Shown here: positions 1-14,167 of the stretch, one piece after another
Numbering within the stretch: position 1 is the first letter of the stretch
Layout of the letters: every line of letters begins with the position of its first letter
Source of the DNA: an uncultured Spirochaetota bacterium
GTDB taxonomy: Bacteria > Spirochaetota > Spirochaetia > SZUA-6 > Fen-1364
Length of the DNA stretch: 14,167 bases
Direction of reading: 5' to 3'
Assembly (NCBI GenBank): GCA_963745235.1
Contig: CAVUXE010000103.1
Coordinates: 1-14,167, forward strand
Position numbers and translations under genes: made by a program
The notes under the pieces: generated by a model
Told to the model about the DNA's origin: nothing
Databases searched by the model: none
Seen by the model: the letters and a program-made list of their open reading frames with translations, nothing else

Positions 1-42
1 CGCAGGCATCTTATTAATCAGAGCAGCAAAGTTCTTTGCCAT
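1..42 (-). CDS. 5' part of HigA-like XRE antitoxin (runs off the window)
   Basis: Minus strand reads MAKNFAALINKMPA; its ATG overlaps the toxin stop (TAATG). The MAKNF...KM start is typical of antitoxins downstream of Gp49/HigB-like toxins. Confidence 0.7.
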   Translation of the reverse strand, partial: MAKNFAALINKMPA

Positions 43-395
43 TATAGTAATCCTTCCTTTTCCACCGCTTTCAGATGGTCACCGTAAATCCTGTCTGCCT
101 GTGGTACGAATTCTTCGTACCAGCGATCGTTTCCTGTCTTATTGCCTCCGACAAGAAGTATCGCGATTCGGCGAGGGTCAAAAGCATACAGCACCCGATA
201 CGGGCTACCTGCGTGTTGAATGACAAGCTCCTTCATATTCGGATAGCGCGATCCCTCAATACTGCCACTAAGAGGCCGCCTCAAAGTCGGACCAACCTTC
301 TGTAAAACTTCTACGACTGCTGCCACGTCGTCTTGCTCACTCTCAGTGAGTGAATCCCACCAGAGGCCGAACTCGTCAGAATACTCGACCTCCAT
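42..395 (-). CDS. Type II TA toxin, RelE/ParE superfamily (HigB/phage Gp49-like)
   Basis: 117 aa with EVEYSDEF..WW, GPTLRRP.SGSI.GSRYPNMKEL, PYRVLYAFDPRRIAILLVGGNKTG and WY..FVPQADRIY, characteristic of this family; toxin-first gene order. Confidence 0.9.
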   Translation of the reverse strand: MEVEYSDEFGLWWDSLTESEQDDVAAVVEVLQKVGPTLRRPLSGSIEGSRYPNMKELVIQHAGSPYRVLYAFDPRRIAILLVGGNKTGNDRWYEEFVPQADRIYGDHLKAVEKEGLL

Positions 396-440
396 TCTTC
401 CGTAGGAGTTACCTCTTTGTGGCGGTGCATCCTATACATG

Positions 441-469
441 AATATTCCATATATGGAATGTCTTGTCAA
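441..469 (-). promoter_or_regulatory. Sigma70-like promoter of the HigBA-like operon with palindromic operator
   Basis: TTGACA (469-464), 17-nt spacer, AATATT (446-441); perfect 16-bp palindrome ATTCCATATATGGAAT at 444-459 inside the promoter. Confidence 0.65.
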
Positions 470-511
470 TCGGAAATAGGGGTGGTGTTCTCGATTCCCT
501 TCCGTTTTTTC

Positions 512-540
512 TTGACATTATGTATCACAAGAGATACATT
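512..540 (+). promoter_or_regulatory. Sigma70-like promoter of the second TA operon with inverted-repeat operator
   Basis: TTGACA (512-517), 17 nt, TACATT (535-540); inverted repeat ATGTATC-N6-GATACAT (520-539) overlaps the -10; GTG start follows 5 nt later. Confidence 0.75.
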
Positions 541-545
541 TAGGC

Positions 546-809
546 GTGTACAGGGTGACGGTGAGGAAAACCGCCTTAAAGAAGCTCTCGAAAGCTCCTG
601 AGTCGGTTCGCATTCTCTTCGATGAGTTGGCTGAAGACCTCGAGGCGAAGGGACCGATACAAACGACGTGGCCGAATTTCTCCTCGCTCGGAAAGTCGAA
701 GTATCATTGTCATCTAGCCTATTCATGGGTGGCATGTTGGTACAACGAAACGGATTCGAAGGATATAGAGGTGTATTATGCTGGTAGTCGAGAAGACGCG
801 CCATATTAA
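546..809 (+). CDS. RelE-like toxin (cytotoxic translational repressor type)
   Basis: 87 aa: Y.V.V.K.A.K.L.KAP..V...F..L..DL...GP....WPNFS.L....YHCHL...WVACW.....IEVYYAGSRE.APY; lies upstream of an XRE HTH gene. Confidence 0.8.
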   Translation: MYRVTVRKTALKKLSKAPESVRILFDELAEDLEAKGPIQTTWPNFSSLGKSKYHCHLAYSWVACWYNETDSKDIEVYYAGSREDAPY

Positions 810-1140
810 CGTAAGTCTCACAGGTGAGGGTGCAGCCACGGTCGCGGCCCTCCTCAAGAAGAGCCTGCCCGATGCCGTCCTCGTTGATGACGAGAGCGAG
901 GCTGTGGAGTGGAAGACGTCCGCCCTCGCGAAGGAAATAAAGGCCGCAAAAACGCCAGGAAGGCTTGTCCGTGCGTATCGCGAACGGGCCGGAATGACAC
1001 TCGTCAAACTCGCCCATGCCGTTGGAACGAAGTATCCAAATCTCTCCGCAATCGAGAACGATCGGCGCGTGATCGGCCTCGCAATGGCGCGCAAGCTCGG
1101 TAAGGTTCTTGGCGTGGATTATCGAAAGTTCCTCGAATAG
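778..1140 (+). CDS. XRE-family HTH antitoxin/regulator
   Basis: C-terminal HTH_3-type motif (LVRAYRERAGMTLVKLAHAVGTKYPNLSAIENDRRVIGLAMARKLGKVLGV); overlaps the toxin 3' end; GAGG RBS before the ATG. Confidence 0.85.
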   Translation: MLVVEKTRHINVSLTGEGAATVAALLKKSLPDAVLVDDESEAVEWKTSALAKEIKAAKTPGRLVRAYRERAGMTLVKLAHAVGTKYPNLSAIENDRRVIGLAMARKLGKVLGVDYRKFLE

Positions 1141-1158
1141 GTGCCCAAAGAGAGATTG

Positions 1159-1416
1159 CTAGCGCGCGCCCTTTCTCTTTAGGAAGTCACGGATTGCGAA
1201 CCTCATTCCCGCCCCTATGCCTAAGCCCAGGTCCGCCGCGACAATTTTCAACGCCTTATAATCGGCGGGATCAATATAAAAAGAGACGGGCTTCATATTT
1301 GTCTCCGCCTCTGGAATCACCTCGGGTCGAGGGGCGAGCCCGCGCGAGTCAACGTCCATCGAGGCTCTTTGGGCCGTATCCGTCGCCTTTGGTTTGCGGT
1401 GTAGTCTTTCACTCAT
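1159..1416 (-). CDS. Small ribbon-helix-helix protein, probable ParG-like partner of ParA
   Basis: Disordered N-terminus then PVSFYIDPADYKALKIVAADLGLGIGAGMRFAIRDFL (strand-helix-helix); its ATG overlaps the frame-corrected parA stop (ATGA). Confidence 0.65.
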   Translation of the reverse strand: MSERLHRKPKATDTAQRASMDVDSRGLAPRPEVIPEAETNMKPVSFYIDPADYKALKIVAADLGLGIGAGMRFAIRDFLKRKGAR

Positions 1417-2148
1417 CCGACAGCCTCGGCGAGACGTGCATACTCATTTAGCGGTTTATCGGCGGGAGCATATTCGGCGAGGAAAACATGATCCGTTTGC
1501 GCGTTGGTTATTCTTGCTGATTGCGGGATGATGAAAACTTCCCGCCCCTTTCCTGCGAGAGAATCGGCGTAGGACAGATGAACCGGGCATTGAACGATTC
1601 AGGCCGTTGACAACAAGGCGAGACGAAGCAACGCGCCCACCCAAATCATTCCGAATTTCGTTAAGGGTTTCGACAAACACTTCTAGTCCGTCAACGGAAA
1701 AAATTTCAGGCCGAAGAATCGGTAGAGCTTCGTCAACTGCTGCGACAATGGAGCGCTCCAGGAGCGATGCCCCTGGACTCATATCAAAAACGGTGTACTC
1801 GTATCCAAGGCCGGATATGTCTCGAATGAGGCGCGTGAAGGCCTGTGGCTTCCCGTATAGCTTTGTCTCCGCCCATTCCTTCAAGCCACCCCCAATGGCG
1901 AACGTCGGAAGTAGGTCGAGCCCTTCCCTCACGGATAGGATAGCGTCTGCCAGCTGCACGGCTCCTGTGAGTACATCGGCTAGCTCATGCTCGAATTGTT
2001 TCGGGTGTATCCATGATGAAAGGTTGCCCTGCGGATCGGCATCAATAGCCAGGACGCGCCCCCGCTTCCGAAGCTCGTAAACCAGGTTTCCTGTCGTCGA
2101 GCTCTTGCCCGTCCCGCCTTTCGCTACCCATACGGCTATGGTTTTCAA
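1413..2148 (-). CDS. parA: ParA-family partition ATPase with one extra base near 1583-1587
   Basis: Deviant Walker A KGGTGKSS, IDADPQGN, Walker B TVFDMSP; TTG start with GAGGAGG RBS. Removing one base at atgcccggtt restores VHLSYADSLAGKGREVFIIPQSARITNAQ...EYARLAEAVG* ending at 1413 (~244 aa). Confidence 0.88.
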
Positions 2149-2309
2149 GTTCTATCCCTCCTCTATCGATCCTATAGTGTTCCTATTGTTAATAACCATC
2201 GTTTAACTTGTACAATAATACTGAAACGATATATATTCAAGAGGAGGCTATCCTTGGCTCTGTGGCTGGAAGCATGCTCGTAACGGTTAGCTTGTGCTAA
2301 TCTTGACCC

Positions 2310-3214
2310 ATGCCAATACCAGATTACCAAACGTTGATGCTCCCGCTCCTTCGATTCCTCTCTGACGAGAAAGAGCACAAGCTTGAAGAAGCGATAGCCG
2401 CCTTGTCGGAGGAGTTTGGGCTCACCCCTAATGAGCGCCAAACAATGCTCCCCAGTGGCCAGCAGACGGTGATCAGGAACCGAGCAGGTTGGGCGCGGAC
2501 CTACATGGCGAAGGCTGGTCTAATTGACTCGGTCCGAAGAGGTTTCTTCCGACTGTCCGAGAAAGGCAAGGCCGTTCTTTCCTCCAGGCCTGAGCGTATC
2601 GATATCCACTTCCTTGAGCAGTTTCCTGAGTTCGTCGCTTTCCGTGATCTTCACCACAACCAGGGCGAGGAGAAAAAAGAAGCGTCCGCGTCAGCGGAGA
2701 CCCCAGAGGAAGCGTTTGATGCTGCCTATCAAAGACTACGCGCCGACCTCGAAGCTGATGTCCTTGAACAAGTCAAGGTCGCATCGCCAGCTTTTTTCGA
2801 GCGCATCGTCGTCGAGCTTCTCGTCAATATGGGGTACGGCGGGAACCTTCACGACGCTGGGCAGGCAGTAGGCCATGTGGGAGATGGGGGAATCGATGGG
2901 ATTATTAAAGAGGATCGACTCGGGTTGGACGTGATCTACATCCAAGCAAAGCGTTGGGACGCTACTGTTGGGCGCCCCGAAATTCAGAAGTTTGCGGTGC
3001 GTTAGGCGGGAATCGAGCTAAGAAGGGCGTATTCATCACAACGTCTGGATTCTCTAAAGATGCGATTGATTTCGTTGATAGAATCGACAGCAAGATAGTC
3101 CTGATCGACGGGCAGACGCTTTCGAGGCTGATGGTCGATCACGGCGTGGGTGTTTCAAAAATCCAGTCTTACGAGGTGAAGAAGGTAGACGCCGACTACT
3201 TCTCCGAGGAGTAG
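2310..3214 (+). CDS. mrr: Mrr-family type IV restriction endonuclease with one base missing near 2995-2997
   Basis: Mrr N-terminal domain (MPIPDYQTLMLPLL...RNRAGWARTYM) plus catalytic GDGGIDG...IYIQAKRW; ORFs 2310-3005 and 2954-3214 join as QKFAGALGGNRAKKGVFITTS (~301 aa). Confidence 0.92.
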
Positions 3215-3356
3215 CCGAGGTTACTCAAATCAAAGCCGAAGCGGTAAGTGTTGCAAGATGCACGCCGGCATTGTATGCTGTTTGATGATCTTGGGAGGGG
3301 TCAAGCCGATAGGAAAATCCTTAATCGAATAACACGCGCTGTTCGTCGAACAGCCT

Positions 3357-3387
3357 AAAAACGCAAAACCCCCGAGTCTCTCGGGGG
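3357..3387 (-). terminator. Intrinsic terminator on the minus strand, upstream of rep
   Basis: Stem CCCCCGAG-3 nt-CTCGGGGG (3369-3387), followed on the minus strand by TTTTGCGTTTTT. Confidence 0.55.
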
Positions 3388-3432
3388 CTATGCTTGCGCC
3401 CTGGTGGGCAATGCTACTGTCGCTTCTGGTAA
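3357..3432 (-). ncRNA. Candidate antisense (countertranscript) RNA upstream of rep
   Basis: Minus-strand TTGACG (3466-3461), 17 nt, TACTGT (3443-3438) with extended TG; terminator about 70 nt downstream; no credible ORF between them. Confidence 0.45.
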
Positions 3433-3520
3433 ATCCGACAGTAGCACAAACCCTCCGGAACGTCAAGCAAAAAATCAGCGCTTGAAGTATGTCCCGAGCG
3501 CCATGCCTCTGGAGGGGACC

Positions 3521-4417
3521 ATGCAAAGTGATTCCGTCGGAGTAGAGCGTCGACGTCTACCCTTTACGCTCATCGAAAACATCATCCTCGAGGACCAGAC
3601 TCTCAGCCGTGTCGATATCCTGGTGTACTTGGCCATAGCCAAGCACGCAGACGGGGAGGGCACCTGCTGGCCCTCCATGGCCACGATAGGCAAGCTCGCC
3701 CGATGCGCCAGAGAGACCGTAGCGCGCAGCCTCACTCGCCTGGAGTCCCGGGGCTATCTCAAGCGTAGCGCCCGATTTCGCCCCGACGGCGGTGTGACTT
3801 CCAACGTCTACCAGCTCATGCCCCTGGAAGCCCATAAGTACCCCCCTGTCGCCCAGGAGGACACCCCCTGTGATCGTGAATCACAGCCCCCTGTGAGCCA
3901 TGATCACACGAACTATATTCAATCTGAACTAGATCCAGAAAACCAAAAGAGAGGGGAGCGCGTGCACCGGCCCGCGGCAAGGCTATCCCTCCCAAGACGT
4001 ACACCCGTACCGAAGTCCGTTCCCTCTCTCTCTGTTTTGCTTACGCGTATAAAACAAGAGGCCCAAGCTCGAAAAGCTCCCCTGGTGGTCGGGAGGGACT
4101 GGTCGGAGGGCATCGCAGAGCTTACCCGTAGCGGCATCCCCGAGGAAGAGCTTATTCAGGCTTTCGCTACATGTGTCGAAACGGCGCCCGAGAGGGTGAC
4201 CTTCTTTCCGCGGGACTTTCTGAAGTGGCGTAAAGCATCCCGAGACCGAGTATCGCGAGATCGCGAGCAAGAGCATCAAAGACGCGAGAGGGAAGAGGGA
4301 GAACGGGAGCGGAAAGCCGAACGGGAGAAGGTCCTGGCCGAACAGAGTGATCCGCAGAGTGCGGCACGGCTCGAGGCGGCAATAGCTGGCCTGCCCTGGA
4401 AGAGGGTGAGGGAGTGA
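3521..4417 (+). CDS. Putative replication initiator, N-terminal winged HTH (HTH_36-like, phage replisome-organizer type)
   Basis: FTLIEN.IL....LS...ILVYLAI..HAD..G.CWPSMATIGKLARCARETV.RSL..LE..GYL....RF...G...SNVYQL; GGAGG RBS at 3511 favours ATG 3521; repeats lie directly after the HTH coding region. Confidence 0.7.
   Translation: MQSDSVGVERRRLPFTLIENIILEDQTLSRVDILVYLAIAKHADGEGTCWPSMATIGKLARCARETVARSLTRLESRGYLKRSARFRPDGGVTSNVYQLMPLEAHKYPPVAQEDTPCDRESQPPVSHDHTNYIQSELDPENQKRGERVHRPAARLSLPRRTPVPKSVPSLSVLLTRIKQEAQARKAPLVVGRDWSEGIAELTRSGIPEEELIQAFATCVETAPERVTFFPRDFLKWRKASRDRVSRDREQEHQRREREEGERERKAEREKVLAEQSDPQSAARLEAAIAGLPWKRVRE
3842..3909 (+). repeat. Three iteron-like repeats inside the rep gene (putative origin)
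   Basis: CCCCC followed by 17-bp dyads: TGTCgcccaggagGACA (3847-3863), TGTGAtcgtgaaTCACA (3869-3885), TGTGAgccatgaTCACA (3892-3908); period 22-23 bp; A-rich tract follows. Confidence 0.7.
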
Positions 4418-4608
4418 GTGAAATGAAGCGTGAGCAGCTGTACTTGTTTTCCGAGTATGTGTGGGAAGAGGACTATAGCGGAGTGGAGGGGGACGGGTTG
4501 TGTTGAGGGGGAAGAGGTCTACGAGGGAGAGTTTGCGGGAGAGTGGTACAACGAAAAGCAACAAGCACAGCAGCATGCATAAGAGGGCGGGAGGGTTGGA
4601 GGGAAGGG

Positions 4609-4941
4609 ATGAAGGGTGAGCTGATCAAATACCCAGAGCCAGAAAAGGCAAAGCCAGTGCAGGGAGAGCACGAGCAGCCGAGTCAGGGATTAACAAAGAC
4701 GCAACGAAAGAACCAGCGGCGCCACCAGAGGTGGCAAGAAGCGCATCCAGGATTACGAGGGGTGTCGTTTATCATCGACACGGCGATGTGGGAGCGGTTT
4801 GTGCAGTTGTACTGCCGCAAGCAGCGGCCTAACGAGATATTCACCCGCATGATCTACAACGCGGTGGCGGCGAAAGGACCTTTCCCGCCCGTGGAGGGTT
4901 TGGATTCCAGCGGGGACGGTATCGAGGACCCTGAGGGGTAA
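4609..4941 (+). CDS. Hypothetical protein, possible ribbon-helix-helix DNA-binding domain
   Basis: ATG 4609 after a purine-rich GGAGG-containing stretch; GVSFIIDTAMWERFVQLY...PNEIFTRMIYNAV fits strand-helix-helix. Confidence 0.5.
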   Translation: MKGELIKYPEPEKAKPVQGEHEQPSQGLTKTQRKNQRRHQRWQEAHPGLRGVSFIIDTAMWERFVQLYCRKQRPNEIFTRMIYNAVAAKGPFPPVEGLDSSGDGIEDPEG

Positions 4942-5016
4942 GGATCGGTGGGCGGGCGGCCCCCCTTGGGGGGATCCACACCTCGTTGGTTCCACCTGTC
5001 GCCGCAGGCGGGTATC

Positions 5017-5442
5017 CTATCGCTTTGACTCCGGCGGCTTTGGTGGAGGTGCCTTGGGCTTTGCAGGCTTTGCCCATTCAGCCTGCAGAAGCGATAGCTG
5101 TTTGACAGCCTTCTCTTTTTCCTTTGGATTTCCGATCCACGACACCGCCCGATTGATCAGGCTCTTGATGCCTTCATCCCCGCGGGCCTTCTTCAATAGC
5201 TCGCCCATGACCACGTACATGAAGTGCGAGCGCTGGGCGCGCAGCTTTGCCGCATCGACCTTGGAAGCCCGCTCGGCGCGGACCACCCCCACGATCTGTA
5301 GCTGGGCGAGCTTGGCATAGAGGCGCTTGATCACTCGCAGGTGGCCGGCCTTCTCCTTTGGGTCTTTGGCCTGGTTGGCGGCGACCCGCTCGGATTGAAG
5401 CTTCTTTTCTACCTCTTCGATCTGGGCTTTGAGCTCAGGCAT
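5017..5442 (-). CDS. Basic coiled-coil protein divergent from the relaxase, probable mobilization accessory protein
   Basis: AGGAG RBS before ATG 5442 (MPELKAQIEEVEKKL...); helical and K/A-rich; occupies the mobC/traCD position across oriT seen in MOBQ systems. Confidence 0.55.
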   Translation of the reverse strand: MPELKAQIEEVEKKLQSERVAANQAKDPKEKAGHLRVIKRLYAKLAQLQIVGVVRAERASKVDAAKLRAQRSHFMYVVMGELLKKARGDEGIKSLINRAVSWIGNPKEKEKAVKQLSLLQAEWAKPAKPKAPPPKPPESKR

Positions 5443-5674
5443 GTTTTTCTCCTGGTAAGCTGTTTCGACGGCATAGCCGCCCGGAAAGCCGCCGGCCAAG
5501 GCGCGTGGCGGGGCTGTAGCGAACGATCAGGCGCCCTGCCGCATACCTAGTACCACCCCGCAAAGTCGAAGACGAATCTTAGGCCGCGCCCGCCTCGCCT
5601 TCCGTGTCGCCTACACTTCGCGGGGGCCTCAGTGTAGGAACCCGACACAGAAGGGACCCGAGGGGGGCGCGGCC

Positions 5675-5746
5675 CTCCGACTACAAGCCACACAAGCGCA
5701 TTGCGCTATTTTGCACGGAGTGCTATTGTGTGGCTTGTAGTCGGAG
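5675..5746. repeat. Perfect 21-bp inverted repeat abutting the predicted nic site
   Basis: CTCCGACTACAAGCCACACAA (5675-5695) and TTGTGTGGCTTGTAGTCGGAG (5726-5746), 30-nt spacer. Confidence 0.9.
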
Positions 5747-5774
5747 CGCATTTAACAGAAGTGCTCTGCACTTC
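5743..5774 (-). other. MOBQ-type origin of transfer (oriT/nic)
   Basis: Minus strand GAAGTGC-aga-GCACTTC-tgt-TAAATGCG^CTCC: inverted repeat followed by a core resembling R1162/RSF1010 TAA(A/G)TGCG^CCCT; lies between the relaxase and a divergent gene. Predicted nick 5747/5746. Confidence 0.75.
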
Positions 5775-5884
5775 CCATGCGTTAGGGGGCCACTGGCCCC
5801 CTAAAACCCCACGGCGCTTATGCCCCACACTGGCCTCTTCGGCCGCGTGGCTTTATAAGCTATTAGAGAAGAAGGAGAAAGTCC

Positions 5885-7003
5885 ATGAAAACCAAGCCGC
5901 TTCACCCCAGCGTTCGGGCCATCCAGAGGTCCCGCTCAATCGGCAAGACCCACAGGCCCATGACCACCGTGGGAATCGCGGCCTACCACAACCGCATGGA
6001 CTTGCACCTGGAAGCGGACAGGTTCCTGGAGGCCCACACCTACAAGTTTGGCGAGCGCGGGGAGGATCCGGTCATCGCGCGGGGCATCCTTTCACCAGAG
6101 AACGCACCCGAATACTTGAAAGACGTCGACCCCAGCGACAAGAAGCTGTACCGGGAAGTGACCGGGCGGCTTTGGAACGACGCCGAGCACGCGGGAGGGA
6201 AGTCCAACGCCATCACGGGGCGCGAGTGGATGCTGCCCATCCCCTGCGAGCTGGGCAGAGAGGAGGCGGAGCACCTGGTGCGAAGCTTCCTCAAGGACTA
6301 CCTGGTGGAGAAGGGCATGGTGGCGCAGTACGTGATCCACGAGCCAAACGAAAAGAACGACTCGCGAAATCTTCACGCTCACGTTCTAACGACTGACCGA
6401 GACATCACTACTGAAGGATTCGCAAAGAAAAAGACAGCAAGCCTCGAGTGGCACAACCGCGACCTGGTCAGGGAAGCGCATCCCGCGTGGGAGAAGGCAT
6501 GCAACAACGCCTTGCAGCTTGCCGGACACAAAGACATCCATATCGACAACAGGCGAAACGCAGTGCAGCTCGGGGAAGCCCTCGAGCGCGGGGACCTGGC
6601 AAGAGCGCGCGAGCTAAACCATGTCCCTGGGGTGCACAAGGGCAGGGCGATCAAGGAGATGGAAGCCAGGGGGATCGAGAGCTTCAAGATGAAGGATCGC
6701 CAGGCGCTTGCAGCGGGACGGTGGGAGCAGGAAGTGGGAGCGATGGCGAGCGGAGTTTCCAAGATCATGGAGCAGCATCGAGGGATCCAAGAGACACTGG
6801 ATAAGCAGATAGAGATGACCAAGTCCAAGGGGGTAGAGCATGAGCTTGGAAGAGGAATTGAGGCGGGAAGAGGATCGCACGAGCGTGGAGAGGATCAGGG
6901 GCGCGCTCAGGGAGGAGCTCGAGGAGCAGCTAAGGGGCATGGAATCAAGGATCAAGAGCGAGATGGCGGAAAGGATCGCGACGGTCCAGAGATCGGGTTC
7001 TAG
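5885..7003 (+). CDS. mobA: MobA/MobL-family (MOBQ) relaxase
   Basis: Motif I AAY, LWN.AE, REWMLPIPCEL, HUH region IHEP...RNLHAHVLTTDR, WEKACNNAL...IDNR, H.G; AAGGAG RBS. Confidence 0.9.
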   Translation: MKTKPLHPSVRAIQRSRSIGKTHRPMTTVGIAAYHNRMDLHLEADRFLEAHTYKFGERGEDPVIARGILSPENAPEYLKDVDPSDKKLYREVTGRLWNDAEHAGGKSNAITGREWMLPIPCELGREEAEHLVRSFLKDYLVEKGMVAQYVIHEPNEKNDSRNLHAHVLTTDRDITTEGFAKKKTASLEWHNRDLVREAHPAWEKACNNALQLAGHKDIHIDNRRNAVQLGEALERGDLARARELNHVPGVHKGRAIKEMEARGIESFKMKDRQALAAGRWEQEVGAMASGVSKIMEQHRGIQETLDKQIEMTKSKGVEHELGRGIEAGRGSHERGEDQGRAQGGARGAAKGHGIKDQERDGGKDRDGPEIGF

Positions 7004-7337
7004 AGACCACCCTGGTGGTTTTCCGCTTAGTTCTGAGGAGCGACGAATCGAGGAAGTGCAGAAAAGCGTTTCCTGGCTGGACGCCAACGTGAAGGAACTG
7101 GTGAGCCGGTTTGATGAGCGCTTTCCGCATCGTCGAGTGAGGTCCGGACTCTTTGCGCTCTTGGGCTACTACCTGGAGATCGTGGGGGACAAATTGCCGT
7201 ATATCCTACTGGCTGTGATAGTCCTCATGGTCCTTGCTACCCGCCTTCACTGGCCTTTTTACTTCAGGTTGTTCGGTTATGAACTGGGCAAGGTAACGAT
7301 TCTCAAGGACGTTCGCAACGTGTTTCTCATTCCATAG
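6840..7337 (+). CDS. Coiled-coil protein with C-terminal transmembrane segment, overlapping the relaxase 3' end
   Basis: 165 aa; E/R-rich helical N-terminus; hydrophobic LPYILLAVIVLMVLA; 164-nt out-of-frame overlap with mobA. Confidence 0.55.
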   Translation: MSLEEELRREEDRTSVERIRGALREELEEQLRGMESRIKSEMAERIATVQRSGSRDHPGGFPLSSEERRIEEVQKSVSWLDANVKELVSRFDERFPHRRVRSGLFALLGYYLEIVGDKLPYILLAVIVLMVLATRLHWPFYFRLFGYELGKVTILKDVRNVFLIP

Positions 7338-7444
7338 ACCCTTGAGGAAGAGAACGCGAAATGAAAAGCCACGTATCCAGCTTCGGCGTGGGGGGAGTGT
7401 TGCCACTCAGGATGTCGACTCCGATAATGTTAGTCAGGAGTTTA

Positions 7445-8128
7445 ATGGGGAAGGATTACGATGCAACAGGCCTGATTTACTTCAACGCTCGCTATTATGA
7501 CCCCACCACCGGCCGCTTCCTCACCGAGGACCCCTCCCGGAAGGGGGTCAACTGGTACGCGTACTGCGGGAATAACCCCATTAACAAGGTGGACAGGACG
7601 GGCCGGCAAGAGGAAAGCTTGGCAGATGTAAACTGGAGACCCGGTGCAGATATCGCGCGTGATCCCAGCTTTCCGACCGGTCCCTCAAATGCACCAGAGA
7701 TAAACCTCCCAAGCGGCTCTCGATACCATCCCGAACAGGACCAGGGTGAAGGCAGCTGGGGAGTATGGGCAAGTGTGCCTCAGCAGGCATACTGGGATAT
7801 CAAGGGCCAGCCCAATCCGCTCGTCGAGAGGTTGTACCCGAAGGAGCCAACATTTTCGCGGAACTACGACCCTTGGGGGGATTTGGGACGCTCGATTTCG
7901 AAGCTGGCGACGAATGCTTGGGCCCTGGTGTCCAGTCTGTTCAACAGACCTGATGCGAGTGGCCCCACCCCGTCGCGATCACCGGGTCCAAGCGTACCGG
8001 CCTCGAACGTGTCGCCTGAAAATCGGCAAGGAGGTCCGGGCAACAACGCCCCCTCCGGCGCAGCAGTCGCCAGAGAACTGGTACCACTAGGGCTGCAACA
8101 ACCTCAATCGAAGGTGATCAGAAGGTGA
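7445..8128 (+). CDS. Orphan RHS repeat-associated core tip with uncharacterised C-terminal extension
   Basis: GKDYDATGLIYFNARYYDPTTGRFLTEDP...NWYAYCGNNPINKVDRTG is the RHS core signature ending in PxxxxDxxG; AGGAG RBS before ATG 7445; no RHS repeats upstream. Confidence 0.8.
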   Translation: MGKDYDATGLIYFNARYYDPTTGRFLTEDPSRKGVNWYAYCGNNPINKVDRTGRQEESLADVNWRPGADIARDPSFPTGPSNAPEINLPSGSRYHPEQDQGEGSWGVWASVPQQAYWDIKGQPNPLVERLYPKEPTFSRNYDPWGDLGRSISKLATNAWALVSSLFNRPDASGPTPSRSPGPSVPASNVSPENRQGGPGNNAPSGAAVARELVPLGLQQPQSKVIRR

Positions 8129-9006
8129 GTGTCCGCGCGCTAATCCTGCTTCCCACGATCTTTCTTGTGGTGGCTTGCACGTCGCGAGAGGCCACAGCCT
8201 ATCTCCGGCACGCCAACGACTTAGCCAACAAAGGTGACTACGAGCAGGCGATCCTCGACTACAACAAGGCCATCGAACTGAGTCCAAGGATGTCGGGAGC
8301 ATACACGGGCCGCGGCCTCGCCTGGTACTACAAAGGTGACCTCGACAAGGCCGCCGCGGACTACAGTCGCGCCATTGAGATCAATCCAAAGAGTGGTGCC
8401 GCCTACCACGACCGGGCGATAGTTCTCGACACAGAAGGCGACTCAAGAAAAGCGATCGAGGACTACAACAGAGCCATCGAGTTCGAACCTAGAAATGCGA
8501 GCACATATGTTGACCGCGCAACCGCTTGGCGGCACCTCGGAGAGACCGAGAAGGCTATGGTTGACTGCAACAGGGCCATTGAATTGGACTCAAACTTTGC
8601 CGACGCCTATTTCATTCGTGGACTCCTTTGGATCTCCGAAGACAATAACCGGAAGGCGATTGAGGACTTGGACAAAGCGATCTCGCTTAACCCCGGAGAT
8701 GCGGATGCGCATACAGCGCGAGGCGCCGCGTGGCAACGCGCAGGAGACCTTGACAAGGCTATCGCCGACTACACCAAGGCAATCGAACTCGACCCGAGTC
8801 ACGCTTCTGTGGCTTTTTACGACCGTGGTCTGGTGTGGGAAAGCAAAGGCGACCAACACAATGCACTTGCCGACTTCGACAAGGCAATTGAGTTGAATCC
8901 CCGATACGTTCAGGCATACGTTAGCCGGGCCGATATTTGGAAGAAACTTGGCAACTCAGAAAAGGCAGGAGCCGATAGAGCCAAAGCCGCGGAGCTCGCG
9001 CACTAG
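8125..9006 (+). CDS. Tetratricopeptide-repeat lipoprotein
   Basis: Signal peptide with lipobox-like VVAC; about 8 TPRs (AY..RG.A....GD..KAI.DY.KAIEL.P); GTG start overlaps the RHS stop (GTGA). Confidence 0.9.
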   Translation: MSVRALILLPTIFLVVACTSREATAYLRHANDLANKGDYEQAILDYNKAIELSPRMSGAYTGRGLAWYYKGDLDKAAADYSRAIEINPKSGAAYHDRAIVLDTEGDSRKAIEDYNRAIEFEPRNASTYVDRATAWRHLGETEKAMVDCNRAIELDSNFADAYFIRGLLWISEDNNRKAIEDLDKAISLNPGDADAHTARGAAWQRAGDLDKAIADYTKAIELDPSHASVAFYDRGLVWESKGDQHNALADFDKAIELNPRYVQAYVSRADIWKKLGNSEKAGADRAKAAELAH

Positions 9007-9076
9007 ACGAACGCGCTCAGAGCGGTTTCGGTCGTTCCTGACGCTGTTCTGTGTACCGGATGACGCTACGGGCTAC

Positions 9077-9651
9077 CCTCGCCCCCCCGCCGCTCCCCCT
9101 CCCTGGAACCCACCCCCTCGGCTTCCCCCCTGTTAAGGTACCCTTGGTCGTCCAGGGAGGGGGACGCTCATGGGGGGGCTCGGCTTCCTACCGCTCCTCG
9201 CCGCGCTCGGCATCCCTGCCTCGCTGGGAGCTCGTCGCTTCGGAAGGCCCTGCGCTATGGTGGTGACGGTTGGGTGCGGCAGCGTCCAGCATGCCGAGAG
9301 GGCCGACCGTAGGCGGTTTGCTGATCGTGACCGACGCGGCGTTCGTCGGCGGGCAACGGCTGGAGCTGGCCGAGCGCGTCGCTGACCGCTGGAATCGACC
9401 CCGCGCCGAAGGCACCGTCGCGATCGGCAGCCGCCGCACGCAGATGCGGCCGCCCCTGACGGTGCGAGACAGAGCGGAGGGCTTTCTGTAGCGCTGGAGC
9501 GAGGCGCCAAGGACGGCGCCGAGTGGAGGCGCGTACAGAAACCGCGGCCCCCCTAAGAGTCTCCCCCTCCCAGACGACCAGAGGGTTCCATATCCGGGGG
9601 GTGTGCAGAGCGGGTGGGACGGGGAGGGCGGAGACGGCAGGGGGGTGAGGG
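9077..9651. repeat. Long imperfect inverted repeat (~575-nt fold-back)
   Basis: Arms pair in near-constant register (coordinate sums 18725-18730): 9077/9651 CCCTC..GAGGG, 9145-9152 TGGTCGTC with 9573-9580 GACGACCA, 9247-9256 with 9473-9482, 9302-9309 with 9421-9428. Confidence 0.8.
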
Positions 9652-9664
9652 AAGGCCGACGCGC

Positions 9665-9705
9665 AAGACGGCCCGCGCGGAGCCCTTCCGGGCGGGGTCT
9701 TTTTT
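9665..9705 (+). terminator. Intrinsic terminator
   Basis: AAGAC..CCCGC.CGGA-gccct-TCCG.GCGGG-GTCTT stem running into a T6 tract. Confidence 0.65.
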
Positions 9706-9950
9706 CCGAATAAGATTGTATTATTTCGACACGTTGAAACGGGGGATGAGCCGAAGGGAAGGCGGCGTACCCGCCCTTAATCAGCCGTCGAACACGCCGC
9801 CGACGCGAATCTCCAAAAATCCTACGCTCGCCCTGGCCCGTGGTGCCATCAGCAAGAGGGCTCGCCGTGTCATTCTACCCAGGAGAAGAGCGCCGTTACC
9901 GACAAGTTGATATTGTTCGTAAAAGCCCGAAGATCGCCGGGGCAAGAGAG

Positions 9951-10068
9951 GGCACGGAGGCATGGTCGCGCGCCCAAGCGCTCCATGCTGAGGATCTCCC
10001 GCGCGGGTTGATCATTGCTTACCTGAAACTAACCCCAGCGCTGACTTATCGCCACCGGACTCCGTGCC
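9951..10068. ncRNA. Structured motif of unknown family, copy 1
   Basis: Closed by GGCACGGAG/CTCCGTGCC; inner GCATGG/CCATGC stem; blocks TGAnGATCTCCCGCGC and CCAGCGCTGACTTAyCGCCACCGGA shared with copy 2. Confidence 0.5.
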
Positions 10069-10131
10069 ACGAAGGAAAACGCTGCCACACGAAAAGAACG
10101 CCGGCAAGTGAAAGCGGCGTCTGATCGAGAG

Positions 10132-10335
10132 TCATGCTTCGTCGTGCTCAGGGATGTCAGTAAGGTCCTCAAGCCCTTCCTCGTCATCGATCACGCCATC
10201 TATCATGCTGCAAAAGCCCGCCGCTCCATCCCTCACGTTATGCAACACGGCGATCTCGGTGTCGTTGGAATCCACCAGATCAACCACCGATGATAGAATG
10301 TTGCGAACGATTCTTAACAGGTCCTGTTCCTTCAT
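10132..10335 (-). CDS. Small acidic hypothetical protein (67 aa)
   Basis: AAGGGGGGTG RBS-like sequence before ATG 10335; MKEQDLLRIVRNILSSVVDLVD... amphipathic helices with D/E-rich tail. Confidence 0.55.
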   Translation of the reverse strand: MKEQDLLRIVRNILSSVVDLVDSNDTEIAVLHNVRDGAAGFCSMIDGVIDDEEGLEDLTDIPEHDEA

Positions 10336-10360
10336 TACACCCCCCTTCGTGTTTCCGTCC

Positions 10361-10591
10361 CTATGGGGCAAGTCCTTGCTCGATCATTCTCTCCGCCCAA
10401 AGTCGGGCACCAGTTTTCGCTGCCTCCTTCGTTGGATAGACACTCGGCTCTCCCCGCAGTTGGAGGTGCTTTGTTTTTTGGTGACTGGGTTCGTCGGGCA
10501 AGAAGGTCCCGCCGCTGAACGTCCACCCGTTGCCGTCGAGTGTCTGTAGCACGTCAATTTCAACGAGGATGCCTCGGATTTTGAACTCCAT
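10361..10591 (-). CDS. Small hypothetical protein (76 aa)
   Basis: MEFKIRGILVEIDVLQ...W.F...YPTKEAAKTGARLWAERMIE: beta strands plus C-terminal helix, plausible as a real small protein; co-oriented with the next ORF. Confidence 0.5.
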   Translation of the reverse strand: MEFKIRGILVEIDVLQTLDGNGWTFSGGTFLPDEPSHQKTKHLQLRGEPSVYPTKEAAKTGARLWAERMIEQGLAP

Positions 10592-10761
10592 GTTGGACCG
10601 ATAGTGAGCCCTTCGCGAGCCGTGGCGCAAGGGTGCCCGGGCGGTCTGTTGTGTTTTCGAGCGATGACCGTAGTAAGCTTCTGACTAAGCTTTCATCATG
10701 GGATTGTCGCCCCCGGTTCAACCTCCTTTCCGGGGGCGATTTCTTAGGCTCCAAAGAGAGA

Positions 10762-10871
10762 GGCACGGAGGCATGGCTGTACCCCATGAAGGTTTTTCCA
10801 TGCTGACGATCTCCCGCGCTGATCAACGTAACCAACTCCAGCGCTGACTTACCGCCACCGGACTCCGTGCC
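10762..10871. ncRNA. Structured motif of unknown family, copy 2
   Basis: Same closing stem, inner stem and conserved blocks as 9951-10068, with different loop sequences and lengths. Confidence 0.5.
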
Positions 10872-11091
10872 TGATAAGGTCCATCAGAAGATCGGTCTCC
10901 AACAGAACGCCCGGCAAGCGAGGTCAGAAGCCCCTTGTGAGAGTTCTTTAAGTCTCGGGGTACACCGTAAATGTCATTTCGCTTCACGGGATTCTTGAGG
11001 CGGGAGTTCTCGCGTTTATCGCCGATGTCAGAGCTGCTATGCTACGCCGACTTGGTATATAACAGGTAGAGTATGCACCGGGGGGTGTCGT

Positions 11092-11670
11092 TTGGCCACC
11101 TTCTACGTGAAGCCTTTGGACGAAAGCACATGGTCCGACTTCGCGCGCCTGGTCGAGAAGCACAACGGCGTATGGGGCGGATGTTGGTGCATGGCCTTCC
11201 ACTCGGAGGGGGTGGGCCGGTCCAAGACCGTATCCCAGAATCGATCCGAAAAGGAACGTCGAGTGCGTGAACATCGAGCTCACGCCGCCCTCGTGTACGA
11301 CGGCCCGAACTCTGTGGGCTGGTGTCAATTCGGACCAACCGAGGAGCTTCCACGCATCAAGAACAAACAGGCATATTTGGAGGGCCTTAGCGAAAGTCCG
11401 GATTGGAGGATCACCTGCTTTTTCGTTGACCACGACTATCGGCGCAAGGGAGTGGCTTCGGTCGCACTGAGGGGAGCTTTGCAGGAGATCGCCCAGCTTG
11501 GTGGAGGAACGGTTGAAAGCTATCCCCAGGAGGTCGACGGCCGAGCGGTGTCAGGGTCGTTTCTTCACAACGGAACGGTATCGATGTTTGAGCGGCAAGG
11601 ATTCCGGCGCATCCGTCGTCTTGGCAAGAACCATTGGGTAGTCTCCAAGGCGGTGCGGAAGTCACAGTAA
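11092..11670 (+). CDS. GNAT-family N-acetyltransferase
   Basis: GCWCM motif, VGWCQFGP, acetyl-CoA motif CFFVDHDYRRKGVA, VESYP, GTVSMFERQGF; TTG start after a G-rich RBS. Confidence 0.9.
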   Translation: MATFYVKPLDESTWSDFARLVEKHNGVWGGCWCMAFHSEGVGRSKTVSQNRSEKERRVREHRAHAALVYDGPNSVGWCQFGPTEELPRIKNKQAYLEGLSESPDWRITCFFVDHDYRRKGVASVALRGALQEIAQLGGGTVESYPQEVDGRAVSGSFLHNGTVSMFERQGFRRIRRLGKNHWVVSKAVRKSQ

Positions 11671-11707
11671 TAGAAGCGGCAAATCGGTCTTGAGAATCCG
11701 ATGAAGC

Positions 11708-11899
11708 TCAAGTGGCGAGGGTTCTCCTTCCCGCGAAATCTGCGTAGGCTTTCAAAGAGTAGACGTCGGCATATCCTTTCGCTAAAGCGATCTCACCGAA
11801 TGTTCGCTTGTCGCCAGCGGCCTGAGCTCGCAGAACCTCCGCGATTTTCTCGGAGGTCATTACACCGATTCTCAAGAGGAAATCCCCTATCCGTTCCAT
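11708..11899 (-). CDS. Stand-alone MshEN-like domain protein (putative c-di-GMP binder)
   Basis: RIGDFLLRIGVMTSEKIAEVLRAQ matches RLGxxLLxxGLVxxxxLxxxLxxQ, followed by a degenerate second repeat TFGEIALAKGY; GGAGG RBS. Confidence 0.7.
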   Translation of the reverse strand: MERIGDFLLRIGVMTSEKIAEVLRAQAAGDKRTFGEIALAKGYADVYSLKAYADFAGRRTLAT

Positions 11900-11990
11900 T
11901 CATCCCTCCGGGAAGTATGTACGCTTGCATGTTCCATTTCGGATTGGACAAGCAAGCTCCAGGTGACCATTTTACCTCGCCTCCCTCCAT

Positions 11991-12018
11991 AGTACACATA
12001 ACATGGATTATGTGATAT
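11991..12018 (+). other. dif-like tyrosine recombinase site
   Basis: AGTACACATAA-CATGGA-TTATGTGATAT: 11-6-11 layout resembling E. coli dif GGTGCGCATAA-TGTATA-TTATGTTAAAT; 12 nt upstream of the recombinase ATG. Confidence 0.75.
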
Positions 12019-12030
12019 TTTGCCCCCGCA

Positions 12031-12870
12031 ATGGCTACCACGCCCGCCAGGCGGCCCGACCTTGCTTCAGCTTTGTTGGAGGTCAAGGCTCGCGGAGAAC
12101 TCACCACTCAGGCCTACCGGCACGCGCTGGAAGCGTTTCTGGAAAGCGGCCAAGCGGTGACCGTGGAAGGTTTCGCCCAGTACATCCACGAACTGCGCCG
12201 GACTCGGGCCGCGAGCACCGTCAACCAGGCCCTGGCCGCCGGCAGAAAAGCTTTCCTCCAGGCCGCCGAGCGCCTGGGCATGCCCGCGAAAGAGATCTCT
12301 CTCATCCGCGGAGCCCTGGCCGACATCCCCTCAGTGAAGAAAGGACCGCCGGAGGTCGCGGTGGTCTCACCCGCTGAGCGTTCGACGCTCCTTGCCGCGC
12401 TGCCCCTACGAATGCGCCTGGTTGCCGAGACGCTCTACGTCACCGGCGCCCGCGTCTCGGAGGTCCTGGGGGTGAGGCGCGACCAGATAAAGGTGAACGG
12501 CGCCAACGGCACCGTGGAGCTCAGGCTCTACGGCAAGGGCGGCAAGGAACGCACTGCGCGGATTCCCGCGGAGCTTTACAAACGGATCCTCGAGGTCTAC
12601 CCCAGGGGGACGTACTTGTTTGAGAGTAGCCACAAGAAGCACTTCAGGCGGGAGTATGTATCGAGGGAGATCGCACGGGCGGCCAGGCGGGTCCTGGGAA
12701 GGAGAATCTCGGCGCACGTGCTTCGCCACTCGCGGGCGACAGATCTGCTGGCGAACACGCATCGCATAAAGGCGGTCTCAAGGCTCCTTGGGCATAGCGA
12801 CGAAGCGACAACGCTACGGTATTATGTGCACGACGCCTTTAGCGACGAGGAGCTCTTTGGGGGGAGGTGA
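12031..12870 (+). CDS. Tyrosine recombinase (Xer/phage integrase family)
   Basis: Catalytic residues R (TGARVSE), K (GKGGKER), HxxR (HVLRHS), LGH and Y (TLRYYVH); 279 aa with no arm-binding domain. Confidence 0.93.
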   Translation: MATTPARRPDLASALLEVKARGELTTQAYRHALEAFLESGQAVTVEGFAQYIHELRRTRAASTVNQALAAGRKAFLQAAERLGMPAKEISLIRGALADIPSVKKGPPEVAVVSPAERSTLLAALPLRMRLVAETLYVTGARVSEVLGVRRDQIKVNGANGTVELRLYGKGGKERTARIPAELYKRILEVYPRGTYLFESSHKKHFRREYVSREIARAARRVLGRRISAHVLRHSRATDLLANTHRIKAVSRLLGHSDEATTLRYYVHDAFSDEELFGGR

Positions 12871-12876
12871 CTCGCC

Positions 12877-13050
12877 ATGGAAAACGTTCCGCCTTTCAAC
12901 GAGCAACAACTCACGTCCATCGCCAAAATCCTCGCTGAGTCCTATGGAGGCCTGACTGGATCAGAAATTAGCTTCCTGCTCAAACAAGTCGGAATGCCAG
13001 CACGTTTTGGAGTAATTATTAAGCCGCCCCGCCGGCACGAAGCCACGTAG
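12877..13050 (+). pseudogene. Truncated N-terminus resembling TIGR02391-family proteins
   Basis: Below the ORF-track cutoff. GGAGGTG RBS, then MENVPPFNEQQLTSIAKILAESYGGLTGSEISFLLKQVGMP; resemblance is lost near 13000 and a stop follows at 13050. Family recalled from the GLTGSEI..LL motif. Confidence 0.5.
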
Positions 13051-13105
13051 CAGCCGCGTTTACAATTCCACTGTCCACTAGAAGCCGGACGTTAAGGGGT
13101 CAGCT

Positions 13106-13956
13106 TCAACGACTTGTCAGATCCCGGCTTTCCGGCCCAACCGGTGACGCGCCGATAGACAAGGCTGCGCCGATTGCAGTGGAGAATTCAGCGTCCGACG
13201 GGAATACGAACTCCGTGTGATAGATTGCAGCCACCTCGGCCAGGATAGTCCTCCCAAGCGCACTCGTGCTTCCTTTGCCGGTAAATAGCACCATGTCTCG
13301 CCGTTGGCAGCGTGCGGCAAAGACCGACAGCACACCAATAGCTTGGTATACCATATTAAGGACTCCGGCCGCCAGGTCCTCCCTACGGATTGAATCATCC
13401 ATCTTGCCGAAATTGCATGCGGTGATCTTTCTAGTGAGAAAACCCATGTCTGTCCCAAGGATGTCCCCTATCAACAGATCTACCTTTGTGGTGTCGCCGT
13501 TAGACGCCAGTTCCGTGACATAGCGGAAGTCGACGGTGCCCAGCAGCGCCTTGGACAGACCGATTACGGTTCCTCCCCCGATCCCGGTGCCGCCCAGATG
13601 TGTCATCACGCCGTTTCGAGCCTCGACTATTGCGGTGCCTGTCCCAATGTTCGTGATGATTACCTCGTTCGATGCAGACAGATAGACACCTCCGTTGCCT
13701 ATGGCAGAAACCTCGTCCACTCGAGCAGTTGGTATGTCAAAGATGTTCTTCTCGATTCTGGAAGATCCACACCGGTGATTGAGATCCGCTCGATGTCTTT
13801 GATCTTCAAGGCACTCTCGGCTGTGAGCCTGCCCAAGCTACCGCTGGCCGCGGTCAATGGGTCAGTAGCCCTCATTGTCGCCTTCAGCAGCACTCCGCTT
13901 GGAAGAATGGCCACCGCTTTTGTGGTTGTGCTACCGACGTCAATTCCTACTGTCAT
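13106..13956 (-). CDS. Type II pantothenate kinase-like ASKHA kinase with one base missing near 13767
   Basis: GIDVGSTTTK, ITGVG (after adding one G: ITGVGSSRIEKNIFDIPTARVDEVSAIG), NIGTGT, GGTGIGGGT..GL, GD...VDL.IGDI, NFGK, AIGAAL; ~283 aa when joined. Confidence 0.8.
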
Positions 13957-13971
13957 TTGAACACTCCATAG

Positions 13972-14167
13972 TCAGTACCAGCGAAATAACAAGTCGTAGT
14001 TCAGTTCTTCCATCAGAAGCCGTTCGCTGCGGATGGAGTACAACACTTGGAGTAACAAGGCTCGAATGAGGTTTTCCGGATGAATCGAGGCGCGGCCTAT
14101 CGGCGAGTACAATTTGGTGAATTCTGCTGACAGTTCCTTCAAACCACGATTTGCCATTTCCTTGATG
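13972..14167 (-). mobile_element. Truncated IS5/IS1182-like transposase N-terminal fragment (DUF772-type)
   Basis: LYSPIGRASIHPENLIRALLLQVLYSIRSERLLMEELNYDLLFRWY*; stops before the DDE domain; the frame is open to the window edge. Confidence 0.85.

Follow-up and report, generated by a model that had tools for sequence, protein, structure and literature searches.

The non-coding block at 9058-9671 of the window, by which we mean the whole stretch of 14,167 nucleotides that was analyzed, is composed of two inverted members of a repeat family that lie head to head with nothing between them. It is probably a cargo-less, MITE-like copy of a cassette system that has long structured inverted repeats, here called arms, as its ends. 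The striking 600-nt hairpin of the window would accordingly represent an empty framework copy rather than a giant RNA gene.

The fold-back of the window and its two arms

The host contig of 14.2 kb is plasmid-like and encodes a ParA protein, an Mrr protein, an HTH_36 protein, a MobA/MobL relaxase, an RHS-core fragment, a GNAT protein and a tyrosine recombinase; no terminal overlap was found on it. The fold-back and its surroundings contain the following features.

7361-8128, plus strand: RHS-associated core domain protein of 255 amino acids (NCBIfam TIGR03696, 68 bits against a cut-off of 32.5)
8125-9006, plus strand: TPR protein of 293 amino acids (Pfam TPR families), with its stop 52 nt before the left arm
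9058-9320, minus strand: left arm, a family member with its outer end at ~9058 and a core family match at 9059-9265
9321-9368, no strand assigned: junction or apex between the arms, the least conserved stretch, containing the CCGACG/CGTCGG hairpin
9369-9671, plus strand: right arm, a 'B type' family member with its outer end at ~9671
~9479-9483 with 9653-9657, plus strand: closing stem of the right arm (consensus structure)
~9484-9543, plus strand: P2 hairpin of the right arm (consensus structure)
~9547-9647, plus strand: P3 hairpin of the right arm, long, with C-runs and G-runs (consensus structure)
9682-9705, plus strand: hairpin resembling an intrinsic terminator, with a T-run, directly beyond the right arm (found by the terminator scan at 9682-9698 and as the last hairpin of the plus-strand fold)

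An earlier note on this DNA had described an imperfect fold-back bounded by 9077/9651 and had suggested folding both strands against dinucleotide shuffles. This calculation showed a structure far above chance. RNA folding of 9060-9710 gave -407.2 kcal/mol on the plus strand, as compared to a mean of -336.1 (sd 6.9) for 20 dinucleotide shuffles, none of which was as good (z = -10.4), and -383.7 kcal/mol on the minus strand (z = -9.7). On either strand the predicted structure is a long imperfect rod. With DNA parameters the fold-back is also strong (-194.8 kcal/mol on the plus and -187.5 on the minus strand). The arms 9069-9259 and 9470-9658 are identical in 145 of 202 aligned columns (72%), and the CCGACG/CGTCGG hairpin that had been noticed at the apex was located at 9331-9350. 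The proposed bounds are roughly correct; comparison with the family places the ends slightly further out, at ~9058 and ~9671, which gives a length of ~614 nt.

Both arms are recognized by the profile of the family. In nhmmer the left arm matches from 9265 to 9059 (model positions 10-212 of 213, E 5.5e-39), and its inner extension to ~9312-9320, the 'A type', is common to the copies in C100, C15, G007, G013 and G015. It is 84% identical over 197 nt to a copy in G002:C59, and its inner hairpin pairs 9094-9107 with 9151-9164 at 14 of 14 positions. The right arm matches at 9463-9668 (model positions 5-212, E 3.4e-48) and carries an inner extension of ~95 nt (9369-9462) with small local hairpins; it is 91% identical over 295 nt to a copy in G001:C127 and 84% identical to the copy in contig C30 of the same genome (G000). 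The inner parts of the two window arms represent two different subtypes. Since each arm is closer to copies elsewhere (84-91%) than to its partner (72%), a local inverted duplication is ruled out as their origin, and with it the null model of the earlier note, a decayed inverted duplication.

The rod is the thermodynamic optimum of the whole block (-385.6 kcal/mol, as compared to about -299 when the left arm, the core and the right arm are folded apart), but its long-range pairs arise as a side effect of two family members standing head to head. A large rod-like non-coding RNA gene, one of the readings offered before, is not borne out: the arms are just 72% complementary, belong to different subfamilies and each fold alone. 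No Rfam family matched at its gathering score in the whole window, and a permissive search of 8900-9900 returned six weak matches, all far below gathering scores (best E 0.62). The view that the block is non-coding did hold, since indels of 1, 2 and 4 nt separate it from the homologous fold-back in metagenome locus L149 (see below) and conservation is lowest at the apex; protein coding in the arms themselves was rejected because 1-2-nt indels separate the copies. To the apex, 9321-9368, no further match was found in the own genome and the fetched loci.

A plus-strand terminator had likewise been proposed directly after the right arm, and a terminator-like site is present at 9682-9698, followed by a T-run. 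The scan found one such site against a mean of 1.4 in shuffled sequences, so that the count is unremarkable. The hairpin is probably the terminator of the upstream plus-strand operon, with the fold-back inserted ahead of it; the fold-back would then occupy the 3' untranslated gap between the stop of the TPR gene (9006) and the terminator (9682-9705). No promoter sites emerged when the window block and the C100 cassette were scanned, the duplex sequence of the fold-back contains no sigma-70-like -35/-10 hexamer pair, and there is no canonical terminator inside the arms.

Public sequencing runs that contain parts of the stretch are labelled as soil, peat, sediment and wetland metagenomes. In the best four runs, contigs of the DNA libraries break within the fold-back, none crosses it as a whole, and no excision joint was seen. 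Contigs from two metatranscriptome runs of two studies overlap 9472-9663 or parts of it; such RNA-library contigs reveal neither strand nor ends and may stem from DNA carry-over, and hence do not show transcription of this segment.

Distribution and conserved fold of the arm family

The own genome (104 contigs, 5.85 Mb, 86% complete) was searched with a profile built from six copies, which gave seven nhmmer matches: six full-length arms on four contigs and one partial copy. These are the two arms of the window (contig C103), a pair in C100 at 2197-2410 (minus strand) and 5940-6158 (plus strand), single arms in C30 and C15, and the partial copy in C81. When a single arm served as the DNA query, matches at E ≤ 0.001 came from 18 of 61 related genomes, a set that includes the own genome, and a copy of at least 180 nt is present in ten of these 18. 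The matches fall in 15 of 24 genomes of the same family and in two of seven genomes of a second family of the order, with no arm match in the six remaining families sampled among the 61 relatives. A two-motif pattern retrieved 13 loci from genomes of 185,579 species. Of these, nhmmer confirms twelve, whose titles all name uncultured Spirochaetota, Spirochaetia or Spirochaetaceae MAGs; the remaining one, with a Cyanobacteriota title, was discarded as a chance match because nhmmer does not recognize it. The same pattern occurs in 84 stretches of JGI metagenome contigs, of which 80 were fetched and all 80 confirmed, and has no matches in IMG/VR viral contigs. The fold-back itself found no match in 72,556 PLSDB plasmids in the distant search mode. 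The loci fetched hold more than 100 family copies in total, at low numbers per genome (at most seven).

Of the four arm pairs in the own genome and its relatives, one was found on a 9-kb contig and the other three on larger contigs, between 342 kb and 3.2 Mb in length; pairs from metagenomes lie on contigs of 3-17 kb. The partners of other pairs are 80-94% alike over 156-310 columns, as compared to 72% in the window. At the outer end, conservation within the family extends about 8-10 nt past the motif AGCGTC, beyond which the copies diverge. Now and then an arm is interrupted precisely at the boundary of P2 and P3, the two parts being 5.9 kb apart in G010 and 162 nt apart in locus L141, and half-arms occur on their own too.

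For analysis of the fold, 68 distinct arms were aligned, taken from 143 full-length profile matches (including duplicates of overlapping loci) by dropping arms with more than 80% of their 12-mers in common. The arms are ~210-300 nt long and the RNAalifold consensus is Y-shaped. It consists of a closing stem of 5-7 bp (GGGCU with AGCCC), a P2 hairpin whose stem varies in sequence among copies with pairing kept, and a long P3 hairpin in which C-runs pair with G-runs and the tip is almost invariant. The earlier note had pointed to TGtTAAGGT at 9131-9139 in a mismatched stretch; TAAGGT is a feature of the family and not a local oddity, since in every arm it lies near the tip of the long hairpin, where conservation is highest.

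The 53 consensus pairs make up 3523 cells, of which 95.0% are paired as compared to 89.7% in shuffled alignments. Homologs had been suggested as a source of compensatory changes, and these exceed the controls: 18 of the 53 pairs are altered on both sides against 10.8 ± 1.7 in shuffles, none of 500 shuffles reaching 18. Counted by cells, 181 are altered on both sides, compared to 55 in the shuffles and 23-52 when the partners are slid by 1-3 columns. In P2, four successive pairs alternate between G-C and U-A types, with 12-30 sequences each. The shuffle control overstates significance because the arm sequences are related; the slid controls preserve this relatedness and agree with the shuffle result. 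Single-strand pairing of each arm is under selection, as shown by the compensatory changes, which fit an RNA role and a role at the DNA level equally well. The earlier proposal of a functional single-strand structure is therefore upheld as far as selection on pairing is concerned and not as to the unit, which is each arm of ~210-300 nt folding on itself and not the rod of ~575 nt.

Both G-T and A-C mismatches had been noticed in the fold-back, and both are present in the family: read from inner to outer end, the 68 arms hold 114 G-U cells as compared to 50 A-C cells. The right arm folds better on the plus strand (-108.3 against -87.7 kcal/mol on the minus strand) and the left arm on the minus strand (-107.5 against -99.6 on the plus strand). 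The better fold and the excess of G-U in the inner-to-outer sense hint at which strand is the folded one. The arms are furthermore mosaic, with P2 exchanged between otherwise similar arms.

Cassettes between the arms and exchange at their edges

Wherever two arms lie a few kb apart they are inverted with their inner ends facing, as in the window. In related uncultured Spirochaetota and in metagenome contigs such pairs enclose 2-7 kb of varied genes.

G000:C100 (own genome): PDC-S14 protein with DUF4357, a protein without assigned function, Mrr-like protein
G007:C12: RadC, type III methylase and restriction enzyme, nested IS630
G013:C18: type IIG/ISP enzyme, encoded in two ORFs
G023:C1: caspase-like, CARF-like and TIR-like proteins
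Ga0315274_10027232 and Ga0315289_10028688: 206-aa protein without assigned function and FRP-like protein
Ga0315280_10064636: 481-aa protein without assigned function

The nested IS630 of G007:C12 has a second copy outside the pair. Recognizable defence genes are present in four of the six distinct cassettes, and the systems seen comprise restriction-modification of types II, IIG, III and IV, CBASS, a Thoeris-like system, short Argonaute and caspase/CARF proteins. At E ≤ 1e-5, 28 of 43 chosen inner-side proteins match PADLOC models, many of them having been chosen since Pfam suggested defence. In an unselected comparison of ORFs of at least 90 aa within ~2 kb of an arm, PADLOC matches at E ≤ 1e-15 were found for 17 of 83 inner ORFs against 10 of 114 outer ones (Fisher p 0.02); counted by locus, the numbers are 12 of 49 against 9 of 57 (p 0.33). 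The arms thus occupy surroundings that resemble defence islands, and relative to these surroundings known defence genes are only moderately enriched in the interiors. Many inner-side genes match no family.

Several loci carry the same element parts in different combinations. A 2.45-kb unit of arm, cargo and arm is common to L122/L123 and L138/L139 at 99% identity and is embedded in unrelated flanks, with identity ending a few bases past the conserved outer motif on both sides. Conversely, L139, L167, L152 and L130 have an outer flank and arm in common (94-98% identity); L139 and L167 diverge inward of the arm, and L130 and L152 contain too little inner DNA to tell. Cargoes in this group include the pair of 206-aa and FRP-like proteins and a short-Argonaute-associated protein. 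The L138 flank is seen in two further states, as it adjoins a CBASS cassette in L125 and, in L145, a mini hairpin of ~135 nt that consists of a single P3 bearing two outer ends. No target-site duplication was detected at two resolved junction pairs or at the five pairs inspected by eye.

The fold-back without cargo also has a second copy. Locus L149 is 82.4% identical to window positions 9110-9663 over 557 nt in a different flank, and the resemblance spans left arm, core and right arm alike. Apart from the indels mentioned above, the two differ by a divergent apex, where a pairwise alignment shows the lowest identity along with the 1-nt and 4-nt indels, and by a P2 of another subtype that is still paired. 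The outer flank of L149 encodes ParA and, at a distance of 78 nt from the arm, an Xre-type HTH protein; both have homologs in the flanks of arms that carry cargo, for instance a CBASS system with NucC in L133, and the HTH protein shares 46% identity with its counterpart beyond the C100 cassette. At least ten distinct loci have a gene for an HTH or NYN-domain protein that always reads towards an arm and stops 22-80 nt short of the arm's outer end. Similarly, the outside genes end 22-84 nt from the outer arm ends in the window, in C100 and in two RHS-immunity operons of G023. On the level of sequence, these comparisons show that the arms are boundaries at which cargo and flanks are exchanged, and that empty, mini and loaded forms have the identical kind of ends.

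Empty sites were sought among the relatives. For the window locus no flank-to-flank match to an empty site appeared in the 61 relatives, in which the 3-kb stretch searched matched just arms and unrelated repeated genes; for the C15 arm the sole match is the inner side, located at the start of a contig in G019. No transposase or recombinase is common to the cassettes of the fetched loci or consistently beside them. In the same loci, no parent element with a transposase and matching ends was found in the cargo of the six distinct pairs or among the inner-side ORFs (59 scanned by Pfam, and all 83 by PADLOC, which covers defence models only). Three candidate mobilizing enzymes were rejected. A transposase-like ORF of 490 aa within L110 is unique to that locus and has no relatives at other arms. 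The tyrosine recombinase of the window has many paralogs in the own genome, one of them 4 kb from the C30 arm, and none within 2 kb of the 80 metagenome arms; it scores 73 bits against the integron integrase model, which has a cut-off of 265. Finally, the Y1 transposases of the genome (four PF01797 matches) are encoded on C28, C57 and C75, and the arms are on C100, C103, C30, C15 and C81. No relaxase gene was seen in the ~4-12 kb stretches annotated around the arms.

Origin and role of the arms

According to the explanation that we favor, a MITE-like cassette system, the arms would be cis-acting sites for a recombination or transposition activity supplied in trans, and the window copy is what would remain, or wait, when the ends enclose no cargo. 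Movement of the cassettes is suggested by the sequence comparisons. Homologous exchange between arms may add to the shuffling, as the mosaic arms suggest; ordinary homologous recombination, in which related backbones of mobile elements swap segments via the arms, may explain much of it. A selfish element without host function is compatible with this explanation and not a rival to it. If the explanation is correct, uncultured spirochaetes of soil, peat and sediment would trade anti-phage systems as small cassettes, the ends of which are long structured repeats and not short transposase or integrase sites. Such cassettes would constitute a vehicle additional to integrons, dif modules and the hotspots of prophages and conjugative elements, and the arm model would offer a simple sequence handle for the discovery of new defence genes.

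A related possibility, which we put forward tentatively, is that the arms are the ends of an undescribed transposase-less cassette, often defence-bearing, whose Y-shaped repeats of ~250 nt are recognized as folded single strands, in the manner of viral ITRs and attC sites, by an enzyme encoded elsewhere. This enzyme might reside in the host or in a carrier mobile element; the Xre-type HTH and NYN-domain genes that abut the outer ends are candidates. The empty fold-back on a mobilizable plasmid could in that case serve as a landing pad, with cassettes passing between chromosome and plasmid.

The arms could also act as RNA, i.e. as a structured 3' (or 5') untranslated module that stabilizes, terminates or insulates the transcripts of the cassette and of converging genes. 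The inverted layout would then serve transcripts leaving either way, and the fold-back of the window would lie within the 3' UTR of the TPR operon, ahead of the terminator. Such a role agrees with the selection on single-strand pairing, with the prevalence of G-U over A-C and the better fold of each window arm in the inner-to-outer sense, with the outside genes that end shortly before the arms and with the metatranscriptome contigs over the right arm, although the latter are no proof of transcription. In view of the missing Rfam match in the window, and of arms with neither a canonical terminator nor a promoter-like site, we consider this reading rather unlikely; alone, it also leaves the inverted symmetry and the breaks of homology at the arm edges unexplained. 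RNA and DNA roles may coexist.

It is quite unlikely that the block is a functionless relic, either an inverted duplication that has decayed or what is left of a cassette after deletion of its cargo. The limited complementarity of the arms, the poorly conserved apex and the low copy number would suit a relic. A local duplication is excluded by the closer copies elsewhere, pairing in the family is under purifying selection, and a pure relic is made unlikely by the conservation of the second fold-back copy, L149, in which, despite a different context, the two arms are retained together with their folds at 82% identity. A very improbable reading, taken from the earlier note, is that the 575-nt rod or one arm is a plasmid priming site or promoter on single-stranded DNA (sso/Frpo-like) used after conjugative transfer by the MobA/MobL relaxase: the contig does bear the relaxase, ParA and a replication-like HTH_36 gene, the DNA fold is strong and the two orientations would fold on whichever strand was transferred, but direct support is lacking in that the scanned duplex sequence has no sigma-70-like pair, the arms form inverted pairs around cargo of which three lie on very large contigs with no relaxase annotated nearby, PLSDB plasmids and IMG/VR gave no family match, and the rod itself is not the conserved unit.

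No description of such elements appeared in a full-text literature search at the level of listings and abstracts, so that a prior description is possible. In its working, the MITE-like system proposed here comes closest to a MITE or to a foldback derivative of a TIR element that carries cargo; its logic also recalls that of dif modules and integron cassettes. Prokaryotic miniature inverted-repeat elements include MITEs and composites of two MITE copies around a gene, as outlined in PMC10969869. Similar to these, the fold-back is short, non-coding, bounded by inverted repeats and able to fold into a hairpin, has several copies at unrelated sites and occurs in cargo-bearing and cargo-less forms with the same ends; arms are found on four contigs of the own genome and at all 80 fetched metagenome loci, and the fold-back in two contexts. 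Unlike MITEs, whose repeats measure tens of bases, the arms are inverted repeats of 210-300 nt with a conserved Y fold of their own, and in the fetched loci neither a target-site duplication nor a parent insertion sequence with matching ends was seen. The cargo of the Spirochaetota cassettes also differs in that it often consists of defence genes.

In integrons, attC sites have one orientation and are arrayed next to the integrase and attI. The arms are inverted pairs around one cassette, all pairs seen being inverted, and are 2-4 times longer than attC; no attC core motif appears in their consensus, and there is no integron integrase beside them. The likeness to integron cassettes, including the defence cassettes of bioRxiv 10.1101/2024.07.02.601719, lies in promoter-poor cassettes, often for defence, and in imperfect palindromes whose single-strand fold is conserved over sequence. 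Copy numbers and positions set the arms apart from REPINs as well: the arms are few per genome, and the four Y1 transposase genes of the own genome are not beside them. REP units are about ten times shorter than the arms and far more numerous per genome, and RAYT genes are flanked by their REPs. As described in PMC3337134, REPINs, which are associated with RAYT transposases, resemble the arms in that a hairpin unit is formed by two inverted repeat copies, that single copies occur too and that the elements are non-autonomous. Unlike the cassettes described here, REPINs are without cargo.

The arms show no AT-rich 11-6-11 palindrome in their consensus that is evident by eye. As with the arms, the sites of dif modules lie in inverted orientation, and they are not known to produce a duplication. 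Like the cassettes, the dif modules of Acinetobacter plasmids are, according to PMC13141974 and PMC6449649, discrete gene modules without a recombinase of their own, bounded by a pair of recombination sites and shuffled between replicons, among them small plasmids. The dif-like sites are 28-bp XerC/XerD sites, none of which was identified in the arms, and the arms are ten times longer and structured; the cargo of dif modules is mostly resistance and toxin-antitoxin genes, and the host of the cassettes is a spirochaete lineage.

Genes next to the arms

At least ten distinct loci carry a gene for an Xre-type HTH protein (ca. 190-220 amino acids) and/or an NYN-domain protein, of which the 3' end lies 22-80 nt from the outer end of the arm; in these loci the genes are oriented towards the arm without exception. 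They may represent either a conserved backbone or candidate partners of the arms.

L011, 6176-7531: HTH/NYN gene locus
L149, 617-1273: HTH/NYN gene locus
L147, L161, L166, L093, L104, L164, L125 and others: further HTH/NYN gene loci

RHS genes are found near arms in the window and in the related genome G023. In G023, full RHS toxin genes with a small ORF behind them have two further arms on their downstream side, one at a distance of 27 nt and the other at 84 nt. Possibly, RHS toxin-immunity modules are frequent neighbours of the arms.

Window 7361-8128: RHS-associated-core fragment, directly upstream of the fold-back and before the TPR gene
Window 8125-9006: TPR protein gene, directly upstream of the fold-back
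L066, 4252-8376 and L067, 45-4102: RHS loci of G023 near arms

The inner side of one arm is occupied by a short prokaryotic Argonaute with a TIR-APAZ partner (L048, contig C11 of G015, 3065-6390). The Argonaute matches the PADLOC model pAgo_I (E 4e-200), and the predicted TIR ORF of 601 amino acids overlaps with the arm itself.

Arms divided between hairpins P2 and P3

Two arms are interrupted exactly at the boundary between P2 and P3, and solitary half-arms occur in G012, in G014 and at several metagenome loci. This boundary is perhaps a hotspot for insertions; alternatively, the arm could consist of two modules.

L047 (G010, contig C7), 1230-1308 and 7244-7355: halves separated by 5.9 kb with pdxR-like, pdxS, pdxT and SIR2-fragment genes
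L141, 235-354 and 517-608: halves 162 nt apart

Other repeated families and transposases

The contig encodes an Xer-like tyrosine recombinase (window 12031-12870, + strand, 279 amino acids) which is one member of a multi-copy family. At E<=1e-20 its own genome yields 16 matches, five with 79-99% identity, and paralogues lie on contigs C87, C38, C17, C82, C81, C70, C30 and C11; close relatives are present in 17 of the 24 genomes of the same family. The recombinase may mark a family of small plasmids or integrative elements.

Downstream of the fold-back, segments 10134-10344 and 10652-10898 of the window have copies of 77-80% identity on contig C8 of the same genome and in G003, G006 and G015. 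They constitute a further repeated gene family.

Window 10154-10549 and 10560-10835: ORFs of this family

Contig C28 of the same genome harbors two Y1 (IS200/IS605-type) transposase genes, mutually inverted with 2 kb between them.

C28, 21348-21707, + strand: Y1 transposase gene
C28, 23709-24068, - strand: Y1 transposase gene

What the first reader, a model, noticed from the sequence alone, without database searches (positions are those of the whole stretch)
9951..10918. Two copies of an unrecognised ~110-118-nt structured motif bracketing two small ORFs
Seen: copies at 9951-10068 and 10762-10871 keep an identical 9-bp closing stem, a 6-bp inner stem whose loop differs completely, and near-invariant internal blocks, while two regions vary in length. 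Each is flanked by AGAGAG on the left and AGAACGCC(C)GGCAAG on the right (CTTGCCGG, -35-like, on the minus strand). On the minus strand GGC-GRTAA-GTC forms a small G-U-containing hairpin. Conserved junctions with variable loops are typical of riboswitches, ribozymes and sRNAs, and I cannot match it to a known family. Inference: a new cis-regulatory or catalytic RNA, probably minus-strand, linked to the 76-aa and 67-aa genes; best candidate for an undescribed system here.
Basis: partly seen in the sequence, partly recalled or inferred. Interest (0 to 1): 0.8.

Follow-up and report, generated by a model that had tools for sequence, protein, structure and literature searches.

The report
Structured leader repeat on spirochaete plasmids
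A folded sequence of about 120 bases, repeated about nine times in one uncultured spirochaete genome and matching no catalogued RNA family, sits in front of small accessory genes and is probably part of their messenger RNA, but its job is still unknown.

Summary
Two copies (9951-10068, 10762-10871) share a 9-bp closing stem, a 6-bp inner stem and near-invariant blocks, and they bracket two genuine small genes. They are not a private pair. The genome holds 8 full copies and 1 partial copy. The family occurs in 4 of 92 genomes searched in the order, all of one genus, and in 21 metagenome loci. Nothing was found in Rfam, plasmid, phage or viral collections.

The element fits a three-way junction on the minus strand, the strand of the neighbouring genes: P1, a P1b-P2 arm and a P3 arm. 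Support is moderate:
- G-U pairs favour the minus strand (28 cells against 8).
- Helix P1b pairs only on the minus strand.
- The hairpin tips vary while the core does not.
- True covariation is thin (5 pairs, 9 cells), and expression of the motif was not seen.

The element lies in a mosaic module of about 300 nt on plasmid-like contigs. The module has a promoter-like box, the motif, a hairpin showing AAGGAGG, and a convergent antisense unit of about 60 nt with its own promoter and terminator.

Best reading (0.4): a cis-acting leader RNA in a portable promoter-leader cassette. Main rival (0.3): a DNA-level dispersed repeat. It is not an integron attC, a hammerhead, a REP/RAYT repeat or an Frpo-type promoter.

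The parts
10762..10871 (-). Motif copy B (core three-way junction). Minus-strand helices: P1 10863-10871 with 10762-10770; P1b 10851-10857 with 10804-10810; P2 10838-10844 with about 10816-10822; P3 10798-10803 with 10771-10776.
   Evidence: CM R1 scores it at 112 bits. The consensus fold equals the unconstrained MFE for this copy.
9951..10068 (-). Motif copy A (core). P1 10060-10068 with 9951-9959; P1b 10048-10054 with 9989-9995 (one C-C mismatch, G-U replaced by A-U); P3 9983-9988 with 9960-9965. P2 is in a shifted register.
   Evidence: CM R1 scores it at 105 bits. The constrained fold is 5.0 kcal/mol above the MFE.
10888..10917 (-). Promoter-like box upstream of copy B: TTGCCG (10917-10912), 18 nt, GATCTT (10893-10888). 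This is an inferred promoter. Copy A keeps TTGCCG (10102-10107) but lacks the GATCTT block.
   Evidence: the same arrangement (spacer 17-18) is found in 12 of 13 aligned modules; one copy (L059) has CATAAT at that place. The scan did not call it a sigma-70 site.
10651..10745 (+). Convergent antisense unit: -35 GTGTTT 10651-10656, -10 TAAGCT 10674-10679, hairpin GCCCCCGG/CCGGGGGC 10709-10737 with loop ...CCUCC..., T-run 10739-10745. The predicted RNA is about 60 nt. On the minus strand the same hairpin shows AAGGAGG in its loop.
   Evidence: 17-nt spacer in 13 of 13 modules; -10 with A2 and T6 in 13 of 13 and T1 in 12 of 13; hairpin plus T-run in 13 of 13; CCTCC in the loop in 11 of 13. The terminator-like site was listed.
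10361..10591 (-). 76-aa ORF, first gene downstream of copy B.
   Evidence: 12 other clusters at 61-88% identity, no Pfam. Two metatranscriptome contigs lie on 10378-10573.
10132..10335 (-). 67-aa acidic ORF, followed after 63 nt by copy A.
   Evidence: 21 other clusters, no Pfam. A paralogue lies before a motif copy on C8. A homologue without the motif is in G006.
9921..9943 (-). Weak terminator-like hairpin (GCCCCGGCGAUCUUCGGGC plus UUUU) directly after copy A. It belongs to a segment (9779-9929) that elsewhere follows another small gene.
   Evidence: Sequence. Homology of 9779-9929 to C30 29093-29240 and C8 12154-12251. The scan did not call it (only 4 T).

Best explanation
The motif is the structured core of a portable promoter-leader module. 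The module is carried by plasmid-like and other mobile DNA of one spirochaete genus.

The motif is transcribed on the window's minus strand together with the accessory genes that follow it. It folds into a three-way junction: a closing helix P1, an arm made of P1b, a 3x3 internal loop (AAG/GAG) and P2, and an arm P3.

It acts in cis on the fate of that mRNA (translation, stability or processing), probably together with the downstream hairpin that displays AAGGAGG and with a convergent antisense RNA of about 60 nt.

Shown: the repeat family, its fold-compatible conservation, its strand bias, its co-orientation with genes, and its mosaic spread. Inferred: transcription, the two promoters, and any regulatory action. 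Which signal it responds to (protein, small RNA, ligand, or none) is unknown.
For: 1. Family. A profile finds 8 full copies and 1 partial copy in the genome. A covariance model scores them at 92-116 bits. I assembled 28 distinct cores from 4 genomes and the metagenome loci.

2. Strand.
- On the minus strand 95.0% of cells pair, with 28 G-U cells. On the plus strand 92.3% pair, with 8 G-U cells.
- Helix P1b (UGGCGGU/AUCGUCA) carries two G-U pairs in 26 and 24 of 28 copies and A-U in the rest (98.5% paired). On the plus strand these would be A-C mismatches.
- The minus-strand MFE is lower in 28 of 28 copies, with mean z of -2.26 against -1.70.

3. Fold. RNAalifold recovers P1, P1b, P2 and P3 without guidance. 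The consensus fold is the MFE in 8 of 28 copies and within 2.5 kcal/mol in 20 of 28.

4. Conservation pattern. The junction and internal-loop bases are invariant. The P2 and P3 tips differ in sequence and length, and are swapped between otherwise near-identical loci (L064 against L076).

5. Context.
- In 6 of 8 full copies in the genome, a homology-supported gene follows on the same strand within about 170-550 nt.
- All copies are co-oriented on the 4 of 4 contigs that hold two or more (C103, C8, G003:C14, L060).
- Minus-strand terminators of the preceding gene end just before the module in C30, C8_12748, L033, L061 and L075.
- A promoter-like TTGCCK-17/18-GATCTT is found in 12 of 13 aligned modules.

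6. Mobile setting. ParA, a Rep (HTH_36) and a MobQ relaxase are in the window. Rep homologues are on the motif contigs C8 and C11. ParA and Rep flank the motif in L064.
Against: - No expression evidence for the motif. The only RNA-library contigs lie inside the 76-aa ORF.
- Covariation is thin. Only 5 of 22 core pairs show a change on both sides, in 9 cells. The RNAalifold covariation term is 0.01 kcal/mol. P1b has no double-sided change.
- The sequences are close relatives, so invariance may partly be recent ancestry. The wobble bias counts cells, not independent events.
- The z-score advantage of the minus strand holds in only 18 of 28 copies.
- The distribution is narrow and patchy: 4 of 92 genomes of the order (3 of 20 other species of the genus) and 0 of 150 other genomes of the phylum. 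Truncated copies exist, and an IS110 insertion abuts one copy. This is what a selfish DNA repeat would also show.
- The downstream genes are functionally unrelated.
- The -10-like hexamer GATCTT is weak, and the sigma-70 scan did not call it. About 9 of 28 copies lack that box, by my own reading.
Confidence: 0.4

Rival explanations
1. A DNA-level dispersed repeat (REP-, ERIC- or MITE-like, or simply a recombination hot spot) spreads with mobile DNA of this genus. It has no RNA function of its own. Its palindromic parts and conserved blocks serve DNA transactions or nothing at all.
For: - About 9 copies per genome, with a patchy presence in 3 of 20 other species of the genus.
- Mosaic loci with breakpoints inside and at the edges of the motif.
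- Decayed and truncated copies: C12, L072, L079 and the second copy in L033.
- An IS110-family transposase gene abuts a truncated copy. From my own knowledge, IS110-family elements often target repeats.
- The same region holds at least two other repeat families shared across the genus.
Against: - The strand asymmetry of wobble-compatible changes, and a helix that pairs on one strand only.
- Strict co-orientation with neighbouring genes.
- Unpaired junction bases are conserved while the hairpin tips drift.
- I saw no target-site duplication and no sharp ends (by eye).
- The 4 Y1-transposase (RAYT/IS200-type) genes lie on contigs C28, C57 and C75, none of which holds the motif.
- A DNA element and an RNA role are not mutually exclusive.
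Confidence: 0.3
2. A ligand-sensing riboswitch aptamer, with the AAGGAGG hairpin as its expression platform.
For: - A 5'-leader position with a conserved junction and variable peripheral stems.
- A segment of the motif (CCGGUGGC) resembles the 3' arm (CCGGGGGC) of the downstream hairpin. It could compete for the 5' arm GCCCCCGG. This is read from the sequence and is inference only.
Against: - The downstream genes share no function.
- The motif is confined to one genus.
- Some copies lack the hairpin module altogether: winA, L039, L059 and C31.
- There is no covariation support for alternative pairings.
Confidence: 0.1
3. A new small self-cleaving ribozyme that processes transcripts of the accessory-gene cassettes.
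For: From my own knowledge, known small ribozymes typically have about 30 invariant bases around a multi-helix junction, freely variable stems, several copies per genome, mixed gene context and mobile DNA surroundings. This motif shares those traits.
Against: - No hit to any ribozyme family in Rfam.
- The hammerhead-like CUGANGA lies on the plus strand, and the second core element GAAA is absent.
- There is no RNA end data.
Confidence: 0.08
4. A structured single-strand DNA site. Either it is an attC-like recombination site for a non-integron recombinase, or it is an Frpo/ssi-type single-strand promoter used when the plasmid enters a new cell.
For: - Co-oriented copies bracket small ORFs, like cassettes.
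- A tyrosine recombinase gene lies at 12031-12870.
- The setting is plasmid-like, with a MobQ relaxase and an oriT-like inverted repeat.
- Frpo elements are folded DNA placed upstream of co-oriented leading-region genes (PMC11541004, passages read).
Against: - There are no RYYYAAC/GTTRRRY boxes.
- The genome's true integron (intI at 373 bits, at least 10 attC sites read) uses quite different sites.
- The window recombinase scores 73 bits against the integron-integrase cut-off of 265.
- No -35/-10 hexamers lie within the paired arms on either strand (my reading).
- The fold is branched, not one long hairpin.
- If mobA enters last, as in known MobQ plasmids (my own knowledge), the transferred strand would be the coding strand of these genes.
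Confidence: 0.07

Closest known systems
Transcribed intergenic repeats of bacteria (ERIC, REP/BIME, Correia-type elements). The comparison is from my own knowledge.
   Same: They are dispersed in several copies in intergenic DNA, fold-prone, restricted to a lineage, often co-transcribed with neighbours, and able to carry promoter-like boxes.
   Different: - This is a branched three-way junction with about 60 invariant bases, including unpaired ones, and hypervariable tips.
- No terminal inverted repeats beyond the 9-12-bp P1, and no target duplications were seen.
- No RAYT partner on the motif contigs.
Antisense (countertranscript) controlled leaders of plasmids, such as CopA/CopT of R1 or FinP/traJ of F. 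The comparison is from my own knowledge.
   Same: A structured sense leader sits on plasmid-like DNA. A short convergent RNA gene has its own promoter and terminator, and its hairpin loop is complementary to a Shine-Dalgarno-like loop in the leader.
   Different: - The module precedes many unrelated genes rather than one rep or tra gene.
- The three-way junction lies outside the sense/antisense overlap.
- A start codon at proper spacing from the AAGGAGG loop is missing in several copies.
- Nothing has been shown experimentally.
Integron attC sites
   Same: Structured repeats of 100-140 nt, co-oriented, between small promoterless-looking ORFs. A tyrosine recombinase gene is nearby.
   Different: The R''/R' boxes are absent and the fold is branched. 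The same genome has a canonical integron whose attC sites are unrelated in sequence.
Reused or 'mobile' promoters (Promoter reuse in prokaryotes, PMC3575422; I saw the search listing and the start of the abstract only)
   Same: Highly similar upstream regions stand in front of non-homologous genes within one genome.
   Different: Here the shared region is about 300 nt and includes a conserved folded core and an antisense unit, not only a promoter.
Frpo/ssi single-strand promoters of plasmid leading regions (PMC11541004; passages read)
   Same: Folded elements in several copies upstream of co-oriented small genes on transferable DNA.
   Different: There are no -35/-10 hexamers in the stem, the fold is branched, and the likely transferred strand is the wrong one. 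The nic site is unknown.

Membership tests
Any Rfam 15 family | Covariance-model score at or above the family's gathering score | tested here: not met
   Zero matches in the window at gathering score. At E <= 10 over 9800-11050 there were 3 matches of 12-21 bits, none on the cores. In 16 further loci (49,765 bases) at E <= 0.1 there was only a tRNA and an overlapping weak hit, both away from the motif.
Integron attC | Terminal R'' (RYYYAAC) and R' (GTTRRRY) boxes | tested here: not met
   Not present at the ends of any copy. The genome's own attC sites on C9 do carry TAACAA...GTTA(T/G/C) boxes.
Integron attC | An array next to an integron integrase | tested here: not met
   The window recombinase scores 73.3 bits against TIGR02249, whose cut-off is 265. 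The one gene above the cut-off is on C9 with its own array.
Hammerhead ribozyme | Core CUGANGA and GAAA strands between three helices | tested here: not met
   CTGA(C/G)GA follows the first hairpin on the plus strand in 28 of 28 copies. The strand after the second hairpin is TGACTTACCGCCA..., without GAAA. No Rfam hammerhead hit.
REP with RAYT | Short palindromes flanking, or co-occurring with, a Y1 transposase gene | tested here: not met
   The 4 Y1_Tnp genes are on C28, C57 and C75. Motif copies are on C103, C8, C11, C12, C30 and C31.
MITE | Terminal inverted repeats plus target-site duplication, and empty sites in relatives | tested here: inconclusive
   P1 (9-12 bp) could pass as terminal repeats of the core. 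I saw no duplication by eye, and similarity fades gradually at the ends of the module. No empty site was recovered.
Frpo/ssi single-strand promoter | -35 and -10 hexamers paired within a long stem of the transferred strand | tested here: not met
   No such hexamers lie inside the paired arms on either strand. The fold is branched. The feature list is taken from PMC11541004.
Frpo/ssi single-strand promoter | Lies on the transferred strand in the leading region | not testable with these tools
   The nic site and the transferred strand are unknown. Only an oriT-like inverted repeat at 5672-5749 and a MobQ relaxase gene are seen.
Riboswitch | An aptamer upstream of functionally coherent genes, with covariation across a wide range of organisms | tested here: not met
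   The downstream genes are unrelated. The motif is in one genus only. Only 5 pairs show double-sided change.
Antisense-controlled leader (countertranscript type) | A convergent promoter and terminator giving a short RNA complementary to the leader's ribosome-binding region | tested here: met
   Met at the sequence level only. There is a 17-nt spacer in 13 of 13 modules, a -10 with A2 and T6 in 13 of 13, hairpin plus T-run in 13 of 13, and CCTCC in the loop in 11 of 13. Expression was not testable.

The most novel reading that the evidence does not exclude
The core is a new class of functional RNA carried by spirochaete plasmids. It could be a self-cleaving ribozyme or a sensor/antitermination domain that works at the start of accessory-gene transcripts. 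It would be paired with a small antisense RNA whose terminator loop copies the anti-Shine-Dalgarno end of 16S rRNA. Together they would form a self-contained, transferable expression-control cassette that recombination can place in front of any gene.
Probability: 0.15. Interest if true: 0.8.

Novelty: new member of a known kind. Interest (0 to 1): 0.45.

Why it matters
If the minus-strand RNA reading holds, this is an uncatalogued structured RNA from a poorly known group, uncultured Spirochaetota. It would be built into a compact, movable unit made of a promoter, a folded leader and an antisense RNA. Such a unit would show how mobile DNA can bring ready-made expression control to newly acquired genes. 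Its parts might also be reusable as genetic tools.

If the DNA-repeat reading holds, it is one more lineage-specific repeat family. It would then mainly be useful for strain typing and for understanding the mosaic plasmids of this genus.

Either way, the motif is not specifically tied to the two small genes in the window.

Tried and rejected
- Integron attC. Rejected because there are no R boxes and the genome's true integron has different sites.
- Hammerhead. Rejected because GAAA is absent and the CUGANGA-like strand is on the plus strand.
- Sigma-54 promoter at CTTGCC. TGGCGC-N5-TTGC fits in only 2 copies (C11, C8_11096), where it belongs to another hairpin module (by eye).
- Coding potential across the motif. 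ORFs overlapping it cluster only because the nucleotides are shared. The P3 tip lengths differ by non-multiples of three.
- A leader peptide after the AAGGAGG hairpin. The frames differ, one stops after 4 codons, and several copies have no AUG.
- Expression. One run search and one read-laying found 2 metatranscriptome contigs (156 and 161 nt) on 10378-10573 only. The lack of cover on the motif is uninformative.
- Empty-site search. The PhoU copy next to a motif is a second, frameshifted paralogue, so it gave no orthologous empty site. A 3.2-kb query across the region found only scattered pieces.
- Plasmid and phage collections by blastn gave nothing.
- Viral contigs. The two-anchor pattern had 0 hits. 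A 17-mer had 25 hits, of which the 13 that matched model R1 at E <= 1 scored at most 23.8 bits, so all were judged chance.
- A literature search for the core 14-mer on either strand found one unrelated paper.
- Long-range pairing CCGAUCUU/GAUCAUCGG around the module. Changes are one-sided only, and it conflicts with the promoter reading, so it is left open.
Full report
**Observation**

Each begins GGCACGGAG, ends CTCCGTGCC, and carries GCATGG...CCATGC around unrelated loops. Each is preceded by AGAGAG and followed about 30 nt later by AGAACGCC(C)GGCAAG. With flanks they align at 77% mean column identity over 227 columns. The longest ungapped blocks are 42 nt at 93% and 23 nt at 96%.

A profile built from these two copies alone finds seven more places in the same genome at E from 2e-22 to 7e-7. 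The next hit has E = 0.83. So the similarity is far beyond chance, and the pair belongs to a family.

**What the window is**

The window is a whole 14,167-bp contig of a 5.8-Mb draft genome in 104 contigs. The only named record sharing the motif is titled as an uncultured Spirochaetota genome.

The contig looks like plasmid or other mobile DNA. It carries:
- ParA
- a split Mrr gene
- a Rep-like HTH_36 protein
- a MobQ relaxase behind a 34-nt inverted repeat
- an Rhs tip
- a GNAT
- a 279-aa tyrosine recombinase
- a transposase fragment

Rep homologues lie on several other contigs, including the motif-bearing C8 and C11. In metagenome locus L064 the motif lies between ParA and a Rep-like gene.

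**Family and distribution**

The genome has 8 full copies and 1 partial copy: C103 x2, C8 x3, C11, C30, C31, and a partial one on C12.

| Search | Result |
|---|---|
| Covariance model, family | 4 of 25 genomes |
| Covariance model, order | 4 of 92 genomes, all one genus (3 of 20 other species) |
| Covariance model, phylum sample | 0 of 150 other genomes |
| Two-anchor pattern, species-representative genomes | 1 locus |
| Two-anchor pattern, metagenome contigs | 21 loci |
| Two-anchor pattern, viral contigs | 0 loci |
| blastn, 72,556 plasmid records | no match |
| blastn, 50,697 phage records | no match |

A 17-mer found 25 viral places. Of these, 13 matched the covariance model at E <= 1, with a best score of 23.8 bits against at least 92 bits for full-length members, so I read all 25 as chance. 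Rfam gives nothing for the window or for 16 related loci. The core 14-mer appears in no relevant paper.

**Anatomy**

From 28 distinct cores (104-146 nt) the conserved parts, written on the window's minus strand, are:
- GGCACGGAG (P1, 5' strand)
- UCCGK
- UGGCGGU
- AAG
- UC-A-GCGCUGG (P2), then a variable tip, then conserved UCAUGUA and CCAGCGC-GG
- GAG
- AUCGUCA
- GCAUGG (P3), then a variable tip, then CCAUGC
- CUCCGUGCC (P1, 3' strand)

RNAalifold, run on 13 extended sequences without guidance, returns P1, P2 and P3.

The consensus fold is the unconstrained MFE in 8 of 28 copies and lies within 2.5 kcal/mol in 20 of 28. Copy A is 5.0 kcal/mol above its MFE, and copy B is exactly the MFE.

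**Which strand**

| Measure | Plus strand | Minus strand |
|---|---|---|
| Cells paired in P1, P2, P3 | 92.3% | 95.0% |
| G-U cells | 8 | 28 |
| Unpaired cells | 47 | 31 |
| Mean z of MFE | -1.70 | -2.26 |

- P1b has G-U at two positions in 26 and 24 of 28 copies and A-U in the others (98.5% paired). On the plus strand these would be A-C mismatches.
- The minus-strand MFE is lower in 28 of 28 copies, but its z-score is better in only 18 of 28.

Against this, double-sided changes are few (5 pairs, 9 cells). The alifold covariation term is about zero. The copies are close kin, so these counts are not independent events. I take the minus strand as the folding strand with moderate confidence.

**Context**

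The neighbours that can be trusted, through Pfam or recurrence, run on the same strand as the fold:
- the 76-aa and 67-aa genes after copy B
- a different 67-aa gene after C8_12748 and C30
- a small Cys-rich ORF after C11
- Xre-RES after C8_20023
- a frameshifted PhoU paralogue after C8_11096, and PhoU also in L066

That makes 6 of 8 full copies in the genome with a supported same-strand gene 170-550 nt downstream. Copies are co-oriented on all 4 contigs that hold two or more.

The 67-aa and 76-aa proteins are small conserved families without Pfam domains. A homologue of the 67-aa gene stands without any motif in G006. So the motif is not specifically their partner.

**The larger module**

Conservation runs about 60 nt upstream and about 130 nt downstream of the core in most copies.

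Upstream on the minus strand lies TTGCCK, then 17-18 nt, then GATCTT in 12 of 13 aligned modules. One copy has CATAAT at that spot. In five copies a strong minus-strand terminator of the preceding gene ends just before this box. This suggests a promoter, but the hexamer is weak and the generic scan did not call it.

Downstream lies an A-rich linker and a hairpin GCCCCCGG/CCGGGGGC with AAGGAGG in its loop.

On the opposite strand this same hairpin is followed by a T-run. It is preceded at a fixed distance by TTGTTT-like, then 17 nt, then TANNNT. The counts are:
- 17-nt spacer in 13 of 13 modules
- A2 and T6 of the -10 in 13 of 13, and T1 in 12 of 13
- CCTCC in the loop in 11 of 13

That conservation pattern is what a sigma-70 -10 element shows. 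It predicts a convergent RNA of about 60 nt (window 10686-10745) antisense to the leader, ending just short of the motif.

Copy A lacks this downstream part. It is joined directly to a weak terminator-like hairpin (9943-9921) that elsewhere follows another small gene.

Loci are mosaics. The hairpin tips, the leader part and the genes are reassorted between copies. Truncated copies exist, and an IS110-family gene abuts one of them.

**Interpretation**

The most economical reading is a portable promoter-leader cassette of mobile DNA in this genus. Its folded core is part of the mRNA and acts in cis, with an antisense RNA as a second control layer.

I give this 0.4 because transcription is unproven and covariation is thin. 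The only RNA-library contigs lie inside the 76-aa ORF.

A DNA-level repeat with no RNA role is the main rival (0.3). The patchy distribution, the decay, the mosaicism and the IS targeting all fit it. The strand bias, the co-orientation and the conserved unpaired bases speak against it.

A riboswitch (0.1) is weakened by the unrelated downstream genes and the single-genus range. A ribozyme (0.08) has the right general look but no specific support.

The attC and Frpo-type readings (0.07 together) fail their defining sequence features:
- The genome has a true integron on C9 (intI at 373 bits) whose attC sites carry the canonical boxes and are unrelated to the motif.
- The window recombinase scores 73 bits against a cut-off of 265.
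- No -35/-10 hexamers lie within the paired arms. The Frpo features are taken from passages of PMC11541004.

**Verdict**

This is a real, uncatalogued, structured repeat family of narrow range. It is probably a transcribed leader element, and it is not the private regulator of the two small genes. It is moderately interesting, and the antisense unit beside it adds to that. Function remains to be shown.

Noticed in passing
window 10651-10745 (+): A predicted convergent small RNA gene of about 60 nt. It has a -35 TTGTTT-like box, a 17-nt spacer, a -10 TANNNT and an intrinsic terminator. The terminator loop reads ...CACCUCCUU..., like the 3' end of 16S rRNA. It is conserved in 13 of 13 aligned modules.
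   Followed up: partly
window 10937-11007: A separate element of about 70 nt, just upstream of copy B on the minus strand. It recurs at 80-90% identity in own contigs C10 and C11 and in genomes G001, G006, G007, G017 and G019, which lack the motif. It has no Rfam match.
   Followed up: no
window 9060-9260 and 9470-9663: Two inverted arms of about 190 nt each (core 9125-9179 / 9547-9601). They form a repeat family found on both strands in many genomes of the genus and on own contigs C15, C30 and C100.
   Followed up: no
window 5672-5749: A 34-nt inverted repeat (85% complementary, 10-nt spacer) just upstream of the MobQ relaxase gene at 5885-7003. It is a likely oriT.
   Followed up: no
G000:C9:236427-251401: A canonical chromosomal integron. 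The integron integrase scores above the cut-off (373 bits). An array of attC sites of about 110-120 nt, roughly 0.6-1 kb apart, runs to the contig end. A second, split intI-like gene with repeats lies on C5.
   Followed up: partly
window 2310-3214 (+): The Mrr restriction endonuclease is split into two overlapping ORFs (231 aa and 86 aa). This looks like a frameshift.
   Followed up: no
L062:3250-4064 (also L061, L071): An IS110-family transposase gene abuts a motif copy that is truncated exactly at GCGC^TGACTTACC. Two other truncated copies (L072, L079) both break at CATG^CTGAC.
   Followed up: partly
G000:C11 about 15430-15520, C8 about 11290-11400, C12 about 25840-25900, L033, L060: Another conserved long-hairpin module (GCGCCAGGC...GCCTGGCGC) often lies just upstream of the motif's promoter-like box on the minus strand.
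   Followed up: no
G000:C26:2232-3242: A second contig carries a Rep gene 100% identical to the window's and a similar relaxase. The assembly seems to hold several closely related plasmid-like replicons.
   Followed up: no
window 7361-9006 (+): An Rhs-associated core tip (255 aa) is followed by a TPR protein of 293 aa. This may be an orphan toxin-tip and immunity pair.
   Followed up: no
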